NCBI GenBank assembly: GCA_000165345.1
Contig: CM000436.1
Coordinates: 416,001 to 480,000, forward strand
Direction of reading: 5' to 3'
Length of the DNA: 64,000 bases
Part shown: one piece after another, positions 1-64,000 of the stretch
Layout of the letters: each line of letters opens with the position of its first letter
Numbering within the stretch: the first letter of the stretch is position 1
Position numbers and translations under genes: made by a program
Notes under the pieces: model-generated
What the model was told of the DNA's origin: nothing
The model's input: the letters and a program-made list of their open reading frames with translations, nothing else
The model's database searches: none

Positions 1-28
1 TAAATTATTTCATGAAAATAATTGGCTA

Positions 29-2137
29 ATGCATAATGTACTTGATAAAGACTCTGGTAATTTTCAAGAGACATTTCAAATCTTTAATGGAGAATCAGGT
101 TCAATGGAAGAAATTAGCTTCTTGAAAAACCATATGGTTAGCTGGTTTAAATGGAATTTCCTCCAGGTAAAGTCTCAATCTCTTATACTTGGTGAGTTTA
201 TGATTATTTATTTGATAATAATTGCTATCGAAGTTTCAAAAAGAATTCCTAGTGGAGTTACAATATTCTTTATATTTGTTGTATTTTCATTTGCAATATC
301 TAGTGCATGTTTATGTACTAGTATTATTTCAAAGCATATTTTTGTGATATTCAATTATTGGATCCTTCCAATTATGGCACCAAAATTTGGAATTTCAGGC
401 AAAGATTCAGAGTTAAATAATCTAAAGAATAAAGAAAAAAAGAATATTAGAAGATTAAGAAAGCATAATCAAAACACAAATTTAGTTAAGGATTCGAATT
501 ATTGTGATAAATATAAAAAGATTGACAAGAATGAAAAAGAAAGAAAATTAAACAGAAGAAAAAGGGAGGAAAGATTAGTAAATATAAAGAAGAGGAAGAT
601 TCCAGTGATTTACAAGATAAAAAGCTTCTTTAAGCTAATATTTTGTATTTTATCATCATTTCTCTTACTAATAAAGTTGCAGATTTTCAAGTTTATTGGA
701 ATTTCTTATAGGAATAAACAAAATAGAAAAATTGAAAAAATGACATTTTTTGTTCAATTTTCATTTATTACACTTTTGATTATAATGGGATTATTAATCA
801 ATATAGTTTCTTCATTCATTCCAAGATTTCCAATAGATTATATAGATGAAAACAATAAAATTCTTCAAGAGCAATTGGAATTAAGTAAAACAGCTTTTTT
901 AAACTTTTCTGAGAAAAATGAATTGCTAAAACATTATAACAATGATATTTATATTGCTAAAACATTTAATATTGTTTTTGGATCTTTATTTGATATCAGA
1001 ATAATAAGCAGTTCAGTCAATTTTATGTTAGCTTTAACAGCAGGTATCGAAGTAATTATACTTACTTGGTATATGTATAGAGATATCCAGGAGGAGATAA
1101 TTGGAAAGAATGCTTTAAAATTCCAAACAATTGGGTTTGTGATTTCAACTGTTTTACTTTCTATTGGATTTTTACTTGGAATAAAATTGATTTTTATAAT
1201 ATTTATATTACTATCATTTTCAAACTATTTAATTTTTTTTATAATTTCTAGATATTTTGCAAAGAAGAATTTTATAATAAATCATGAACAAGTAATAAAA
1301 AGACAGAAATACAGTCCAATTTGGTGGTTATATGTTTCTAATATTGATATTTTAAGAAGAAAATTTAATTCACAAGAATTGGAAGATGCTGGATCATTAA
1401 CATATTATTCAGAGAAATCAATTATACAAGTAGGTAGTACGAATAGTGATAATTATGACTATTGTTTCAGTGATTTGAATAATAAGAAGATTATTCAACA
1501 TGGATATTCTTCAAAGAATGAAGAACTGATTGAAAATATTTCCAACTTTAACCTATACTGTAATGTTAGATCTCGACAACCATTATTTATCAGTTTCTGG
1601 TTTATTATGGCAAAATATTTTTCTTCTATACTTATTTTCAGTACCATACCTTTGAGTATAGCAAATACTTTAAGTTTACTCTTCTTTAGATTAGATTGTT
1701 TGGATGGTATAGTTTCTGAGATTTTATTACTGAATTACATTTCTAAAATGAAGATAAACATGATAAATATTACAAATCGTGTATCAATCTTTCAACCAAT
1801 TCAAGTTATTGTAATCAGTATGTTAATTGTATTTGGAATTAGTACAGCATTAATTATTACATTATATATAAAATTCAAGCAAAATAAGTTAAGAAAAATT
1901 TCGAATAATGGTAATAATCCTAATTGCTTAATTACTAATAATCAAAACTATTCAAGAGAAGATCAAGAAATTAACTTGAATAATATATTAGATGACGTTT
2001 ATGAGTCTTTAAAAGTTCCAGAATGTATTGAATTATATTCAAACAATAAGATTGAGAATTTGGGGAAAATGCCCCAAAAGCTTATAATTTCCTTTGCAAT
2101 GCTTGAAAATCATAAATTATTAAACAAATATAAATAG
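29..2137 (+). CDS. Hypothetical multi-pass membrane protein (702 aa). No in-frame stop between window start and the first ATG, so it may be 5'-partial
   Basis: Long ORF with many hydrophobic helices (e.g. FMIIYLIIIAIEV, IFFIFVVFSFAISSACL, VLLSIGFLLGIKLIFIIFILL) and a K/R-rich low-complexity loop. No recognisable family. Confidence 0.5.
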   Translation: MHNVLDKDSGNFQETFQIFNGESGSMEEISFLKNHMVSWFKWNFLQVKSQSLILGEFMIIYLIIIAIEVSKRIPSGVTIFFIFVVFSFAISSACLCTSIISKHIFVIFNYWILPIMAPKFGISGKDSELNNLKNKEKKNIRRLRKHNQNTNLVKDSNYCDKYKKIDKNEKERKLNRRKREERLVNIKKRKIPVIYKIKSFFKLIFCILSSFLLLIKLQIFKFIGISYRNKQNRKIEKMTFFVQFSFITLLIIMGLLINIVSSFIPRFPIDYIDENNKILQEQLELSKTAFLNFSEKNELLKHYNNDIYIAKTFNIVFGSLFDIRIISSSVNFMLALTAGIEVIILTWYMYRDIQEEIIGKNALKFQTIGFVISTVLLSIGFLLGIKLIFIIFILLSFSNYLIFFIISRYFAKKNFIINHEQVIKRQKYSPIWWLYVSNIDILRRKFNSQELEDAGSLTYYSEKSIIQVGSTNSDNYDYCFSDLNNKKIIQHGYSSKNEELIENISNFNLYCNVRSRQPLFISFWFIMAKYFSSILIFSTIPLSIANTLSLLFFRLDCLDGIVSEILLLNYISKMKINMINITNRVSIFQPIQVIVISMLIVFGISTALIITLYIKFKQNKLRKISNNGNNPNCLITNNQNYSREDQEINLNNILDDVYESLKVPECIELYSNNKIENLGKMPQKLIISFAMLENHKLLNKYK

Positions 2138-2676
2138 ATATCTCCATTTAACCTCATTGTTATAGAATAGCTATATTTTGATAAAATATAATAAAGCTTA
2201 TTAGAGATAGAGAATCAAGTAATAATCATCTTAATAAAGATACTGTTATTTCTCAGGATTAGTATTTTTCAGACTTTAAATTTTAACTTTGACATTTTTT
2301 CTTCTTATAATCTTATTAATTAATAGTGCGTGTACATAAGTGCATGTATATTACTTTTTATTTTGTATTATCCACTTAAACTATTTCATATACCGGTATT
2401 ACATGCAGATACACGTGTTTATAAAGAAAAGCCGCCCCACAGCACATGCAATAATTCATGAGAGTTCCCGCCTTCTAGGAAAGCACCACAAAATAAATTT
2501 AAAGTCAAAATATTAGGCGGATAAAGATAAAAAGGATAAGTTAAATAAGAAATTAAGGGCGTTAATTTCCGAGGTAGTGATAAACATTATTAGCGGAGAA
2601 TTAGGGGTAAGAGAAGGAATCTTGAAAAATCTTATTTGGAGCAAATGTATGAGTGTAACTGAAAGTAAGCTTATCA

Positions 2677-5600
2677 ATGTTAAAGAAGATTTTTGGTAAA
2701 AAGAATGAGGAGGGAGAAGATGGTGTAAAACCAGTAAAAGCTAATTTAGGAGAGGAAAATAAATTCTATTATAATAAGGAGTTAAAAAGTTGGGTTGTTC
2801 GTGGGGAAGAACACTTAGTCGAGCAGAAGCAAAACCTTCCACCTCCACCTCCAAAGAGGCCAACAACAACGGATTCTGGTACTAGGACAGAAAGTATGGC
2901 ATCTTTTTCCTCAGGTTCTCAGAGTACAGGAATAAGAAAGAATTTATATACTTCTACACCTGGATTGAATATTATGAAAAATTCCAAGGAGCAAATAGGA
3001 GGAATAATACCTGCTATAGGCTTTAACTCCTCCAATGCAAATGCAACTTTATTTGGTCCAGTTGGTGCGCCTAATAACAATAATGCTATAGATAACTTGG
3101 ACAATCAAAGTGGAAATTTAGAACCTGGTAAATACGATCCAAAGGATTTAAATGAAAAGCAAGGTATTCAAGAGCAAATCCAGGTTAGAAGTGATTCTAA
3201 AGAAGCAAGAAGAACATCTATTCAAGGAAAGGAACTAGAGGGCGAACATTTAGAGCTGAGTCCAAGCAACTTTGAAGGTTATTCTGCTGAAATTTCCGGG
3301 CTTGGTCGCCATTTACGAGAAGATCAGAACATATCAGTCCCGTCTTCGTCTTATACAAATTTCACTAATCAAAGCAGTGCTAATACAATATCAATAACTA
3401 ATAAAGTACTCCCTCCTATACCATCTTTACCAAATGCAGCTATTTCAAATCGTGATTTAACATATGGAGTATCTCAAAGAAGAGCATCTCTCCAGGATTC
3501 TCCTTTATCGTTTATTTCAACTCCAAATGTAATTCAGAATCCAAAGGATACTTTGGGAGAAAAAATGGAGGAGGCTTCAACATCCCAGAATCAGTACATT
3601 CACCAAGAGATTTCTGGAAAGCAAGTTTGTCAAGAATTTGATTATAATAATATTGGAATTTCAATCCAAGGTTTGAATGAACAGCAAGAAAATATGATGG
3701 AAAGTATGAGAAACCAAGTAGAGGAAAGCAAGATGAACTCAACTATTTCAAATTCAGAGAGTGACCAGACTGAAATCCTATATACTCAGAATGATATGAG
3801 ACAAAGACAAAGAATAAGACCACTGTCTCAGAGAAGTGCTGCTTCAAACGGTATTTCTGGATTAACTGAGAAAAATGAACAAATAGATGTAATTAAAGAA
3901 AAAATGGATATAAATTGGAATAAAGCCTCCTCTGGAGGTGAAGTTGTAAATCATAGAGTGAGCAATACACCAAAAATGGAGTCATCCATTCTTGAGTTGA
4001 TTTCATTTTTTGGATTCAAATATGACGAGAAATCCCAAAAGTTATTGGATAATTTGGAGTATAATGAGAATATGAATATTAGCGAACAACATTATTCTGC
4101 TCAGAAAGAAGAAAAGAGGAGTTTAACACAAGTTTGTATAGATATTAAGGAAAATAAGTTAAAACAAATGAACTTTTTGGTTGGAAAAATTTTCAAAAGT
4201 TTACAAGACTCTAGTAGTGAGTATGATAGTTTATTGGAGATGATTTTGAATATTGGTAACATTACAAATAAGACATTTCAAGAAATTTCAGGGACTATTA
4301 ACATAGTAATGTCCAATAGTGATGAGATTGAAAAGGAGCTTATTAAAACTAGGGGGTTGTATCTAGACTTAGTTAAAAAGTACAAGGCAATATATAAGCA
4401 GTACGAGACAGATATGATAACTTTGAGAAGTGAATTAGAAAATGAGAAGAATATGAACATTACAAATTCTAAAGAGTTTGAGGAGAAGTTAAAGAGGGTT
4501 CAGGATGAGTTTTCATCAAATGAAGCTTCAAATAACGAATTACTGCACCAATATTATTCATATATTCAAGATCTACAACATAGATTTGAAGAAATGCAAG
4601 AGAATATGCAAGGAAAGGATCTTGAGATTAAGATGTCAGAGGAAGAGATTCAGAAGTTAAAATCTGAAATTGAAGAATTAAGAATAAAGTTAGAAGAGAA
4701 AAAAAGAGAGTTTATGCTAGCTTCAGAAAAGTTTGAAGAGTATGAGAGAGAAAATCAGAGATTAAGAGAAAGTAATGAAGAATTGATTTCGCTTTCAAAA
4801 TTGAATGAAGAGAATAGCAAACAAGAAAGAATAGTATTAATTGAGGAGCATAAACAGGAGCTAGAGTTAATGGAGAAGTTCAGTCGCGAGCAAGATGAAC
4901 ATATTAATCAACTTCAAAAGAGTATAGGTGACTTAAGTGAGGAAAGATCTGAGCTACTGAATCAAAGTGAACAGCTAAGGAATGAGATTATGATAATTAA
5001 AGCACAAGTTGAGAACTTAGTAGAAGAGAAGTCTAAGATAGAGGAAGAAGTCTTGACCTTAAGTTCACAAAACCAAGACAAGTCCTCAAGAATTATTGAA
5101 CTAGAAAGTATGATTGGAACTGAGTCACAGAGAATGGAAACAGTTTCTAGAGAAATGGAAGAATTAAAAGGCTTGAATAGTCAGATGGAACAAAAAATAG
5201 AGGAAATTGAAAAGGAAAAGATTCAAATAGAGTCAGAATTAAGACTAGAAAAGGAAAGCTCAGTTGAAAATTTCGAGAAATTGTCAAAAGAATTAGAGGA
5301 AATGACACTAAAGAGCCAGAGTTTAATGGAAGCTTCTAAGGATGAAATGGAGTCTGAGAGAAGAAAGTTGAAGGAAGAGCTGGAATCTAAGACTGAGGAG
5401 TATAATAAGCATATTAATTGGTTAGAAAGTGAAATTTCAAGAGTTGATGAGGAGTGGAGGACAAGACAAACACATATTGAGGCAAACTATGAACAGCTTT
5501 ATGCACAGTATATGGATTTGAGCTCAAGAGAAGGCGAACTTGGAGTTTTACAGGAAAGGGTTAACGAACTTGAATCTGAAAAGGTTAATAGAAATGAGTA

Positions 5601-6294
5601 CATTTCAGAATTAGAAACGAAATTGAATGAAAGTCAAAATGACAACAGGGTTTCAGAGCTAGAAGAGAGACTGAAAGAAATTGAGATCCAGAATCAAGAC
5701 AATTCAAACAAACTCAAAGAATCTGAGGAAGAGATTCTGAGAGGCAAAATGTCCATTAGTGAGCTTGAGGCTCGTCTTGAATCTGAAACAGGTAGAAACA
5801 AGTCTCTAAATGATGAAGTTGAAAGCTTACAGACTTCAAATGGAACTTATTTGGCTAGAATCGAGGAACTGGAGAGAAGGCTTGAAAGCTCTGAGCAATA
5901 CAAAGACTACATGTGTAAACTTGAACAGAGAACATTAGAACTCGAAAGCTCCTTAGAAGTAAAGTGTAAGGAATATGACTCATTAGAAGAGCAACATAAC
6001 AAGTTGATAAATGAAAACAAAGAACTCGAAAGATTAAATAGTCATGAAAATAATCATCAAATGAAACTTGAGAACGAAAAACTTAAAGAAACTAATGAAG
6101 CAGTCTATATCAAACTGGAAGCTTTCTCCAGAGATATTGACATGCTTAATAATCAACTTGAGTGGGTCAGAAGATATTCCCCACAAGTATATGAAGCAAT
6201 GCTCGAAAATACCTATCAATATTCTGGCCCATCCTTTGATAGTAATCCCAACAACCCCGGTGCTGAACACGAAATTTCCGATATTGCTCTGTAG
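2677..6294 (+). CDS. Large coiled-coil protein (1205 aa): proline- and S/T-rich N-terminal half, about 600 aa of E/K/L-rich heptad coiled coil at the C-terminus
   Basis: ORF track. PPPPPKRP motif near the N-terminus. C-terminal half is dominated by ELE / KLE / EEL repeats typical of myosin-tail or golgin-like coiled coils. No catalytic motif seen. Confidence 0.6.
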   Translation: MLKKIFGKKNEEGEDGVKPVKANLGEENKFYYNKELKSWVVRGEEHLVEQKQNLPPPPPKRPTTTDSGTRTESMASFSSGSQSTGIRKNLYTSTPGLNIMKNSKEQIGGIIPAIGFNSSNANATLFGPVGAPNNNNAIDNLDNQSGNLEPGKYDPKDLNEKQGIQEQIQVRSDSKEARRTSIQGKELEGEHLELSPSNFEGYSAEISGLGRHLREDQNISVPSSSYTNFTNQSSANTISITNKVLPPIPSLPNAAISNRDLTYGVSQRRASLQDSPLSFISTPNVIQNPKDTLGEKMEEASTSQNQYIHQEISGKQVCQEFDYNNIGISIQGLNEQQENMMESMRNQVEESKMNSTISNSESDQTEILYTQNDMRQRQRIRPLSQRSAASNGISGLTEKNEQIDVIKEKMDINWNKASSGGEVVNHRVSNTPKMESSILELISFFGFKYDEKSQKLLDNLEYNENMNISEQHYSAQKEEKRSLTQVCIDIKENKLKQMNFLVGKIFKSLQDSSSEYDSLLEMILNIGNITNKTFQEISGTINIVMSNSDEIEKELIKTRGLYLDLVKKYKAIYKQYETDMITLRSELENEKNMNITNSKEFEEKLKRVQDEFSSNEASNNELLHQYYSYIQDLQHRFEEMQENMQGKDLEIKMSEEEIQKLKSEIEELRIKLEEKKREFMLASEKFEEYERENQRLRESNEELISLSKLNEENSKQERIVLIEEHKQELELMEKFSREQDEHINQLQKSIGDLSEERSELLNQSEQLRNEIMIIKAQVENLVEEKSKIEEEVLTLSSQNQDKSSRIIELESMIGTESQRMETVSREMEELKGLNSQMEQKIEEIEKEKIQIESELRLEKESSVENFEKLSKELEEMTLKSQSLMEASKDEMESERRKLKEELESKTEEYNKHINWLESEISRVDEEWRTRQTHIEANYEQLYAQYMDLSSREGELGVLQERVNELESEKVNRNEYISELETKLNESQNDNRVSELEERLKEIEIQNQDNSNKLKESEEEILRGKMSISELEARLESETGRNKSLNDEVESLQTSNGTYLARIEELERRLESSEQYKDYMCKLEQRTLELESSLEVKCKEYDSLEEQHNKLINENKELERLNSHENNHQMKLENEKLKETNEAVYIKLEAFSRDIDMLNNQLEWVRRYSPQVYEAMLENTYQYSGPSFDSNPNNPGAEHEISDIAL

Positions 6295-6622
6295 CTCCGC
6301 GGGGCAACCCCACAATGCCCGCCATCGACTGCATGGATTTCCCGCCATGAAGCGGGTATTGATTTTAGGTTTTTTCTTTGGAGAGGGTTCCGAGCCTTAA
6401 GTACTGTCTAAAGTAATGGCCCCTCTTGGGCTAGAGGGGGGGAGCAGGAGGGAAAAGCTGTGAGAAAAAGGAAAGAGGAGGAGAGGATAAGAAAGAACTA
6501 AAAACGGCTAGTAAAAAGAGTAACAAGACTGTGTGAAAGAAGCCTCAAGTGTGAGGAAGAGGTAAGACTTTTGGAATTGGAAGAGACTAGAAGAGTCTAA
6601 CTTCAATAGAAAGACAGTTATA

Positions 6623-6660
6623 TTTCTATATATGTATATGTATATATACATATATAGAAA
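6623..6660. repeat. AT-rich hairpin: 17-bp inverted repeat TTTCTATATATGTATAT / ATATACATATATAGAAA with a 4-bp loop
   Basis: Direct reading. Lies between the coiled-coil gene 3' end and the USP7-like gene. Confidence 0.6.
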
Positions 6661-6805
6661 TATATATATATTTACATGCAATATATATAATAGCGAGTAA
6701 ATAAATCGTCAATAGAAGGATAATCTTCAAGCCTCTAATTTTAGGAGGGATTGAAAGATTGAATGAGCCAAGCAAGGATTTTTAATTTCTAGCAAGACTG
6801 AGTAA

Positions 6806-9800
6806 ATGCATACTGGGCGTAATATAGAGAGGCCGTCCATGGAAGGCTTCTCGAGTAGAGAAAAACAGTATGACTACTCGAATATACCAGGACGGCTTCA
6901 AAATGAATTGGAGTTTAAGGTTGAGGGTTTTAGAAGAAGGATTATGGAGATGATGAACAGTACCGAGGGGGGTACGAAGAACCGACTATATTCAAATATT
7001 CACAGTTATAAAAACTTTAATTTTCGAATAATGATTCTTCCAAAGGTTAAATTGACTAGTGGAGGTTCGTTAGAAGGTCATATTTCTGCTTATTTGGAGG
7101 CAATCCCATCGCAAAATTGGCCTTCAAACTGGGTATGGTTGAATACAAGATATTCTGTGACCTTAATTAACCAAAAAGATTACAGAAAATCTCACTTTAT
7201 GAGTGATATATTCAGCTTTAAAGGAGAAAATGACCCAAAGAAGAAACTTACATTGGAGGAGAGAAATTATGACTATAGCTCTGCAGGCCCAGAAGCCGAT
7301 CGTGGTTGGAGTGATTTTTTTAGCTTAAAGACTCTCTTGGATCCAAAAACTGGTTTTATTGATTCTGAGACAGAAACAGTAATTTTCAGAGCTGGTGTAT
7401 TTCCGGTTTTATGTGATCCAGTTTCGTGTGGAAAGTCAAATTTTGACCATTTGGGAACTGATCGATCACTAACTGGATATGTTGGAATTCGAAACCTTGG
7501 AGCTACATGTTATATGAACTCCCTACTACAATCTCTATATCATATTGGAAGATTCAGAAAAGCTGTCTATACTATTCCCCTGAACCCAAATAGAGTCACA
7601 TCAGGCTCATCATGTTCTAATACTCCGATAAGTAGAGAAACAAGACCTGAATTAACTCCTTTGAGTGCTTGTATTCCTAAGATAGATGATTTCGGAGAGG
7701 TCACTCCTCAAAGTATTAGTTCTGAATCTAATAGCCTTGCCATTTCTTTATTGGGAGAAGCCTCAGAGGATGCTGTAGAATGGACCAGTAATGTTGCAAA
7801 AAGTCTTTTTGAGTATGAAAGTGATGGTATTGCTAGTCTTGAAAGTATTATGTCTTCAAATGCATGCCAAGATTATGGACAGAATACCGGTGTAGTAAGC
7901 GGTAATGTATCTGGTCCGGGATCTACAATAGGAGGAAACTGCTCAGCTTCGGATGCTGGAAATGATCAAACGAAGATTAGTTCTGCTCTCCAAACCTTAT
8001 TTTACGAGCTTCAAACCTGTTCAGAACCTGTGAATTGTCGTGAACTGATGAGATCTTTTGGCTGGGATGCTTCAGATGCATTCACCCAACATGATGCACA
8101 AGAGTTAAATAGACTACTTTGTGACCGTCTTGAGGAGGAAATGAAGAATACTGCTGTTGATGGGAGCATTAAAGCTCTTTTTGAAGGAGAGTATGAAAAT
8201 TATATCGAGTGCTTGGATGTTGATTGTACTTCTAGAAGGAGAGAAAACTTTTACGACATTCAAGTTGATGTTGAAGGAGTAAAGTCATTAGAGGAAAGTC
8301 TCCAGCGTTTTGTAGAGGAAGAAATTTTGGATGGTGAAAACCTCTATGAGGCTGAGGGCTTTGGAAAACAGAGAGCAAAGAAGGGAGTTAGATTCCAAAG
8401 ATTCCCACCTGTTGTTCAGTTCCATTTGAAGAGATTCCAATTCAATATTCAAAGTATGGATATGGTCAAGTTGAATGATTACTTTACTTTTCCAGAAAAA
8501 TTGGATCTATCTAGCTTTGTGAATCATAATAATAAAGGAGAAACAGATACTGGTAATATTGTAGAAGGTACCGAAAAGTATATATTACATACTGTTGTCA
8601 TTCATCAGGGGGATGTTCATAGTGGACATTATTATGCCTATATACGTCCAAAACCTGATTCAGACTGGTTTAGATTTGACGATGAAAAGGTTACTCTAGT
8701 TTCATCTTCTACAGCTATTGAAGATAATTTTGGAGGCCATGAGTATGAAGTTTGGGATTATTTGGGAAACCCAGAAAGTGATATTCCAAAAAGATCCAAA
8801 ACCCACTCAGCTTACATCTTGGTATATGTTAGGGAGGACCAAGCTCAAGATTTGCTTTCGGAGCCAATTCCTCAGGAGGTCAATCCTGATTTAGTTTCTA
8901 AATACAGAAAAGAGATTGAGATGATGAATCTTCGAAAGAGACTTAGACAAGATCTGAATGAGCATGTTCGAATTCAATTATTGTTATCAACAAGTTATAA
9001 TATCTCATCCTCTTGTCGTCCAAAATCCCAAGGTCTTCATCAAAGTATTTCATCCTTCCCATGGAATTACATATTCAAATGTTCAAGGGACTTTTCTTTG
9101 TCTCAGTTCCATTCTGAGCTTGAAAAAAGATTCTTGAACAAAAGGATGCTTCATAATGATGTTCCTAGTAGTAGTATTAGTTGTAATAAAGCTTTTGGAT
9201 CTCATTTATTCCTTCTGGAAACCAACCCGGAGGGAAACCACACTGCTTCAGGAGGAGCAAGAGGAATGGGTGGATTACATCATCATATTGGATACTCAAA
9301 TGGAGGCCCTACATCCTCAACCGGTCTATCCTTTTATACATGCATTTCATCTCCCCAAGGAGAGGGAATTAGCTCTGGAAACCGGATATCAGATTCTCAA
9401 AGAGGCGGAGCTGGTGGAATGCTAGGTAGAGCTATTGGATTTGGAAGTTCAACTTCTGGTACAAGATCAGGAGATGAGATCTTAATGTCGGATCTATGTA
9501 GAAGATACCATCGTGCAGGCCTTTGGGACTCATCTTGCCCAACTTTATATATGTGTTTGTATCTTGATGATGTCTCAAGCTTATTAATGGACCGAATCCC
9601 TCCAAATCTACCAATTAATGCAGATGGTTCATATTTAGAGAAGAGACAAAGGATTGAAAATAAGCTCAGAAACTTTAATGATAATGGAGGAGGAGAAGTT
9701 TTGCTTCTCTTGAGATATTTTGATATCTCAAACCCTAGGATCAATGAATTCTCCTTAAAATACTCTAGAAATCAGGAGATTCCAAATCTTTATAATCTAG

Positions 9801-11629
9801 GACTTATCATGGTTTCTCAAAGCACCACACTTAAGGATTTAAATGAATATGTAATGATGGAGATAGAAAAAGATAAAGATAACAAGTCACCAGGTAGAGG
9901 ATTGATTAGTGGCTTTGAGTTTGGACTTAGAGTATGTCTGGAAACGGCTTCAGATAGTGATAATTTGTTCCCATTATTGGATCCTCGATGTACAATTCAA
10001 CAACTTCAGCTTATCAATGGATCCAGTTTAATCTTTTCAATAAATTTGGATGATTCAGTAATTAATAGAAAGAGAGAAGAATTAAGGAAATCTCTTGAAG
10101 AGGTTGTGATCTTCCCAAATCAAAACCTTTGGTTGCAAGAAGAGAAAACTTCTCAATATAATGGAATTGAAGATGAAGGAAAATCTTCTGAATCGGAAGA
10201 TTCTAGTTTCAGGCTTCCAGTAGAACTAGAGATGGTTAAGTGCCCAGAATTTCCAGTTTTGGACTTTCATCACTGGTATGAAAATTTCCAGAATTCTCTC
10301 CATCTTTCTCTATATCTATGGGATCCTCTAGATGGTGAATATCACCCGCCTCATTTGGGAGGAGGAGGAGGAGGAGGAGGAACGCATTTGTGCCTGCCTA
10401 ATACAAATCAATATGGAATAATGGAAGCCATGCAGGCGAGCAATAATAGTATAATACGCTCGTTTTCAAGGTATCAAATTAAAGAAGTACATCAAATTCA
10501 TGTGGATCTCCGCTGGCCAGCTATTAAGACTTGGATTTATGTTTGTAATCAAATCAAAGTAGATCCTAGAAGTATTGCTTTAGCAAGAAATGCACTGAAT
10601 CCACTAGATGCTTCTTTGCTAACTTTATTCTCTCTGATTCAAGCCCAGAGACATGATGAATCTATATCTTCAGTAATCAGAAGCTTAAGTTCAGCACATT
10701 ATTATGGAAAAATACCACGTTCTTTAGCTATCCTGGCTCTAAATCTGAAAGGTCACTCCTTTGTTAGTTTAAACAGAAAAGATAAGCATATTCTAACTGT
10801 GACCAATACTGTAAATTGTTCTGAAATACCTAAAGGAAGATACATCCTTCAGGTAGAATCCTGTGATACTGTGGATTCAGTCATACGCAAGTTAATAAAG
10901 AAGGAAAATATTTTATCTCACAGGTCCTTTAATACAAATGGTAAGGATGCCATGCAAACCGGAAATGGCGCCAAAAGTCACACAGATATTTCCAAGCTTA
11001 AATTAAGATTATTCGAAGCGAGTAACCAAAATGATCATGTTGGTGTATATCGAGGAGGGGAAATGATAACAAGGATTTTAAACACAGATGGAATGCAAAA
11101 TACTTCTACTTTTGGAGGATTATCTATTGGCTCTTTTGTGGATTGCTTTAGGATTGAACAAGATTATTCACAAGAAGAGTTGGATTTACTTAAAAAAGGA
11201 GAGTTAGTAAATATTTTGGTTATTCAGGATTCAAGGAGTGGTTTTGGCGGGAACTATGGAGATCATTACCATAATGATGATCATAATTCATTGGCTGGAG
11301 GTACAAGCTATTTAGTAACAATACCAGTAAGTTCAAGATTGGTAGATTTAAAGAATAAACTACAAGAAAGGTTTGATTTGGACGAGAAGATAATATCCAA
11401 ATGGAGATTTTACCGTCTTGAGTCAAAGAGTCTTCAAGGAATTAAGGATAATGATTTAATTATGAATAGTTTTGGAAATAATGGTGTTGGTATTAATAAT
11501 CACTATAGCACAAATGCAAAGAATAACGTGGACATTAATATATATGGTTTTGAGCCTCATACAATTTTATTGGCTCAACAAGTTTTTCCAATTCTACAAA
11601 AGAGTGGCTCTAGACCTCTGAAAATTTAA
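6806..11629 (+). CDS. Ubiquitin carboxyl-terminal hydrolase, USP7/HAUSP-like (N-terminal MATH domain plus USP catalytic domain with large lineage-specific insertions)
   Basis: MATH/TRAF-like N-terminus (FRIMILPKVKLTSGG...WVWLNTRYSVTLINQKD). Cys box GIRNLGATCYMNSLLQSLYH. QHDAQELNRLLCDRLEE box. His box YILHTVVIHQGDVHSGHYYAYIRP. Low-complexity inserts including a (GGA)8 poly-Gly run. Confidence 0.85.
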   Translation: MHTGRNIERPSMEGFSSREKQYDYSNIPGRLQNELEFKVEGFRRRIMEMMNSTEGGTKNRLYSNIHSYKNFNFRIMILPKVKLTSGGSLEGHISAYLEAIPSQNWPSNWVWLNTRYSVTLINQKDYRKSHFMSDIFSFKGENDPKKKLTLEERNYDYSSAGPEADRGWSDFFSLKTLLDPKTGFIDSETETVIFRAGVFPVLCDPVSCGKSNFDHLGTDRSLTGYVGIRNLGATCYMNSLLQSLYHIGRFRKAVYTIPLNPNRVTSGSSCSNTPISRETRPELTPLSACIPKIDDFGEVTPQSISSESNSLAISLLGEASEDAVEWTSNVAKSLFEYESDGIASLESIMSSNACQDYGQNTGVVSGNVSGPGSTIGGNCSASDAGNDQTKISSALQTLFYELQTCSEPVNCRELMRSFGWDASDAFTQHDAQELNRLLCDRLEEEMKNTAVDGSIKALFEGEYENYIECLDVDCTSRRRENFYDIQVDVEGVKSLEESLQRFVEEEILDGENLYEAEGFGKQRAKKGVRFQRFPPVVQFHLKRFQFNIQSMDMVKLNDYFTFPEKLDLSSFVNHNNKGETDTGNIVEGTEKYILHTVVIHQGDVHSGHYYAYIRPKPDSDWFRFDDEKVTLVSSSTAIEDNFGGHEYEVWDYLGNPESDIPKRSKTHSAYILVYVREDQAQDLLSEPIPQEVNPDLVSKYRKEIEMMNLRKRLRQDLNEHVRIQLLLSTSYNISSSCRPKSQGLHQSISSFPWNYIFKCSRDFSLSQFHSELEKRFLNKRMLHNDVPSSSISCNKAFGSHLFLLETNPEGNHTASGGARGMGGLHHHIGYSNGGPTSSTGLSFYTCISSPQGEGISSGNRISDSQRGGAGGMLGRAIGFGSSTSGTRSGDEILMSDLCRRYHRAGLWDSSCPTLYMCLYLDDVSSLLMDRIPPNLPINADGSYLEKRQRIENKLRNFNDNGGGEVLLLLRYFDISNPRINEFSLKYSRNQEIPNLYNLGLIMVSQSTTLKDLNEYVMMEIEKDKDNKSPGRGLISGFEFGLRVCLETASDSDNLFPLLDPRCTIQQLQLINGSSLIFSINLDDSVINRKREELRKSLEEVVIFPNQNLWLQEEKTSQYNGIEDEGKSSESEDSSFRLPVELEMVKCPEFPVLDFHHWYENFQNSLHLSLYLWDPLDGEYHPPHLGGGGGGGGTHLCLPNTNQYGIMEAMQASNNSIIRSFSRYQIKEVHQIHVDLRWPAIKTWIYVCNQIKVDPRSIALARNALNPLDASLLTLFSLIQAQRHDESISSVIRSLSSAHYYGKIPRSLAILALNLKGHSFVSLNRKDKHILTVTNTVNCSEIPKGRYILQVESCDTVDSVIRKLIKKENILSHRSFNTNGKDAMQTGNGAKSHTDISKLKLRLFEASNQNDHVGVYRGGEMITRILNTDGMQNTSTFGGLSIGSFVDCFRIEQDYSQEELDLLKKGELVNILVIQDSRSGFGGNYGDHYHNDDHNSLAGGTSYLVTIPVSSRLVDLKNKLQERFDLDEKIISKWRFYRLESKSLQGIKDNDLIMNSFGNNGVGINNHYSTNAKNNVDINIYGFEPHTILLAQQVFPILQKSGSRPLKI

Positions 11630-11801
11630 AGATAGATACTCTGAGAAAGAAATAAAGGAAAAAAGAGAAGCATTTCATGTTACACCTTAAAGAATAAAGA
11701 TAGAGCAAAAGATTGAGGGTTGGGGGATGAAATGTAAAGGGATGAAAAAGGCGAGATATATATTTAATAAATAATAATGATGAATATTATAGATGGAAGA
11801 G

Positions 11802-12659
11802 TTATGTGGAGTTTAACTTTTGATTTGAGTATATATCTTCAAGTTGTTTGATTTTATTCTTGATTGACTTATACTCAAGATATTCTTTTTCTATAGGTAG
11901 TAAATCTTTGTGATATAGAACTTTTCTGTGGTTTTTTTTGAGAAATTGATCTTGAAATGTTTCCAGCAATCCTCTTAGTTGAGTTTTCTTTTTTTTCAGA
12001 GACTCTATTTCTGATATTAGATCTTGTGTGGGATGATTTTTGGTCCGATAAGTTGAATCCTTGAGATGCCTGTACAGTAAATACAAGGGTTTAAGTGGTT
12101 CTTTGTCGGATTTTGACGGTAGTTTTCCATATAACATTTGAAAGTCTGAATCGAACTTCTTTAACTCACTTTTTATGTTACTTTTAAGAGTATTCAAGAA
12201 ATTGTTATTATTGGTGGTGGTAATAAATGTTAGGGAATTAACATTATCAGAATTATTTCCTGTCTCTGTATTAACAAGTGGATTATTAGGAATATTAATG
12301 ATACCATTTTCTGTTAATTCTAGACCCAAAGTTTCTAAGATAGATAATAATCTTTCTTCTCCAGAAATATCGGAATCGTTAGTAAATTGATTAATTTGGC
12401 TATTATTTAATAGTAATTGATACCTTTCATTAACTTTTTTTTGAGTTTCAATCAACTTGTAGTTGATACTTTCTAAGCTAGAAAGATTATTATTAATATT
12501 ATTTTCTTCATATTGAGCTTTAACAACTTGAAATTGGTAGAAACTAGGGATATTTTTAATATATAAATTCACCAACCTAGATGCTTCATTGTTCATAATG
12601 TATAACTTTTGATCTATGTTTGATTTACCATCCAACTCTTCTTTTTGATATTGGAACAA
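11802..12659 (-). CDS. Hypothetical protein (285 aa), N/K-rich, partly coiled-coil
   Basis: Clean ORF on the minus strand, flanked by a 900-bp AT-rich intergenic region shared with the divergent REI1 gene. No recognisable domain. Confidence 0.45.
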   Translation of the reverse strand: MFQYQKEELDGKSNIDQKLYIMNNEASRLVNLYIKNIPSFYQFQVVKAQYEENNINNNLSSLESINYKLIETQKKVNERYQLLLNNSQINQFTNDSDISGEERLLSILETLGLELTENGIINIPNNPLVNTETGNNSDNVNSLTFITTTNNNNFLNTLKSNIKSELKKFDSDFQMLYGKLPSKSDKEPLKPLYLLYRHLKDSTYRTKNHPTQDLISEIESLKKKKTQLRGLLETFQDQFLKKNHRKVLYHKDLLPIEKEYLEYKSIKNKIKQLEDIYSNQKLNST

Positions 12660-13562
12660 ATTTCAATTCATTAAAATACTTTGAGCATAACAAAGTTTTA
12701 CTTGATGGCCTTGCATGAGAGAATTAGAGAAAGAAAAAGGGATAAAAATAGTCAAACCTATTTTTGTCTTTAATTTTCAACTCAATTCAAATTCACTTTT
12801 TGTGGGGAAAAAATAAATAAAAAGCACCTTTTATTTATTATAAATAAAAATAGTTTGGCGCCATATGTAATTTAATGATTACAAAAAATTTACATTCATA
12901 AGTAAAATTATCAAAGAACTAATTCGAAGAAGGTAAATAAAGAATAAAAAAATTATTAATTCTAAAATTTGTTTAAGATAATCAAGAAGAAGAAAGAAAG
13001 AAAAAAGAAAGATCAAGTGCTTTTTTAAAAAAAGAATAATAATCAATTCATTAATTAAAGATATAGGTAATATAGTTATAAATAAAGATGTTTAAACTTT
13101 GCTAAATAACCCATTATTTAAAATACTTCTTTATTAACTCAAATAACGAAATAAAAATGTTTTATTTGAAATAAATTCGTAAAATTATAAATTGCATGTT
13201 TTTGGCGCCTTTCCACATTTGCAAATTTGCTTTTGTGCATGACGCAGTAGTTATATACCGGTAATGTCATAAATGCAAATGGCGGGTGAGAAGAAATTAT
13301 TAAAAAAATTAGTTGAAATTATTTTATGACAAAAAAAAAGGAAAAATAAAATAAAATAAAATAATACAAAGTTTTTCCTTTAATTTTTTTGAGATTAGAA
13401 GGGAAAAAAGGAAGGGAAATAGAAGATTTGAGTATAGAAAAATTGCAGATAGTTTTATCTGAAATTAATATTAACAATAGGGGAGTGGTTTTGGTTTATG
13501 AAGTAAATATATTTATATTAATATTTTTTTTTCTAGAGAAATAATCTAAAAGTTTAGAAGAG

Positions 13563-14723
13563 ATGCAGAATGTTTCAGCATTATGTACGGTATGTGATTA
13601 CAAGTTGGATAGTACAAGTTTATTGAGAGAGCACTATAAGACAGAATGGCATAATTACAATCAAAAGAGAAAGTTAGCAAATAAAGACCCAGTGTCAGAG
13701 ATAGCATTTAAGAGAAAACTAGAACTATTAGAGTGTACAAAGGTGGTAGTGAACAAAGGTAGTTCACACATTAAGAATAAACAAAAGATAGATGGACAAG
13801 AAAATTATAAAATGAATGAAAGTGTATCGGTAGATATGAATCAAGATAAACCAAGACAATCTGATACTTATGAATTAACATATTGTTATTTTGATAATAC
13901 AATACACTCAAGTATGGAAGAATGTTTTGAGTATATGAGAATAAAGTATTCATTTGTAATACCAGATAAAGAGTATTTGGTTGACTATAAAGGTTTAGCT
14001 CAATATTTGGGTGAAAAATTGTTTGAAGGTCATATTTGTTTATATTGTGATAAAATATTTTCAAGTTTAAGAGCAGTTAGAGATCATATGATAAGTTTGG
14101 GTCATACAATGTTAGGAACTCATTTAGATATTCAAAAAGAAGAGTTGGAAAGTTTTTATAACTATTCTTTATCATACAAGGAACTAATTCCAAATTTTAA
14201 TAAATTATCAATTACTGATGATGTTCTTAAAGAGGAGAATAATGATGACTGGGAATACATTGATGAAGAAGAAGAAGAAGATGATGATGATGATGATTTT
14301 AGTGGCAATACAAATGAAATTAGGAAGTTAAATAAAAAAGAAATGACATTGGATGAAATTTTAAGTATGTATAATTTAAGTAAGCCAGAAATTACTGAAT
14401 TTGGTGATTTAAGACTTCCAAATGGAAAAGAAGTTGTACATAGAAATTTGGCATATATATATAAACAGAGAATACCAAGAAAACATCAATTTGAAATGGA
14501 GGATGGAAATAATTCAACTCTTGTTTTAAAAAATAGACATCACAATAAAAAAATTAATATTTATGGAAATAATCAATTTGGCTTAAATTTGAAATTTAAA
14601 GATAAGTCACATTTGAAGCAAAATCTACTTTTAAGTAAGAGAATTAAGAATGTTAATTTGAAGGTTGGGGTTAATAATAATAAATTACAGAAATATTTTG
14701 TAAGAAGAGATGTTGTTTGGTAA
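13563..14723 (+). CDS. REI1: Cytoplasmic pre-60S maturation factor REI1/ZNF622-type C2H2 zinc-finger protein
   Basis: First finger CTVCDYKLDSTSLLREHYKTEWHNYNQKRK matches the REI1/ZNF622 signature (C..C....HY.S.WH.YN.KRK). Second finger pair HICLYCDKIFSSLRAVRDHMISLGH. Acidic DDDDDD linker. Confidence 0.75.
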   Translation: MQNVSALCTVCDYKLDSTSLLREHYKTEWHNYNQKRKLANKDPVSEIAFKRKLELLECTKVVVNKGSSHIKNKQKIDGQENYKMNESVSVDMNQDKPRQSDTYELTYCYFDNTIHSSMEECFEYMRIKYSFVIPDKEYLVDYKGLAQYLGEKLFEGHICLYCDKIFSSLRAVRDHMISLGHTMLGTHLDIQKEELESFYNYSLSYKELIPNFNKLSITDDVLKEENNDDWEYIDEEEEEDDDDDDFSGNTNEIRKLNKKEMTLDEILSMYNLSKPEITEFGDLRLPNGKEVVHRNLAYIYKQRIPRKHQFEMEDGNNSTLVLKNRHHNKKINIYGNNQFGLNLKFKDKSHLKQNLLLSKRIKNVNLKVGVNNNKLQKYFVRRDVVW

Positions 14724-14737
14724 TTAAATAATATAAA

Positions 14738-15307
14738 TTATAATTGTCCACATTCATATATAATTATAGGTATCTTAGGTTTACTATTTGGAGGTAGAAC
14801 TGTGGCATTTTCAATCTTTTTCAAAGTTGCAAAAGAATCATGTCCTAATAATTGTCCAAAAACTACGTGTTTATTATCTAACCAAGAACATGTATTACAA
14901 GTAATAAAGAATTGGCATCCATTTGTATTTGGGCTACCATTATTTGCCATAGAAAGAAGTCCAGGTTTTGTATGCTTGATTTCAAAATTTTCATCATTAA
15001 AATAGCTTGTATTATATATAGATGTACTACCAGTACCATCTCCATTTACGAAATCACCACCTTGTATTACAAAGTCTTTGATTACTCTATGTATTGTAGA
15101 TCCTTTATATCCCACACTTTTTAAGTTTTTTTTATATTCTCCAGTACAAAATTGTCTAAAGTTTTCACTTGTTTTGGGCACAATATCTTGAAATAATTCT
15201 ATTACTAGTCTTCCAATTTTATTGTTTTCATCTAGTAAACAAATATCTAAAAAGACTACAGGATTATCTTTATGCCTTTGTGGTCTTAATTCTGGGTCTT
15301 TAATCAT
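14738..15307 (-). CDS. Peptidyl-prolyl cis-trans isomerase, cyclophilin type
   Basis: Classic cyclophilin blocks: [61 protein letters not shown]. Lies only 14 bp from the REI1 stop, convergent. Confidence 0.9.
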
Positions 15308-15392
15308 TTTGAATTTGAGTATAACTTTTCATTTATTTGTTTGATTTTATATTTAGTTTTTTTCTACTTTTTTGACTTAATTCATATTTATT

Positions 15393-15428
15393 CAAACTTT
15401 GGCGGGCCACAATTCCCGCCAAAGTTTG
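15393..15428. promoter_or_regulatory. Inverted repeat of E2F-like sites CAAACTTTGGCGGG-(8 bp)-CCCGCCAAAGTTTG in the divergent cyclophilin / nucleoporin promoter
   Basis: Perfect 14-bp arms read directly. Core TTTGGCGGG / CCCGCCAAA matches the E2F consensus TTTSSCGC. Sits 85 bp upstream of cyclophilin and 50 bp upstream of the nucleoporin start. Confidence 0.6.
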
Positions 15429-15477
15429 AAATAAATTTTTGAGTAAAAAGTAGATTATATTGTATTATATAATATAG

Positions 15478-17190
15478 ATGAGTAATAGGAGACCATGTCA
15501 ATTCTATTTGAGAGGATCATGTAGATTTGGTGATAATTGTAGAGACTACCATCCAAATGGATCTATGTTTGATCAGGGTATCAATAGTAGAGGTGGTAAT
15601 GTATTGAGTGGTACTAATACAAGTGGGTTTGGAGTGGGAGGAGGTCAGTTTAATCCATTTTCTGGCTCTATTGGTAAGCCTTTAGGTGATATGAATAGTT
15701 CATTTACTTCAGGAGGAGGAACAGGTATGGGTCCATTTGGGAATTTTGGAGGTCCATTTGGAGGTGGTAGTTCAGGAGCAATAGGAGTAGGTAATGGTTC
15801 TTTTGGTGGTGGGATAACATCAAATCCATTTGGAGGTGGGAATACATCAACTACAGGATCCATTTTTGGATCAAGTCCATTTGGAAGTTCAGTTAGTGGA
15901 TCTGGTTCTTCAACAATATCTACTACAGGGCCTACAACAGGGTCTATTTTTGGGTCAAGTCCATTTGGAGGTTCAATTAGTGGGTCTGGCTCTACATCTG
16001 CAATTGGATCCAGTCCATTTGGATCTGCAGTTGGTGGATCAGGGTCAATATCTTCTTCTTCTTCTTCTTCTTCTTCTTCTTCTTCTTCTTCTTCTTCTAC
16101 AGGAAATGTTAAGCCATCAAAATCTGATAACCCAACATTACAGATTTTGGAACTCATTGGAGTAGTTGTTAATAGTGGAGTATGGCCATTTGGAAGGATA
16201 GGATTATTAAATCAGTCTCAAGATTCATCTAATTCTCAAGTATTTCCAAGTTTGGATTTAAGTATTGAAGAATATAGATGGAAGTTTTATCAGAGTGATC
16301 CAGGTAATTGGAATAATTTACATTTGGAAACTTTAAGATTACTAACACAACAATATAATTCGTTTATTGAGCAGGGAAAAATTCAATCAAAGCTTCCAGC
16401 TACACATCAACTATATAATTTAGACTTTAGTTTATATTCTAAGATTGGAAACTGGTATTTACCTAATTTAGGTAAAGACTATGTAAATAAGCCTAATAAT
16501 ACAAATACTGGTGTTACTACTACTACTATTAATACTAATACTAATACTAATAATACTACTAATACTATTGGATCTATAGCAAATCCTTTTGGAGGTACAA
16601 CATTAGGATTTGGCCAAGGAACAGTATTACAAAGTAATAATTCTAATACAAGTCCATTTGGAGTCTTTGGATCTTCTTCTGCTTCATCTTCTTCCATTAT
16701 GTCTAATAATGCTTTGAGTCCTTTTGGAGGAACAGGAGGTGGTAATGGTATTGGAAGTGGTATAGTTAACAATTCAGTATTTGGTATTACAAACCAATCA
16801 CAAACACAGTCACAACAACAACAACAACAAACATCACCTTTTTCTGGTGGTAATATTCAAACAAATATAAATCAACCACTTTCTGTTGAAAGTAGTAATA
16901 ATAACAATAATAACTTTGGTATTTTTGGATCACAAGGTACCGGTTCAAATATATCCAACAATTTTAATAATATTTTTGGAAATATAACAAATCAACAAAA
17001 TCAAACTTCAAAGTCTGCTGGAACTAATATAAAGTATTCCTATAATAACCCAGATGTGAATGATGATAATCATTCATTTAATTCTCAAAATTTACAAGAA
17101 TGGGAATTGAATGCATTTAAAAGTTCAACTTTTGAAGAAAACAAGATTCCTGAAAAGATACCTCCAAGATACCTTAGAATGTATAGTTGA
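15478..17190 (+). CDS. FG-repeat nucleoporin with N-terminal CCCH zinc finger (Nup42/NUPL2-hCG1-like)
   Basis: N-terminus RPCQFYLRGSCRFGDNCRDYHP (C-x8-C-x5-C-x3-H). Then many FG/PFG repeats (SSPFGS, SNPFGGG, NPFGGT, SPFGVFG, NNFGIFG) in an S/G/N/T/Q-rich low-complexity background. That architecture is characteristic of Nup42/NUPL2. Confidence 0.6.
   Translation: MSNRRPCQFYLRGSCRFGDNCRDYHPNGSMFDQGINSRGGNVLSGTNTSGFGVGGGQFNPFSGSIGKPLGDMNSSFTSGGGTGMGPFGNFGGPFGGGSSGAIGVGNGSFGGGITSNPFGGGNTSTTGSIFGSSPFGSSVSGSGSSTISTTGPTTGSIFGSSPFGGSISGSGSTSAIGSSPFGSAVGGSGSISSSSSSSSSSSSSSSSTGNVKPSKSDNPTLQILELIGVVVNSGVWPFGRIGLLNQSQDSSNSQVFPSLDLSIEEYRWKFYQSDPGNWNNLHLETLRLLTQQYNSFIEQGKIQSKLPATHQLYNLDFSLYSKIGNWYLPNLGKDYVNKPNNTNTGVTTTTINTNTNTNNTTNTIGSIANPFGGTTLGFGQGTVLQSNNSNTSPFGVFGSSSASSSSIMSNNALSPFGGTGGGNGIGSGIVNNSVFGITNQSQTQSQQQQQQTSPFSGGNIQTNINQPLSVESSNNNNNNFGIFGSQGTGSNISNNFNNIFGNITNQQNQTSKSAGTNIKYSYNNPDVNDDNHSFNSQNLQEWELNAFKSSTFEENKIPEKIPPRYLRMYS
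16051..16098 (+). repeat. (TCT)16 trinucleotide microsatellite encoding a poly-Ser run inside the nucleoporin CDS
   Basis: Direct reading: tcttcttct... repeated about 16 times. Confidence 0.9.
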
Positions 17191-17424
17191 ATGGAATACC
17201 AAATATAAACTAGCCATTATATATTTAAGTAACTTTATATTAGAAATATAATACTTATAATACAATTCTAAAAATAATAATTATAATAATAAGACTATTT
17301 ACTTGTATTTATCATAATCTTTAATCTCCAATGTCTAAATTTTTAAATGTTATATAAAACTAATATTATTCTATAACAATAATGTATAAAATTTCGAGTG
17401 AATTTATTTATATATAAAAAAAAG

Positions 17425-17498
17425 CGCCGCCACTGGGGATCGAACCCAGGACCACATGGTTAAGAGCCATGCGCTCTACCTAGCTGAGCTATAGCGGC
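17425..17498 (-). tRNA. tRNA-Lys (anticodon CUU)
   Basis: Reverse complement reads GCCGCTA-TA-GCTCAGCTAGGTAGAGC-G-CATGG-CTCTTAA-CCATG-TGGTC-CTGGG-TTCGATC-CCCAG-TGGCGGC-G. 7-bp acceptor stem, D arm, 5-bp anticodon stem with loop CTCTTAA (anticodon CTT), T arm with TTCGATC loop. No encoded CCA. Confidence 0.85.
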
Positions 17499-17846
17499 TT
17501 ACGATGTACAGTACTGAGTAGAGAATAATAATAAAATAATTTTCAATAGAAATTTATAATCAATTTGACATTTTGCAGTTGGCATTTTTTTTCAGCTTGA
17601 AAAAAAAAATGTTAAAGCGGTCAAAGTTTGAAATATTTAATTAAAGTTTTTAATTTTTCTTGATCAATATTTTGAACTAATAATGCATTCAAGGAAAAGA
17701 AATTAGAAAGAAAAGAAAAGTGAGAGAAGAAGAGAGAGAATAGAAAGAAAAAAAGAATTGATGTAAATATCTTTTTTTTTAATATAACAATAGTAGCATT
17801 CAAATACAAATATAGCTATAAATTTAATTGAATAAAATAATAAAGC

Positions 17847-18835
<989 letters not shown>

Positions 18836-18839
<4 letters not shown>

Positions 18840-21800
18840 ACGTTACTCAACTGAGTATCAACATAACTCATTAACGATAGCCTGAGCTGCTCTTTTTCTT
18901 CAATATTAGCATCCACGCTCTCAAAAGATATATATGGATAATTGTGCCACTGAGACAAATCGTCATTAAGTAAATCTATTGTAGCTTTTTTTTCTCCTTG
19001 TTCATGTCCAATTCTATTCAGTCCATAGAAATCGCAGGATTCATCCCAAAATACCTTTAGTGTATCTATTAATTTCTCATTAATATATATTCCTCTATTA
19101 GGTAGAATATTCTTTTTTAAATTTGGCATGCCTTCATACTCACTCTCATCAATAAAGTCTTCAAAATTCTCTTTTTCTCCTACTCCTCCTTTTGTTCCTT
19201 CCTTTGTTCCTTCTCCTTCTATTCTTTCTCCCTCTATTTCCTCCCCTTCTTCTACTCCTACTTCTATTCCTTCTCCCCATTCTCCTACTGTTTCTAAATC
19301 CTCCTCCAAGTCTTCCATCTCAACCTCCAGCCTCTTCTCTAATTCATTTTCGTCCAAATTAGTTATATTATCGCCTCTATCATCCTCTAAATCCTCCTCC
19401 CCTTTTTTCTCCTTATCTTTCTCTTTTTCTCTTTCCCTCAAAATTTCTTCCTCACGAAATGCCTTCTTAACCTCCAATTCATTAATTATTAAATATTTCA
19501 ACAAACAACCTGGTTGCCTCATTCTAGAGCATGATTGAGAAATCTTCCATTTCTTCTTTAATATTTTCTTATCATTAAATTTACCTCCCAAATACTTATT
19601 ATACTTTAAATAATTCTCAGCCATCTTTTCAGAAACTGGAGTTAAAGGCAATTCAATTATACTATCTGATAATAACTTTAATGTATCATTCAATATATAA
19701 ACCCCGTTCCCTTTTTCTTTATCTTTCTCTCCCGTAAATTCTCTCCTTTCCTCCTTGTCTCTCTCCTCCTTTTCCTCCTCACTATCTTCTTTCACAAAAG
19801 ATAAATACTCTTCTAATGTAATATTATACTCGTAATCCTTCGCCCCTATTATATCAAAAACTGGCCTACTTTTATTTATGATTCCTTCTATACTTTCTTC
19901 TTCCAAATGTAAATGATTATAATCATTCATCATATTCTTATCCACACTATCATTTTCTTCAAAATACCTACAAGAACATAATGGGAATGGCTGAGTCTCT
20001 AAAGATGGGATATGAACACATTCATCATTAAAAATCTTAAATAACATAGATTCTTGTACCCACAATGCTCCCGGTACCTTTTTAAATTCTTTTTGATAAT
20101 CAAATCCATTTGTTATTGCTAATGGTAGTTCAACCTTTGCTGAATTCATTATCTCATTCATACTCCAATTGCTATCATCTGAATATATACCCAATTTTCT
20201 TTTATAATTATTTCTATTCCTCCTATTCTTGAAATCTTCCAAACTTTTCTTCCCCCTAACTATATAATCCTCTTCAATTACATCCAAATCTGGAGTATCT
20301 GTAAGCTGTGATGAATCCATAACAATATCTGGAGTTATATCCATTTCACTTAATATTGGAGTATTAATATCATCATTTCTTAACTCGATATTTTCATTAT
20401 CTCTTAAACCCAACTCTTCAACATTCCTTTCTTGTTCCAAATCTTTGCATTCATCCTTTTCCCAATCATCTTCACACTCCAACAACCAATCTATTAATTC
20501 CTGTCCGTTATATACTCTAGTATTATAGTATTGTCTCTTTGTTAATTGTTCATTAACCACCTCCAACTCACTATTTTTACCATCTTCTTCATCCATACCC
20601 TTATTCTCCGTTCTATTATTTTCTTTTCTTCCTCCTTTTCCTCTTATTCCTCCTCTTTTCTTTTCATGAATACAATTCCCTTCCACCATATCCTCTTGAA
20701 AATTTTGTAAGTTATCTGAACCAATAAATTTTACTCGACTTTCAATTCTTCCCATCCTATCCTCAACTTTTGGTTCCATAATCTGTGGAAACCTAACTAT
20801 TTTATTTAATTCAGACCCCAAACCATTTTCTTTCCTTAAAATGAACTGATAAAACTCTCCCAAAGATTCTTTCATTCGTTTTGTCAAATAAACTCCATTC
20901 AATTCATTCATAAATACCTGATCATACAATAACCTTCTGATCTTATCTAGCCTTTCGCTTCCTTCCATTATTTCTCCTGATACTCCTTCTCCTCTAAAGT
21001 CTATACATTCCTCTTTAACCAAATATATGTTTGTACATGATAATCTTCCACATGTACTTAAAGATAAAAATATCAAACCTTGATTTATTTTATCATCCTC
21101 ATTCTCTTCAAATCTCTCTTTATTATTTTCTGAATTATTTAATAATATATTATGACGAGAAGTACTAGGTGGAATTACCAAGTATCCTCCCATATATTCC
21201 TTCTTCAATGAAAATACTGTCAAACCTGATAATCCATGAAATATTTGAGATAAAATATTATCATCTATTGAATAACTTTCCAAAATCATATCCAATAAAT
21301 CAACATTTGATTCCAATAACTGTGTTATTTTTGGAATATAGTAATTTCTATCCTGGTTAAGATCCCATGTACCCATAGATAACTCTTTAACTCCTTTTAA
21401 ACTCATCTTATAATATTGATTTGAATTCATTTCATCATACTCTAATTCTATTAAAGAATATATTACTCTGGAATAACTTGAACAATACAGCATTAAGCCA
21501 CATTTACATATATTTATTCCTTGTTCAATCTTTACCATCTCTGGATTTACCCATTCTATATACCTAAATCTACTTGTATGATTACCTAAACTCTCTGTAA
21601 ATGGTATAGAAAACTCTCCCAACGGTATTCTTGAATTCTGATATAAATCTATTACAACAACTTTACTTGATCTTGAATCTATAAGTGCTACCAAATTTGA
21701 ATAAATCGGATGTACCGATATCCCAGTAATATTAGAATAAGAAATATTCTTTTTTCTTAATATTTGTAATTTCATTAATCTGTCTTTATATGAAACCAAG

Positions 21801-22723
21801 TTCCTCAATGTATTCTCCTCCAACTCATCTTCTTCCAAATCTATTACATTACTATCCTTACATGGAAATAACATTCTTACTTGATAATTATTTTGACTAT
21901 CCTTTTTTAATATATATAATCCTTTCCCACCCAACAAATAAGAATTTGGGTTACTTCCATATGTTATACATTGTATTACTTCATTTCCAAATTCATAAAT
22001 TGTATTCAAATTTAATTCCATCTTTTTCTCTATTATACCATACCTTAAAGATATTCTTAATATTATTCGATTTGATAATAATAATGTAAATTCTAAAAAA
22101 TCATATAAACTTGAAATTATTGAATATATGGTCACTCCAGAATTACCATTATTATTTAATAAGCCTTCAATACCTTCCATTTCTCTAAATCTATCAATTA
22201 AATCACTTATCTTACTTTTTAATAAAATTCTATACTCTAATCCCTCTTCTTGTTCACTATTTCTCAAATTCACTACAACCAATTCATCTGAAGATCTTGC
22301 AAATATGTTAATACCATTTGATTTGTCATAAAAGAAATCGCTACTTGCTTGCAACTTAATATCCATTATTGATTTCTTCATTATATTTGGTATTAACATT
22401 AATCTTTTAAAGTAAAAGTCATCCGAATCTTTAAATTTATCCAAAATGAGTACTTCTAGTCCATTATCTTCTGTACCATATCTTTGAACCAAAATAGGAC
22501 CAGATTCTATTCCTATATCCACTCCTGTACAACTCTTGACACATGATTCAATTTCATTATCTATAATCCTTGTTGAATAGACATTATAACATAAATGAGA
22601 TGGTGAATAACTGTTTTCTTTTGGTAATATTGTATTGGTTAATAAAGTTGTTATATTTGGTGCTTTATGACGCCAAACAACTCTGGAATGCCTAAGTGGA
22701 TATTGAAATATATTTTCCTTCAT
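18836..22723 (-). CDS. Large hypothetical protein (1295 aa) with acidic low-complexity C-terminal region
   Basis: Long clean ORF. One short DEP-like fragment (VYNGQELIDWLLE) is too weak to call a domain. Its stop codon overlaps the Tsr3 stop codon (convergent). Confidence 0.5.
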
Positions 22724-23745
22724 TCTTAATAATTATTAAATAACTTTTCTTAAAACTTCACATAATAAGCTTAATTCCCTCGCATTAAATACATATAAAT
22801 CAAAGAATCTTTTACTATTATTGATAACGATATTGATGATAAATTTATTACCATTCTTCTTAATGACTCATCCTGTTCCATTTTTTCCTTTGTTTGCTTC
22901 ATGGCGCCCAAAATTCCCATTGTTAAACTTGGAATATCAGGGCAATATAACTTCTAAAAACAATATTAAATTTAAATTAAATCATTTCATTTTCTTAGAT
23001 AAGATTATGGGGACAAATTTTGGAGTACTTAAAGGAAATTCTTGCTTAGAATTTGTTCTGTAGTAATCATTCATTATATATACTTTTTCTTATTACAACC
23101 AGCCACCCCTCATTGTGTTTTTCCCGAACACATTTTCCTGGTCAGAAATAGATGGGAGAAAAAAAAATTTGTAATTGTGAAAATACTCACAAACTTTTCC
23201 AAACACTTAAATAGTTTGAAATAATAAAAGTAAATCCACACATCTTTTTCTCGACCTCCCATCTAGACGCTTCCAATTGTTACCTTATCCACTTTATCTC
23301 CCTCGAAAAGCATAATTCATAAGCTTTATTTCTCCACAATTCCCCAAAAAATAACTTACCAACTTTGTGTATAAACCTTCATCTATAACTTTCATCTCCC
23401 CGTCACAATTAATACTGCAAATTAAATTGCTCTCCATTCTTTATAACTTTTTATTTGTTACTAAATTATAGTTCACACCTTAATTCTCCAGAAAAAGGCG
23501 CCAGCTCCCCCTATACCGGCAAACACTTGCAAAGAATTGGTAATACATGCATGTATGCATGTGGACAATAAATTATTAAATTATACACGTGTTAAAAAAT
23601 AATAATGTGTGCAAATAGCAGAGAAGGGGGAGAGGAAGAAAAAAGAAAGTATAAAGAAAGTAAACTCTAAAAAGAAAAAGGAAATAACCAGAGAAGGAGT
23701 AGAAACAAAATAGTAATTAAGCTAGGGAAATAATATATAATCTAG

Positions 23746-26115
23746 TTATACTAATGACTTTTGTTCTTTAGTATAAGATGCAGGAATCAAAATTAGAAAT
23801 GAAAAAGTGGAAAAAAGTAATAAACAAAGGAAAAGAGCACTCCATCCATAATATTCGCTAATATAGGCAGTAAGAGTGCCTTGAGTGACAGCACCAAATG
23901 CTCCCAACCCATTAACAATACCTGTTGCCATAGAATCAATAGATTTAGTTGTAATATTAGATTTATCAAAAACATCCTGAGCTGCAGTTGAACCCAAAAT
24001 ACTATCAGGGCCCGAAACGCAGAATCCCATAAAAGCAATACCAAATAAAATAAGTAAATTTAATCCTGTTTTTGTGATTATCATGAAATATGATATACTC
24101 AAGGAAACAAATATCGACATATAACATGCAACCAAAATTCTTTTTCCTCCAAAATATGTATCAGCTATTGCACCTGCAGAAATTGCACCTGCAATACCGC
24201 CAATATCAAATAGCATTGATGAGTATCCTGCAACTGAAGGACCATAATTTAATTCACGTATTAAATAATAAGGTAACCAAAATAGCATTGAATATCTAAT
24301 CAATTTTATGAAATAGTAACTTATTGCTATGTTTAATATATTTGGTATCTTTAATAATATTATTAATTTCTCTACAAAGCCTACATCGTCCATATTTTGA
24401 ATATCAAATGAAGAGTAGATATTATTTTCCACATTATTTTCTTTTAAATTTGGATTCTGTGTAAAATCTCCATTACTACCATTTGTTGTATCCTTATTGT
24501 TTAACTGCTTTCTATTCTTTTTTGTTGGAGAGAGCTCTGAAATATAACTTAAATGATCACTAAATTCTGATTTTTCTATGCTTAATGATGTACCAAAGCC
24601 ATCATTTATGAATTTATCTCCATCTTCCATATGTAAATCAGTCATAGAGTCGTTTTCCTTCTCTGAAAGACTTTTTTGCATTAATAATTGACTGCTACTA
24701 CCACTATTTGAACTTGAATTTGCAGACATATCTTGAATTTGATGGTTCTCAAATCCCAAATTGTCTGGTTCATTCAAATAAGCCTCTCCTTCTTCTTCTT
24801 CTTCTTCTCCATTTATCAAATGAGATGAAGAAGCCAGCAAAGGATTGCTCCTTGAATCTAATAAGTTGCTACTGTACTTGGTCATCCCATTTTCTATCTC
24901 TTCTTGATGCGTCCCTTCCGCAATACTTCCCAACTCCTCATAATCTTCTTCTTTTTCAACCCTATCTATTCTGGCAGGCTTTACTATACCAATAGCTTCT
25001 AGCTCCTCTTCTCTATTGAACTTTATCTCATTATTAACTTCTTTGTTGTTATTGGAGTCTTCCATCATTACTAAAACCATATTATTTTCGTTTAATTCCT
25101 TATTTCCTACATTATCGTAAATATATAAATTCTTTGGTTTCTTTAAATACTTTAATACTATGATTCCAAAAAGAAAAACAAAAATTGATGGAATATAAAA
25201 TACAGACCTCCATCCTAACTTTAAACAAATTGAAGCTGAAAATGCTGTGGAAGCCATTGCTCCAACTTGTTGGCTTGTTGTCCAAACACCTAAAATCCTT
25301 CCTCTTTCACTCACTCCAAAACAAGTTATTAAATATTTAACTAGCATTGGATATACGCCTGCATGGAATAAACCATTGAAAAACCAAGATAACAAAAGAG
25401 AAGTTGAGCTATAAGAAATCCCAAATATTAATGATGTAATAGCTGAACAAATAAATGATATGCATATGTACTCATTCACTTTAAAGTTTTCAAACATCGT
25501 CGGAATTATTAATTGGCCAAATGCGTAAGAACCCAAAAAAGTTGTATCTATCCATCCCAAAACAGATGTAGAAAGTGATAAATCTTCTTGTATTTGTAAC
25601 TTAACAACTGAAAATGGCTTTCTCGTTGAATACAAAACTAAATATGATAAATAAGCCAAAAAGAATTTGTTATACTCGTCTTTTGACATACTAGGGAGTA
25701 ACTTTTTCATCATTGTTAAATCCATTAACTTGCTAATGAACCATTCATACCTCAAATTTATCATTCTCTTTTTTGAACTTAAAATATTTTCGATATTAAC
25801 ATTTTCCAAATTAGACATTTTCTGGCACTCATCTCCTTGTCTTACTACTATTCCTGGCTTAATCACACCATTACTTCCATTTCCCATTAACATACATAAA
25901 TTATCTATACTATTGTAATTTCTACTTGACTTTGAGCTTCCATCACAAGAAGGAAACCCTGTCGAAGTTGAATACATTGAATCATCACAACTCTCATACT
26001 TTTCCAAATAGTTAGATCTGTCAAATAATCTCAGTTCATCATTAGCGCATAAATCGATCTCCTCCTCTTCGCAATAATTACTATTGATTGCATTATTTAG
26101 CTTTAGTTCCTCCAT
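23746..26115 (-). CDS. Major facilitator superfamily transporter, organophosphate:Pi antiporter (SLC37/GlpT/UhpC-like sugar-phosphate exchanger), with a large E-rich cytoplasmic loop insert
   Basis: 12 predicted TM helices split 6+6. N-terminal half LSYLVLYSTRKPFSVVK ... GWIDTTFLGSYAFGQLI resembles the SLC37/GlpT signature region. The central loop of about 250 aa is acidic and low-complexity. Confidence 0.7.
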   Translation of the reverse strand: MEELKLNNAINSNYCEEEEIDLCANDELRLFDRSNYLEKYESCDDSMYSTSTGFPSCDGSSKSSRNYNSIDNLCMLMGNGSNGVIKPGIVVRQGDECQKMSNLENVNIENILSSKKRMINLRYEWFISKLMDLTMMKKLLPSMSKDEYNKFFLAYLSYLVLYSTRKPFSVVKLQIQEDLSLSTSVLGWIDTTFLGSYAFGQLIIPTMFENFKVNEYICISFICSAITSLIFGISYSSTSLLLSWFFNGLFHAGVYPMLVKYLITCFGVSERGRILGVWTTSQQVGAMASTAFSASICLKLGWRSVFYIPSIFVFLFGIIVLKYLKKPKNLYIYDNVGNKELNENNMVLVMMEDSNNNKEVNNEIKFNREEELEAIGIVKPARIDRVEKEEDYEELGSIAEGTHQEEIENGMTKYSSNLLDSRSNPLLASSSHLINGEEEEEEGEAYLNEPDNLGFENHQIQDMSANSSSNSGSSSQLLMQKSLSEKENDSMTDLHMEDGDKFINDGFGTSLSIEKSEFSDHLSYISELSPTKKNRKQLNNKDTTNGSNGDFTQNPNLKENNVENNIYSSFDIQNMDDVGFVEKLIILLKIPNILNIAISYYFIKLIRYSMLFWLPYYLIRELNYGPSVAGYSSMLFDIGGIAGAISAGAIADTYFGGKRILVACYMSIFVSLSISYFMIITKTGLNLLILFGIAFMGFCVSGPDSILGSTAAQDVFDKSNITTKSIDSMATGIVNGLGAFGAVTQGTLTAYISEYYGWSALFLCLLLFSTFSFLILIPASYTKEQKSLV

Positions 26116-26631
26116 AAATTGATAAGGTATTAAACTTGGAAAATTATCAACACCTTAAAGATTAACTTTGACTTAATAATATTAACAAGAATTTTTTTCA
26201 TAGGCCAGTCCTAATTCGCCAATTTACATACTCTTTCTCGTTGCTTTATATTCAGAATGTATTATTCACAAAAATTCTGTGGTGCTTTCTTTTGCTTTTT
26301 AATCTTTCTTAATTTCCCCCCAATATCTATTTAGTAAAAAAAAAATTGAATTCCAAAAACTTACAAAATTTCAATCCCTTCAATTTCTCTTGATAATTAT
26401 TTGTAGCAAAATTATCTCAAATCAACCAATAACCAAGTCAAATAATGCTTAGCTTTATTCTCCTCCCTCCTTACACCTCAGTATTTGATATTTTATTCAA
26501 ATTATTTAAAAAAACTATATATAGGATTTTTAGTCTCCAAATCTCAATTCCATCAAAATTTATTGATTTATACTTTTTTTTATTACCTCTACTTTTTTAT
26601 ATTATTTTAATATGCTCACTCTGTGTGGAAC

Positions 26632-26651
26632 TTTCCCGCCTAGGCGGGAAA
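26632..26651. promoter_or_regulatory. Perfect 20-bp palindrome TTTCCCGCCTAGGCGGGAAA (back-to-back E2F-like half-sites)
   Basis: Direct reading; the reverse complement is identical. Located in the upstream region of the MFS transporter gene (minus strand), 13 bp past the stop of the 2120-aa gene. Confidence 0.6.
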
Positions 26652-26663
26652 CCGGGTATCAAT

Positions 26664-29600
26664 TTAATACATATTGTCCAATACACCTGAAGTATTTGAA
26701 TTAAAACCACAGAAATCACTAAAATTTGCTTCAAACACTCCATTAATTAATGTGCAACTTTCTTGAATAAATCCTCCAACGTCATCAATTAGAGCCCATT
26801 GTGGCTCACTTGAGCCTGCATCCTTAATTATCAATAGTTTAAATTTGTCTACAGCTTTTCTGGCAGATAGGAGCTCATTCCCTGAAATATTAAACTGCCA
26901 AATTGGTAGTTTAGTGGTTTTTACTTCTATTAAAGCTAGGACTTGTTGTTTGTAATTCCGGGAAACTGAAAATTCTTCTTCAGAAAAGTATTCTCTTAAT
27001 AGAATGAAGTCAAAAGGAAGAAAACTCTCATTAAGTGAATTTAACCAAATTAGTTTAATAGTTGTCGTATCTGACTCTTTAAAACACTTGATCTTGCATT
27101 TTATAAATAGGTCTCTTTGCTGATCCTGAAATATATTATTATCCTCAATTTTCATATCCTCAATTCCTGTCCAATCTTTCAAGTCTTCCATATCTATTAC
27201 TTCATTTTGAATATAATTATTTACAAACTTTCTAGATAAGTAGTCTTCAATTAAATTATGATCAATAGATTTCAAGGTCAGCTTACGTGAGATTGCATTT
27301 GGGATTATGGCTTCAAAAGAAACTTTCTCACCCCAAAACCCCACCATTTTCGTGATTTCTTCTATTGTAAGACTCTCATCTGTTGCATTTCCCAGAGAAA
27401 GAGGATTTTTCTTTATATATTCTTTGATTATTGAGTCCAAGTTACTCTCTATTACATCTGTATTTTTAGTCATTTCTTTGTAATCACCAGTATTATTATT
27501 TTTAACTTTAATATGTGGATCATTATTATCAGCTTTATTATAATCAACTCTTTTAATTGATAATTCACTTAATAAATCATTTTTTTCAACATGTAATGAT
27601 TTATTTTCAATATCTGTATCTTTTCTTAACAAACATCCGCTTCTTGAACACTTTTTAAGTAGTTCAAAACCTTCTTTAACTACATTATCCACTGTGAAAC
27701 GCTCATCTCTTTTACTACTTAGATCATCCAAAATTGGAACATGTTTTGAAAGTAGTAAAAGTCTTTGTGAGCTGGAAAGAATCAAGAGTTCGTACAAATC
27801 AATATTAATTATACTATTTAAACCTGTCAAACCTTTTAATGGATCCAATAGCAAAGTATACAAATCCTTAAGTTGGTTACTTTTATCCATACTTTTATTC
27901 ACAAGTAATATTGAAGCTGAATTCTTATTGGGAATCTGTCTAAATAATACACCAATCTTCCTTCTGCTCGTTTTTGGTAAATGTTTGTCATTAATATTAA
28001 GATCAAACTTAAGCTCAATATCGTCAACCTCAACTTCATAAGTATTTACAAATGAAATAAGCCAATTAGCTATTTGGTAAGCTATTTCTTCATTTGCATT
28101 AGAATATCTTTCAGAAACTGAAAGTGGCTCGAATTCATAAGAATTTGAAATTTGTTCAAGTATTTCACTTTCGGATACACAAAATTCACAGTCAGTAACT
28201 GAATGATTTGAATTCTTGCTCGTTAAAGATTGTTCACTATCAAAAGTTTTTTTTTCTTCTAATATTCTCATGATTGACAAATAAATATCAAGAGATTTGT
28301 GTTTAAATAAGAGTATCAAGATACCCCAAAATTCCAAAGTTAGCCATATTTTATTTTTTCCTTTATTTGCAAATTTTATATGACTTCTAATATTACGTCC
28401 ATAATTAACTTTATAAGTTACTTTGTAACATTCTGAGAGTGTTTTTACTTTTAAAATATCTTTATAAAAAAATTGAGAACTTGGGGACGATGAAATTGCC
28501 AATGGAATCTGAAAGCTATCACTTCTTAAGCTTCCAATAGGGAAATCTTCCACACAACATTGTTCACGCTTCAGAAATTTATAAATACCCTTAATTGGTA
28601 TCTTTGCGTTATCGAGAAACTCACTCCACCACGAATTCTTTTTAGATTGACTCATTTTCTGAAAAACTTTCAAAAATGTATTAATTGATACGTTAATGAA
28701 AGATTCAAATTTGATTTTTCCTTCTTTAGACTCATCTTTAAGTAAATTTGGGCATTCCCTTAGCCATAAATAAGCATAATGGTGATGTATTGGTTGTTCT
28801 GAAACTAAAGATAAAAAGAATGGTCTTAAATTACTAATTTTACTTTTATTAATAAACTTGCTGAGAACAATAAATGTTCCATGAAAGAAATCATATGGAT
28901 CTGACCAAACCATATTATTATAATCAATAGGTACCCAATTATACAAAGTACTCTTCATCAATGGAATATAAAGCAAACTTTCATTGTAAAATACCTTTTT
29001 AATGTTCATTGAAATATCAAAATCTGTCTGATGGCCTAAAATATGATAAATATCAGAAATCATTTCGATGTCCGAGGGGCGATGAAGGCTTCGGTTTAAT
29101 GAATTATCATCAAAATTTGACCATTCATCCATTAAAGAAGGCCACCAATCTGAAGCAAATAACTTTTCTTTAGTTATACCAAATCCAAAAATTGCCAATT
29201 CTATAATATGGTTTAAATCAGGGTCATATGAAGGCTTTAATTTGATCTGCCTACTTTTTTGAACCACTTCATTATCCCTAATATTCATTACCCTCTTATA
29301 ATCTCGCAAAATTCGAATTAAAGATATGGAAGAAATCTGAGTTGTGACGCCAACCTCTTCCAAAGTTTCTGATATTAGTTTTGATTCATTACCAATATCT
29401 TCCTCTGTTCTATTTAATGTATAATGAGCAGAACAAGGTTCATTATTTTCACGTGATTTTGGAATCTTATATCCATTCCTTAAAGTTACTGGTAACAAAT
29501 TCAATACAATTTGAGAGATATGCTTAATAATTCCATCCAAGTTTTTATTAATTTTGGGAATAAACAGTTCACTCGGTCTGCTTAATAGCAAATCTTCACA

Positions 29601-32600
29601 AAAATCCACCGTATCACAATCTTGTATTTGTTCATTATTAATCTGGCTCATATAATAGCTAAAATAATTATCATTATATAATGAAATTGGTATCCATGGG
29701 TAACTTGATAATATTTCATTCAAAAAAGATGAGTTATATGAACGTCTTGAATATTCATTAGCTATTTGGATGATTGCTCCAGCTCTCATTACATAAATTA
29801 AATGTTTACAATAAAAACAATGCGATGAACTAATTGGATAAATATTTCTATCAACCATCCAACTCAATGGAGATGCATCTGTTTTTGGAGGTAATCTATC
29901 AAAGTTACATCCTACATACCACTGTTCAAGAAGGTTAATAAATTTATTAGTGAATACCCTGAATGCCAAATCTTTATCATTCTCATTTAAATGATCCGAA
30001 TTTTGGACGATATAATCTGATGATATCTCCACAAAGTGAAACCTATCAGATACTTTTGGAAATACCCATTCAACCAATGGAGGCCATAAAGGAGGGACAA
30101 TCGTCAAACCTTTGTATTCAAATGATTTATCGGAATTATATATTGAAGTTTTGTCTTTAACATTTTTCCGATTGCTATTTGATGTTTTTAGTTGGTCAAA
30201 ATTTGAATATGACTTTGAACTAAACTTATTGGACCTTTCCCAGCTTGAATGAAGTAGAATTAAAGATGTCAATGACTTGCTTACCTGAGACATTCTTAAA
30301 GCTACAGAAGTAGGATACACCATAACCTCATTTTCTCTTGTTTCATTCTTGCATCTATTACACTTCAAACTAGATGTGATCATTCTAGAACACCTAGCCA
30401 GTTTGTTCTTGTTTAACAACTCTTCTTCATTTGCATAGCTTTTTGGTAGATCCTTATTGTAAAGTAAAGCCTTTAAAAATGAAGGAGAATAAGTCTGAAC
30501 TACTATTGGAAGCTTAATTAGAAAGCGATTATCATCCTCTACAATGCTTGCCTCCTCTATTGCCAAAGGAGTAATTTTGAGAAGTAGTTTCTGTATATCA
30601 CTATTAATTGCATTTTCCCATCCTTTTTCGAGTAATAAATCAACCTGTTCAGCAATTAATTTAAAAAAAATAGATGGAGTTATCTTCTCAATCTTAAAAT
30701 CTTGGTTAATCATGCTCTTTATTCTGTATGGAGCTATTTTATATACCCTATCACTAAAAAATTCAAATGGGCATACTTTTCCTATTATTTCGGAATACTT
30801 TTGCAAGCAATGTTCTTGAAAGTAACTATCAAACGATTCATCTGAAATGTAAACTTTCACAATACTCGATTTTTCTATAGAAACTCTCTTACCCTCCCTA
30901 GTAGGTATAATTGGCAAACCTGAAATTCCTTCAAATTCTTTCAAACTTTCCACATCTCCTTCTTTCTGAGGAAATAAATAGCTATATAATATTAATAATT
31001 CCTCATCAGAAATACTCTCCAAAAATTTCAAAGGTTTCAATTCTAAAAAAATCTTCAATATATCCAAATTCCTTACATTATATGATGATATTATTTGTGC
31101 TACCAAAACTTGCAACATTTGCAATGGCCTCGTGCAAAGAAAATGCATGCATGTGTGCCCGCCTATCAGTGAGGGGTGCAATACCGGTCTCATGTGGACA
31201 CTCAGCATGTAGAGAAAATTCCAATGTAAATTGCAAAAAATACAAAAACCTTCATGGAAAGTATTGTTTTTTATGCAAAGATCATTGAATTGAATATTCG
31301 TGGAAATTTTATCAAGAAAGCAAAATGAGCCATCAATGTTCATAAACACAGGCTTTTTGACTAACTCATCAATACAAATCGAAGATAATGTGCAATAGTT
31401 TTGGCATTGGTTCAGGTTGTCAAGTTTTGGCGGGAGCCAACTAAATTTAATAAATTCTGAAGTATTTAAAACGAATGGTTTTAAGTTGTAATCAAAGCTT
31501 GATTCCTGCATTGTTTGTAACGGCAAAGACTTTGAAGTGAGTAAATTACTCATAAAAAGAGAATATTTTTGGTTAATTAAGCAAGATTTTCTTGAGCATG
31601 ATAATTTTGGATTAATCATACTAGCAACAAATTGTGGGATTTGTTTCTTGAAAATAACATCAAGAATTGTAGAATTCCAGATATTGTCAGCCATGACATC
31701 CTCTCTATTTGCTGTTAAAATCAAATCTTGGATATTAACATGAAATGGAAGATAGATTCTATGGTTCAAAGGGAACGTACAAAACAACTTTCCTGTAACC
31801 CTTTTATGTTTTCCAAAAGTTGATGAACCAAACGAGAATGAAGATGAGTTTATTATCCTTTCACCTTTATCTATTTCAAGTCTCAAATTTGAATGGAACA
31901 AAGGAAGAGCAATAGACCATACTGTTGAAGATCTTGTAGCTCTATCTCTGAGAGTGGAGCTCTCAAGCTTTTGATCCTCTGAAATTGGTATTTCCCAGTC
32001 CACTATAAGGTATTTAGAAGAAATTAAACTCTCTCTTAATAGTTTTCCTTTATTCAAATCTAAATCGTCATCATCAAATTGGGCTATCTCAATTTTTGTA
32101 AATCTGAAACTTTTTATTGAAGAAAGACTATCATCTTTGAATTCATCTAGGTTGAAAGTTTCACCTAGACTTTGAGAAATATCAGGAACTGAAATCAAGT
32201 CATTTAAAGTTAATCTCCTTCTTAAAAGTGGATAAATTGTATTCTTTTCAAAGGAACAAAAATCCGAGTCTTTTCTGGGCTCAACATCTACCACTATTGA
32301 TTTAATATTTCTCAAAAAGAGAAGAATATCATGTACGAAAGTGTTACGAATTGCAGATAAAATTGATGAGAATTTCTGTTTCATGTTCTTCTCAAATGGA
32401 AGATAGTGCAATGTTCCTAAGTTGCTTGAACTTTGGACAAATTTAGGCCCAAATTCAGATCTTATATTATCAAACCTCCAAGGAGTCCCATATAAACTAA
32501 TATTTGAATGAATTGTTTTTACTACTTCTGGGAAATCTGACTCTTCTATCCATTTTGGTACAATATAACTCAATTCAATTTCTTCATCAGGTTTACTTGA

Positions 32601-33026
32601 AAACTTTATAGAGTATCCACCACTAAATATACAAGGATTATCAGTTATTTTAAATATTGACCTATATCCAATACCTTTTTCTCCTGTAAAATATCTTGAT
32701 TCTGAATTCTTTTTAGACGAATTTCCAATATCGCATACAGACTCGATATTTTCACGTGTCATCCCTTTTTCATTTATATGGAATACCAAACAATCCCATC
32801 TTAACAATATGTAAACTTGAGGGATACCCTCACCTATTTCATTAAAATTAAAGTTAGAGTCATCTGCATTCTGAAGAAGCTCCAATAATACACGTCCAAA
32901 AGATGAATAAAGTTCATTTGATAATATTCCTATTGACCTGTCTTGCCTGTCTCTTTGAGATTTATTTGAAACGAATAAGCTCTCTCTTATCTCTTGAATG
33001 TGCTTCTTTGTTTGTTCATTTTGCAT
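26664..33026 (-). CDS. Very large protein (2120 aa) with N-terminal sacsin/NOV-like GHKL (HSP90-like) ATPase domain
   Basis: N-terminal motifs RVLLELLQNADDS (N-box, cf. sacsin ELIQNADDA) and GEKGIGYRSIFKITDNP (G-box, GxGxxS). The remainder has no recognised domains. Confidence 0.55.
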   Translation of the reverse strand: MQNEQTKKHIQEIRESLFVSNKSQRDRQDRSIGILSNELYSSFGRVLLELLQNADDSNFNFNEIGEGIPQVYILLRWDCLVFHINEKGMTRENIESVCDIGNSSKKNSESRYFTGEKGIGYRSIFKITDNPCIFSGGYSIKFSSKPDEEIELSYIVPKWIEESDFPEVVKTIHSNISLYGTPWRFDNIRSEFGPKFVQSSSNLGTLHYLPFEKNMKQKFSSILSAIRNTFVHDILLFLRNIKSIVVDVEPRKDSDFCSFEKNTIYPLLRRRLTLNDLISVPDISQSLGETFNLDEFKDDSLSSIKSFRFTKIEIAQFDDDDLDLNKGKLLRESLISSKYLIVDWEIPISEDQKLESSTLRDRATRSSTVWSIALPLFHSNLRLEIDKGERIINSSSFSFGSSTFGKHKRVTGKLFCTFPLNHRIYLPFHVNIQDLILTANREDVMADNIWNSTILDVIFKKQIPQFVASMINPKLSCSRKSCLINQKYSLFMSNLLTSKSLPLQTMQESSFDYNLKPFVLNTSEFIKFSWLPPKLDNLNQCQNYCTLSSICIDELVKKPVFMNIDGSFCFLDKISTNIQFNDLCIKNNTFHEGFCIFCNLHWNFLYMLSVHMRPVLHPSLIGGHTCMHFLCTRPLQMLQVLVAQIISSYNVRNLDILKIFLELKPLKFLESISDEELLILYSYLFPQKEGDVESLKEFEGISGLPIIPTREGKRVSIEKSSIVKVYISDESFDSYFQEHCLQKYSEIIGKVCPFEFFSDRVYKIAPYRIKSMINQDFKIEKITPSIFFKLIAEQVDLLLEKGWENAINSDIQKLLLKITPLAIEEASIVEDDNRFLIKLPIVVQTYSPSFLKALLYNKDLPKSYANEEELLNKNKLARCSRMITSSLKCNRCKNETRENEVMVYPTSVALRMSQVSKSLTSLILLHSSWERSNKFSSKSYSNFDQLKTSNSNRKNVKDKTSIYNSDKSFEYKGLTIVPPLWPPLVEWVFPKVSDRFHFVEISSDYIVQNSDHLNENDKDLAFRVFTNKFINLLEQWYVGCNFDRLPPKTDASPLSWMVDRNIYPISSSHCFYCKHLIYVMRAGAIIQIANEYSRRSYNSSFLNEILSSYPWIPISLYNDNYFSYYMSQINNEQIQDCDTVDFCEDLLLSRPSELFIPKINKNLDGIIKHISQIVLNLLPVTLRNGYKIPKSRENNEPCSAHYTLNRTEEDIGNESKLISETLEEVGVTTQISSISLIRILRDYKRVMNIRDNEVVQKSRQIKLKPSYDPDLNHIIELAIFGFGITKEKLFASDWWPSLMDEWSNFDDNSLNRSLHRPSDIEMISDIYHILGHQTDFDISMNIKKVFYNESLLYIPLMKSTLYNWVPIDYNNMVWSDPYDFFHGTFIVLSKFINKSKISNLRPFFLSLVSEQPIHHHYAYLWLRECPNLLKDESKEGKIKFESFINVSINTFLKVFQKMSQSKKNSWWSEFLDNAKIPIKGIYKFLKREQCCVEDFPIGSLRSDSFQIPLAISSSPSSQFFYKDILKVKTLSECYKVTYKVNYGRNIRSHIKFANKGKNKIWLTLEFWGILILLFKHKSLDIYLSIMRILEEKKTFDSEQSLTSKNSNHSVTDCEFCVSESEILEQISNSYEFEPLSVSERYSNANEEIAYQIANWLISFVNTYEVEVDDIELKFDLNINDKHLPKTSRRKIGVLFRQIPNKNSASILLVNKSMDKSNQLKDLYTLLLDPLKGLTGLNSIINIDLYELLILSSSQRLLLLSKHVPILDDLSSKRDERFTVDNVVKEGFELLKKCSRSGCLLRKDTDIENKSLHVEKNDLLSELSIKRVDYNKADNNDPHIKVKNNNTGDYKEMTKNTDVIESNLDSIIKEYIKKNPLSLGNATDESLTIEEITKMVGFWGEKVSFEAIIPNAISRKLTLKSIDHNLIEDYLSRKFVNNYIQNEVIDMEDLKDWTGIEDMKIEDNNIFQDQQRDLFIKCKIKCFKESDTTTIKLIWLNSLNESFLPFDFILLREYFSEEEFSVSRNYKQQVLALIEVKTTKLPIWQFNISGNELLSARKAVDKFKLLIIKDAGSSEPQWALIDDVGGFIQESCTLINGVFEANFSDFCGFNSNTSGVLDNMY

Positions 33027-33554
33027 CTTATTTGGCTCCCATTATATTTTAGTAATTTCCCTATTATATTTAAGACCTATTTCAAAACTTCCAATTTTAC
33101 AGCTTATTATTTTATTTTTTTAATTAACTAATTTATAGCTAAAATATTACTACTTTATCTGATTTACTTTCCTGACAAAATTTATCTAATTATAAGAAAA
33201 TTAGTAGTTTCCACATAAAATAATATAATGCCAAATTTAAAGAAAATTTATTAAATTAAATATACAAATATATTTCCCTCCAAAATCAAGTTCAACAAAT
33301 TATTAAATTTCTCCATATTTTTTTTTCATAAACTTAATTGACTAAATACTGTACAAATCCTATTCCTTTCTTTCATAATAGCTTTATTTTTCATTCAATG
33401 TCGTCTTTCAGACTTTTATTACTATTCATGCTTTAAACCAGAAATATTCAATTAATAACAATTTACATGCAAACATTAACGTTAGAGGTTCTATTCCCAA
33501 AGGGGCAGCTTTTTTTTTAATTTAACAATAAACCTTTTAAGAAAAATCAAGGAG

Positions 33555-33576
33555 AATTTTGCATGCATGCAAAATT
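33555..33576. promoter_or_regulatory. Perfect 22-bp palindrome AATTTTGCATGCATGCAAAATT (TGCATGCA AP2-like core) upstream of the 2120-aa GHKL-protein gene
   Basis: Direct reading; the reverse complement is identical. TGCATGCA is a known over-represented apicomplexan upstream motif (ApiAP2-type). Confidence 0.55.
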
Positions 33577-33663
33577 TCAATATAAATGAGAAATAATGAA
33601 ATAAAGAAATAAAGCATTAAAGAAAAGTAGAAATTATATATGAATTAGAAAAATTGACTTGAA

Positions 33664-35091
33664 TTATATTGAAAGACTTGTTTTAAAAGATATTGTTTTG
33701 AGTTCATATGAATTTATATCTAAAAGCACCAAAGTAGGGTTATTAGAGAACTCAGGAATGGTGAAGCATAATGGTCCATTATTAGGGAATCTATATGACC
33801 CAAATTCTGATTGATTTCCTGCAAAAATGACTTGTGGAAAAGATTCATCGGTATAATCCAAAGCAAAAGGATCACGATCGAAGAATGGGTAAGTAGGTAT
33901 TACATCAGGGCATGTAGGAGCAATATTTCTTGATTCAACACAAAATTTGAGAGCATCAATAGGCTTCGAATATGAAGAAAATAGAGAAATCTTTGAAATA
34001 CATTGGCCAGAAACACCAGTTACTCTTACATTGTTAATAGAAAACAAGCAAGGATTTGTGAAAGAATTAAACGACTGATAGTTTCTTGAATTTTTGAATA
34101 TATAAGGCTGGAAAGGAGGTTGAGGAAGAGAAATTGGAACAGGATCATCCTCTCCAGGCATGATCGCAAGAGATATAGTGGAAGCCAGCTGAGAAATAAA
34201 GGAATCAACCACACCAAGCCTGCTTGAAAGCAACTCATTATTTACAACTAACTTGGTTCCAGTACCAGTAACAGTCTCTTTTGCAGTATCTAAAAGTCTA
34301 ATAATGTTTCCTGCTATAATTAAGTAAGCAATTTGTGATGATAAAAGTTTGTGTTCGCTACTATATGAAGAAACTCCCATAATGAAATCACGAAATAATT
34401 GTAAAGATAATGAATTCTCTATTTCTGATCCTATATTTAAACCGGAAACAAAAGCCAAATATACTGGCTGAGAAGACTTCCCTAATGTATATTCTTTTCC
34501 AATAATCTCTTCAGGAGGAGAGGCAAAAGTCAAATCCGAGACTAGAAAGTTGCCCCCTGAATTTTGTACTCCCCTTACTGCTAGTATGGTACCAGAAATC
34601 AAATTATTCATTGAAAATACATCTTCTTTTAGAGTCAATGGAATTCTTGATGAACTATCCTCTATATAAACCTTGTCATCATTACTAGTATAATTGCTTA
34701 ATTGACTGTTCTTTGTAGCCTCTTCGATATCTTGAAGATACTCATCCAAAATTGTTGGTCTATTTTTCATTTCCTTTGTCACAAACCCCATGATAATGCA
34801 TTCAGACTCAATTTTCATATCTTTAAGCTCATTCAAAATAGGTATCGATCTATCCTCAGGGTTACCCTGACTTGCAATCTTCTCAACTTTTTCCTGTTCT
34901 ACTGAAAGATGGCACTTCCACTTTCTCTGTACTGCTTTCAATAAAAATGGACGCAAACTCATGAACCTTGAAAAACATAAGTGGCAGTACTGGTGTGGAA
35001 AGCTGTAATCTTTTACTCTAAATCGTTCACATTCATTCTTAATATCTACTTCCGGCCGTTTCAGGCTCTTAACATCTTTTTCTAATTTCAT
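33664..35091 (-). CDS. POLD2: DNA polymerase delta small (B) subunit, POLD2/Pol31
   Basis: Phosphoesterase-domain blocks IMPGEDDP..SLPQPPF ... TNPCLFSINNVRVTGVSGQCISKI ... APTCPDVIPTYPFFDRDPFAL ... VIFAGNQSEFGS align with POLD2 (MPGEFDP..LPQQPLH ... [20 protein letters not shown] ... DPFIF ... FCGNTPSFGS). N-terminal OB region QYCHLCFSRFMSLRPFL matches QYAHIYATRLIQMRPFL. Confidence 0.85.
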   Translation of the reverse strand: MKLEKDVKSLKRPEVDIKNECERFRVKDYSFPHQYCHLCFSRFMSLRPFLLKAVQRKWKCHLSVEQEKVEKIASQGNPEDRSIPILNELKDMKIESECIIMGFVTKEMKNRPTILDEYLQDIEEATKNSQLSNYTSNDDKVYIEDSSSRIPLTLKEDVFSMNNLISGTILAVRGVQNSGGNFLVSDLTFASPPEEIIGKEYTLGKSSQPVYLAFVSGLNIGSEIENSLSLQLFRDFIMGVSSYSSEHKLLSSQIAYLIIAGNIIRLLDTAKETVTGTGTKLVVNNELLSSRLGVVDSFISQLASTISLAIMPGEDDPVPISLPQPPFQPYIFKNSRNYQSFNSFTNPCLFSINNVRVTGVSGQCISKISLFSSYSKPIDALKFCVESRNIAPTCPDVIPTYPFFDRDPFALDYTDESFPQVIFAGNQSEFGSYRFPNNGPLCFTIPEFSNNPTLVLLDINSYELKTISFKTSLSI

Positions 35092-35233
35092 TGGGAAATA
35101 CCTTGATCCTCTCTAATGCTTATAAATGAAACACACAACACCTAAGTTCTTTGCTTAATCTATTTTCCTTCTTATTTTATCGATCCCCCTTTCCCACTTT
35201 TAAAATATTCTCGACTCCCTATTAAAAAACAAT

Positions 35234-35296
35234 GGGCGGGAGCTCACTCACATTCATTACTATTACTAGTCTAAGCATGTTGGCGCCAAAACATGT
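35234..35296. promoter_or_regulatory. E2F-like cluster in the POLD2 upstream region: GGGCGGGAG and the palindromic CATGTTGGCGCCAAAACATG
   Basis: Direct reading. TTGGCGCCAA core (35280-35289) is a perfect palindrome. 140-200 bp upstream of the POLD2 start (minus strand). Confidence 0.55.
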
Positions 35297-35570
35297 ATTT
35301 CATAAACTAATAATAAATTCTTTTTGGCAACAAAAAGAATTTGTTAAGATGACATACAGATAGTTTATAAGAATTTTAACTAACTTTTATTTCTTTTCTT
35401 TCAAAATCTAATTATTTCTTTCACTATTTAACATTTAATTATTCATCTCTTGAAGTCAGAGACAAAATAACCCAATTTTTCCTCTTTTTAACAACATTCC
35501 ATTTGTCACCCTTAATTAGCACCATTTCTTTTTCTTGTTTTGTTCTAATACTCACTTTTCTTCTTTTGTG

Positions 35571-35589
35571 GGAAACTTCCCGCCAAAAC
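35571..35589. promoter_or_regulatory. E2F-like site GGAAACTTCCCGCCAAAAC between divergent POLD2 and Sld5
   Basis: Direct reading. 124 bp upstream of the predicted Sld5 ATG. Confidence 0.5.
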
Positions 35590-35712
35590 TATTTTTATTG
35601 AAATTAATCATTACTATTAAGAGTTTGATTCAAGTAGTAAAAGTAGGAAAAGTGAAAGAAAACTAAAGTAATAGGTTTGAACTTTGATAAGACTTTATAT
35701 AGACTGAAACTA

Positions 35713-35752
35713 ATGAATCATAATGAGGAGGACCGTCTTCCACTGGAAAAAG
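35713..35752 (+). CDS. SLD5: GINS subunit Sld5, predicted exon 1 (MNHNEEDRLPLEK + 1 nt), donor AAAAAG|GTAGGTTA
   Basis: ATG followed by GTAGGT donor at 35753. Needed to supply a start codon for the open exon 2. Phase 1 matches the exon-2 acceptor. Confidence 0.4.
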
Positions 35753-35931
35753 GTAGGTTAAAGGTGTAATTGACATACTAGTTTCTAAACACATGTGAGG
35801 TAACGTGTGTGTTGGCTCTAGAATTGCCAAGAGCTAATACACTTGGTACTTTAAAAAAGGCTTTGGACTGGGATATAATCTAATAATTAACTTATTTTGT
35901 TTACCTTACATTCTTTGAATCTCTAATTTAG

Positions 35932-36065
35932 AAAATTCGGGGATTAATTTAATTGATGGGAATGACTTGGAATATATTGATAATATATACAGCTCAAAGA
36001 ACTTTGGTTTATCAGATGACTCCCATATTAAGAATCTGAGAAATTCTCAAGAGACTTTGCTTATG
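35932..36065 (+). CDS. SLD5: GINS subunit Sld5, predicted exon 2 (...NLRNSQETLLM), acceptor tttag|, donor ATG|GTAAGT
   Basis: 44 stop-free codons in an AT-rich genome, bounded by a canonical acceptor (35930-31 AG) and GTAAGT donor (36066). Runs into exon 3 in frame to give ETLLM-SWINELVSPELL, matching the Sld5 N-terminal block (W.NE..aPELL). Confidence 0.6.
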
Positions 36066-36139
36066 GTAAGTTTTATTGTCCAATAATTATATCAACAAAA
36101 ATCCTAAACCACTCATTAACTTAACTTTAAATTAACAAG

Positions 36140-36826
36140 TCATGGATCAATGAGTTAGTATCTCCTGAACTATTAACATACTGTGAGTCTTCAATACAAA
36201 CTCTCTCTCACTCTATTTTCAAAGAAAAAGAAAAACAAAGAATTATGGAAGTTGATGGAGGAATTCTAGGTATCGAAGATAAAATCGAACGTGATCTAAT
36301 TAACCTCCATATTAACAGATCAACTAATATGCTCAAAATGTATCTGAAACAGAGAATAATGAAGATTTCAGAATTCCCTGATTTCTCTATTGCTAATTCA
36401 AGAACTAATAACGATCTAAACTCTGAATCAAATATCAGTCCTGAAGAAGCTATTTTCGCTTTAAAGCTTTCCAAGCTTCAATGGAAGTATTTAGATGAAA
36501 CCATCTCCAAGATGAAAAATACCCTAGCAACAGACTCCTCCGTCCCAATTCCAGCCCCATCCTTACATAGATCCGTAAGATTCAAATGCATTGACTCCAT
36601 TGGAAGAGTTCAATTACAATCTCTTGTAACCCCTGAAAATGTTTCTTTTACTCAATTTGATACTCAAAACCACTTTTCTCAAAATGATTCAGAAGGAGTC
36701 ATCAATATTGAAAAGGGAAAGATATATACATGTAAATATGAAGATGTAAGAACTCTTTTGGACCAAAATACCATCCAACTTTGGCCTTGGCCTCCCATTA
36801 CTAGCAACAAAAACTACTCTTATTAG
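36140..36826 (+). CDS. SLD5: GINS subunit Sld5, exon 3 (contains the listed ORF 36245-36826)
   Basis: SWINELVSPELLTY ... RSTNMLKMYLKQRIMKISEFPDF match Sld5 conserved blocks (WMNEKFAPELLE ... RYVLSSYLRCRLMKIEKFFP). Acceptor AG at 36138-39, in frame with the tracked ORF (35 codons upstream of its Met). Confidence 0.75.
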   Translation, partial: SWINELVSPELLTYCESSIQTLSHSIFKEKEKQRIMEVDGGILGIEDKIERDLINLHINRSTNMLKMYLKQRIMKISEFPDFSIANSRTNNDLNSESNISPEEAIFALKLSKLQWKYLDETISKMKNTLATDSSVPIPAPSLHRSVRFKCIDSIGRVQLQSLVTPENVSFTQFDTQNHFSQNDSEGVINIEKGKIYTCKYEDVRTLLDQNTIQLWPWPPITSNKNYSY

Positions 36827-37285
36827 CTATTTATTTAAAAAAAAAAAGAAAAGAAAAAAAAAAACCTCATTCTCTACCCTCCAAAAAAGCTCAAAAAAGA
36901 GCTCATATAGTCTCATTAACCATTAATATTTACCAATTCATGCTCTTCAAGCTTCCCGCCAATTATTCTATGTGTTATTACTACCTCTGTTTTGCATGTG
37001 TTTTGCCATGAGGGGTTTCGGCGCGGCCCCACAGCGCCAAACTTTGAGTAAATGCAATATGTGCCTAAAGTGTGTTGATAAAAGCCGAAATTTGAAATTA
37101 TATGTTAAACAAAGAGAATTCGTAAGTCCGAATTTATTTGCATACTCAATTATATACATATTATACGTTCTTATATTATATAATAAAAAATAAGCTTAGG
37201 ATCCTTGATATTATAGGAGAAAAAAATAGCTATATAAGGGTTAGTAAGGTCACGAGAGATCATTGATTTTGAATATTGGGAGAAA

Positions 37286-37966
37286 ATGTACAGAGAACAA
37301 TCATCAACAGTTTTGGATTCTCCTATGAATGGAGGTAGTGCTAAACTTGGAGCTTCTAGTTCATCATCTATGAGCTCAAATTTCACTAGAATGGACAGTT
37401 TTAATCGATCAGGAAGCAAAACAGGGTCAATTGCGCCAAAATCTTCAGAATATGGTCCAACAGTACAGCAGATTTTGGAAACTTATGAGAGTCTTAGATT
37501 GAAAGCTCAAGGACTTGCTAAGAGAAAATTGAGATCCTGGGATGGAGACTTCTTTTGCCTTTCATCTTTCCAAAAAGTATCACAACCAAAAGAAATTACA
37601 GATCGACTTGAAAGGAATCTTCGATACTTCTTACTAAATTATATTGTAATTATACTGGGTATGACTATGCTCTCTCTAATTTTGAATCCTATTTCTTTAA
37701 TCATTATTTTAATATCAACCTTTTCTTCAGCTTTTGTAGCATCTAGACCAACAGATATGGTAGTATTGCCAGGAGATAATGTAATTAGCAAGAAAGTGGC
37801 TTTATATGTGATAGCAGGAACATCAACTGTGATCATTCTTGTATTTTCAGGAGCTCTATTATTCACATCCTTGGCAGTATCGCTCATTCTTGTATGTATC
37901 CATGCAGTCATACACATTGGAAAGTCTAATTACGACCAGGTTGCAAACTTAGAGAGCGAAGTATAA
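37286..37966 (+). CDS. PRA1: Prenylated Rab acceptor PRA1/Yip3 family protein
   Basis: LRSWDGDFFCLSSFQKVSQPKEITDRLERNLRYFLLNYIVIIL followed by two long hydrophobic hairpin segments. Matches the PRA1 signature (R.W.eF.....kP.s..ea..Ri..Nl.YF..NY). Confidence 0.7.
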   Translation: MYREQSSTVLDSPMNGGSAKLGASSSSSMSSNFTRMDSFNRSGSKTGSIAPKSSEYGPTVQQILETYESLRLKAQGLAKRKLRSWDGDFFCLSSFQKVSQPKEITDRLERNLRYFLLNYIVIILGMTMLSLILNPISLIIILISTFSSAFVASRPTDMVVLPGDNVISKKVALYVIAGTSTVIILVFSGALLFTSLAVSLILVCIHAVIHIGKSNYDQVANLESEV

Positions 37967-38109
37967 TACCTAGAAGTTAATTACAATGAAAATAGATCCA
38001 GCTATAAAGATTAGAAACTAAAAAGATTCACAAAGTTTTAGTACTTAATAGATTAAATTATATATATCATCTAAATATAGTCTTTACACTTATCAGTACC
38101 TGCTTATAA

Positions 38110-38751
38110 TTAGAGCTTCTCCTGAACTCTTTTAGAGACTATTCTAAGGTGGTTGTAGACTTTTCCAGGAGGAGTTCCCAAAATTAAACTACATAGAGCA
38201 TCTCTTGCTAATTTAATATTATGAAAGGCTCCCATTAAATGGAGTTTCTGACCAGCTAAGACAATCCTAGTTCTGGTTGAATTTTCTATAGCATACTTTG
38301 TTTTACCATCCCTACCAGAAATACGACCAATACAACGTGACAAATGTGCTCCATTCAATCTTTTTACGTCTTTAATTTCAAAGCTTTCTATATAAAGATC
38401 ATCCAATCTCAAAAGAGCAATGGCATCTTGAAGCTCAAATCCAAGTAGAAAAGCCTTAATAAAGTCAACTCCTTTTTGAAGAGATCCAATATCAGTGCAA
38501 TCTGGCCCATATTTAAGCTCTACACATCTTCTCTTTGTATTCATTCTTACATGTAATCCCATATGTTCTACCAAAGGAGTAACAATATTAATCCATTGGT
38601 TCTTTAAAGGAGTCATTCTATTTTCAGGAACCATCACTCTTCTTATTTCATTACTTCTGTTAACTTCTGTTCCAGTTAAAGGCTTAAAAGGTCCTTCAGT
38701 CCGTCTCTCCTCCTCAACCATATCCATATCCATACTCTTTGTTTCTCCCAT
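38110..38751 (-). CDS. PNO1: KH-domain pre-40S ribosome biogenesis factor Pno1/Dim2
   Basis: Near full-length alignment to Pno1: MTPLKNQWINIVTPLVEHMGL ... GSLQKGVDFIKAFLLGFELQDAIALLRLDDLYIESFEIKDVKRLNGAHLSRCIGRISGRDGKTKYAIENSTRTRIVLAGQKLHLMGAFHNIKLARDALCSLILGTPPGKVYNHLR. Confidence 0.85.
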   Translation of the reverse strand: MGETKSMDMDMVEEERRTEGPFKPLTGTEVNRSNEIRRVMVPENRMTPLKNQWINIVTPLVEHMGLHVRMNTKRRCVELKYGPDCTDIGSLQKGVDFIKAFLLGFELQDAIALLRLDDLYIESFEIKDVKRLNGAHLSRCIGRISGRDGKTKYAIENSTRTRIVLAGQKLHLMGAFHNIKLARDALCSLILGTPPGKVYNHLRIVSKRVQEKL

Positions 38752-39308
38752 ATGTAATAAACCTAAAGAAATATACTTCTAAGATATCCAATTCTTCTTT
38801 TCCCTACAAAAATCTACTCTGGAAAAATCTTAATAATCTCCTCCTTAATTATTCTTCTTCGCTGCTTAACTCTATTTTATACCGTCAAAATTAACCATTG
38901 GGTGTGCCCGCCTAAAAGTTGGCGCCGAAGGCTTAAAAATGGGTTTTTGGAGGGGAAAGTCATCTTAAGAATAAAAGAAAGAGGAAGATGTGGAATATAT
39001 TTTATTAGAAGAAAAAGTGTTGAAATGTAATGAGAGTGCTTTAAAAGATATAGGTGTGAAAATCGGACTACATTCATGTGAGGTTAAATCTGTTACTTGG
39101 AATGTAATGTTATTTAGTGTTAATAATAGAGGTAATTTATATGAATTACTATTATAACATAAAATTTATATGGATTAAAATAAGATTAAAAGGAGAAGAA
39201 TTAGTAAGAAACAATATTCTTAGAAATAAATAAGAACTTTAGAAGCTTAAAAAAGCAAAATAACAAAATCTGTGCAACAGTAATAGCTTTAACTAAGGTT
39301 TTTAATCA

Positions 39309-40523
39309 ATGATGATTACAAAAGGAGGAGATTACTCAGAATATTCAGAAATACATACACAGGATATTGAGAAATCTAAAGATTATGACCAAGAATGTGT
39401 AGAATTAAGGAAAAGTGTGAGAGAATATCTCGAAAAAGAAAGCAAAATAAACTTATACTTTTCAGAAAAGAAGAGTTATTTGATAAACAAAGAATTTGTA
39501 GATATTCAGGTCCAATTAAACTCACAACTTTGCCCAAAAGTTAAACTTTGGAAACGAATTGAAGAACCAAACTCAAAAGAATTCTCCAAATTAAAAAATA
39601 ACCCAACTCAACATCTTTTTGCAATTAAAATCTATTCAAAACCCCAACTCATTCGGAGAAACATTGTCTATTCTTCAGACAGGAAAATCAGGACCCAAAT
39701 GCATCGTGTAATTAACGAAATCAAGATTCTACAATTCCTTGCAAAAACCGATCCCACATACTACTATATTGCTAAATTACACAAAGTTCTTGAATCTTTT
39801 CCTTCTACCTTATCTTCCGGAAAATTGTATCTCATCTTTGACTTTTTTCCGATTGGACCCACAATGGCGCCCGACACAGGGGCAAGGCGCGCGCGCGCGT
39901 GCCCGGGGTTTGAAAAGAATCTTTTAGTGTATACTCCAAGTCCTGCATTAGAGAGGACAGAGGTAAGTATAAGGAGAATGGCTTACTGTATTGGAGTAGC
40001 TCTATCTAGACTTCATGAGTTAGGGATTGTTCATAGAGATGTAAAACCTGATAATATTATGCTTACACATACTGGAGATGCATTTTTGAATGACTTTAAT
40101 TCTGCAGAATTTTTAATTCAAGGTAAATATGTTCAGGGCACTGAAGGAACATATGCATTTTTTCCTCCTGAGCATTGTAATATAAACAACAATAGCAATA
40201 AAATTGTTACTGAAAGGAACGAATCATCCGAAATCAATGAACAAGAAGAATGTTCCCAATCTACGCTCCAATTGGGATGTCCAGCAGATATGTGGGCTCT
40301 TGGAGTCACAATTTGGTGTTGGTTTTATGGTACACTACCTTTTCAAGGAAATAGTATTTTAGAGCTTTTTGACAATATTACAAAATGTAAGATTGAGTTC
40401 CCTAGACAGCCTACTTTATCAAATGAGTGTATTAATGCCATTTTGCATCTTTTAGACCCAGAACCGAATTCCCGTTGGACTGCTCGTCAGTTTCTTGAGT
40501 CCGACTGGTTTTCTAAAAACTAA
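39309..40523 (+). CDS. Divergent Ser/Thr protein kinase with a GC-rich insertion in the catalytic domain
   Basis: Kinase subdomains FAIKIYSK (VAIK), EIKILQFL (alpha-C Glu), LYLIFDFFPIG (hinge), IVHRDVKPDNIML (catalytic loop), DFN instead of DFG, GTEGTYAFFPPE (APE-like), DMWALGVTIWCWFYGTLPF. Confidence 0.75.
   Translation: MMITKGGDYSEYSEIHTQDIEKSKDYDQECVELRKSVREYLEKESKINLYFSEKKSYLINKEFVDIQVQLNSQLCPKVKLWKRIEEPNSKEFSKLKNNPTQHLFAIKIYSKPQLIRRNIVYSSDRKIRTQMHRVINEIKILQFLAKTDPTYYYIAKLHKVLESFPSTLSSGKLYLIFDFFPIGPTMAPDTGARRARACPGFEKNLLVYTPSPALERTEVSIRRMAYCIGVALSRLHELGIVHRDVKPDNIMLTHTGDAFLNDFNSAEFLIQGKYVQGTEGTYAFFPPEHCNINNNSNKIVTERNESSEINEQEECSQSTLQLGCPADMWALGVTIWCWFYGTLPFQGNSILELFDNITKCKIEFPRQPTLSNECINAILHLLDPEPNSRWTARQFLESDWFSKN
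39866..39915 (+). repeat. GC-rich island with an alternating (CG)6 tract (GGCGCCCGACACAGGGGCAAGGCGCGCGCGCGCGTGCCCGGGG) inside the kinase CDS
   Basis: About 80% GC over roughly 50 nt in a genome of about 30% GC. Encodes an in-frame insertion (MAPDTGARRARACPGF) between hinge and catalytic loop. Confidence 0.8.
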
Positions 40524-40966
40524 TTAAATTAACCTAAATTTGCTACCTTTAATTATTATTACTGACATTTTTTTCCGATACCCTTATTTTCTCTTTGCAT
40601 GCATGCATGTAGTTCATTCCTAGAACTCGAACATTTGGGTTTCACTGCCATAATTTAGAAAATAAAACTTAAATAAAATACTTAAAATACTTATTACTAA
40701 TAATAATGATAATAATAATCGAGGTCACATATCTTTTTCTACTTTTATTTAAAAAAAAATACATAGAAATATCATTACGATGTTTTTTTTTATCTGTAAA
40801 ATGTTTTTTAAAAAAAGAAAATATATCAATTCCCGATTCTATTATTGGCCCATATAATGCTTCATAGTGTATTATCATCCTCCGATTTACTCCACTTTCG
40901 ATTCTTTTATTCCCATCTAATGAGGAATTTTTCTTTTGTCCTTTCCTATTTTATTATCATCTTTTA

Positions 40967-42448
40967 TTACTTAGAATGTTGAATATAATTGTCTCTTGGA
41001 TAATACTTTTGTAATAAATCATGCTTAATCTTCTTAAGCATATCTTCAGGGAATGTTCTAAGAAGTTCCCAAGCAAGATCCAAACTCTCAAAAATATCTC
41101 TCTTCTCATATGGACCTTGAGAAAGGAACTTGGACTCGAATTTACTAGTGAACTCAAGATATAATAAATCATCAGCTGAAAGAGCTTCCTCTCCTACAAC
41201 TGCTACCATAGCTCTAGTATCCTGGCCAATAGCATAATTAGCATAAAGTTGATCAGAAACTGATGGATGATCTTCTCTAGTTAAACCAGTACCAATACCA
41301 GACTTCATAAGACGAGACAATGATGGTAAAACATTAATTGGTGGATAAATCTGTCTGTTATAGAGAGCTCTATCAACAAAGATCTGTCCTTCTGTAATGT
41401 AACCAGTAAGATCTGGAATTGGATGGGTAATATCATCATTTGGCATTGTTAAAATTGGGAATTGAGTAATTGAACCATTTCTACCCTCAATTCTTCCAGC
41501 TCTTTCATAAATAGTTGAAAGATCTGTATACATATAACCAGGATAACCTCTTCTACCAGGAACTTCCTCTCTCGCAGCAGAAACCTCTCTAAGAGCATCT
41601 GCATAAGAACTCATATCAGTCATAACAACAAATACATGTAAATCCTTCTCATAAGCCAAGTACTCTGCTGTTGTTAATGCCAATTTTGGAGTTAAAATTC
41701 TTTCAATAGTTGGATCATTAGCTAAATTCAAAAAGAGGCATACTCTTTCCATAGAACCATTTTCCTCAAAATCACGTCTAAAGAATCTTGCAGTCTCCAT
41801 ATTAACTCCCATAGCAGCAAATACTACAGCAAAATTATCATCAGAATGATCCATAACATCTTTTCCGGATACTAGAGAAGCTTGACGGCAAATTTGTGCA
41901 CCAATATCATTATGTGGAAGTCCTGCAGCAGAAAATAATGGAATCTTCTGACCTCTAACAACTGAGTTCATAACATCAATTGCAGAAATTCCTGTCTGAA
42001 TCATTTCTCTTGGATGAACTCTACAGTATGGATTAATTGGACTACCATTAATATCAATATAATCTTCAGCAAAAATTGGAGGGCCATTATCAATTGGTTT
42101 TCCGCTTCCATTAAATGTTCTACCCAACATATCTTCTGTTATTGGCATACACAATACATCCCCAGTAAATTCAACTCTACATGATTGATTGTCAATGCCT
42201 GTAGTACCCTCAAATACTTGCACAACAGCTCTACTTCCTTTGACCTCCAAAACTTGTCCTTCTCTAATAGAACCATCTCCCAAAGTAATTCTTACAATTT
42301 CATTGTATTTTGGGAACTTTACATTATCTAAAATTACTAATGGACCTTGAACTCCTGAAACTGTTCTATACTCCATTCTAGGAGCGATATTATAGTTTCG
42401 TGTAACTGCTGCTACATTTGCCTCATAAGCCTGGCCTGAAGTTACCAT
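40967..42448 (-). CDS. ATP6V1B: Vacuolar H+-ATPase subunit B (V1 B)
   Basis: Unmistakable V-ATPase B sequence throughout ([24 protein letters not shown] ... [10 protein letters not shown] ... [23 protein letters not shown] ... ). Confidence 0.95.
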
Positions 42449-42696
42449 CTTTCTGTAATTACTATCACTCTGAAAAAGACTATTATAACTTCTTCAAATT
42501 TTTTATTTATTATCCTAAATTTATAATATTTATATTTTTTTAGGACTCCAAATTTTCAGTGATATTTCCTTTTTTTTTCCTTATTCAATACAAAAAAAAA
42601 TTCTTAAATTTCTTCAATTCAAATTATATTCCCACCAATATTAATATTCCCTCTCGCCTTTTCTTTATTATTAATCAATAGCTTTGAATTTAGTAA

Positions 42697-42721
42697 ATAT
42701 ATATATATATATATATATATA
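42697..42721. repeat. (AT)12 dinucleotide microsatellite in the V-ATPase B / gene-19 divergent intergenic region
   Basis: Direct reading. Confidence 0.9.
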
Positions 42722-43250
42722 CTCTTATTTATTTATTAGACTGTAAACAATTTCCCGGTAAAAAAGTACGCAATTTATTATCTCACATAATTCTTTATTA
42801 ATTTTTTTTTTATTATTAATTTACTTTTATTTATTTTTCCTTTTGATAAATTAATCTTTGTTTCCTTCGATATTTATATCCCAAATTTTTCATTTATACT
42901 AATATTTTCAACTAGGCGCCATATGTCTCTAACATCCCGCATGTTTTTGTACCGCCATTATATAGTTTAATGCCAAGACGAATTTAGGCGGGTACTTTTA
43001 ATAAATATTTTTTCCCAATAAATAATTGGGGGAAAGAGAAAACCCATATGAAAAAAAAAGAAAAAGGTGCCATAGTAAAAGAGCACCAAGTGACGGAGCA
43101 AAGTATTTTTTTCAAGGTTAAAAATTAATATTCCATATTAATTTTTATTCTTTATATTTGAAGAGGGATCAGAATCACTTTTACTTTCGAGTGTACAATA
43201 TTACCATTAACTTGTATTGAGGTGATTATTACCAATTATAGTATAATAAG

Positions 43251-44696
43251 ATGCCACCCAAATCAAAAGGTCAGACTATCCAACTTAGGGACTTGCAAAG
43301 AATGGCATATGAGAATGGGGAAGTAATGGAAGGAATTTTGCCAACTCAAAGTCTTGGTCTTGAAAGGACTGATAGTTATAATAGTAATCGAGGCGGTAGT
43401 AGAATGTCGAGTAGATATGATAATGATGAGAAGATTGCTCAAATGCTTGAAACAGACTGGAGAAAAGGCAGAGATGGTGGTGATCTTCAAAGAACAAACT
43501 CTAAATCCGGAAGAGATAGATTTAATCGACCAGATATCGATGATGCAATTTATAATACCAATTGGAGAGATGATGCAGGTAGATCCACAGAAAAGCCAAA
43601 ACCTGAGCTGGATTTTAGAAGGGGTACATCTAAAAATTATGATAACTCTTCTGAACCCAGCTCAATCAACTTCAATTGGCGAGATAGCTCCAATTCTGCG
43701 CAAAGTGGTACAGGATCATCTTCAGGTTTTGGATCAAGATTTGGACGTGAAAACTCTGCTAAAGTGCATGTTGACGATAGACCAGACTATCTGAAGAATA
43801 GATTTAAGAAGAGGACTGATATTGAAAATACTACCCAAAGTAATGGTAGTAACAATGTTACCAATAGCTCAAATATTGATAATATTTCCTTTTCTCAAAA
43901 ACTTAATATTTCAGATCCCAAGCCATCATCTAATACGGCTAGTAACCATTCTTCATCTCTTAACGGTATTTTGAATTTGAATAATAGGCCACAGCAATCC
44001 AATAATACTCAAACAACTTCCAAGGTTGAGAAGAAACCAAAACAAGTTAAGAAGATTCAACCTGTTAAGGAAACGAAAAAAATCGACGATTCTGAAACAA
44101 ATCTTGCATTATGGGAAGTTTCTGATCCAATAATTTTGAACACATTTGAAAAAGAGTTATTTGCATTCTTAACTGGAGAAACCCCAAAAGAAAATTCTTC
44201 TCCAGCTTCCCCAATTGAACCTAACACATACTCACCCCCAAGTTCTGATAAAATACATGGATTTATTTCAAACTTTGTAGAAAAATCCATTTCTCCTGAG
44301 GATTCACAATCTCTTTCAATTATTGCCAAGCTTTCCCATGTATTTACTTTATTCTCAACTGCAATGCGCTGTATTGATGACGTTATTTTACTCTCTAAAA
44401 GTCTCTCACCAATATTTAATCACTTTATTACCAAAAACAAAGCGGGAGAAGCTACTGCAAAGCTTTACATCCTTATTGAGATTCAAAGAATGGCTTCTGT
44501 GATCGGAAATCCGAAAGTTGATAATGTTACTAGTATTCTTGAGTCTCTATGGATTTCACTTTTAAAATCCAAAATCGTTTCTAGAGATACATTCAATCTT
44601 TGGCTAAGTAAGAATGATCTTTTAGGTGAAGATAGCAAGCTTGGAAGAAAAAACGCTCTCTTTGAGGTAAGTTTATTCCTTTTTGGAGTTGATTAA
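43251..44696 (+). CDS. Hypothetical protein: RG/S/N-rich disordered N-terminal half plus alpha-helical C-terminal domain (possible W2-like). A GTAAGT donor at 44667 suggests the true gene may continue into a short downstream exon
   Basis: ORF track. N-terminal half is low complexity (NRGGSRMSSR, GSSSGFGSRFGRENS). C-terminal 200 aa are helical with conserved-looking aromatic/Leu spacing (LWEVSDPIILNTFEKELFAFL ... SLWISLLKS). Confidence 0.5.
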   Translation: MPPKSKGQTIQLRDLQRMAYENGEVMEGILPTQSLGLERTDSYNSNRGGSRMSSRYDNDEKIAQMLETDWRKGRDGGDLQRTNSKSGRDRFNRPDIDDAIYNTNWRDDAGRSTEKPKPELDFRRGTSKNYDNSSEPSSINFNWRDSSNSAQSGTGSSSGFGSRFGRENSAKVHVDDRPDYLKNRFKKRTDIENTTQSNGSNNVTNSSNIDNISFSQKLNISDPKPSSNTASNHSSSLNGILNLNNRPQQSNNTQTTSKVEKKPKQVKKIQPVKETKKIDDSETNLALWEVSDPIILNTFEKELFAFLTGETPKENSSPASPIEPNTYSPPSSDKIHGFISNFVEKSISPEDSQSLSIIAKLSHVFTLFSTAMRCIDDVILLSKSLSPIFNHFITKNKAGEATAKLYILIEIQRMASVIGNPKVDNVTSILESLWISLLKSKIVSRDTFNLWLSKNDLLGEDSKLGRKNALFEVSLFLFGVD

Positions 44697-45131
44697 TTAA
44701 AGTTGAAATATGAAAGATGGTCGATTAAGGACCAATTCTTGGGATTATGTGTGCTATTTATGGCCAAAACATCCTGTAATTTTGTTTAAGTTAATAATAT
44801 ATGTTGTAACTTGAGACTTTTACAATATGCTTTGGCCAAGATTCAATTTGAAAGATTTAGGTTATTTACAATCCATGGACTATAAATTGTCATATGATTT
44901 TGAACCAATTGTATCGCAAATTGGTCAATTTGTTCATTTTCATTTTGATATTTTGGTCTCATTTTAAGATATTGTTTATAATAAAGGCCTTTCATACATA
45001 TCCATATTACATACACAATTTCCAAGCACTTAATAGAGATCCCAAAATTTTACACATATTTTCTCATAATATTAATCAACTTATATATAATCACAATTCA
45101 ATTTTTATTATTACCTTAATGCTTTTTTTAG

Positions 45132-45212
45132 TTGACTGCATTCTTTGATTGGCTTAATCATGACGAAGTAGCTTTTTCAGAAGAGGAAAATGAAGATGAT
45201 GAAGATTTTTAA
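45132..45212 (+). CDS. Possible terminal exon of the 43251 gene, encoding an acidic/aromatic box (LTAFFDWLNHDEVAFSEEENEDDEDF*)
   Basis: Phase-0 donor GAG|GTAAGT at 44666/44667. Phase-0 acceptor ctttttttag| at 45130-31. 26 stop-free codons ending with an AA-box-like motif typical of W2 domains. The implied intron (465 nt) is long for this genome, so this is speculative. Confidence 0.3.
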   Translation: MTAFFDWLNHDEVAFSEEENEDDEDF

Positions 45213-45668
45213 TTAACTATTAATATAACCACTCCATCTTTCACTCTGTATTAACACATTTATTCCACGTTTAGTAGCTTGATATTTATAATTATACTCT
45301 GCTTCTGATACTATTTATATGTAAAATTGACTTTTATTCAGTTTAATGCTCTTGTGCATTTTTATTGTAATTATTTAAAAAAATTTAATGTGGACGGCTG
45401 ACGTAGCTAAAAAGAGAATTTCTTTTTATATATAATTTTATAAATTGTGTGTATTTTGAATATAAAATAAATTAATTCCAAAATTGGAAAACCAGAGTAA
45501 AATGCATGCAATTTTGAATTTTTAGATTATTGAAAAGTACTAGAAGATTATTAAAGCTGAGTTTGTGTGATCATTAAATTAACCATAATTAGAATCAAGA
45601 CTTAGTGAACTTTCTTTGAATATTTGTGGTAAACTTGATTTAGAATTACTTTTTAAATTAATGTAAAA

Positions 45669-45998
45669 ATGGCAGATCCAAGTGCTATGCTTAATTATAA
45701 TGCTGAACTGATGAAATGCCTGGAAGAATTGAAGGAAAAAAGGGATGAAGTCAACAGGCAAATAAAGAGGGAAGAAGAGGATAAGGCAAAGATCCAGCGT
45801 GAATTAGGGATTCTGAATGAACGTTTGAAAAGAGTATCTGAAAGTCTTCAAAGAAAAACAATCGCAAGAGCTGAATATGATAAGACCATTCAAGAGATTG
45901 AAGGAGCATACACTAAAATCTTGGAATCTTCTCAAACTCTTCTCCATGTGTTAAAGAGAGAATCTGTTAATCTATCCAATCCAAAGAAGAGGGCTTGA
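45669..45998 (+). CDS. SSNA1: SSNA1/NA14/DIP13 coiled-coil microtubule-associated protein
   Basis: Near end-to-end similarity to SSNA1: [96 protein letters not shown] versus human [22 protein letters not shown] ... [23 protein letters not shown]. Confidence 0.85.
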   Translation: [109 protein letters not shown]

Positions 45999-46347
45999 TT
46001 TGAGCATAGTATTAAAAATATATAAAAGAAGGCCAAAAACTGGTGTATCTTCTTTAAGTTTTGTCTTTAGAATCACTTGTAAGAAGGTGGAAAGCTGAAT
46101 TTCTTGTACTATTATGTTTTTCCATCATGATACAAGTATTATACTTTTATGATGAGATTACAATTAGTTGAGTCTTTCTTTTTTCTTGATAAGTCACTTA
46201 TATATAAACAAAATGCTTTTTTTTCGTAATGAAGTGCTTGTTAGATATTTGAAAATTCTAGTAAATAAACAATTGTGGCTTAAAATTAGCTCAAGTTAAG
46301 AATTGGAAAAAGTATAAAATAAAAAAGCTTACCAAAAACTCAAGCTC

Positions 46348-47787
46348 TTAACCCCATGTCTCCTTTAAAATAGTTGATAAATCCTCCTTTGTAACTGTTG
46401 CAGGATTTGTATGAATAGCTTCATCACTTAAAGCTCTAGAAATCATTCTATCCAAGTTCATTTGTAATGTATTGAAATTTAAATTATCAATTACACTCTT
46501 TTTACTAAGAATTGGTATTGTCCTCAATGCATTTTCTTCTGTAACATAGGCTCGAGTTTCTTTATCAGATATTGAAAATGATCCAGATACATGATTGATA
46601 AATTCTTGATTATCTATTTCTATACATTGCGAGAATACTGACAATTTAACACCTATTGGGTCAAACCATCCTTTAGACTTGAAATTAGATAGAGAAGAAT
46701 GAATTGAACTGAGAGAATCTGGAAGTAAGAGAGTCTTTTTTATTTCATCAATTCTGTTTAAAAGTGCCTGTATTTTATTAGAATTTGAATCTTCTGGGTT
46801 ACTTATTCCAAGTTCAACTGAAAGATTTGCAATCAAAGGCCCCACAGTCTGGCTTTTCTTTATATTAAAGTTGAGCACTTGAGTAATCACAATACTGTCA
46901 ATAAGTCCATGAGGAAGTGTAAATACTTCTGAAATACTTCTGGATAAGATTGTTCCAAGACCTACATCAGTTGCTGAAATTGCAACTCCAGATATTGAAG
47001 CAGCCTTATGGATTTCTTGCAATAAACTAATATCCTTCTCAATGACAGCTTTAGTCAAACTATTAAATAAAATTCTTAAAGACTGAATAGCCATACATGA
47101 TGAATAATGGTTTGAAGAATTACTAATGTAAGACTCTAATCCATGAAGAAGAGCTCTCATACCTGTAATAGAAGCCACAAACATTGGAATTGTTAATATG
47201 AAACTCGAGTCTATTACTGATATATCTGGTAAAAACGCCACACCTGAAACTATCATTTGTCTGCCATCATCATTCCTTAAAACCGCCGTAGATGTCACTT
47301 CTGACCCAGAACCACATGTTGTCGGAATGCATACCAACTTCTTTATTAAACTCCCTCTTCTATGTATCATTGCCTTTTTTGAACTCTTTTCCTTATCATT
47401 ATTGTTAGTTCCCATTGCAAGTGAACGCAAAGTCGTATTCGGATCCTCGTATAAAACTCTTAGTACTTTTGCTATATCCATACAATGTCCTCCACCCATC
47501 CCTATTATACAGTCAGGCTTATATGATTTCATCTGCAAAAGAATTGTGCTTAATGCATTCGCATCTGACTCACATAGCTCAGAAAACTCTATTTGAATTC
47601 CATTCTTCTTCACCATCGACTCAACTCTCATCGCCTGACATTTTACTGCTGAAGAAAATACCAATATGGCTCGCCCCACATTTGAATCCAACAAATCTGA
47701 GATTATATCTCTAAAGGAATCCATATTATAGTATATTATTGGTGTAAGAATTAACATTTTTTTTATCTTAACAACTATATTAATCAA
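46348..47787 (-). CDS. Iron-containing alcohol dehydrogenase (Fe-ADH family), monofunctional paralog of the AdhE C-terminal domain
   Basis: Fe-ADH motifs KPDCIIGMGGGHCMDIAKVLRVLYEDP and KLVCIPTTCGSGSEVTSTAVL. Collinear with the ADH half of the adjacent AdhE (KPDCLIGFGGGSPMDASKLVRLMYEHP and RFICIPTTSGTGAEMTPFAVI). Confidence 0.8.
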   Translation of the reverse strand: MINIVVKIKKMLILTPIIYYNMDSFRDIISDLLDSNVGRAILVFSSAVKCQAMRVESMVKKNGIQIEFSELCESDANALSTILLQMKSYKPDCIIGMGGGHCMDIAKVLRVLYEDPNTTLRSLAMGTNNNDKEKSSKKAMIHRRGSLIKKLVCIPTTCGSGSEVTSTAVLRNDDGRQMIVSGVAFLPDISVIDSSFILTIPMFVASITGMRALLHGLESYISNSSNHYSSCMAIQSLRILFNSLTKAVIEKDISLLQEIHKAASISGVAISATDVGLGTILSRSISEVFTLPHGLIDSIVITQVLNFNIKKSQTVGPLIANLSVELGISNPEDSNSNKIQALLNRIDEIKKTLLLPDSLSSIHSSLSNFKSKGWFDPIGVKLSVFSQCIEIDNQEFINHVSGSFSISDKETRAYVTEENALRTIPILSKKSVIDNLNFNTLQMNLDRMISRALSDEAIHTNPATVTKEDLSTILKETWG

Positions 47788-48086
47788 TATTTACCCAAAT
47801 TTTCTCAAAAAAAAAATACTCTTTAGCTCAAAAAAATACTTTAAATGACTATTTTTCACAACAAATTGTCCAACTGCCATTACTGTCAAAAGTGCATGCA
47901 AACATGCAATTTATTCTCTACATTACGTCATTCCACTTAGGCGCCAAACCTTAAGTAAAATCCTATACCGGGTAATATATTGAAAAAAAATTATATTAAT
48001 GGATCAACCAAAAATTGTACAAAAATATTAAAAGTCGTCTCAGATGGTTCCTAAAGTTAACAAATTAGTTTGATGTTTATTAATAC

Positions 48087-48496
48087 TTGGTTATTTATAC
48101 TCTAATTGGGAGTAACATTTTAATAATGACCGAGATTGAGGTAGCTTTGAGTTTTACTTCGTTTTTAATGCTTGTACTTACAAGTAGTATTCCTAATTTG
48201 TACAGATACATTGCATTGCTGTTAATTGAATTATGTTCGTGTATTATTGTTTCCATTCTACTTATTATCAAGCCCAAGTCTAATCAACGTTCTCTCTTAC
48301 CCACTATTGCATTAATTTCATATTCACTTATTAATGGTTTTATTGGAACTATTCTAACTATTTTTACTGCTTTTTTCTTGGGAGCTCACCTTGTTGACTT
48401 TGGAACCATTGTATTGTCTCTTTATTTTGGATTGGTTACTTTTAGAACATGTATATTTACTGGTTTTAAAAGTCTATTAGTTATGATTATTAAAAG
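48087..48496 (+). CDS. Small multi-pass membrane protein, exon 1. The track ORF ends at 48500 on a TAA that overlaps a GTAAGT donor
   Basis: 136 codons, almost entirely hydrophobic helices. ORF terminates ...ATT AAA AG|GTAAGT, i.e. the stop codon is part of a consensus splice donor. Confidence 0.35.
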
Positions 48497-48736
48497 GTAA
48501 GTGTATAAGTATAATGAGGAGAAATAAACAAGAAAAGTATATATTGGTCTCAAATGATTAAAACACTTAAGGGGTTTAAATGAGCTTAATATTTTATTAT
48601 TAAGTGATTTAAAAAAAAGAAATTGAATCTTTTCAATTTTATGATGAGCAAATATATCTACAAGAGAAAAATCCAAGCAAGTCAATTTTTCTCCTTTTTC
48701 TTTTATTCAATAATTTTAACTATTTAAATTATTTAG

Positions 48737-48953
48737 TCCTACTTTAAAGCCAAAAGATAGTAATATTGCTCCTATATTCTATTCTGCCTTATTAGCTTAC
48801 TTTTCTTGTTTTTCATGTATTCTTCAGTCAAACAACAACCTATTAAAATGGCCAAATTTTATACTCTTAGGAGCTGTTTTTGGAAGATTTCTAGGTACAT
48901 TATACAAGCTTTTTACTGGGAAGCCAAATGGTAAAAGCAAATCAAAAGAATAG
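48737..48953 (+). CDS. Possible exon 2 of the 48087 membrane-protein gene (S PTLKPKDSNIAPIFYSALLAYFSCFSCILQSNNNLLKWPNFILLGAVFGRFLGTLYKLFTGKPNGKSKSKE*)
   Basis: Acceptor aattatttag| at 48735-36 restores phase 2 from the donor. 72 stop-free codons encoding two further TM helices and a basic tail. Intron would be 240 nt. Confidence 0.3.
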
Positions 48954-49116
48954 ATCTTGTATGAATTAATTTAGAAGTATTTAGTATTAAGAAAATTATC
49001 AAGTATTTTAATATTTTGTTTATTATTTAGCAACTATTAGTCTTATATTATCTGTACTATTGAAATTTTCCAATTTTGACAATATTAAGTATTTTTAATG
49101 TACTTAATCTCAGTAA

Positions 49117-51714
49117 TTAATGTTCTGGATATCTGACAAATCCAGAATAAGCGTCAATATAGAGTTGTTTAATCTCATTTAAAAGAGGGAATCTTGGATT
49201 AGCTCCCACACATTGATCATCAAGAGCATGGATACTCATAGACTCAACTTTTGACATATAATGTTCTTCCTCTATTCCATGATCTTTAACACACATTGGA
49301 ACTTGTAATGTTTTCTTGAGATTTTGTATTGCTTCAACTAGAATTCTAATATTAATACTCTCTTGATCCAAATTACTATCAAAGCTCTGATTGGACTTGA
49401 AATGCAAGATATCAACAAGCTTTGCATATCTACTCTTTGCTACAGGATACTTGTACTGAGATAGAATGGACTGTTTTGTTGGTCTATTAGATGCATTGTA
49501 AGAAATAATATGTGGTAAAAGTATTGCATTTGCAATTCCATGTGGAATATGCATTTGAGCTCCCAGTTGGTGAGCTAGAGCATGGCAAATTCCAAGAAAA
49601 GCATTTGAGAATGCCATACCAGCAATAGATGAAGCATTGTGTACATATTCTCTTGCCTTGGCATCTGCATTGATAACAGAGTTTGGCAAATGATCGAATA
49701 TAAGTCTCATAGCTTGAATGCAAAGTCCATCAGTGTATTCAGAAGCATAGGTTGCAACAAAAGCTTCAAGGGCATGTGTTAGAGCATCTAAGCCAGTTGC
49801 AGCTGCAAGGAACCTTGGCATAGAAAGAACAAAGTTGGCATCAACAATGGCCATATCAGGAGTAAGCTTGTAAGAAGCAATAGGATATTTGATTCCAGTG
49901 CTGTTATCAGTAATTACAGCAAATGGAGTCATTTCTGCTCCAGTACCAGAAGTAGTAGGAATACAAATAAATCTTTGAATTTTTCCACCGCTGGGAGGTA
50001 GTTTGACAATTCTCTTTCTAATATCCATAAATCTAGTAACAACTTCATTCCATTTGACAGTTGGATGTTCATACATAAGCCTTACAAGCTTGGAAGCGTC
50101 CATAGGAGAGCCTCCTCCAAAACCAATAAGACAATCTGGTTTGCTTACATTTAATCTTTTAACAATTTCCTTGACAGTTTCAACATCAGGTTCAGGAGGG
50201 ACTTCTGCAAACATCTCAGAGGCTACTCCTACAGACTTGAGACCTTCAATAAGATTATCAACAAACCCAAGACTAACCATGACTCTATCAGTAATAATGT
50301 AGGCTTTCTTTAAATTGATTTCTTTGAGATCTTGTAAAGCTTCTTCAAGGCATCCTCTATTGAAATAAATAGAAGGTGGAACCTTAAACCAGGAGATGTG
50401 GTCCCTTCTTTGTACAACTTGCTTGTAATTAAGCAAATGTTTTACACCAATTCCCTCAGCTGTTGAAGTATGGCCCCAGGAACCACATCCCAAAGTCAAA
50501 GAAGGAGTTTGACGGAAGTTAAACATTTCACCCATTGCTCCTTGAGCAGCTGGCATGCAAACTAGAACTCTTCCAGTGGGAATGCTTCTCTGGAACTCAG
50601 TAATTCTGCGTTTTCCTTCATCAGAATTTGGGTCAGTATATATACAAGATGTGTGTCCCAAACCACCAAATTCAACTAAGGCTTTTGCCTTGGAAACACC
50701 ATCATTAAAGTCGCTAGCTCTGATGATTGACAATACAGGACACAACTTTTCGTGAGACAGTTTCTCCCCTCTTCCAATTTCGTTGATTTCAGCAAGAATC
50801 ATAACAGCATCTTTTGGGATATCAATGGATGCCATCTTTGCGATTTCAACTGCACTAATTCCAACAGATTTAGGATTCATATTTCCATTTTCGTCAATTA
50901 ATAAATTCCCAAGTCTCTGGAGCTCATCTTTTGAAGAAATGATATGTACTCCTCTATTTTTGAATCCAGAAATCAACTTATCATATACTGAATCTAGAAC
51001 CACCAAACATTGTTCGGATGCGCAAATTAAACTGTTATCAAATGTTTTGGATAAAATTACTGAGTTCACAACCATTTCCAAATCTGAGAGTTCATCAACT
51101 AATACTGGTGAATTTCCTGCTCCTCCTCCCAAGGCTGGTTTTCCACATGAATAAGCTGCCTTCACCAAAGCCACTGAACCTGTTGCTAGAATGGCACTGA
51201 CAGAGCTATGGTTCATTAAGGAATTACATAAGGAAATACTTGCAACATCGATCCAACCAATACAATCCTCTGGAGCTCCTGCTTCTATTGCTGCATCCCT
51301 GATAATTTTGGCTGCTCTTATGGAGCTTCTAGCAGTTCTTGGATGAGGAGAAAATACTATGCAGTTTCTTGTCTTAAGGGAGATGAGGGATTTGAAGATC
51401 GTTGTAGATGTTGGATTTGTACATGGAGAGATTCCTGCCAAAATTCCCAATGGTTCAGCAACAATATCAATTCCTCCAAATTCATCATGTTCAATTACTC
51501 CTACAGTCTTTGTATTTCTGTACTTATTATAAATATTCTCTGATGCAAAGTGATTCTTTATTATCTTATCCTCTAACAATCCCATTCCACCATCTTCTAT
51601 TGCTAATACTGCCAACTCATATCTTGCACAGTTTGCTGCCAAGGAAGCTCTTTGAAAAATATAATCAACTTGCTCTTGAGAAAGTTTTAAAAAAGCTTTC
51701 TGAGCTACTTCCAC
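49117..51714 (-). CDS. adhE: Bifunctional acetaldehyde-CoA / alcohol dehydrogenase AdhE
   Basis: N-terminal ALDH domain (MEVAQKAFLKLSQEQVDYIFQRASLAANCARYELAVLAIEDGGMG ... ) fused to a C-terminal Fe-ADH domain (GFGGGSPMDASK ... ICIPTTSGTGAEMTPFAV ... HALAHQLGAQMHIPHGIANAILLPHIISYN). 865 aa, the canonical AdhE length. Confidence 0.95.
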   Translation of the reverse strand: MEVAQKAFLKLSQEQVDYIFQRASLAANCARYELAVLAIEDGGMGLLEDKIIKNHFASENIYNKYRNTKTVGVIEHDEFGGIDIVAEPLGILAGISPCTNPTSTTIFKSLISLKTRNCIVFSPHPRTARSSIRAAKIIRDAAIEAGAPEDCIGWIDVASISLCNSLMNHSSVSAILATGSVALVKAAYSCGKPALGGGAGNSPVLVDELSDLEMVVNSVILSKTFDNSLICASEQCLVVLDSVYDKLISGFKNRGVHIISSKDELQRLGNLLIDENGNMNPKSVGISAVEIAKMASIDIPKDAVMILAEINEIGRGEKLSHEKLCPVLSIIRASDFNDGVSKAKALVEFGGLGHTSCIYTDPNSDEGKRRITEFQRSIPTGRVLVCMPAAQGAMGEMFNFRQTPSLTLGCGSWGHTSTAEGIGVKHLLNYKQVVQRRDHISWFKVPPSIYFNRGCLEEALQDLKEINLKKAYIITDRVMVSLGFVDNLIEGLKSVGVASEMFAEVPPEPDVETVKEIVKRLNVSKPDCLIGFGGGSPMDASKLVRLMYEHPTVKWNEVVTRFMDIRKRIVKLPPSGGKIQRFICIPTTSGTGAEMTPFAVITDNSTGIKYPIASYKLTPDMAIVDANFVLSMPRFLAAATGLDALTHALEAFVATYASEYTDGLCIQAMRLIFDHLPNSVINADAKAREYVHNASSIAGMAFSNAFLGICHALAHQLGAQMHIPHGIANAILLPHIISYNASNRPTKQSILSQYKYPVAKSRYAKLVDILHFKSNQSFDSNLDQESINIRILVEAIQNLKKTLQVPMCVKDHGIEEEHYMSKVESMSIHALDDQCVGANPRFPLLNEIKQLYIDAYSGFVRYPEH

Positions 51715-52620
51715 CTTTAATTAGAAGAAAAATATATAAATAATAATCAAATCCAAGTTAATTCATATTTTTGGAGCTAGGAACAATCTGTTCCTCAATT
51801 TTCTCTTACCTTTTTTAATAATTCATCCAAGGACTCAACAGAATCGACCAGCTTTCCAATGCTCTGTGATACCTCAGGAATGTAAGCACTCATATTTGAA
51901 AATCTGGAAAAATAATAAACAGTGTATTTATTTTCTTAATAATTATTTTCCTATAAATTATTCTCTAGCTCTGCTGATTAGTTTATTTACTCATTTTTTT
52001 TAATATCGCATGTAAACTCTACAAAAGTAGGCCGGTAAATACAAAAATTGCATGTAAACAATAAAAATGCATGCAATCCTCGAATTTCTGTCAAATTTTA
52101 AATTATTGAACTTATTTTCGATTCTTATGAATACTATTATTTTTAATGCTTTACTATTCGCCTTTTTCATTTATATACTAATTGATTCAAATACACAACA
52201 ACTTATTCCATTTCTTTAATTCTTCTGACATTGCTAGCTAAAAAAAATTTTGTAAATAACTAAATTTCAAAATAAATAAAATAGCATAATCCTGTAATTA
52301 CCTAGAATTAGTTTCATTAGAACAATACGTTGATGGAATCCTCTATTCAAATCCTTCTATTTACTTTCACATATTTTTTTTTTTACCTATTCGTCATTCA
52401 CAAAAATCCTATACCGGCATTAAATTTAGGCGCCAAAACTAATTATTTTCTCTTTTTCTATTCCATTTCAACATATAATAAGATTAACAAGTTAAAGCCA
52501 ATTTTATTTCTATAGAAATTTGGGGAGTTTTTTTTTGTAAAGTTTCTCCTTAAATTAATTGCTCCCCCTCAACTTTCTACTTTCAGTTTTATTTATACCC
52601 CACAACATGGAAAGGCAATT

Positions 52621-53556
52621 ATGAATAGTGAATGCAAGACTTTAGAAAAAGATATAGGTCTTGCTTATTGTAAAGTACTCTTGGTGGGTGTTGGAGGAAT
52701 TGGAACAGAAATCCTTAGATGTCTGATATTCTCCGGATTTAGACGAATTGATATCGTTGACTATGACTACGTTGAAGTCTCCAATATTTCCAGACAACTA
52801 TTTTTCAACCTTGGAGATGAAGGAAAGTCCAAGGTGCATGTTTTGGCGGCAAACGCAACAAACCACTTCAAGTCAGCAAAAGGATTAGAAATCAAGCCTT
52901 TTCATTCTGACATTTCCGACTTTTTCTCAAAGTTCAATGTGACCCCATCCGACTACAAAATCATTCTTTCTGGTTTGGATAATATTCATGCAAGAAGGAC
53001 ATTGAATGCTATAGTAATGACGCAATCTAGTCCTCAAGCTTATCCAATACTATTAGATAGTGGTACTGAAGGATTTAATGGCCATTCTAGAATCATTATT
53101 CCGGGAGAAACATCCTGCTATGAATGTACAATGGGACTCAACGTCCAAGATACTAACTTTCCACTCTGTGAAATCAAAGAATTCCCTAGAACACCTATTC
53201 ATTGTATAGCATATGCAAATTTTATATATGAGGAAGATGAACAAGACAATGAGGACTTTAAAAATCACAAAATTCTTAAGATTTATCAACTAGCACAAGA
53301 ACATGCAAAATCTTTTGGAATTCAGGGAGTCACTTTAGAATTAACAAAACAAATTATTGGAAATATCTTCCCAACACTTCTTTCTACAAATACAATTATT
53401 GCATCCTCTGTGGTTTCCCAGGCCATTAAGTATCTAAGAGGCTCTGGACAAGCCAAGAACCTTAAAAACTATTTTATGTATTATGGTCAAACAGGTATAT
53501 ATTCATCCTGCTTTGAAATTCACAAAGACGAAAACTGTATTTTTTGTAAGATATAA
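52621..53556 (+). CDS. UBA3: NEDD8-activating enzyme E1 catalytic subunit UBA3, lacking the C-terminal ubiquitin-fold domain
   Basis: CKVLLVGVGGIGTEILRCLIFSGFRRIDIVDYDYVEVSNISRQ ... DSGTEGFNGHSRIIIPGETSCYECTMGLNVQDTNFPLCEIKEFPRTPIHCIAYA ... FGIQGVTLELTKQIIGNIFPTLLSTNTIIASSV aligns with human UBA3 including the catalytic Cys (PMCTIAS vs PLCEIKE). ORF stops 2 residues after the ENCxxC block, where UBA3 normally continues for about 95 aa of UFD. Confidence 0.85.
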   Translation: MNSECKTLEKDIGLAYCKVLLVGVGGIGTEILRCLIFSGFRRIDIVDYDYVEVSNISRQLFFNLGDEGKSKVHVLAANATNHFKSAKGLEIKPFHSDISDFFSKFNVTPSDYKIILSGLDNIHARRTLNAIVMTQSSPQAYPILLDSGTEGFNGHSRIIIPGETSCYECTMGLNVQDTNFPLCEIKEFPRTPIHCIAYANFIYEEDEQDNEDFKNHKILKIYQLAQEHAKSFGIQGVTLELTKQIIGNIFPTLLSTNTIIASSVVSQAIKYLRGSGQAKNLKNYFMYYGQTGIYSSCFEIHKDENCIFCKI

Positions 53557-53718
53557 AATTATAGTTGGACTATCCGATCCATTCATATTTACTCATTTAT
53601 TATTCACTATTAACTTATTTATTTCTACCGGAAGTCCTTTTCTCTAAGACTCCCAATCTAGAATTAATCTCATCTTTCAAATAAAAATTAGATTACATTC
53701 TATCCGATTTATTGTCTA

Positions 53719-56700
53719 TTAATTGTTCTTTTTTGTTGTATTCACAGGCTCCCAAGATAAAAAGCTTTCAACATTAGCATCTCCACCTTTAGCTACAGAA
53801 GAGTTGAACCACGCTTCTCCAGCATTAAGTCCCCAAGTTGAACTTATATTTCCAATATACTGAGACCTCCCCATTTCTGTGTATAGTCCAGCAATACCTT
53901 TTGATCCTTCAAGCGCTTTTTGAGCTTTAGGAGGTATATATGGGGTTCTAACCTTCTCATCCAAGTAAATGAATCCAGAATACGATGAATTGATCAATTC
54001 GATCGCTAGATCTTTTGAAATACCAAGATTTGTAAGATTCCCTGAAATCCCATCCCATCTATTATTCATTGGTGGTATTGGAGCTCTTCCATCATTTCCA
54101 CTTGAATCTCCAAAATTTCCATTATCTATTTCTGTAGAGTTTATTGTTCCTATTAATGCATAAGGAGCTAATCCTTGGCATGAACATTCAATCACAAATT
54201 GCTTGCTTTCCTGTTTACTTGGAGAAATATTACTTGTACAAAGATCTTCTCTCCAAACTGAGTCACTTAACATTGAACAACCTATATTTGTCATATTTAC
54301 TGGAATCTCAAAAGAAAGAGGAAGTGAAAATGTTACTGTAGGAGTTCCATATGCATAATAATCAATTGAACAAAGATAAAGAGCTCCTCCTCCTATTGGA
54401 ATAGGTCTTGAGACTTTTCTAACAGCATTCTCTATTAACATATTCGAAATATATTTCCTTGGGTAAGTATAACTAGAAATTGTTGCTGATGTATTTGGAC
54501 AACTTCTTGAAGCAAATTCTAGCATTTCTGAATCGTATTCTTCCGGATATGCTTGGAAGTAAATAGATTCAACAGGGGAAAGTTTCTTTATCTCATTAAA
54601 TCTAAAGCCTGAAATTGCCATTCCGTTCAAACTTGTTGATCTTCTCGTAAATACTTCATCTAAAGTAATTACAGAAAGCGAAATACCACTTTCTTTTCCT
54701 TTCCAATCCAAAGAATCTTTATTATAAGTCCAAAATGAAAATCTATTACCCACAGATTCAAGCATATGCGAGATGGTTGACTCTAGATTACTATCTCCAA
54801 GTATTCTACTCCATCCATTGCTTGCAACTAATAGATCCAAAGTCTCTAGAACAAGATTTGAGACACTAGGACTACTGGTACATTCTGCATTCAAAGTAAT
54901 ATTCATCAATATTTCAAAAGGTCTTGTGACATCCAAATTAAGTTTAGGATTTTCGTAGGCAACTTTGTAAATCTTCTTAAGAATATACAGAGACATAAGC
55001 TTGAAAGAAGCAAAGTCATAGCCTTGAGGAATATTCTGGAGTTCAAATGCTGTGGAATAGATCGACTCAAAATAGTTTTTCCATATTAACAAGTTATCTT
55101 TGTTTTCCTCAAAAAGAGCACTCACCAATTGAATTGTTTCTATTGGTGTTGTATAAGCCAATGGATGTGTAACCACAGCTATTGCATCTTCAATCTCTGA
55201 TTGAGAATCTTTAGTCTTCATCAAAACTTTGGAAAATGGACAAGGGAAAGAATTCAACAGACTCAAGTCATTGGAACACCAATGAGAGTAGAAAGAGTCT
55301 TTGAATGGAGGTTGGCAAGGAATATAACAACCAGAAAATGTTACTGTTTGGGCTCTAATGTATACAAACCATTCTTTGCTGGTAGCTGGGAGCCTTAAAG
55401 AGGGTGGAAGCTGAGTCAAAGAATCTCCAAGGAAAATGACTGTGGAATTCTGTCCAATAATTTGCGATGATGATGCGATAATTCCAAAACTTGCAAAACC
55501 TTCATCTTGCTCTGTGTTTGAAAATGCAAGATTGCTAAGAGTGAGGAAAATTGAGTCCCCAATAGAAGCTCCTTTTTCCTCTGGTTGATATAGAGAAAGC
55601 TTTCCAACAGTTGGAGGAAAGTCAACAGCTCCAAATTCTATAGATACAAATTCATTTGTATTGGGTTGTGGATTACTTTGTATTAAGGTTTCATACGAAA
55701 TAAAGGTTGTTCTAGGAGAACTGGATTCTGAAATGATTAATTCATGAATACAATTTGAGAATTTTGAGTTTTGTAGAACTGGATACTTAGTAGTTATGAT
55801 CATAGATCCTCCTAGATTTGAAAAATCAGCAATTGAAATCTTGGAAACACTTGGAGTCCCTGAAACTCTTCTTATTGATTCACAATAAAGATATGCTGAG
55901 ACATAGAATTCTTTGTTAATACTAATTCCAGAAGTTTTCCCTAGAACTACTTTGTGTCTGATCTGTAGAACTTTGTTAAAAGGGATTAAAAATGAATACT
56001 TTGTATTATGAAGATGATCCCAAGCCTTTACTGTTGGGTAAATAATGAAGATCTGTTGAACAGTTGTGGGAATCATTGGTATCATTGGAATTTTGGAACA
56101 ATATTCTGGTGATAGAAAGCCTGAAATTGGAGGAGAAAAGAGCTTAACTGAAATACCCTTTGAAGGACTTGTATAAGAAATAGTATCAGTGAAAATTGTT
56201 ACTGTTATAGCAAGATAGTCAGTAGTCTTAAAAGATGAAGCTTTCAGAGTGGTTACATGTTCTTCTGGAGCAGTATTCACCATTCCAATAAACTGATTCT
56301 GGCTATCTGGAGTGTTTAAGCATGTAACAAATTCATTGTTTAGCTTACATGATGTAATCTCGTCTCTAGGTACTTCAATCATATCTTGCCAAGTATTTGT
56401 GGATGTAGTCTTTTTGGTTTTACACTGCCAAGCTGTTTTGAGTGAGTACATATCTCTTTTCATAGGTACGAATCTAGCGGCTCTACAAGTCATTCCTGAT
56501 CCAGGAGTTGCATAGTTTCCAAAGTTTCTGTTAATATACCTTTCGCTAAACTGATAGAATTCACTTCCAAGAGTAATTGAAGTATCATGATTCACAAAAG
56601 ATGGTAAATTATAGAAGATAAAAGGTTGGTTTGAAGCAGTTGCAATCAAAAGAGAGTGAAGAAGACCGTTTCCAGGGTATATCTTCTTAAATTTTCGTGT

Positions 56701-58239
56701 CTCATCATTTATATCTGATCTAAAGGTTCCTTTGTGAGTATAGCTGACATATTGGATTAGGGATGACAATACAAAAAAGTAACTTATAGGAGATGGAGCT
56801 GAAAGATATTTGATCGGAGGGAGGTAGAACGGGGATTTAAATTGGGTATTTGAATTTCTGAGATGGGTTCCACATAACCCCACACCTGCATGCACACCGG
56901 TATAGGAAGATTTGGGAGAATATGGGAAGGTACCATTATAATAGCATCCTCCAAGAAAATTATTTGAAAATGTGAGATATGTTGAAATAGTGTTTTGGAG
57001 TTGTCCAGGGTAGTTTTTTCCATTTAAGAATGGTCTTTTAGAGAAGTACATGCTAGAGAGTACAGTGTTTCTGGATATAGTAGAGTCATTTTTTGAGTAT
57101 TTTGAAATAAACCTTTTTGGGGGTAAATCTTTAAGGTAATTGATATTGAATGGATTGGAAGAATTATTAGCATAATTCCAAAAAGGGTCCATAGGGTAAT
57201 AGAATAAATAGTTATTTACACAGTTTGTACTACTGTTGGATGGAAGATTAGATGGCATAACCACTCTAATAGGTGAGACACCTAAGGGAATGTTTGTCCA
57301 ACCAAAAGGTACTGCAGAATTATATTCGTTGGTAGTAACATTATTTTGGATTGCAATGAAAGCTCCTTGAGCAGAGTTTATAATAGGGGGTTGGAAACCT
57401 GCAAACCTTTCTTTAGGCTTCCAAATCCCAGATGTTAGGTCAGAATCATATCTTCCATATGAAAAGGTCATGTTAAAGAGATCAACATATGAGTGATCTG
57501 GAGGATCAGATTCTTGGATTGAGCTTCCAGGAAGGACCTCTGGAGGAAGGTCTATTTTATATTTAAATGGTAGAACAACCATATCTGAGAAAGAATTAGC
57601 CAAATTTAGGACACTTGCAACATTAACCCAATTTTCACTATAATAATGTTGCTGGAGCCAGGTAAGGACTGGATCAGGAGAAGGAGTAGTTGAGACACCT
57701 TCTTCCACAATACTCGCAAGTGCATCTCCAATTATAGTTCCTGGTATGAGGAAAGTGAAGTTAGTAGCTGAGGTAGATTGGATCATGGTTGGCTCAAAAT
57801 TATTCAAGTAATCTACAACCATGTTGCAGGCAACATAGTAGCTTGAGGTTTGGTTAACAGAGATGGATCCAAAAGCTGTAGAGATCCAGATTGGGTCAGT
57901 TAAGCCTGCATGATTACATGAGAATGAGATTGGATTACTTTCAAAAACATAGTTAATATTCTTGAGGCTGATTACAATTGGGTACATATAAGAGCAAGGA
58001 GTTAAAATAGCTGGGAATCCGATAGTAGACCATAAAGAAAGGTCGTATCTAGGCTGGTTTGCTAAATCATCAATTTTGATATCCATTCCCCATGCACCTT
58101 GGGCTATTGTACTATTTGGAAACATGGGATTGACAGTGTAGCTTTCTGGCATAAGCTGGGAGAGGACTAGGCTATTTTTTAGCCAGGAAATTTGAATAAG
58201 AAAAATAAGGAGTAGGCATGGGATTCTCCTTAATAGCAT
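53719..58239 (-). CDS. Large secreted protein (1506 aa) with cleavable signal peptide, Cys-containing and rich in N-glycosylation sequons. Lineage-specific extracellular protein
   Basis: N-terminus MLLRRIPCLLLIFLIQISWLKNSLVLSQ is a textbook signal peptide. No internal TM helices. Dozens of NxS/T sequons. No recognised domain. Confidence 0.6.
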   Translation of the reverse strand: MLLRRIPCLLLIFLIQISWLKNSLVLSQLMPESYTVNPMFPNSTIAQGAWGMDIKIDDLANQPRYDLSLWSTIGFPAILTPCSYMYPIVISLKNINYVFESNPISFSCNHAGLTDPIWISTAFGSISVNQTSSYYVACNMVVDYLNNFEPTMIQSTSATNFTFLIPGTIIGDALASIVEEGVSTTPSPDPVLTWLQQHYYSENWVNVASVLNLANSFSDMVVLPFKYKIDLPPEVLPGSSIQESDPPDHSYVDLFNMTFSYGRYDSDLTSGIWKPKERFAGFQPPIINSAQGAFIAIQNNVTTNEYNSAVPFGWTNIPLGVSPIRVVMPSNLPSNSSTNCVNNYLFYYPMDPFWNYANNSSNPFNINYLKDLPPKRFISKYSKNDSTISRNTVLSSMYFSKRPFLNGKNYPGQLQNTISTYLTFSNNFLGGCYYNGTFPYSPKSSYTGVHAGVGLCGTHLRNSNTQFKSPFYLPPIKYLSAPSPISYFFVLSSLIQYVSYTHKGTFRSDINDETRKFKKIYPGNGLLHSLLIATASNQPFIFYNLPSFVNHDTSITLGSEFYQFSERYINRNFGNYATPGSGMTCRAARFVPMKRDMYSLKTAWQCKTKKTTSTNTWQDMIEVPRDEITSCKLNNEFVTCLNTPDSQNQFIGMVNTAPEEHVTTLKASSFKTTDYLAITVTIFTDTISYTSPSKGISVKLFSPPISGFLSPEYCSKIPMIPMIPTTVQQIFIIYPTVKAWDHLHNTKYSFLIPFNKVLQIRHKVVLGKTSGISINKEFYVSAYLYCESIRRVSGTPSVSKISIADFSNLGGSMIITTKYPVLQNSKFSNCIHELIISESSSPRTTFISYETLIQSNPQPNTNEFVSIEFGAVDFPPTVGKLSLYQPEEKGASIGDSIFLTLSNLAFSNTEQDEGFASFGIIASSSQIIGQNSTVIFLGDSLTQLPPSLRLPATSKEWFVYIRAQTVTFSGCYIPCQPPFKDSFYSHWCSNDLSLLNSFPCPFSKVLMKTKDSQSEIEDAIAVVTHPLAYTTPIETIQLVSALFEENKDNLLIWKNYFESIYSTAFELQNIPQGYDFASFKLMSLYILKKIYKVAYENPKLNLDVTRPFEILMNITLNAECTSSPSVSNLVLETLDLLVASNGWSRILGDSNLESTISHMLESVGNRFSFWTYNKDSLDWKGKESGISLSVITLDEVFTRRSTSLNGMAISGFRFNEIKKLSPVESIYFQAYPEEYDSEMLEFASRSCPNTSATISSYTYPRKYISNMLIENAVRKVSRPIPIGGGALYLCSIDYYAYGTPTVTFSLPLSFEIPVNMTNIGCSMLSDSVWREDLCTSNISPSKQESKQFVIECSCQGLAPYALIGTINSTEIDNGNFGDSSGNDGRAPIPPMNNRWDGISGNLTNLGISKDLAIELINSSYSGFIYLDEKVRTPYIPPKAQKALEGSKGIAGLYTEMGRSQYIGNISSTWGLNAGEAWFNSSVAKGGDANVESFLSWEPVNTTKKNN

Positions 58240-58815
58240 TGTGACTCTGTTATAATAAGTAATTTTTTAGGTTTAAATTTTCAGAGATTTCAATGCTTTC
58301 CACTGTTTCATCAGGTTTAATTCTTTTTTTGAATTTTGCAGAGTGGGTTTTTTCATTTTTGATTTACCACACTTTTTTCCTTTTTCAAAAAAAAAAAAAA
58401 AAAACAACTAATTTGTTATAAACACTAATTTACAATACTTTTCTAGGAGAATTCATAGTATTAATTTTCTTTAAAATAGCTTAGATTTTTAGTATTATCT
58501 ATTCTAAGACTTTTAATAGTAAAGAATGTTAGCTTCAATTGAGCTCAATATTTAGAAATGAACATAATAACCTCCTCGACCCTTTTAAAATAAAGTTTAC
58601 CACTCATTATCAAACATCTTATAGGTGGATTTTCAAATTTAAGATGAAAATATTCTCAATATAAATTTCAGATTAATTCTAATAATTTTTACTTCAATAT
58701 ATTAGGTCATATATGTGGAATGCATGTTTTTGGCGCCAATTCGAAGTTTAATACCGGTAAATATTAAGTAGAAAAAAATGAACCGGGAAAATATTGTGCC
58801 TTTAAAAAGTGGGGA

Positions 58816-59911
58816 TTGCAAAAATGCAGTATCGTCTGTGAGGATATTTTATCCAAAAGATATTGTGAATTAGGAAATAGGTATTTAAGGTTAGATTGGT
58901 TAGTTTTATTAATTTTTGAGAAGGAAACAAGGATGAATTTCCCTTACTTTTTCTGGATTATATTTTCAATATTGATTTGCAAAGTTAGATTAGAGGTTGT
59001 CATAGAGAATGAAGACCCAAAAGCGGATATGAGTGCACTGGAACATTTAGATTCAAGCTTCATGCAAGACAGAGGGAGTGTGGGGATTGAGAATTTGAGT
59101 TCTAATATTGATTTATCTGCAGGTTTTGCAGATAATGAAGCACAGGATAATTCGAATTTAAGCATGGATAAACCAATTGAGGGGATTGATAATGAGAAGT
59201 TTTCTATCGAAGGTTTGGATACAAATGATGGTTTTGAAGAAGTAAAAGATTCAAGTTTCCAAAATCAGCTTGATATTGAGGAAAATAAAAATAGTGATCA
59301 TTCAGTAGGAAATGGTATATATTCAGAAGATAGTATTTTGAATGGAAGCTTTGAGAGTAAGTCAGTTGATTTGAACGATGTAGATAAAGTTTCAGCAGAA
59401 AACAATTTAAATGATAAATTTGAAAATTTGAGCTTTTCAGATAAAAGTGTTGGAGGTTTTGATGAGCAGGGCAAAAATAATGATTTTCCTGAAATAGAAG
59501 AGAACCAGAAAGATTTTTCCAGCGTTGGAAAAGATTTTTCATTAGCAAATAAAGAATCAGGTGAAGAAAATTTACCCGGGGAATACACCTCAACAACAGT
59601 AGTGGAAAGAATGGACTCAGATCAACAAGATTCTCGGTCTAGCATGTTTCGAGAAAGCACTCTTCCAACTCCGCCTCCACAAACAACTGAATCCACAGAA
59701 GTGACTGGTGGTGGTGGTGGTGGGGGAAATGGCAATGGAGGAGGATTCCCAAACACTTCAACATCTGTACCAACAGAAACAACAACAGGTTCCGGAGGTA
59801 GTGGAGGGGGTAGTGGAGGAGGTAGTGGAGGAGGTAATGGAGGAGGTAGTGGAGGAGGTAATGGAGGAGGTAGTGGAGGCAGTGGAGGCGATGGCGATCA
59901 AAACCAAGTGG
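58816..59911 (+). CDS. Mucin-like type-I membrane glycoprotein, exon 1 (signal peptide most likely from the Met at 58933; acidic S/N-rich ectodomain; Thr/Pro then Gly/Ser-rich stalk)
   Basis: MNFPYFFWIIFSILICKVRLE signal-like segment. Ectodomain ends TLPTPPPQTTESTEVTGGGGGGGNGNGG ... TSTSVPTETTTGSGGSGGGSGGG ..., a mucin-like O-glycosylation stalk. Donor G|GTAGGTTA at 59912 (the same GTAGGTTA donor as Sld5 exon 1). Confidence 0.6.
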
Positions 59912-59964
59912 GTAGGTTAAATTTTTATGATATTCTATACGAACTCTGACTTTTATTTTTTTAG

Positions 59965-64000: not shown

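Follow-up and report, generated by a model that had tools for sequence, protein, structure and literature searches.

A GC-rich island within the coding sequence of a Cryptosporidium parvum kinase gene and its candidate E2F/DP-type sites

The window analysed here, which is the whole 64-kb stretch of DNA, has a GC content of 32%, and within it a kinase gene carries a 44-nt core (39865/6–39908/9) with a GC content of 84%. This raises the question of what the segment is and what maintains so extreme a composition in AT-rich surroundings. The core is the highest-GC stretch of 44 nt in the 64 kb, with the runner-up at 68% and the 99.9th percentile at 64%. The GC content is 76% across 39866–39915, 33–34% in the 300 bp on each side, and the flanks drop to 33% within a few bases. 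The sequence GCGCGCGCGCGC at 39887–39898 is the sole (GC)n or (CG)n run of three or more units in the window, and strict purine-pyrimidine alternation of G and C spans 13 nt (39887–39899). The description in the initial annotation, of a GC-rich island with alternating CG inside a kinase gene of AT-rich DNA, is borne out by these values. The positions of the features are given in Table 1.

Table 1. Features of the kinase locus, in window coordinates
Feature	Position	Strand	Remark
GGCGCC box in the divergent promoter region of a PNO1-like gene (38110–38751, minus) and the kinase	38921–38926		
CaMKK-like Ser/Thr kinase CDS, 404 aa	39309–40523	+	C. parvum Iowa II EAZ51464.1
Hinge codons G183-P-T-M186	39855–39866	+	Aligns to GPVM of the CaMKK2 hinge
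GC island, codons M186–G200 (MAPDTGARRARACPG)	39864–39908	+	84–86% GC; unique GC maximum of the window
ATGGCGCC, 8-mer containing the E2F/DP-like core GGCGCC (39866–39871)	39864–39871	+	Invariant in 9 species
GGCGCGCGCGCGCG, alternating GC tract; (GC)6 at 39887–39898; invariant core GCGCGCGC at 39889–39896	39886–39899	+	
TGC CCG GGG, 3' extension of the island confined to the C. parvum group; includes CCCGGG	39900–39908	+	
FEKNLLVY codons, second half of the hinge-to-alphaD insert	39909–39932	+	Conserved
Catalytic loop HRDVKPDN, residues 242–249	40032–40055	+	Alignment of 10 sequences

The host kinase and its loop

The island lies in frame within its ORF, with F201 following directly, between the hinge and the catalytic loop, and this agrees with the extra in-frame segment that had initially been read at this place. 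The 404-aa product is 100% identical to "protein kinase [Cryptosporidium parvum Iowa II]" and matches Pfam Pkinase (PF00069, E = 8e-29). In an alignment of 10 sequences, the catalytic Lys (K107), the alphaC Glu (E137), H242-R-D244 and N249 of the catalytic loop and the Mg-binding Asp (D262) are invariant, as are seven of the eight columns of the catalytic loop, with V245 nearly so (I in C. muris). The hinge residues G183 and M186 are likewise invariant, and P184 nearly so, in 10 aligned sequences from 9 species. Searches of the PDB with phmmer returned CaMKK2 (9.7e-19), CaMKK1 (1.6e-18) and STK11 (1.2e-14), and the top 19 Foldseek matches to the kinase model were all CaMKK1/2. The kinase has the hinge GP[TV]M, the HRD catalytic loop and the C-lobe in common with CaMKK1, CaMKK2 and LKB1, the upstream kinases of AMPK/SNF1, which are its best matches in sequence (E ~1e-18) and in fold (target-normalised TM-score 0.81–0.88). 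As judged from these comparisons, the host gene is a eukaryotic protein kinase on the CaMKK/LKB1-like branch, with putative catalytic activity. It is atypical because no glycine-rich GxGxxG loop was found before FAIK in the 10-sequence alignment and because the DFG motif is replaced by DFN (D262-F-N264), which is invariant across the genus. No counterpart of the Arg-Pro-rich insert of CaMKK was seen. In one source, the orthologue from C. hominis carries a name that relates it to Elm1p/Pak1p, which activate SNF1. Literature searches by accession, by locus tag and by kinome/CaMKK terms returned no paper on this kinase gene.

The sequence alignment to CaMKK is interrupted exactly at residues 188–232, where the kinase has around 22 more residues between the hinge and alphaD/alphaE, the first 14–15 of them coded by the island. 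In a structure predicted from an alignment of 107 sequences (mean pLDDT 84.8), residues 189–206 form a coil, residues 191–200 have the lowest confidence in the kinase core (pLDDT 56), and a short strand at 207–210, within FEKNLLVY, pairs with residues 186–188. As modelled, the island codes for the tip of a lineage-specific surface loop directly after the hinge. A second low-confidence insert is predicted at residues 291–320.

Lineage-specific inserts of low complexity are known from apicomplexan protein kinases, and they normally match the AT bias of the genome. The loop resembles these in being a poorly conserved surface loop of variable length in a conserved kinase core, but differs from them in containing the most GC-rich 44 nt of the window and in gaining GC. 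Both its sequence and its length vary across the genus, and the loops of C. bovis and C. muris are longer, AT-rich and rich in Asn, Asp and Ser. The sole difference between the protein of a C. parvum variant and that of Iowa II is C198R, within the island. The second half of the insert, FEKNLLVY, is conserved across the intestinal clade, with L-V-Y retained also in C. bovis and C. muris, and its substitutions are mostly synonymous among the species compared, a pattern by which it is under purifying selection at the protein level. The tryptic products expected from the island are a peptide ending FFPIGPTMAPDTGAR and the peptide ACPGFEK.

The island as part of the coding sequence

An assembly or contamination artefact, a recent insertion such as a captured promoter fragment, and an unspliced intron had all been put forward initially as readings of the island. 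The alien composition is the one point in favour of an artefact, of contamination, or of foreign or promoter DNA newly inserted in this isolate. Against it, the exact protein, island included, is present on at least 23 independently assembled contigs (30 index blocks), with four assemblies of chromosome scale and numerous independent run assemblies among them, and the three contigs compared do not differ in the 45-nt island. The segment is also found at the same codons in nine other species of the intestinal clade, namely in C. hominis, C. tyzzeri, C. meleagridis, chipmunk genotype I and C. ubiquitum, in a weaker form in C. felis, and in three further Cryptosporidium assemblies. This reading is therefore ruled out for practical purposes. 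Across ten species the reading frame is open, with no stops and with indels of whole codons. Comparison with sister species had been suggested at the outset, conservation as coding sequence in relatives being named there as grounds for dropping these readings, and such conservation is what was found. Because many sister species have the island, all three of the initial readings (artefact, recent insertion and intron) fail.

An unspliced or retained intron would follow the gene model of C. ubiquitum, in which the annotated protein is without 18 residues and a modelled GT..AG of 54 nt spans the GC tract and FEKSLL. The C. ubiquitum gene range translates straight through, and the intron was therefore modelled in frame. 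The GT used in this model is lacking at the corresponding place from C. parvum, C. hominis, C. tyzzeri, C. meleagridis and both of two GC-rich species, and the AG is missing from chipmunk genotype I and from one of the GC-rich species. No usable GT-AG pair was found in the C. parvum island, where the sole GT..AG read is 29 nt long and shifts the frame. The open frame and the whole-codon length differences also argue against splicing, as does the position of FEKNLLVY, with its protein-level constraint, inside the modelled intron. Moreover, the modelled segment is GC-rich against surroundings of around 32% GC, and it is kept as coding in the gene models of C. parvum, C. hominis, C. meleagridis, C. 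tyzzeri, C. felis and chipmunk genotype I. An intron here is thus very improbable, and the 54-nt splice in C. ubiquitum is probably an annotation error. From these comparisons the island is a genuine, old and translated part of the kinase gene throughout the intestinal Cryptosporidium clade, which settles the compositional outlier as real coding sequence and flags the C. ubiquitum gene model.

Proposed constraint at the nucleotide level

Twelve of the 14 third codon positions in the island are G or C, against a background GC3 of 0.27 (P = 8e-6), and this is the sole 14-codon window to reach 12 among the 15,089 examined in 23 ORFs. The other six low-GC species likewise show an elevated GC3 at the island. 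The residues A-R-A are written GCG-CGC-GCG, although GCG makes up 5.5% of Ala codons and CGC 2.0% of Arg codons. At four-fold sites where two distant GC-rich species both have G or C, C. parvum retains it at 5/5 sites in the island and at 9/33 elsewhere (P = 0.0015).

Two stretches, ATGGCGCC and GCGCGCGC, are invariant in six lineages amid a fast-evolving stretch of protein, with residues around and between them varying freely. Few invariant nucleotide runs in the gene are longer than these two, and ATGGCGCC ties for second-longest. Conserved residues (M-A-P and A-R-A) dictate part of both, leaving no more than about five synonymous sites to carry the signal. The alternating GC run, counted by eye, is 8–13 nt long in nine species and 6 nt in C. 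felis, with none in C. bovis and C. muris. When applied to the seven low-GC species only, the codon-invariance test is weak, with 40–45% of four- and six-fold codons invariant anyway, and weight is therefore placed on the distant GC-rich comparisons, on GC3 and on the direction of substitution. The species compared are related, and the conservation tests are consequently not fully independent.

Between C. parvum and C. hominis, the island has diverged at 6/36 positions and the rest of the gene at 30/1176. The excess consists of AT-to-GC change only, with GC-to-AT change at the background rate. Ancestral A/T sites have changed at 8/10 positions in the island (4/4 under strict polarisation), compared to 10–14% elsewhere (P = 7e-6 and 1e-4, respectively). 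The ancestral state of 39900–39908 was roughly GGY TCN GAA, and it has been altered by AT-to-GC changes in the parvum clade. Together, codon usage, conservation and substitution direction suggest that the extreme GC content does not simply follow from the amino acids and that a force at the nucleotide level maintains it.

One account of these data is an ordinary lineage-specific kinase loop that has no function as DNA, its GC content reflecting Ala, Arg, Gly and Pro together with a local neutral quirk, either a (GC)n microsatellite that maintains itself or a narrowly confined hotspot of GC-biased repair or conversion. It agrees with the variability of the loop across the genus, including its long, AT-rich form in C. 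bovis and C. muris, with its hypervariability between close species, and with the location here of the single C. parvum variant difference. A mutational or conversion bias could equally yield the AT-to-GC excess, and no promoter transcript was matched in the part of the lncRNA supplements that was searched. The amino acids, however, cannot account for a GC3 of 12/14. Known conversion tracts are also much less sharply bounded than the island, the edges of which return to background composition so abruptly. A microsatellite is at odds with the absence, across ten species, of repeat-unit length variation and of indels in the tract, which differs by substitutions only over a run of 6–13 nt, and slippage would leave the separately conserved ATGGCGCC unexplained. 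A loop of this neutral kind is a realistic possibility, if somewhat improbable.

The island could instead act in RNA or translation, as a rare-codon cluster or a stable GC hairpin between the codons of the N- and C-lobes that slows the ribosome and assists co-translational folding. The codons GCG, CGC, CCG, CCC and GGG each make up 2–9% of their synonymous family, they cluster immediately after the hinge, and folding 90 nt gives an MFE of −28.5 kcal/mol. The stability of this fold does not, however, exceed that of dinucleotide shuffles (z = −0.08), and a consensus fold of the ten species has 0 compensatory pairs, with a covariation term unfavourable to structure. As there was also no match to an Rfam family, a structured RNA was rejected. 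In addition, species with a GC3 of around 0.6, in which these codons are unlikely to be rare, keep them too, and the conserved feature is two specific 8-mers and not rarity itself. A role in RNA or translation is accordingly improbable.

Alternating purine-pyrimidine GC is the sequence type most prone to adopt the Z form under negative supercoiling. The sequence criterion for Z-DNA is a (CG)n tract of about six units or more, and (GC)6 at 39887–39898 is of this length, in keeping with the initial description of the tract as Z-DNA-prone. The strict alternation over 13 nt is likewise that of known Z-DNA-prone tracts, and formation of Z-DNA here would be a prediction from sequence alone. Such tracts would leave the neighbouring conserved GGCGCC of the island unexplained.

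Candidate E2F/DP-type sites in the exon

The constraint proposed on the DNA is most likely explained by exonic candidate sites of the E2F/DP type. The core of the Cryptosporidium E2F/DP1 box is 5'-[C/G]GCGC[G/C]-3', typically TTGGCGCCAAA (Oberstaller et al., 2013, PMC3734150; Li et al., 2021, PMC7840661). According to the literature, this core is more common than any other upstream motif in C. parvum, is the principal motif of sporozoite ATAC-seq peaks (dataset in bioRxiv 10.1101/2025.01.17.633476), and ranks first among motifs in the 100 bp upstream of C. parvum lncRNAs, which are mostly antisense. The CpBGF annotation contains 766 lncRNAs. The identifiers cgd1_1560 and cgd6_1430 denote E2F, and cgd7_3650 and cgd8_1850 denote DP. 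Cryptosporidium is the only apicomplexan genus known to retain E2F/DP (PMC12246861).

Dinucleotide shuffles predict 0.87 occurrences of the core SGCGCS in the window, and 18 are present, an excess of around 20-fold that chance does not explain. Eleven of the 13 places at which it occurs are outside ORFs (P = 3e-5); of these, ten precede an ATG by 170–360 bp and the remaining one by 774 bp. The island contains GGCGCC at 39866 and five overlapping SGCGCS cores (GGCGCG/CGCGCG) at 39886–39899. A resemblance to an E2F-like promoter box had been remarked on initially, and it is real because the 9-mer ATGGCGCCC of the island recurs at a promoter position, 22903, which is 180 bp upstream of an ATG. 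On the minus strand the island reads CGCGCGCCTTG, which is close to CGCGCGCCTGA, scored as E2F/DP1 upstream of Cp_lnc_124.

The sites in the island do differ from the promoter box. The full [A/T]SGCGCS[A/T], T-rich on its 5' side and A-rich on its 3' side, does not occur there, the flanks being T-GGCGCC-C, A-GGCGCG-C and G-CGCGCG-T and each site thus having one A/T flank, whereas both A/T flanks are present in 8/11 intergenic SGCGCS sites. The second candidate site is an extended (GC)6 run and not a single box. The sites also lie 557–590 bp inside the CDS and not in non-coding DNA around 170–360 bp upstream of an ATG. On neither strand does an ORF start at a suitable distance from them, leaving no obvious gene to drive. 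The gene identifier, 10-mers of the island and 13–15-mers of the kinase were absent, on both strands, from the searched part of the lncRNA supplements.

A box with the same core is present at the kinase locus itself (38921), 170 bp upstream of the ATG of the PNO1-like gene and 388 bp upstream of that of the kinase. It is kept at −328 to −392 in every island-bearing species with upstream sequence compared, and is absent from the loci of C. felis, C. bovis and C. muris. The conservation of the island sites across species is comparable to that of this box.

The reading that we tentatively lean towards is a real coding loop, the DNA of which doubles as an exonic pair of E2F/DP-type sites: GGCGCC and then, 20 bp downstream, the alternating GC tract. 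Under this proposal, a force acting on the nucleotides would maintain the high GC content and, in the C. parvum clade, would still be raising it. The protein would tolerate the DNA motif because the loop is weakly constrained, leaving its codons free to serve the motif. The pair may form an exonic cis-regulatory module, acting as a promoter within the gene, possibly in both directions, of an antisense or internal transcript, or may alternatively be a site inside the gene through which the kinase's own transcription is modulated. The stronger claim, that a functional E2F/DP module opens intragenic chromatin and starts such a transcript, or tunes the kinase in another way, and that it has been kept since the intestinal clade arose and is still gaining strength by AT-to-GC change in the C. 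parvum lineage, is plausible but unlikely.

Codons of dual use, or duons, which are exonic transcription factor sites, have been described in humans and plants (bioRxiv 10.1101/2021.09.06.459186; PMC6790085). The island resembles them as a coding stretch in which synonymous positions are apparently constrained by a DNA motif and not by the protein, but differs in that its dual use is proposed from composition and conservation. Literature searches returned no duon-type element reported for Cryptosporidium or other apicomplexans, and nothing on Z-DNA or exonic transcription factor sites in Cryptosporidium.

The E2F box is the dominant promoter motif of Cryptosporidium, the genome of which is compact with scarce regulatory DNA. 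If the island is without function, its very local and directional AT-to-GC evolution would constitute a small, unexplained fixation bias in a window of 32% GC. As synonymous CRISPR recoding is feasible in C. parvum, the island would make a clean test case. A functional exonic E2F/DP module, if true, would be the first dual-use coding and regulatory element described in an apicomplexan, and a conserved E2F-like pair in the codons of a weakly constrained loop would show that this parasite recruits coding sequence for regulation.

A GC-rich, translated loop segment in a CaMKK-like kinase

The island reported in the initial annotation, with its alternating tract in a kinase gene, was confirmed in all particulars. 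A 44-nt window at the island reaches 84% GC, higher than anywhere else in the 64 kb (runner-up 68%; window overall 32.1%), and it holds the window's single (GC)n run with n ≥ 3. It is translated in frame as M186–G200 of the 404-aa kinase.

The ORF product is 100% identical to "protein kinase [Cryptosporidium parvum Iowa II]" (EAZ51464.1), whose 90%-identity cluster also includes the C. hominis, C. meleagridis and C. tyzzeri orthologues, and is assigned to Pfam Pkinase. CaMKK2 is its closest solved sequence, followed by CaMKK1 and LKB1, and the best PDB neighbors of its AlphaFold model (107-sequence alignment; pLDDT 84.8, pTM 0.88) are CaMKK1 and CaMKK2. Alignment to CaMKK2 is interrupted from query residue 188 to 232, a stretch in which CaMKK2 is ∼22 residues shorter. 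As the model has a coil at 189–206, flanked by short strands (186–188 and 207–210), and the kinase-core confidence minimum (56) at 191–200, the island is predicted to encode the tip of a surface loop directly after the hinge, a frequent site of lineage-specific kinase inserts. Residues 291–320 form a second low-confidence insert. K107, E137, the HRD loop, N249 and D262 are all intact; there is no recognizable glycine-rich (GxGxxG) loop at residues ∼75–107, before the FAIK lysine, and DFN (262–264), invariant genus-wide, replaces DFG. By sequence this is an atypical CaMKK-like kinase, possibly with unusual regulation. Gene and protein already have database entries, and a loop of this kind is nothing unusual; the literature search found no paper dealing with this kinase gene or with E2F sites in Cryptosporidium exons.

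The three origins initially proposed for the island did not hold up. An assembly or contamination artefact is excluded by the exact 404-aa protein being encoded on at least 23 contigs (30 index blocks), drawn from four chromosome-scale assemblies and otherwise from many independent sequencing runs, and by the identical 45-mer in the three contigs compared. A codon alignment was built with orthologous DNA from C. hominis, C. tyzzeri, C. meleagridis, chipmunk genotype I, C. ubiquitum, C. felis, C. bovis, C. muris and three further Cryptosporidium assemblies. The segment lies in frame at equivalent codons in all ten intestinal-clade species, with length differences of whole codons, which excludes a recent insertion and shows the island to be conserved as coding in relatives. 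In C. bovis and C. muris the loop at this position is longer, its DNA AT-rich and its residues rich in Asn, Asp and Ser. Substitutions in the adjoining FEKNLLVY (TTT GAG AGG AAC CTT CTA GTG TAC in one intestinal-clade assembly) are mostly synonymous, and these residues are therefore translated.

The annotated C. ubiquitum kinase (P0004, 385 aa) has 18 residues fewer at the island than its DNA encodes, because the gene model excises an in-frame 54-nt GT..AG "intron". These 54 nt encode GSRCARAGSDLKFEKSLL, including the conserved FEKSLL, the DNA is open throughout and the GT..AG boundaries are not conserved among orthologues; the intron is probably an annotation error. The lone GT..AG pair read in the C. 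parvum island spans 29 nt and shifts the frame. The open frame kept across ten species, the unconserved boundaries and the mostly synonymous change in FEKNLLVY exclude an unspliced intron. The island belongs genuinely to the gene: it is ancient, is translated, and codes for part of a loop in a CaMKK-like kinase.

Coordinates of the island and other features of the window
Feature	Position	Strand	Remark
Kinase ORF	39309-40523	+	404 aa
Island ATGGCGCCCGACACAGGGGCAAGGCGCGCGCGCGCGTGCCCGGGG	39864-39908		
Codon of C198R	39900-39902		in island
Orthologue of C. ubiquitum modeled intron	39880-39927		L001 (LRBP01000014.1) 2066-2119
Promoter box	38921		between PNO1-like gene and kinase
(GCAT)n / TGCATGCA block (AP2_1-like)	40590-40620		3' intergenic, between convergent kinase and V-ATPase B genes
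Perfect E2F-type box AATGGCGCCAAAAG	10967-10972		SGCGCS match inside plus-strand ORF 6806-11629
tRNA-Lys(CTT) gene	17424-17498	−	accounts for another GC peak (64%, 17425-17468)
Iron-type alcohol dehydrogenase gene	46348-47757	−	
Iron-type alcohol dehydrogenase gene	49117-51585	−	
GGCGCC box	47940		183 bp upstream of alcohol dehydrogenase gene
Antisense ORF	59639-60328	−	229 aa
Gene overlapped by antisense ORF	58933-59949	+	Gly/Ser-rich repeat protein, GGAGGTAGTGGAGG-type repeats

Codon choice and an inferred nucleotide-level constraint

Codon usage was computed over 23 ORFs of the window, leaving out the antisense ORF, which has a third-position GC (GC3) of up to 14/14 and is almost certainly spurious. 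Overall GC3 is 0.25, and GCG makes up 5.5% of Ala codons, CGC 2.0% of Arg, CCG 4.8% and CCC 6.3% of Pro, and GGG 8.7% of Gly. The island has a GC3 of 12/14 (P = 8e-6), a value that it alone reaches among 15,089 14-codon windows; GC3 is also raised there in every low-GC species (9–11/14), and is 2/14 in C. bovis and C. muris. Judged by its codons, the amino acids do not account for the composition of the island. A rare-codon pause is a possible explanation for the codons, but species with GC3 near 0.6 retain the same ones. The kinase coding sequence has 49–52% GC and GC3 ∼0.6 in two Logan assemblies (L004, SRR31861040; L005, SRR31860986) and C. felis (L006), compared with GC3 of 0.27–0.37 in the C. 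parvum group, a large base-composition shift within the intestinal clade.

At 4-fold sites sharing G/C in two distant GC-rich species, C. parvum retains 5/5 in the island and 9/33 elsewhere (P = 0.0015), and ancestral A/T became G/C at 8/10 island sites compared with 10–14% outside the island (P = 7e-6; 4/4 under stricter polarization, P = 1e-4), with G/C to A/T changes at the background rate, all on small counts, parsimony polarization and related species. Among low-GC species, 40–45% of 4/6-fold codons are invariant regardless of the island. Two blocks within it, ATGGCGCC and GCGCGCGC, are unchanged in six lineages and are the joint second-longest invariant nucleotide run of the gene; the residues surrounding and separating them vary freely. 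Between the close species C. parvum and C. hominis the island changes faster (6/36 differences, compared with 30/1176 elsewhere in the gene; P = 3e-4), and this surplus of changes has a direction, from A/T to G/C. The sole amino-acid difference from Iowa II in a C. parvum variant protein (P0127, Logan assembly) is C198R in the island, presumably a TGC to CGC change, which would lengthen the GC tract. We infer that a nucleotide-level force holds the GC-rich codons, and has extended them in the C. parvum clade.

Microsatellite slippage is unlikely to have made the tract, with zero indels within it across ten species. GC-biased conversion would not be expected to yield edges as sharp as those of the island, whose flanks (300 bp each side) have 33–34% GC. 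An explanation through RNA structure is not supported, as the fold of the island (z = −0.08 against shuffles) shows no covariation and no Rfam match.

E2F/DP-type motifs in and around the kinase gene

The motif [C/G]GCGC[G/C] (TGGCGCCA; SGCGCS), attributed to E2F/DP, ranks first in abundance among C. parvum upstream motifs (PMC3734150), dominates sporozoite ATAC-seq peaks (bioRxiv 10.1101/2025.01.17.633476), and is the top motif ≤100 bp upstream of mostly antisense lncRNAs (PMC7840661). The window has 18 matches (0.87 expected) at 13 places, 11 of them outside ORFs (P = 3e-5), ten at 170–360 bp 5' of an ATG and one at 774 bp. The only exceptions within ORFs are the island and TGGCGCCAAAA at 10967; the latter would make a suitable reference for E2F sites in exons. 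The two adjacent alcohol dehydrogenase genes, one of them bifunctional (AdhE-like aldehyde/alcohol dehydrogenase, 822 aa), each have a GGCGCC box upstream.

The promoter box at 38921 is kept in all island-bearing species with upstream sequence compared. Since GGCGCC or (GC)5-6 immediately precedes the TGCATGCA block in C. hominis, C. tyzzeri and C. meleagridis (L010, L011, L009; ∼+1279 to +1295 from the kinase ATG), these relatives have, 3' in the gene region, another (GC)n/E2F-like element of variable form, which C. parvum Iowa II lacks, apparently via a short deletion.

A pair of exonic E2F/DP-type sites is the best candidate for the force holding the GC-rich codons, although the island sites differ from typical boxes in lacking A/T on one flank and in lying 557 bp within the coding sequence. 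That such a DNA-level element maintains the island is a tentative proposal, with chances slightly short of even, and full function as a promoter or regulator appears unlikely. The regulatory reading of the island is a plausible hypothesis that lends itself to testing.

Follow-up and report, generated by a model that had tools for sequence, protein, structure and literature searches.

An AdhE-related, alcohol-dehydrogenase-like paralog with an altered metal site near the AdhE gene of Cryptosporidium

Iron-type alcohol dehydrogenases (ADHs) occur as the ADH half of bifunctional AdhE, whose filament assembly uses ADH–ADH contacts, and as monofunctional enzymes. The family also includes the maleylacetate reductases (MAR), where metal-free members carry Arg or Asn in place of Asp at a metal-ligand position that is also changed in the gene treated here (PMC5125639 section 3.7). 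In Cryptosporidium a bacterial-type monofunctional CpAdh1 has been described whose expression accompanies that of AdhE in late and female stages (PMC11225183, PMC3542205), and Huang et al. 2004 (Table 2) list a eubacterial transfer, EAK89684, which is cgd8_1700. We infer that CpAdh1 is the same gene. The genes themselves are thus already known; the new and testable point is the function of cgd8_1700, which is probably not the simple ethanol-making enzyme that is usually drawn.

Gene models and conservation of the locus

Our window (the whole 64-kb stretch of DNA analysed, whose coordinates are used throughout) belongs to C. parvum chromosome 8, and its ORF list gives both ORFs on the minus strand. 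Both are real genes already named in the C. parvum annotation, AdhE as cgd8_1720 and the Fe-ADH-like gene as cgd8_1700. A sequence-only reading had described them as same-strand neighbours, an 865-aa AdhE at 49117–51714 and a 479-aa Fe-ADH at 46348–47787; the ORFs and the shared strand hold, while both lengths and the immediate adjacency have to be revised.

The 865 codons plus stop are exon 2 of AdhE only (49117..51714, minus strand; Pfam Aldedh, Fe-ADH and ADH_Fe_C). Sequence reading and in silico splicing add a 28-codon exon 1, MSAYIPEVSQSIGKLVDSVESLDELLKK (51810..51893, minus), and a 95-nt GT..AG intron, GTAAGA...TTAAAG (51715..51809, minus). The intron model is supported because the unspliced ORF has no ATG, starts with GTG and begins within the conserved ALDH N-terminus. 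The spliced protein of 893 aa equals the gene called on an identical public contig and newer C. parvum and C. hominis models. The product is a normal, intact bifunctional AdhE, with the catalytic Cys259 (CASEQ) in its ALDH half and, in its ADH half (about 49120–50397, minus, within exon 2), the GGGSPMD motif and Asp671, His675, His739 and His753; the ADH half alone scores 548 bits against NCBIfam NF010378. This AdhE is not an acquisition peculiar to Cryptosporidium: its closest relatives are AdhEs from Vitrella (55%) and from a gregarine (53%).

Two genes downstream on the same strand is cgd8_1700 (46348..47757, minus; Pfam Fe-ADH 1.4e-23, ADH_Fe_C 7.6e-21), which has neither an ALDH domain nor an intron. 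Starting at the ATG at 47757 it encodes 469 aa plus stop, as in all annotated orthologs, and the protein is identical to C. parvum QOY39924.1. Between the two, on the plus strand, sits a multi-exon PIG-F family gene for a 195-aa membrane protein (48126..48953), called on the identical contig; the window sequence itself shows a hydrophobic ORF and a GTAAGT donor, and the C. andersoni ortholog matches PF06699 PIG-F. This gene does not belong to the ADH pair.

Only Cryptosporidium has the cgd8_1700 family: among 1.84 billion representatives searched, bit scores fall from 845 to 199 at the first entry outside it. The paralog was found in all ten orthologous sequences examined, from at least eight named species, at the same position each time, and five species, ranging from C. 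parvum to C. andersoni, share the AdhE / PIG-F / paralog order. It is under purifying selection and evolves faster than AdhE (dN/dS 0.13–0.15 versus 0.03–0.04). The promoter region of the paralog holds a motif pair, CCGGTATAGGATTTT plus TTTGGCGCCTAA, then GAATGACG (47937..47971, minus), and the same two motifs recur in swapped order in the AdhE / Uba3 intergenic region (52403..52437, minus). Each motif occurs only twice in the window, once upstream of each gene, and the chipmunk genotype and C. ubiquitum retain the block upstream of the paralog.

A remodelled active site on an AdhE-like scaffold

The claim that the Fe-ADH is collinear with the ADH half of AdhE was borne out: the two align over 367 columns at 28% identity, with an E-value (3e-50) that chance does not explain. 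The nearest curated family model and the nearest solved structure are both AdhE. NF010378, the AdhE model, gives the paralog 193–199 bits in three deep lineages, where the runner-up model gives it 105–129; AdhE chains lead the search of solved structures (4.7e-41, versus 2e-14 for FucO), and Foldseek ranks AdhE ADH domains first (TM 0.71/0.82). The AlphaFold model of cgd8_1700 is of moderate quality only (pLDDT 72.9, low in residues 148–174). A C-terminal extension of about 100 aa had been proposed, but the final helices line up with the C-terminus of AdhE, and alignments to AdhE and to orthologs place the extra length in an internal insertion of about 72 aa, at roughly residues 353–424 (46486..46701, minus). 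This insertion is poorly conserved, differs in length by species and has pLDDT below 50 in its central part (residues 370–410), yet contains an invariant G363-W364. A segment of about 12 aa specific to AdhE ('PTKQ...') is missing.

In the dinucleotide-binding motif GGGSP has become GGGHC (codons G88-G89-G90-H91-C92; 47482..47496, minus), a change seen correctly from sequence alone. It is invariant in 10 Cryptosporidium orthologs, whereas the GGGS Ser is present in 100% of 73 non-degenerate comparison sequences, six degenerate standalone proteins being left out. The metal and substrate site (46909..47157, minus) was read from AdhE structure alignments and an alignment to 82 family members. R201 stands at the Asp ligand, T269 at a His ligand and R273 at the substrate-side His, while H205 and H283 are kept. 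In FucO numbering, the orthologs of every species have Asp196 replaced by Arg, His263 by Thr or Ser and His267 by Arg, giving R-H-T/S-R-H where nearly all other family members have D-H-H-H-H. Retention of the metal-binding residues, which the earlier reading had proposed to check, is therefore partial, with two of the four ligands replaced in every species. Altogether 15 of 49 family-wide conserved positions are altered; among them are S91H, K167Q and D201R, where the original residue is 100% conserved elsewhere in the family, and the change of the universal Lys to Gln is found in all Cryptosporidium orthologs.

Most of the nucleotide-binding scaffold is kept (GGG, D94, K97, PTTxGxGxE and the adenine-ribose Asp65), and because H205 and H283 are retained the protein may still bind some metal. 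We regard it as very probable that cgd8_1700 is not a canonical Fe-ADH. Since the active site is remodelled in every species, a role as a canonical iron-dependent acetaldehyde reductase appears unlikely.

Origin of the paralog

We consider cgd8_1700 to be probably derived from AdhE. It would go back to an old local duplication, before the Cryptosporidium species diverged, in which the ADH half of an apicomplexan/chrompodellid-type AdhE was copied; the copy would then have evolved fast and changed function. The conserved linkage, the best database matches and the neighbor-joining (NJ) tree all favour such a duplicate, and the conserved AdhE / PIG-F / paralog arrangement makes local duplication the most economical origin. 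In the NJ tree the paralog joins a standalone protein of Alphamonas edax (P0365) inside the apicomplexan/chrompodellid AdhE clade, with 50% bootstrap. It has 4–6 of 13 states specific to myzozoan AdhEs; among 70 controls, 68 have three or fewer and two have four, the bottom of the paralog range. Partial duplication after acquisition, as proposed earlier, thus agrees with collinearity, nearest matches and linkage, but not with a tree position as sister of Cryptosporidium AdhE, which neither NJ (bootstrap 0%) nor maximum likelihood (ML) recovered, nor with the single AdhE-specific conserved residue, of 19, that the paralog retains.

A less probable origin, to which we give about one chance in three, is lateral transfer of a bacterial monofunctional AdhE-like or FucO-like ADH, alone or together with adhE, in which case proximity to AdhE would be a coincidence or a relic of co-transfer. 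The listing by Huang et al. as a eubacterial candidate agrees with it, as do the missing 12-aa insert, the 18 missing signature residues and the finding of no ALDH remnant in the DNA surrounding cgd8_1700. The ADH-domain phylogeny is divided: under ML (Gonnet+G4) the paralog attaches to long branches among the bacterial monofunctional ADHs (P0372, P0382, P0377, P0097 group), 8–20 lnL units above any AdhE position, a preference that persists when only slow sites are used or rates are uncoupled, and RELL gives that category 66–97%. No topology for the paralog was rejected, however (z<1.2), nor any alternative position under full optimisation, where the position sister to Cryptosporidium AdhE stands at -14.5 +/- 15.1 lnL, and at -6.8 +/- 11.6 after Dayhoff-6 recoding. 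The ML attachment point moreover shifts among unrelated long branches (P0372, P0382, P0062, P0097 group) with site selection and recoding, the pattern expected under long-branch or compositional attraction, and low GARP content is common to the paralog and P0372/P0382. Given about 3,900 genes, we roughly put at 0.1% the probability that a gene inserted independently would come to lie no more than two genes from the one homolog it has. The top matches to the paralog in an exhaustive search were eukaryotic AdhEs and AdhE-derived standalone proteins. The family-model score is no proof of descent from a bifunctional gene, because several monofunctional bacterial ADHs also score highest against the AdhE model.

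Proposed function and comparison with known systems

Taken as a whole, an old duplicate of the AdhE half, with altered function and no longer a canonical Fe-ADH, is the explanation that we favour by somewhat more than even chances. Such a protein would keep both domains of the fold and a largely intact nucleotide-binding scaffold, with R201, R273 and Thr/Ser standing where the family has the Asp ligand, the substrate-side His and a His ligand; loss of the tetrahedral Fe/Zn site would rule out canonical acetaldehyde reduction. The replacement residues are invariant and the gene is under purifying selection, which suggests that the pocket is still used. By analogy with metal-free MARs, which have Arg or Asn at the same Asp position, the likeliest use would be to reduce, with NAD(P)H but no metal, or simply to bind a different, probably anionic, ligand. 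We give even odds that cgd8_1700 is still catalytic in some form.

That it is purely a binding protein, for instance a regulator that senses NAD(H), or a protein that partners or caps AdhE filaments, we think unlikely. In its favour, five positions that are 96–100% conserved in the family and touch cofactor, metal or substrate are replaced, evolution is faster than in AdhE while still constrained, and the NCBIfam family 'alcohol dehydrogenase-like regulatory protein ErcA' puts a regulatory use of the fold on record. An aromatic residue, the invariant Y218, is also kept where E. coli AdhE has F670, a residue with a role in filament contacts according to cryo-EM work, but an aromatic is also common there in monofunctional relatives. 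Against this reading, the new active-site residues are invariant and do not drift, which points to a pocket selected for ligand binding.

The separate aldehyde-to-ethanol capacity suggested earlier, which metabolic maps also assume as 'ADH1/CpAdh1' reducing acetaldehyde made by pyruvate decarboxylase along a second route beside AdhE, is improbable: the fold with both Pfam domains, purifying selection, the scaffold residues and two His ligands, the promoter motifs common to both genes and the published co-expression speak for it, but the replacements of two metal ligands, the substrate-side His, the GGGS Ser and the universal Lys are fixed across the genus, and Asp to Arg/Asn goes with metal loss in the family (PMC5125639). 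The searchable literature holds no activity report for the protein and no main-text discussion under any identifier, only the table entry EAK89684 in Huang et al.

Among known systems, the ADH domain of AdhE (structures 6SCG, 7DAG and 3ZDR from E. coli, V. cholerae and Geobacillus; Cryptosporidium cgd8_1720) shares with cgd8_1700 the two-domain iron-ADH fold and is collinear with it from the linker motif (..P.IY.N..) to the C-terminal NP..(D/E)..W/Y helix. It differs in its ALDH half, its 'PTKQ..' insert, its signature residues, its intact metal site and GGGS motif, and in having no counterpart of the 72-aa insertion.

FucO (lactaldehyde reductase) and bacterial monofunctional iron ADHs are of similar length, monofunctional and without the AdhE insert, and ML prefers them as neighbours; P0372, for one, is FucO-like with 418 bits. 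FucO models, however, give cgd8_1700 105–129 bits against a cut-off of at least 523, well below the AdhE model, and FucO itself has all four ligands and GGGS.

A precedent comes from degenerate standalone proteins of other alveolates (A. edax EP00386_P002619, that is P0365, and metagenomic P0373 and P0366), which also have a single ADH-type domain and altered metal ligands (N-H-S-H-Q in P0365), and which ML places inside the myzozoan AdhE clade. P0365 and P0373, though not P0366, have lost the AdhE-specific insert. They are 27–31% identical to the paralog, keep 7–18 of the 19 signature residues and have other substitutions at the Asp and last His positions; their orthology with cgd8_1700 is at most tentative, at 50% bootstrap in NJ and no significance in ML.

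The MARs share the change of the first metal ligand from Asp to Arg or Asn, thought to abolish metal binding (PMC5125639), and are active without metal, which shows that the fold can carry out metal-free NAD(P)H-dependent reduction. Their sequences are distant (MAR structures match at 3e-12 to 2e-5, versus 5e-41 for AdhE), and cgd8_1700 also lacks one His ligand and the His proposed to be catalytic in MAR. The resemblance, drawn by analogy, is one of mechanism and not of membership.

Gene models at the AdhE locus

Both genes treated here, cgd8_1720 (AdhE) and its paralog cgd8_1700, are already annotated; the new point is that cgd8_1700, confined to the genus, is an iron-ADH-fold protein depleted of metal ligands. 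The pair is not the simple duplicated fermentation module that the sequence-only reading took it for. The two ORFs of that reading are present, both on the minus strand, the long one with Aldedh, Fe-ADH and ADH_Fe_C domains and the short one with Fe-ADH and ADH_Fe_C only, and the G+C content of the window is 24-38%, as expected.

The 865-aa AdhE exists as an ORF (49117-51714, minus), but its GTG start lies inside the conserved ALDH N-terminus. In silico splicing of a 95-nt GT..AG intron (upstream of this ORF, within 51715-51893, minus strand) joins it to a 5′ exon of 28 codons with an ATG, read from the sequence at 51810-51893 (minus), and yields 893 aa, as in the gene call of the identical contig and in more recent models from C. 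parvum, C. hominis, C. meleagridis and C. canis. A 2024 enzymology and inhibitor study described the gene as lacking introns, and the protein it expressed has 822 aa (PMC11225183); relative to the full spliced form, that recent biochemistry would have used a protein starting at Met72, without the first 71 N-terminal residues of the ALDH domain. The paralog was first read as 479 aa; its start is the ATG at 47757 and its length 469 aa (46348-47757, minus), a product identical to C. parvum QOY39924.1, WKS79421.1 and WRK33921.1, whose gene lies on a 1.34-Mb contig of assembly GCA_031892065.1.

Nor are the two genes adjacent, as had been claimed. Between them, on the opposite strand, lies a multi-exon PIG-F-family gene (48126-48953, plus) for a 195-aa polytopic membrane protein, whose C. 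andersoni ortholog matches Pfam PIG-F; PIG-F is a subunit of GPI-anchor biosynthesis. Flanking genes encode a 109-aa SSNA1-family coiled-coil protein (45669-45998, plus) and a 311-aa Uba3-like ThiF-family E1, cgd8_1730 (52621-53556, plus); further on is a 1506-aa ORF with a signal-peptide-like N-terminus (53719-58239, minus), whose gene call carries no annotation on record. A search of 44700-49200 for an ALDH-domain remnant around the paralog found none.

Architecture, distribution and active site of the paralog

The proposed homology of the short protein to AdhE stands: BLASTP aligns the two with 104/367 identities (28%, E 3e-50), and the match covers the short protein from its N-terminus to about residue 356. 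Its supposed C-terminal extension was rejected: its final helices (..LDRMISRALSDEAIHTNP..W) line up with the end of AdhE (..VESMSIHALDDQCVGANP..Y), and sequence alignments together with the AlphaFold model place the extra residues in an internal insertion at about 353-424, shorter in C. bovis and C. ryanae, with pLDDT below 50 at residues 370-410.

The paralog has the domains of the iron-containing (type III) ADH superfamily (PF00465, 1.4e-23, 83.7 bits for a cut-off of 31.3; PF25137, 7.6e-21), and its best structural match by Foldseek is to AdhE ADH domains (TM 0.71/0.82). It does not carry the signature of the AdhE-type ADH subfamily, a 12-aa insert plus 19 residues conserved in AdhEs and rare in monofunctional relatives: the AdhE-specific segment of about 12 aa after the (Y/F)NA motif is missing, and 1 of the 19 residues is retained. 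It also falls outside the bifunctional AdhEs, having no Aldedh domain and 193 bits to NF010378, of which it matches only model positions 464-828 (the whole-protein cut-off is at least 951 bits). This AdhE model is its best curated family model, at 193-199 bits versus 105-129 for the next. The FucO models give, for three paralog lineages, 105-129 bits (TIGR02638, cut-off 523) and 98-116 bits (NF007911, cut-off 537), which places it outside FucO. Curated family HMMs were rejected as an unbiased classifier because several monofunctional bacterial ADHs also score best against the AdhE model; the HMM result excludes FucO-like ancestry more than it establishes an AdhE one. The product of cgd8_1720 has the Aldedh, Fe-ADH and ADH_Fe_C domains of a bifunctional AdhE, CASEQ with the catalytic Cys at residue 259, and intact GGGSPMD and D671/H675/H739/H753.

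Orthologs of the paralog are found in C. hominis (97% identity), chipmunk genotype I (88%), C. ubiquitum (80%), C. canis (70%), C. felis (62%), C. andersoni (50%), C. bovis (48%) and C. ryanae (46%). A ten-ortholog profile run against 1.84 billion cluster representatives scored the Cryptosporidium cluster at 845 bits and all else at 199 bits or less; the family is genus-restricted in current data. C. parvum, chipmunk genotype I, C. ubiquitum, C. bovis and the gastric species C. andersoni share one gene order: Uba3-like E1, AdhE, PIG-F, paralog, SSNA1. By the Nei-Gojobori method the paralog has a dN/dS of 0.13-0.15 and AdhE, in the same species pairs, one of 0.03-0.04, and replacement sites of the paralog evolve about four times faster; despite this speed it is clearly constrained, under purifying selection.

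Alignments to AdhE structures and to 82 family members gave the active-site residues. The four-ligand Asp-His-His-His site of iron ADHs (Gaona-Lopez et al. 2016, PMC5125639) is present in 74 of the 82 comparison sequences and absent from the paralog, where, in FucO numbering, the metal ligands H200 and H277 are kept as H205 and H283, D196 is replaced by R201 and H263 by T269 (Ser in some species), and H267 on the substrate side is R273. Retention of the metal-binding residues, a check that had been proposed, is thus partial, and R201, H205, T/S269 and H283 are found in 10/10 orthologs. The change of GGGSP to GGGHC had been correctly noticed. The GGGS Ser and the Lys after the TTxGTGSE loop, 100% conserved in 73 non-degenerate comparison sequences, are His (GGGH) and Q167 in the paralog; AdhE next door has canonical residues at all these sites. 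Of the alignment columns, 49 show conservation in at least 85% of 73 other family members and are conserved among the paralogs as well; the paralog keeps 34 of these, mostly Gly/Pro and the PTTxGxGxE loop. The 15 altered columns include S91H, K167Q and D201R (at all three, conservation elsewhere is 100%), T150S (99%) and H273R (96%), and the replacement residues are invariant across the genus. The fold is retained and the gene is under purifying selection, while the metal site, the substrate site and part of the cofactor site have been replaced invariantly.

Origins of AdhE and of the paralog

AdhE relatives were searched with the 893-aa protein, as a query with the ADH domain only gave proteins of at most 737 aa, missing full-length orthologs. 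The closest are the AdhEs of Vitrella (P0244, 55%) and the gregarine Lankesteria (P0250, 53%), ahead of bacterial AdhEs (51-53% over 96-99% of the length), and the Cryptosporidium/Vitrella/Lankesteria clade has 99% NJ support when degenerate sequences are left out. With such nearest relatives, AdhE probably predates the divergence of Cryptosporidium. They favour descent from a common alveolate ancestor over a Cryptosporidium-specific transfer from gut bacteria, the origin given in some reviews.

For the paralog the evidence conflicts, and we conclude that sequence phylogeny does not resolve its origin. We hold it somewhat probable that it is an old local duplicate of the AdhE ADH half, and what tips the balance is linkage: an independent insertion would, by a rough estimate, fall this close to AdhE (two genes or nearer, in a set of about 3,900) with a chance of about 0.1%. 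Its best curated family model and its best structural match, both AdhE, also favour this descent. The best matches in an exhaustive search were AdhEs of eukaryotes (Guillardia/Hanusia, Pycnococcus), together with standalone ADH-like proteins whose ligands are degenerate. In one standalone protein, P0365 of the colpodellid Alphamonas edax, the five active-site positions read N-H-S-H-Q, and ML puts this protein inside the apicomplexan/chrompodellid AdhE clade (RELL 76%); NJ joins the paralog to it with a bootstrap of 50%. The paralog has 4-6 of 13 states specific to that clade; 68/70 controls have three or fewer, and two have four, overlapping the paralog's lower bound.

An independent bacterial origin has precedent in Huang et al. 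2004, whose table lists cgd8_1700 (EAK89684) as an 'alcohol dehydrogenase' of eubacterial transfer. ML placement (Gonnet-derived rate matrix, 4-8 gamma classes) puts the paralog on long bacterial monofunctional ADH branches by 8-20 lnL units, and the retention of just 1 of the 19 AdhE signature residues likewise speaks against descent from AdhE. Slow-site subsets (75-40%), uncoupled paralog rates and Dayhoff-6 recoding all favour such branches too, the chosen one shifting with run, site subset and recoding, and low GARP content is common to the paralog and the favoured sequences. With branch lengths fully optimised, none of the alternatives is rejected (KH-type z at most 1.2 for each): the position sister to Cryptosporidium AdhE is at -14.5 ± 15.1 lnL (-6.8 ± 11.6 with Dayhoff-6 recoding) and that sister to P0365 at -14.0 ± 15.3. 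The phylogeny of the ADH domains, which had been set as the test of duplication, links the paralog to the AdhE clade in NJ and to bacterial monofunctional ADHs in ML; given the unstable branch and the low z, we take it as undecided and not as refuting duplication. A recent duplication of Cryptosporidium AdhE is ruled out by genus-wide synteny, the paralog being already in place in C. andersoni and C. bovis, and its NJ grouping with Cryptosporidium AdhE has 0% bootstrap.

The 5′ intergenic regions of the paralog (47937-47971, minus) and AdhE (52403-52437, minus) share a motif pair. Across the 64-kb window, the exact motifs CCGGTATAGGATTTT and TTTGGCGCCTAA (E2F-like GGCGCC core) have just two copies each, and GAATGACG comes next after each copy of the pair. 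A contiguous duplicated promoter was rejected because the order of the two blocks is swapped between the copies, which makes them separate motif instances. Both regions are bidirectional, with PIG-F or Uba3 on the opposite side; the paralog-side block with its TGCATGCA element is kept in chipmunk genotype and C. ubiquitum and absent in C. bovis and C. andersoni.

Standalone degenerate AdhE-type ADH domains are also encoded by other protists and metagenomes. Besides P0365, two with degenerate metal ligands (P0373, P0366) fall inside the apicomplexan/chrompodellid AdhE clade by ML and two (P0359, P0368) elsewhere on the AdhE backbone; the AdhE insert is kept in P0366 and lost in the other four. 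Catalytic residues may have been lost repeatedly in ADH halves that became separate from AdhE, and CEM34088, a Vitrella Fe-ADH that is divergent and unclassified (PMC5125639), may belong with these proteins.

Proposed function of the paralog

Glycolysis and fermentation sustain Cryptosporidium, and work on AdhE as a drug target is under way. A second, monofunctional 'bacterial-type' ADH appears in published pathway schemes, and authors hope that AdhE inhibitors will act on it as well. This ADH1/CpAdh1, in the papers of one group, would reduce acetaldehyde from pyruvate decarboxylase, and expression together with AdhE in late and female stages is reported for it (PMC11225183, PMC3542205). The texts searched give no gene ID for it. 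The product of cgd8_1700, listed as an 'alcohol dehydrogenase' by Huang et al. 2004, would be the obvious candidate; that table entry was the sole match to the identifiers tried, and the search by identifier returned no main-text discussion of the gene and no mention of the altered ligands. Should cgd8_1700 encode this second ADH, the remodelling of its metal and cofactor site would imply that ethanol-making may be absent, that binding of AdhE inhibitors may differ, and that a genus-specific function is possible.

As the paralog would be unable to hold a tetrahedral Fe/Zn centre, it is very probably not a standard acetaldehyde reductase. R201 and R273, both invariant, place two arginines where the metal pocket used to be and suggest that the ligand is anionic, and the new H91, C92 and C148 are located in two loops that normally clamp the NAD pyrophosphate. 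The protein could be a metal-independent NAD(P)H-dependent reductase in the style of maleylacetate reductase, or a non-catalytic binding protein; we lean slightly towards an activity retained but altered, because the substituted residues do not drift. Our most specific proposal, a tentative one that we think rather unlikely as a whole, is a Cryptosporidium-specific, AdhE-derived 'ex-dehydrogenase' with an arginine-filled metal site, acting either as a metal-free reductase on a substrate other than ethanol or, in response to NAD(H), as a partner of AdhE. Were it true, the branch from pyruvate decarboxylase to ethanol in all Cryptosporidium metabolic maps would be without a dedicated enzyme and would rely on the ADH half of AdhE, making AdhE the single choke point for ethanol fermentation.

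Maleylacetate reductases are active without metal and have Asn or Arg in place of the Asp ligand (Gaona-Lopez et al. 2016, PMC5125639). The paralog has Arg in place of the Asp ligand and matches their structures weakly, at 3e-12 or worse.

Follow-up and report, generated by a model that had tools for sequence, protein, structure and literature searches.

The UBA3 gene of Cryptosporidium parvum, which encodes the catalytic subunit of the NEDD8-activating E1, terminates two residues after its second zinc-binding CxxC motif and has no ubiquitin-fold domain (UFD) at its C-terminus. The open reading frame (ORF) probably specifies a functional NEDD8-activating catalytic subunit of a minimal, 'yeast-type' form, to which the E2 would be recruited without a UFD. 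Already known was the annotation of the C. parvum gene as 'Uba3p like', the name under which the protein stands in GenBank. A short form of this kind also occurs in baker's yeast and in a gregarine, and no paper noting the absence of the UFD in Cryptosporidium was found in the searchable literature. The short UBA3 of Cryptosporidium is a modest new example, not a new pathway or class of mechanism.

Identity of the UBA3 gene

The gene is located in the window, i.e. the whole 64-kb stretch of DNA that was analysed, at the following position:

52621..53556, + strand: complete coding sequence of C. parvum UBA3, the NEDD8 E1 catalytic subunit (ORF list; 311 aa plus stop)

The ORF begins with ATG and ends with TAA, and its 311-aa product is matched exactly by QOY39927.1 and related C. 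parvum accessions. The gene identifier is cgd8_1730, which was entered among the E1s in the supplement of Ponts 2008. Comparison against the PDB using phmmer placed the human UBA3 chains at the top (E 4.6e-54, 187 bits), with residues 14-309 of the query aligned to residues 38-338 of the 434-residue chain, while the competing scores were 113 bits for SAE2 (SUMO E1), 90 bits for UBA1 and 48 bits for UBA5. UBA3 chains also rank first (E 2e-23) in the Foldseek comparison of the AF2 model (pLDDT 71.7), and ThiF (PF00899; E 3.3e-43) is the only Pfam domain detected in the protein. By these sequence and fold scores, the protein clearly resembles UBA3 more than UBA2, UBA1 or UBA5 and is classified as a UBA3 of the canonical type. 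The initial annotation had recognised a UBA3 ortholog with an adenylation domain, zinc site and catalytic Cys, and this is borne out by the phmmer score of 187 bits and by the residues that have been kept.

Sixteen residues precede the first strand of C. parvum UBA3, the median being 37 for UBA3 proteins with a UFD, and the same segment comprises 0-9 residues in 12/13 short (UFD-less) representatives. Within Cryptosporidium its length ranges from 0 to 41 residues, with the zero value derived from a 281-aa C. felis model which starts past the GxGxxG motif and may lack part of its N-terminus. Upstream of the ATG, no in-frame Met occurs before a stop codon situated 35 codons away, and the N-terminus of an earlier model in GenBank (EAK89686.1; 346 aa, 'partial') is unlike that of the current one. 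What had initially been described as a very short N-terminal E2-docking extension is indeed short, but the label does not stand, as the docking peptide is that of Ubc12 and not of UBA3 (PDB 1TT5 title; PMC12355090).

Absence of the C-terminal ubiquitin-fold domain

The 3' end of the gene and the sequence that follows it are made up of:

53554..53556, + strand: TAA stop, two residues past the second CxxC (...DENCIFCKI, then stop), its position kept across the genus
53557..53718, no strand: AT-rich spacer between convergent genes (162 nt, 27 % GC), with stops in all three forward frames and without coding capacity for a UFD
53719..58239, - strand: convergent neighbouring gene which bounds the locus, encoding a protein of 1506 aa that is specific to Cryptosporidium and without Pfam domains (ORF list)

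The tail after the second CxxC comprises 2 aa in C. parvum UBA3, compared to a median of 97 aa in typical UBA3 proteins, and the Pfam domain corresponding to the UFD (E2_bind, PF08825) is absent from the C. parvum protein. Alignment of eleven Cryptosporidium orthologs places the stop at the same point in each, with C. ubiquitum UBA3 ending in ...CIFCKI and that of C. muris in ...CCICYSD. The loci of these two species are syntenic, with a neighbouring gene product of 1506 aa or 1511 aa and short, stop-filled intergenic gaps. A profile HMM constructed from 77 UFD sequences was run against six-frame fragments of the 64-kb window and of 26 kb from the loci of C. muris and C. ubiquitum, and returned noise only (best E 0.58). 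Similarly, tblastn with one UFD gave no match in the 162-nt spacer, and translation of this spacer in all frames, as well as of the read-through frame, revealed neither a frameshift nor a hidden UFD exon. As judged from these alignments and searches, the genus as a whole is without the UFD, and none is encoded close to the gene. The initial annotation had proposed that UBA3 ends two residues after the ENCxxC block without a UFD, and that the 162 nt separating it from the gene on the opposite strand leave no room for a UFD exon. Both proposals are upheld by the 2-aa tail, the lack of PF08825 and the stops in every frame. It had further named a frameshift concealing a UFD, or a UFD encoded downstream in sister species, as observations that would speak against this; the spacer translations and UFD profile search were negative for the former, and the common stop point of the eleven orthologs and the stop-filled syntenic gaps of C. 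muris and C. ubiquitum are at odds with the latter.

The short form could in principle stem from a truncation artefact or a decaying gene, whether through a frameshift, mis-assembly, a missed 3' exon or pseudogenisation, and the differing N-terminus of EAK89686.1 could be counted towards this. However, a single stop position is found in eleven species with independent assemblies, the dN/dS of UBA3 is 0.16 between C. parvum and C. ubiquitum with all catalytic residues intact, the spacer carries stops in every frame ahead of a convergent gene which is itself syntenic, and the short architecture is shared by Gregarina. An artefact is thus exceedingly improbable, and on sequence grounds this reading, like that of a pseudogene, is effectively refuted.

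Conserved motifs and the active site

The functional elements that could be located in the ORF are:

52687..52704, + strand: GxGxxG nucleotide-binding motif of the adenylation domain, G23-V-G-G-I-G28 (from the sequence)
53089..53091, + strand: Arg157, the equivalent of human UBA3 Arg190, the ubiquitin-excluding gate (alignment of C. parvum GHSRIIIPG with human GNARVILPG)
53116..53127, + strand: first zinc-binding CxxC, C166-Y-E-C169, in the crossover loop (invariant in the Cryptosporidium alignment; 113/116 UBA3-like representatives)
53167..53172, + strand: catalytic Cys183 and the unusual Glu184 (PLCEIKEFP, compared to canonical PxCTxxxxP; aligned to human FPMCTIASMP)
53536..53547, + strand: second zinc-binding CxxC, C306-I-F-C309, the final structural element before the stop (invariant in the Cryptosporidium alignment)

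The glycines G23, G25 and G28 are kept in Cryptosporidium and in at least 100/116 UBA3-like representatives, and the ATP/Mg-binding residues D47, N55, R58, K71 and D120 are likewise conserved. The Arg190 gate of UBA3 excludes Arg72 of ubiquitin. Its counterpart Arg157 occurs in 11/11 Cryptosporidium sequences, with Arg found at this position in 85/116 UBA3-like representatives and variable residues in the UBA2-like ones, and human PDB chains with the R190Q or R190A substitution score 1.8-2.8 bits below the wild type against the C. parvum query in phmmer. The catalytic Cys183 is invariant and the inserted catalytic-Cys domain is present, while the second CxxC, the loop of which runs into the UFD in canonical E1s (PMC12355090), is here followed by the stop. 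The residues predicted to serve in ATP/Mg binding, zinc coordination, catalysis and the exclusion of ubiquitin are all present and under purifying selection.

The residue following the catalytic Cys is Glu in 10/11 Cryptosporidium sequences, with Thr or Ser at this position in 148/149 other UBA3-like and UBA2-like representatives and a gap in the remaining one. Since Glu184 departs from this near-universal Thr/Ser, the catalytic behaviour of the Cys-Glu enzymes may differ from that of the Cys-Thr/Ser ones. C. muris UBA3, however, has the canonical Cys-Thr yet shows the same C-terminal truncation, and by this alignment the Cys-Glu motif and the loss of the UFD are thus separable.

UBA3 proteins without a UFD in other taxa

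The Uba3p of Saccharomyces cerevisiae (YPR066W, Q99344; P0191) comprises 299 aa and, like C. parvum UBA3, includes PF00899 only and no PF08825. Pfam annotation also revealed ThiF-only Uba3 proteins in about 30 named species of the Saccharomycetaceae and in Komagataella, with PF08825 present in the UBA3 of insects, vertebrates and Mucoromycota. No paper stating that the UFD is missing from yeast Uba3 was found in a literature search, and its absence was established directly from the sequences and Pfam annotation. The tails after the CxxC are restricted to 1-3 residues in the UBA3 of Eremothecium, Wickerhamomyces and Gregarina, an eight-member environmental clade also has UBA3 without a UFD, and the short yeast, gregarine and environmental-clade representatives together extend 1-13 aa past the second CxxC. 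Common to the yeast-type Uba3 and C. parvum UBA3 are a length of ~300 aa, a single ThiF domain with an inserted catalytic-Cys domain, two CxxC motifs and a minimal N-terminus. Eremothecium Uba3 shares ~34 % identity with C. parvum UBA3, the S. cerevisiae protein itself not being part of this comparison, and the other UBA3-like representatives, those of yeasts included, carry Thr or Ser after the catalytic Cys, in contrast to the Glu of C. parvum.

The UBA3 of Gregarina niphandrodes (XP_011132211.1; P0145, 329 aa) ends one residue past the second CxxC and retains all five key Cys residues. It shares 30 % identity with the C. parvum protein, from which it differs in a 35-residue N-terminal extension and a Cys-Ser active site (PLCSIAQKP). 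As the gregarines are close relatives of Cryptosporidium, the loss of the UFD may be shared by Cryptosporidium and Gregarina, while the loss in the budding yeasts is certainly independent of that in the Cryptosporidium/gregarine lineage. On the evidence of these domain architectures the UFD is not universal in the UBA3 family. Canonical NEDD8 E1s would be able to do without it in at least three settings, namely the budding yeasts, the lineage of Cryptosporidium and gregarines, and the environmental clade, and UFD-independent contacts between E1 and E2 would therefore be enough for a working pathway. The unusual hand-over to the E2, or divergent neddylation pathway, that had initially been deduced from the missing domain is not supported, given the UFD-less Uba3 of the S. 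cerevisiae Rub1 pathway and those of other Saccharomycetaceae, Komagataella and Gregarina. The yeast Rub1/NEDD8 pathway works with Ula1/Uba3 and Ubc12 (PMC10216172; PMC7677368). Neddylation is, however, non-essential in S. cerevisiae (PMC7677368), and the yeast precedent may thus stand for a pathway that is relaxed rather than equally efficient.

Neddylation pathway and recruitment of the E2

C. parvum and C. hominis have been reported to possess NEDD8, UBC12, a cullin and RBX1 (PMC2408969; PMC7029713), while ULA1/APPBP1 was not assignable in Ponts 2008 (PMC2408969), the supplement of which includes seven further ThiF-type E1-like genes in C. parvum (cgd2_1120, cgd2_1460, cgd4_40, cgd4_1960, cgd4_2270, cgd4_2300 and cgd8_160). 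UFD-independent contacts between UBE2M and the E1 have been described for the human enzyme (PMC12355090), and the alignment of yeast Ubc12 (PDB 3o2u) with its human counterpart starts at residue 2, i.e. its N-terminal extension is kept. The PDB contains no entry for a Cryptosporidium Ubc12. Recruitment of the E2 as in yeast would be the likeliest mechanism for Cryptosporidium UBA3. The C. parvum protein would pair with a ULA1-like ThiF partner and adenylate NEDD8, giving rise to a Cys183~NEDD8 thioester, from which NEDD8 would be passed to Ubc12 through UFD-independent E1-E2 contacts alone. These could comprise docking of the N-terminal peptide of Ubc12 in the adenylation-domain groove of UBA3, and contact of the E2 core with the thioester-bound NEDD8 and with the exposed surface of the adenylation domain. 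The UFD-less Ula1-Uba3 of S. cerevisiae would have to operate likewise. The UFD may have been lost through reductive evolution, possibly once, in a common ancestor of Cryptosporidium and the gregarines.

Alternatively, the function of the UFD could be supplied in trans, with Ubc12 recruited to what would be a split E1 either by a separate protein of ubiquitin fold or by additional sequence on the ULA1-like partner. The seven other ThiF-type E1-like genes, the lack of an assigned ULA1 in Ponts 2008 and a multi-UBL-domain protein encoded 7.6 kb from UBA3 (61182 onward) would be compatible with such an arrangement, which is nevertheless unlikely: for the UFD-less yeast enzyme no protein of this kind is known, the 64-kb window and the 26 kb of sister loci yielded no UFD-like sequence, and a simpler explanation with a precedent is available. 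The multi-UBL protein was considered as the UFD in trans and rejected, having a signal-peptide-like start and a non-significant match to the UFD profile (E 0.58).

The invariance of the Arg gate, which is specific to NEDD8 E1s, and the reported occurrence of NEDD8, UBC12, a cullin and RBX1 in the genome argue against the protein having descended from UBA3 and ceased to be a canonical NEDD8 E1, as does C. muris UBA3, which is truncated alike but has the canonical Cys-Thr. A protein of this kind might activate another Ubl, function as a ULA1-free homodimer or transfer its substrate without a dedicated E2. That the N-terminal segment has been lost along with the UFD, that a unique Cys-Glu stands in place of Cys-Thr and that ULA1 was not identified in Ponts 2008 could be accounted for in this way. 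Furthermore, a UBA3 null mutant of Leishmania has been obtained while UBC12 is apparently essential, which hints that the roles of the E1 and E2 can be uncoupled in protists. Taken together, a departure from NEDD8 activation is very unlikely.

It is likewise improbable that Cryptosporidium, and perhaps the gregarines, hand over NEDD8 by neither the UFD nor the peptide-docking route of yeast, and make use of a ubiquitin-fold adaptor in trans, recruitment by the partner subunit or the altered Cys-Glu site. If this were true, the NEDD8-activating enzyme (NAE) of the parasite would be mechanistically distinct and selectively druggable. The parasite and human enzymes differ at the NAE-Ubc12 interface and in the Cys-Glu motif, which could matter if neddylation becomes a drug target.

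Comparison with human UBA3 and non-canonical E1 enzymes

Human UBA3, as found in the APPBP1-UBA3 complex (PDB 1R4M, 1TT5, 2NVU, 3GZN), is the top match of the C. parvum protein in both sequence and fold, and the two have the ATP motif, zinc site, catalytic Cys and Arg190 equivalent in common. The human protein has a longer N-terminus and a C-terminal UFD of ~95 aa, to which the core of Ubc12 binds and which rotates upon double loading (PMC12355090), whereas C. parvum UBA3 has neither. Recruitment of an E2 without a UFD, as envisaged for C. parvum UBA3, also occurs in the E1 enzymes UBA5, ATG7 and UBA4/MOCS3 (PMC12355090). However, these are homodimers without a separate catalytic-Cys domain, unlike C. 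parvum UBA3, which scores 48 bits against UBA5 compared to 187 bits against UBA3.

Identity of the C. parvum UBA3

The open reading frame (ORF) cgd8_1730 is listed among the E1 enzymes of C. parvum by Ponts et al. (2008). Using phmmer against all PDB chains, human UBA3 was identified as the best match (187 bits, E 4.6e-54), with residues 14-309 of the query aligned to residues 38-338 of the 434-residue chain, followed by SAE2 (113 bits), UBA1 (90 bits) and UBA5 (48 bits). ThiF (PF00899, E 3.3e-43) is the sole Pfam domain. An AlphaFold2 model of moderate confidence (pLDDT 71.7), built from a ten-sequence alignment, retrieved the UBA3 chains of 1TT5, 3GZN, 2NVU and 1YOV as top Foldseek PDB matches (E ~1e-23 to 1e-21), with SAE2 ranked below these. 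The alignment with human UBA3 passes through the catalytic Cys and ends at the ENCxxC block, two residues beyond which the protein terminates (DENCIFCKI*). The ORF, its phmmer and Pfam matches, the model and the downstream spacer thus bear out the description in the initial annotation, of an ORF alignable with UBA3 through the catalytic Cys, ending two residues past ENCxxC and 162 nt from an opposite-strand gene, and support its interpretation as a minimal UBA3.

The nucleotide-binding set of UBA3 (GxGxxG at G23-G28, D47, N55, R58, K71 and D120) is present, as are two CxxC pairs (C166/C169 and C306/C309) and the catalytic Cys183, whose human counterpart is the Cys in FPMCTIASMPR. R157 aligns with the Arg of human GNARVILPG, which is Arg190 in the numbering of PDB 3DBL, 3DBR and 3DBH, as follows from its spacing relative to catalytic Cys216 and to zinc ligands Cys199 and Cys202; relative to the wild-type chain, R190Q and R190A score 1.8 and 2.8 bits lower, respectively, against the query in phmmer. 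All of these residues are invariant in 11/11 Cryptosporidium sequences, while an Arg equivalent to R157 occurs in 85/116 UBA3-like cluster representatives and is variable in the UBA2-like proteins. Nei-Gojobori dN/dS was 0.16 (dS 0.71) against C. ubiquitum and ~0.3, with dS saturated, against C. muris; the gene is under purifying selection.

Genomic context

The window is AT-rich (GC ~24-38 % in 2-kb windows), and UBA3 is flanked as follows:

49117-51714, minus strand, AdhE, bifunctional aldehyde/alcohol dehydrogenase, upstream neighbour of UBA3
52621-53556, plus strand, UBA3 ORF, 311 aa
53719-58239, minus strand, large orphan ORF, 1506 aa, downstream of and convergent with UBA3

An older GenBank model of UBA3 (EAK89686.1/XP_627079.1; 346 aa, 'partial') carries 35 residues more than the current 311-aa models, equal to the distance from 52621 up to the in-frame stop (52516-52620). 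As this stretch contains no Met, 52621 is the first possible ATG; an out-of-frame uORF of five codons, with its ATG at 52608, overlaps the start. Upstream, AdhE lies close to a second iron-type alcohol dehydrogenase gene (Fe-ADH, 46348-47787, minus strand, 478 aa), and the pair also flanks UBA3 in C. ubiquitum. AdhE comprises 865 aa from a GTG start as listed in the window versus 888-894 aa in the sister species, and the true C. parvum start therefore probably lies further upstream. The orphan has a hydrophobic N-terminus and no Pfam domain, and its product is probably secreted or membrane-bound. Counterparts of 1506 aa in C. ubiquitum and 1511 aa in C. muris occupy the same position, and this conservation of size and position marks it as genus-specific. 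A further large ORF (61182-64000, plus strand, at least 939 aa) runs past the window end, has a signal-peptide-like start (MRWLHLIVIFIQLSWVFG) and contains several ubiquitin-like domains (Rad60-SLD, E 9.5e-12; ubiquitin, E 4e-11); on this basis its product would be a secreted multi-UBL protein, encoded 7.6 kb from UBA3.

Absence of the ubiquitin-fold domain

The absence of the ubiquitin-fold domain (UFD; E2_bind, PF08825) at the C-terminus could reflect a frameshift masking it, or a UFD encoded downstream in the sister species, as the initial annotation had itself considered. However, the orthologues of C. parvum, C. hominis, C. meleagridis, C. tyzzeri, chipmunk genotype I, C. ubiquitum, C. 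canis, C. felis, C. xiaoi, C. ryanae and the deep-branching C. muris all stop 1-3 residues past the second CxxC. The order AdhE(-)/UBA3(+)/large orphan(-) is common to C. parvum, C. muris and C. ubiquitum, and the spacer 3' of UBA3, which measures exactly 162 nt in C. parvum (27 % GC, stops in all three forward frames), is likewise stop-filled in C. muris (393 nt) and C. ubiquitum (167 nt). A profile HMM based on the UFD tails of 77 UBA3 homologues, which recovers 82 full-length test-set proteins, found no UFD among 1643 six-frame fragments of the window and the C. muris and C. ubiquitum loci, the best match being the non-significant one to the 61182-64000 ORF (E 0.58), nor in any of the short UBA3 proteins. 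The genus-wide stop, synteny and null profile search therefore exclude both explanations, and lack of the UFD is a genuine and ancient feature of the genus.

The residue following the catalytic Cys is Glu184 (PLCEIKEFP; codon 53170-53172), and is Glu in 10/11 Cryptosporidium sequences and Thr in C. muris. Since C. muris shares the truncation without the Glu, the latter arose later. Among 116 other UBA3-like representatives this position is Thr (110) or Ser (5), and all 33 UBA2-like ones carry either residue, so that, pooled, the canonical PxCTxxxxP position is Thr/Ser in 148/149 and a gap in 1/149. The Cys-Glu change is conserved.

Distribution of UFD-less UBA3

Exhaustive scanning of 1.84 billion representative proteins with HMMER yielded 170 matches below 1e-30, the best 150 of which were aligned with those of another homologue search. 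In this alignment, 128 non-Cryptosporidium sequences retain all five key Cys residues.

Tail length past the second CxxC in 128 non-Cryptosporidium sequences
80-135 residues: 76/128, median 97, UFD-bearing form
>135 residues: 29/128, UBA2-like
14-79 residues: 10/128, at least some clearly truncated gene models (P0036, P0078)
1-13 residues: 13/128, UFD-less

The named short proteins are those of Eremothecium cymbalariae (317 aa), Wickerhamomyces mucosus (263 aa) and Gregarina niphandrodes (329 aa, ending NPNCTICQ). Eight other short representatives of ~300 aa (P0085, P0094, P0101, P0104, P0135, P0156, P0162 and P0175), from Logan, JGI, ENA and NCBI assemblies only, form their own clade with 38-49 % mutual identity. 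The S. cerevisiae Uba3 sequence, used as a query and 100 % identical to the homologue P0191, comprises 299 aa with PF00899 only, as do (in domain content) Uba3 proteins of Saccharomyces, Zygotorulaspora, Naumovozyma, Zygosaccharomyces, Torulaspora, Kazachstania, Vanderwaltozyma, Tetrapisispora, Nakaseomyces, Lachancea, Kluyveromyces, Eremothecium and Komagataella. UBA3 of insects, vertebrates and Mucoromycota combines PF00899 with PF08825. Among the homologues P0408 and P0358, a Candida albicans 'ubiquitin-activating enzyme E1 C' (331 aa) contains ThiF only and a Candida margitis uba3 (428 aa) contains E2_bind; UFD presence seems to vary among yeasts outside the Saccharomycetaceae, unless truncated gene models account for the difference.

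The N-terminal segment spans 0-9 residues in 12/13 short representatives versus a median of 37 in the UFD-bearing form, and the 16-residue segment of C. parvum fits the short-class pattern. The architecture is thus one known from the budding-yeast enzyme, as reflected in the GenBank name 'Uba3p like', and the C. parvum protein belongs to the already known UFD-less, yeast-type Uba3.

Gregarines are close relatives of Cryptosporidium, and as Gregarina UBA3, though divergent (30 % identity), shares the missing UFD, it is plausible that the domain was lost once, in the ancestor of both. The closest UFD-bearing relatives are the homologues P0011 and P0035.

Implications for E2 recruitment

In the human NEDD8 E1, three elements bind the E2: the UFD contacts the core of Ubc12, the UBA3 adenylation domain offers a groove in which the N-terminal extension of Ubc12 docks, and a cryptic surface, to which the adenylation domain and thioester-linked NEDD8 contribute, forms once the enzyme is doubly loaded (PMC12355090; PMC2920667; PDB entry titles were also drawn on). 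The docking peptide thus belongs to Ubc12, and the short 'N-terminal E2-docking extension' initially ascribed to UBA3 confused it with UBA3's own N-terminus. Earlier work reports NEDD8, UBC12, a cullin and RBX1 from C. parvum and C. hominis (PMC2408969; PMC7029713), while no assignment was reached for APPBP1/ULA1 (PMC2408969); C. parvum encodes seven ThiF proteins other than cgd8_1730 (Ponts et al. 2008).

The UFD-less enzyme is modestly relevant to E1-E2 evolution and to efforts to target neddylation selectively in the parasite. While the minimal UBA3 stands, the unusual or divergent pathway initially proposed is weakened by the likewise UFD-less yeast and gregarine proteins. Yeast Ula1-Uba3, without a UFD, still serves as E1 for the Rub1 pathway, whose modification of Cdc53 depends on Ubc12 (PMC10216172; PMC7677368), and yeast Ubc12 (PDB 3o2u, 190 aa) keeps its N-terminal extension, as its alignment with human Ubc12 begins at residue 2. 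By analogy, the Cryptosporidium UBA3 would pair with ULA1, form a thioester and charge its E2, relying on Ubc12's docking peptide; on the most economical reading, it works like the UFD-less Ula1-Uba3 of yeast.

Follow-up and report, generated by a model that had tools for sequence, protein, structure and literature searches.

A predicted GAIN domain in cgd8_1740, a female-enriched GGC family member of Cryptosporidium parvum

The GAIN domain is the module that defines the animal adhesion receptors, and REJ proteins function in gamete recognition. GAIN domains are also found in unicellular eukaryotes, with more than eight in Tetrahymena thermophila and others in Dictyostelium; these were found by recognisable GPS motifs, and the GPS always immediately precedes the first TM helix (Arac 2012, PMC3321182). 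Because the domain pre-dates animals and is present in another alveolate, the ciliate, its vertical inheritance into Cryptosporidium is plausible. We found no report in the searched literature that ties GAIN or GPS to Cryptosporidium or to the Apicomplexa. The GGC family, whose name reportedly comes from the 2004 C. parvum genome annotation, appears in that literature only as an uncharacterised 'putative virulence' family and is usually bundled with telomeric 'virulence' families. Here we analyse one of its members, in a 64-kb stretch of DNA (the window).

Gene identity, the GGC family and secretion

The gene under study occupies the following position:

53719..58239, minus strand: complete CDS of cgd8_1740, 1506 aa plus stop (ORF listing, EAK89379.1 identity, primer matches)

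As the initial annotation had it, this is a real ORF of 1506 aa, a single uninterrupted frame on the minus strand that starts with ATG in the ORF listing. It is cgd8_1740 of C. parvum chromosome 8. Its product agrees at every one of its 1506 residues (100% identity) with EAK89379.1 (P0020) from C. parvum Iowa II, which is annotated as a 'paralog within GGC gene family'. The qPCR primers published for cgd8_1740 lie inside the ORF, at 55616-55637 on the minus strand and 55499-55520 on the plus strand, and the matches of the primers for cgd8_1630 to cgd8_1760 are collinear with the gene order across the window. The gene is labelled 'Secreted GGC gene family protein' in PMC10629705 and in Tandel 2019. 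Since it was annotated previously, the ORF itself is no discovery, and the protein, being identical to an annotated GGC family member with full-length paralogues, is not the orphan it had been taken for.

Four C. parvum genes are annotated as 'secreted GGC': cgd2_2610, cgd5_3570, cgd7_5500 and cgd8_1740. An exhaustive HMMER profile search of 1.84e9 representative proteins returned four clusters, all from Cryptosporidium, and recovered clades A, B and C together with a 2608-aa C. canis protein; the family was found only in this genus. Orthologue distribution, a check proposed in the initial annotation, gave the same restriction for cgd8_1740: its orthologues occur across the genus and range from that of C. 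hominis (16 of 1506 residues differ) to that of C. andersoni (52% identity). The full-length paralogue clade shows 28-31% identity to cgd8_1740, the clade B member P0009 aligns with it over 98% of the length (E=9.9e-192), and the clade C proteins come from gastric species only. The family is defined by a short motif:

56929..56952, minus strand: GGC motif GGCYYNGT (aa 430-437), which holds the invariant C432 and the conserved sequon N435

Written as GGC[YF][YF]NGT, this motif shows no exception among the 24 family sequences aligned, one of which is the 2608-aa C. canis protein. With the rest of the family cgd8_1740 also shares the signal peptide, a length of ~1500 aa and, with the cgd5_3570-type clade, whole-length collinearity. 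It does not differ from the annotated GGC entry; what is added here is the GAIN structural assignment and the assignment to the female stage.

The N-terminus carries a predicted secretion signal:

58159..58239, minus strand: signal peptide MLLRRIPCLLLIFLIQISWLKNSLVLS, followed by Q (aa 1-27; hydropathy and the -3/-1 rule, putative cleavage site)

The sequence runs from MLLRR through a hydrophobic core, which contains the top Kyte-Doolittle window of the protein (1.91 at aa 8-26), to VLS followed by Q. V-L-S occupies the -3/-1 positions, the Gln that follows stays in one alignment column throughout clades A, B and C, and the S/C-Q junction after the signal peptide is conserved across the GGC family. 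The earlier call of a signal peptide, made here heuristically from hydropathy, the -3/-1 rule and the alignment, is supported by these features, and so is the reported lack of a TM segment. Every other 19-residue window scores at most 1.44 on the Kyte-Doolittle scale and the C-terminus is hydrophilic, so that neither a TM segment after the signal peptide nor a GPI-type tail is present. By hydropathy, TM segments, GPI-like tails and C-terminal hydrophobic segments are absent from every GGC family member. From these sequence features we infer a protein that looks secreted and soluble.

The initial annotation had described dozens of NxS/T sequons and a heavily N-glycosylatable protein. There are 21 sequons, against a composition expectation of 20.0 and 20.06 +/- 3.94 in 5000 shuffles (P(>=21)=0.45), which amounts to no enrichment. 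The positions of the sequons are non-random: 13 of the 21 recur in every one of the eight full-length clade A orthologues, and N160, N256, N435 and N1113 are common to all three paralogue clades. The term 'scattered' understated the cysteines: the mature protein has 24, and not one of them varies among 20 sequences from clades A, B and C.

The predicted GAIN domain

The claim that no domain is recognisable holds for sequence searches, in which Pfam returned no family at E<=1 and the PDB no match for the cgd8_1740 protein. It does not hold once structure is used: for the C-terminal third, a GAIN fold is predicted. The assignment comes from an AF2 model built on a 13-sequence alignment (mean pLDDT 71) and from Foldseek comparisons; this structural check thus yielded a GAIN-like C-terminal third, with the N-terminal 830 residues modelled at pLDDT 37. 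The relevant segments are:

55225..55659, minus strand: beta-rich region (AF2 strands) with a four-cysteine knot (C971, C975, C988, C1000), aa 861-1005, preceding the GAIN domain
54730..55203, minus strand: predicted GAIN subdomain A, helical bundle, ~aa 1013-1170
54151..54714, minus strand: predicted GAIN subdomain B, twisted beta-sandwich, ~aa 1176-1363
54151..54279, minus strand: GPS-like motif, aa 1321-1363, with Cys/Trp spacing compared to CL1 and G-L-A where H-L-T/S is canonical
53722..54150, minus strand: hydrophilic conserved tail, aa 1364-1506, in the place of the TM region of canonical GAIN proteins

In the model, an alpha-helical subdomain A is followed by a twisted beta-sandwich subdomain B, the arrangement that characterises the GAIN fold. 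The GPS-like motif reads C1321-x7-W1329-x4-C1334-x17-C1352-x-C1354-Q-G-L-A1358-P-Y-A-L-I, to be compared with C801/C820/C832/C834-x-H836-L837-T838 in the GPS of CL1 (Arac 2012, PMC3321182). Four Cys and a Trp stand at the canonical spacing, the first Trp of the motif is missing, and the disulfides are putative. C1321, C1334, C1352 and C1354 do not vary across clades A, B and C, and the AF2 model has a break between the last two strands exactly at A1358, the canonical scissile position. Pfam GPS (PF01825) matches four paralogue sequences at the homologous site, in each case below threshold (E 0.0016-0.076, 14-19.4 bits, cut-off 22.5). The Pfam GPS and GAIN models do not match the cgd8_1740 protein itself even at E<=10, and a search of PDB sequences with the GGC family profile found no GAIN protein.

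The beta-rich region ahead of the GAIN domain was modelled as strands with block pLDDT of 63-92 and is the best-conserved segment between paralogues (43% identity to clade B, 19% of positions family-invariant). The Foldseek alignments cover the entire HormR+GAIN chains of BAI3 and BAI2; any equivalence of aa 861-1005 to HormR is tentative. The global TM-scores of these comparisons are low (0.18-0.36) and the rmsd is high, the alignment behind the model is shallow at 13 sequences, its mean pLDDT is just 71, and the cgd8_1740 protein has no significant sequence-level match. All this could be expected if the likeness were a modelling artefact or a convergent helix-plus-sandwich arrangement, in a lineage-specific fold unrelated to GAIN, an explanation that we consider quite unlikely beside the GAIN assignment.

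Compared with the adhesion GPCRs (latrophilin/CL1, BAI1-3, CELSR, GPR126, CD97; PDB 4DLQ, 4DLO), cgd8_1740 shares the predicted subdomains A and B, the GPS-type Cys/Trp spacing and the kink at the scissile position. It differs in having G-L-A for H-L-T/S, in the missing first Trp, in similarity below the Pfam thresholds, in its apicomplexan host lineage and in lacking a 7TM region or any TM helix, with a conserved 140-aa hydrophilic tail instead. PKD1 and sea-urchin REJ resemble it in the very large (>1000 aa) extracellular region ahead of the GAIN/GPS module, and enrichment of cgd8_1740 in gametes is a further parallel with REJ; however, cgd8_1740 has no TM or channel-associated segments, and the comparison covers the GAIN module alone. 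REJ, PKD and lectin domains were not found in it by Pfam. Unlike the GAIN proteins of Tetrahymena and Dictyostelium, the GGC proteins have no TM helix and have diverged beyond what BLAST or HMMER can detect.

Two features common to all described GAIN proteins fail in cgd8_1740, namely the position just before a TM helix and the H-L-T/S triad. Beyond the GPS-like motif lie 143 hydrophilic residues, with no TM helix directly after the GAIN domain and none of the 7TM or 11TM regions of the adhesion GPCR and polycystin-1 families downstream of it. The stop codon of the ORF is 149 residues beyond the GPS-like site; the gene after it, listed ORF 52621-53556, has the opposite orientation. The tail is 54% identical to that of C. 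andersoni, was modelled with AF2 confidence <50 and contains W1395, G1397, N1417-S-S, G1422-F, G1457-R, W1469-G, W1496 and P1498 as invariants among seven sequences.

The H-L-T/S/C triad is absent: C. parvum and all intestinal clade A species have G1356-L1357-A1358, clade B has A-I-S/T at the cleavage position, and His occurs in no family member. Given the loss of the catalytic residues (G-L-A for H-L-T), a non-cleaving scaffold or interaction module is the most likely interpretation, and the cgd8_1740 GAIN domain most likely lacks autoproteolysis. A GAIN domain that still cuts near L1357, releasing or tethering a 149-residue C-terminal fragment as in adhesion GPCRs, appears extremely unlikely. 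Ser/Thr at +1 is retained in clades B and C and in the C. andersoni orthologue (AI-S/T, SI-S), and the -2 residue of BAI3 is Arg, not His, with a different general base likely there (Arac 2012, PMC3321182). However, for the proposed mechanism the +1 nucleophile has to be a hydroxyl or a thiol (Arac 2012, PMC3321182), whereas cgd8_1740 and all intestinal clade A orthologues have Ala at +1 and Gly at -2, and no GGC family member has the -2 His.

Transcription and the divergent neighbour

Transcripts of cgd8_1740 appear late. By qPCR they are at <=8e-8 at 2-24 h and at 0.8-3.7e-6 at 48-72 h, and RNA-seq gives log2CPM values of 4.28 in asexual parasites, 8.26 in in-vitro females and 5.52 in in-vivo females. 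In sorted female gametes versus asexual parasites, the log2FC is +3.98 (~16-fold) for cgd8_1740 and +6.48 for its neighbour cgd8_1750 (Tandel 2019 supplement 4). Stage-specific expression, another check proposed in the initial annotation, is late and female-enriched. All four GGC genes are up-regulated in females, and both the 'Female in vitro only' top-500 list and the 'SporoVSinvitro-Female' list include cgd8_1740. Between in-vivo and in-vitro females its log2FC is -2.75, and this lower in-vivo expression is not obviously what would be expected of a major oocyst-wall constituent.

The neighbour lies across a divergent intergenic region:

58240..58932, no strand: intergenic region common to cgd8_1740 and cgd8_1750, with GCATG and the E2F-like palindrome TTGGCGCCAA (58730-58739)

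The shared region proposed earlier thus exists, with its end at 58932 and not at 58815, because the signal peptide of cgd8_1750 starts at ATG 58933 and the TTG listed as its start is an artefact of how the ORFs were listed. The distance from what had been termed a bipartite promoter element (GCATG plus TTGGCGCCAA, 58722-58739) is 202 bp to the cgd8_1750 ATG and 492 bp to that of cgd8_1740. The sequence TGGCGCCA is present in four copies in the window against 0.08 expected, three of them located between listed long ORFs. Both genes fall into the female-only set of the comparison of sporozoites with in-vitro females, but are in separate parts of the co-expression cluster file, presumably in different clusters. 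The suggestion of a co-regulated pair is consistent with up-regulation of both genes in females; since both are female-enriched, loose co-regulation and an extracellular role in the sexual stage are plausible.

These data bear on two other readings of the gene. A zoite invasion adhesin, stored in sporozoite or merozoite micronemes, dense granules or small granules, would have a late peak as the next zoites are provisioned, and the 48-72 h peak could cover late merogony; a large, secreted, multi-domain, Cys-rich build is typical of apicomplexan adhesins, and adhesion receptors contain GAIN domains. We consider this unlikely: it was in sorted female parasites that the enrichment was seen, the comparison of sporozoites with in-vitro females puts the gene in the female-only set and not in the sporozoite or shared sets, and the transcript is near background 2 h post infection. 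Very unlikely, in our assessment, is a host-directed virulence effector, exported to or acting on the host cell in asexual infection. Lists of 'putative virulence genes' routinely place the GGC family beside MEDLE, SKSR, WYLE and FLGN (PMC8687662 Table 1; PMC11293552), cgd8_1740 had SNPs in all the human isolates of PMC10629705, and the protein bears a signal peptide. Nevertheless, the sequence is highly conserved, down to the 16 of 1506 differences from C. hominis, with orthologues even in gastric species; the locus is single-copy, with no chromosome end in the window; transcripts are low at 2-24 h, when host remodelling starts, and are female-enriched; and a 165-kDa protein with 24 invariant cysteines would be an improbable translocation substrate. 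Tagging of the paralogue cgd5_3570 was unsuccessful, which weighs neither way (PMC8687662).

Proposed role and significance

We propose, with a probability of about 0.7, that the macrogamont secretes cgd8_1740 as an extracellular scaffold or adhesion protein, and that its GAIN module does not cleave. The N-terminal signal peptide would direct the protein into the secretory pathway, where it would fold with as many as 12 conserved disulfides and a few conserved sites for N-glycans, to be released as a soluble ~165 kDa protein with neither a TM nor a GPI anchor. Its C-terminal third would form the GAIN domain, from the helical subdomain A to the beta-sandwich subdomain B that ends in the GPS-like motif. 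This domain would most likely serve as a rigid non-cleaving scaffold or interaction module, linking the large N-terminal ectodomain to the conserved 140-residue tail, and not as an autoproteolytic switch. Transcription is low in early asexual stages, rises at 36-72 h and reaches the ~16-fold enrichment in sorted female gametes alongside the three paralogues. The product would be an extracellular structural or adhesive component secreted by the macrogamont, and candidate sites of action are the PV lumen, the surface of the gamete, the wall-forming bodies and the oocyst.

By analogy with REJ, the GGC proteins might together form a Cryptosporidium-specific set of soluble, TM-less GAIN proteins of the female gamete, involved in gamete recognition, fertilisation or zygote/oocyst-wall assembly, in which the paralogues with Ser/Thr at +1 (the cgd5_3570-type clade B, and clade C) would still self-cleave without His. 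This extension is speculative and, in our estimate, improbable; if true, it would be the first case of GAIN autoproteolysis uncoupled from a membrane receptor.

New with respect to the searched literature are a predicted fold and a life-cycle stage for a Cryptosporidium-specific family with no reported domain, and the predicted GAIN domain, with neither cleavage residues nor a membrane anchor, is an unusual variant. If confirmed, these assignments would widen the range of GAIN among alveolates and provide a natural 'scaffold-only' GAIN for comparison with the adhesion GPCRs. They would also take the GGC family out of the 'host effector candidates' and place it with the 'female-stage extracellular machinery', a class that includes transmission-blocking targets (oocyst formation, fertilisation) in a parasite for which there is no vaccine and drugs are poor.

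Identity and predicted secretion of the protein

53719..58239, minus strand: ORF of cgd8_1740, uninterrupted, with an ATG start and 1506 codons

The window has a G+C content of ~24-38% and contains long ORFs without introns, and the 1506-aa ORF described in the initial annotation is real. Its product is 100% identical, at every residue, to C. parvum Iowa II EAK89379.1, a record named 'Predicted secrete protein, paralog within GGC gene family of secreted cryptosporidium…'. The published cgd8_1740 qPCR primers (Mauzy 2012, PMC3305300) match within the ORF at 55616-55637 and 55499-55520, and those of cgd8_1630, 1650, 1680, 1690, 1700, 1710, 1720, 1750 and 1760 match in order along the window. The protein identity, the primer matches and the primer order together identify the gene as cgd8_1740 of C. 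parvum chromosome 8, which both PMC10629705 and Tandel 2019 call a 'secreted GGC gene family protein'. The ORF is already annotated and is no new gene; nor is it an orphan, being an annotated family member with orthologues and paralogues. The gene is absent from the supplements of PMC13599311, PMC8687662 and PMC13241007.

The N-terminus (MLLRRIPCLLLIFLIQISWLKNSLVLS/QLMP) holds the top 19-residue hydrophobic window (Kyte-Doolittle 1.91), and the runner-up scores 1.44. The C-terminal end (…SWEPVNTTKKNN) is hydrophilic. By these heuristics, the protein fits a signal peptide without a TM segment or GPI anchor, in agreement with the signal peptide and lack of TM segments reported initially. A hydrophobic C-terminal segment was absent in every GGC family member examined.

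The protein contains 21 NxS/T sequons, compared to 20.0 predicted from composition and 20.06 ± 3.94 in 5000 shuffles (P(≥21) = 0.45). The shuffle test rules out sequon enrichment, and the 'dozens of sequons' of a heavily N-glycosylatable protein are reduced to chance level. Nevertheless, 13 of the 21 sequons are kept in 8/8 full-length orthologues, and those at N160, N256, N435 and N1113 are common to all three paralogue clades (see below). All cysteines of the mature protein (24/24) are invariant across 20 sequences of these clades. Conserved sequons at chance level, together with invariant cysteines, fit an extracellular protein that is rich in disulfides and modestly N-glycosylated rather than a mucin-like one.

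Family composition and distribution

Orthologues of cgd8_1740 (clade A) are present in C. hominis (16/1506 residues differ), C. tyzzeri (at least 15 differences), C. meleagridis, C. canis and C. felis, and are 90% identical in chipmunk genotype I, 63% in C. bovis, 62% in C. ryanae and 52% in C. andersoni. Members of clade B are collinear with cgd8_1740 and 28-31% identical to it; the C. parvum member, on a 1.09-Mb contig, is presumably cgd5_3570. Clade C is represented only in the gastric C. muris, C. andersoni and C. serpentis. When a profile of aa 330-1506 was run exhaustively with HMMER against 1.84 billion representative proteins, it recovered four clusters only, all from Cryptosporidium: the three clades and a 2608-aa C. 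canis protein described below. A word-indexed homology search with the family alignment added no sequences. Neither blastp nor tblastn detected a second GGC copy inside the window. In the tables of Tandel 2019, four C. parvum genes carry the GGC annotation: cgd2_2610, cgd5_3570, cgd7_5500 and cgd8_1740.

Conservation runs along the entire length of the protein, with a between-paralogue peak at aa 861-1005 (43%) and 36-38% in the helical region after aa 1005; the GGCYYNGT motif (aa 430-437) is invariant, in the form GGC[YF][YF]NGT, in the aligned family sequences.

Several homologous proteins deviate in length. A C. canis protein of 2608 aa (P0016) contains two units bearing the GPS motif discussed below (…KCKCNAITYYGLKG… and …ILCSCNSIGEYGLL…), and the second scores higher against Pfam GPS than any other family sequence (19.4 bits, E=0.0016). 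The arrangement suggests either that the whole GGC/GAIN unit was duplicated in tandem or that the gene model is a fusion. Compared to the 1506-aa consensus, P0004 (C. felis, 1285 aa) lacks ~225 N-terminal residues; in P0005 (C. canis, 1209 aa), unrelated sequence stands at the end and the C-terminal GAIN/GPS part is missing; and P0023/P0026 (C. meleagridis, 1477 aa) lack the signal peptide. The truncations probably arose in gene modelling or assembly and are not biological.

A predicted GAIN domain

Pfam searches with cgd8_1740 yielded no match at E ≤ 1 (whole protein) or E ≤ 10 (three sub-segments), and those with five full-length paralogues and nine GAIN-region sequences yielded none above threshold. 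Searches of PDB sequences, by phmmer with cgd8_1740 and by hmmsearch with the family GAIN-region profile, returned only noise. On reading the sequence, however, we spotted that aa 1321-1363 (C…W-x4-C-x17-C-x-C-QGLAPYALI) resemble the GPS, the motif with the cleavage triad (canonically H-L-T/S) at the end of the GAIN (GPCR autoproteolysis-inducing) domain of adhesion GPCRs. At the homologous site, Pfam GPS (PF01825) was matched below threshold, in paralogues only, by four sequences (E 0.0016-0.076; best score 19.4 bits vs the 22.5-bit cut-off), and it was the sole Pfam family matched by more than one paralogue sequence.

The resemblance was then tested by modelling aa 861-1506 with AlphaFold2 on 13 family sequences (mean pLDDT 71, pTM 0.70). 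In the model, a beta-rich segment comes first; aa ~1013-1170 then form a helical bundle and aa ~1176-1363 a beta-sandwich, the GPS half of which has a block pLDDT of 75-93, before a low-confidence tail. The break between the final two strands (aa 1344-1357 and 1359-1363) falls precisely on A1358, where canonical GAIN domains are cut. Only two Foldseek matches were significant, both to HormR-GAIN structures: BAI3 (E=1.2e-6) and BAI2 (E=4.4e-6).

List given with the aa 861-1506 model, in order
BAI3, 15.8
CELSR1, 12.9
GPR126, 11.9
CD97, 11.7
GPR110, 11.6
Latrophilin-3, 11.0
CD97, 10.3

In CL1, the GPS comprises C801/C820/C832/C834-x-H836-L837-T838, with disulfides C834-C820 and C832-C801 (Arac 2012, PMC3321182); the counterparts in cgd8_1740 are C1321/C1334/C1352/C1354-Q-G1356-L1357-A1358. 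On the predicted structure, the C-terminal region is very probably a GAIN domain. An artefact of modelling, which would sit well with the null sequence searches, appears improbable. The initial description of an orphan, domain-less and heavily glycosylated protein was partly right: the lack of a recognisable domain holds for sequence searches but not once predicted structure is used, and the other two attributes fail. Upstream, aa ~749-873 form a probable beta-sandwich; the model of aa 28-900 reached a pLDDT of only 37.

Unlike canonical GAIN domains, the family lacks the cleavage triad, which is replaced by G-L-A in intestinal members of clade A, S-I-S in C. andersoni, A-I-S/T in clade B and A-I-S/G in clade C; none of the aligned members has His at -2. 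Cleavage proceeds by nucleophilic attack of a Thr or Ser hydroxyl (Arac 2012, PMC3321182), so that, with Ala at +1, this mechanism cannot operate in cgd8_1740. Autoproteolysis that is still active, for which the hydroxyl residues of some relatives might speak and this Ala does not, is highly improbable. Moreover, the GPS of described GAIN proteins always directly precedes the first TM helix (Arac 2012, PMC3321182); in cgd8_1740, the GPS-like motif is followed by a conserved hydrophilic 143-residue tail, after which the ORF ends. The lost triad and this tail point to a TM-less GAIN module that is predicted to be catalytically dead. More than eight GAIN domains occur in Tetrahymena, also an alveolate (Arac 2012, PMC3321182), which makes an ancient origin of the Cryptosporidium domain plausible. 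A literature search for the GAIN domain and Apicomplexa, or GAIN/GPS and Cryptosporidium, found no relevant paper.

Genomic neighbourhood and female-stage expression

49117-51714, minus strand: ORF matching the cgd8_1720 primers, 'Aldehyde/Alcohol dehydrogenase' in the Tandel 2019 tables
58816-59949 (as listed), plus strand: cgd8_1750, annotated 'Uncharacterized Secreted Protein'
59204-59596, minus strand; 59639-60451, minus strand; 60096-60461, plus strand: three ORFs of 121-270 aa overlapping cgd8_1750 or one another in low-complexity, repeat-rich DNA

The TTG start of cgd8_1750 at 58816 is an ORF-listing artefact; its signal peptide (MNFPYFFWIIFSILIC…) begins at the ATG at 58933, and the Gly-rich GGGSGGGN tract near its C-terminus corresponds to a tandem repeat of 12 nt. 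Of the published primers, the reverse one matches in five overlapping registers at 59803-59872, and the forward primer shows an apparent one-base insertion near 59677 relative to the window. The three overlapping ORFs are probably spurious because their translations are leucine/histidine-rich repeats, typical out-of-frame readings. The E2F-like palindrome TGGCGCCA occurs four times in the window (10966-10973, 12856-12863, 35281-35288, 58731-58738) vs 0.08 expected from shuffles; 3/4 copies lie between listed long ORFs, including the one in the cgd8_1740/cgd8_1750 divergent region, which is flanked by GCATG (58722-58726). An A tract of ~18 nt (58389-58406) is located mid-region, ~150 bp upstream of the start codon of cgd8_1740. 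Among the sharpest late/female switches of the neighbourhood is cgd8_1720, which rises from log2CPM ~0.7-2.4 (near zero) in sorted asexual parasites to ~14 in females (Tandel 2019) and, by qPCR, from 0 at 2-6 h to ~1.5e-5 at 48 h (Mauzy 2012, PMC3305300).

Expression values were taken from published supplements, namely, qPCR with four replicates per time point (Mauzy 2012, PMC3305300) and sorted-parasite RNA-seq (Tandel 2019). By qPCR, cgd8_1740 ranges from 0 to 8e-8 at 2-24 h, 1.7e-7 to 1.2e-6 at 36 h, 0.8-3.7e-6 at 48 h and 0.8-1.6e-6 at 72 h.

Mean log2 CPM in sorted parasites (Tandel 2019): asexual; female in vitro; in vivo; log2FC female/asexual
cgd8_1740: 4.28; 8.26; 5.52; +3.98
cgd2_2610: 6.33; 8.34; 6.91; +2.02
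cgd5_3570: 4.41; 8.20; -1.35; +3.79
cgd7_5500: 2.06; 6.59; -1.35; +4.53
cgd8_1750 (neighbour): 0.96; 7.44; 4.43; +6.48

The late, female-raised transcripts contradict a lack of expression, and the published data broadly support the co-regulation of cgd8_1740 with cgd8_1750 suggested in the initial annotation, both genes being female-up (+3.98 and +6.48) and on the 'SporoVSinvitro-Female' list of Tandel 2019. That list contains all four GGC genes along with cgd8_1750, none of which is on the sporozoite or shared lists; cgd8_1740, cgd5_3570 and cgd2_2610 are also among the 'Female in vitro only' top 500. A zoite invasion adhesin, compatible with a secreted protein carrying an adhesion-GPCR-type domain and at odds with these lists, is unlikely.

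We favour, with a probability of about 0.7, the reading that macrogamonts would secrete cgd8_1740 as a soluble, disulfide-rich glycoprotein, that its GAIN module would serve as a scaffold or for interaction without cleaving itself, and that its site of action would be extracellular, during the sexual, zygote or oocyst phase. A main weakness of this composite is that expression in females is lower in vivo than in vitro (log2FC -2.75; Tandel 2019). A host-directed effector, as the placement of GGC genes among 'virulence effector' families would have it, is quite improbable beside the female-stage expression. New here are the predicted TM-less, cleavage-dead GAIN and a coherent pattern of female-stage expression across the entire GGC family, which together argue for moving the GGC genes out of the 'virulence effector' families.
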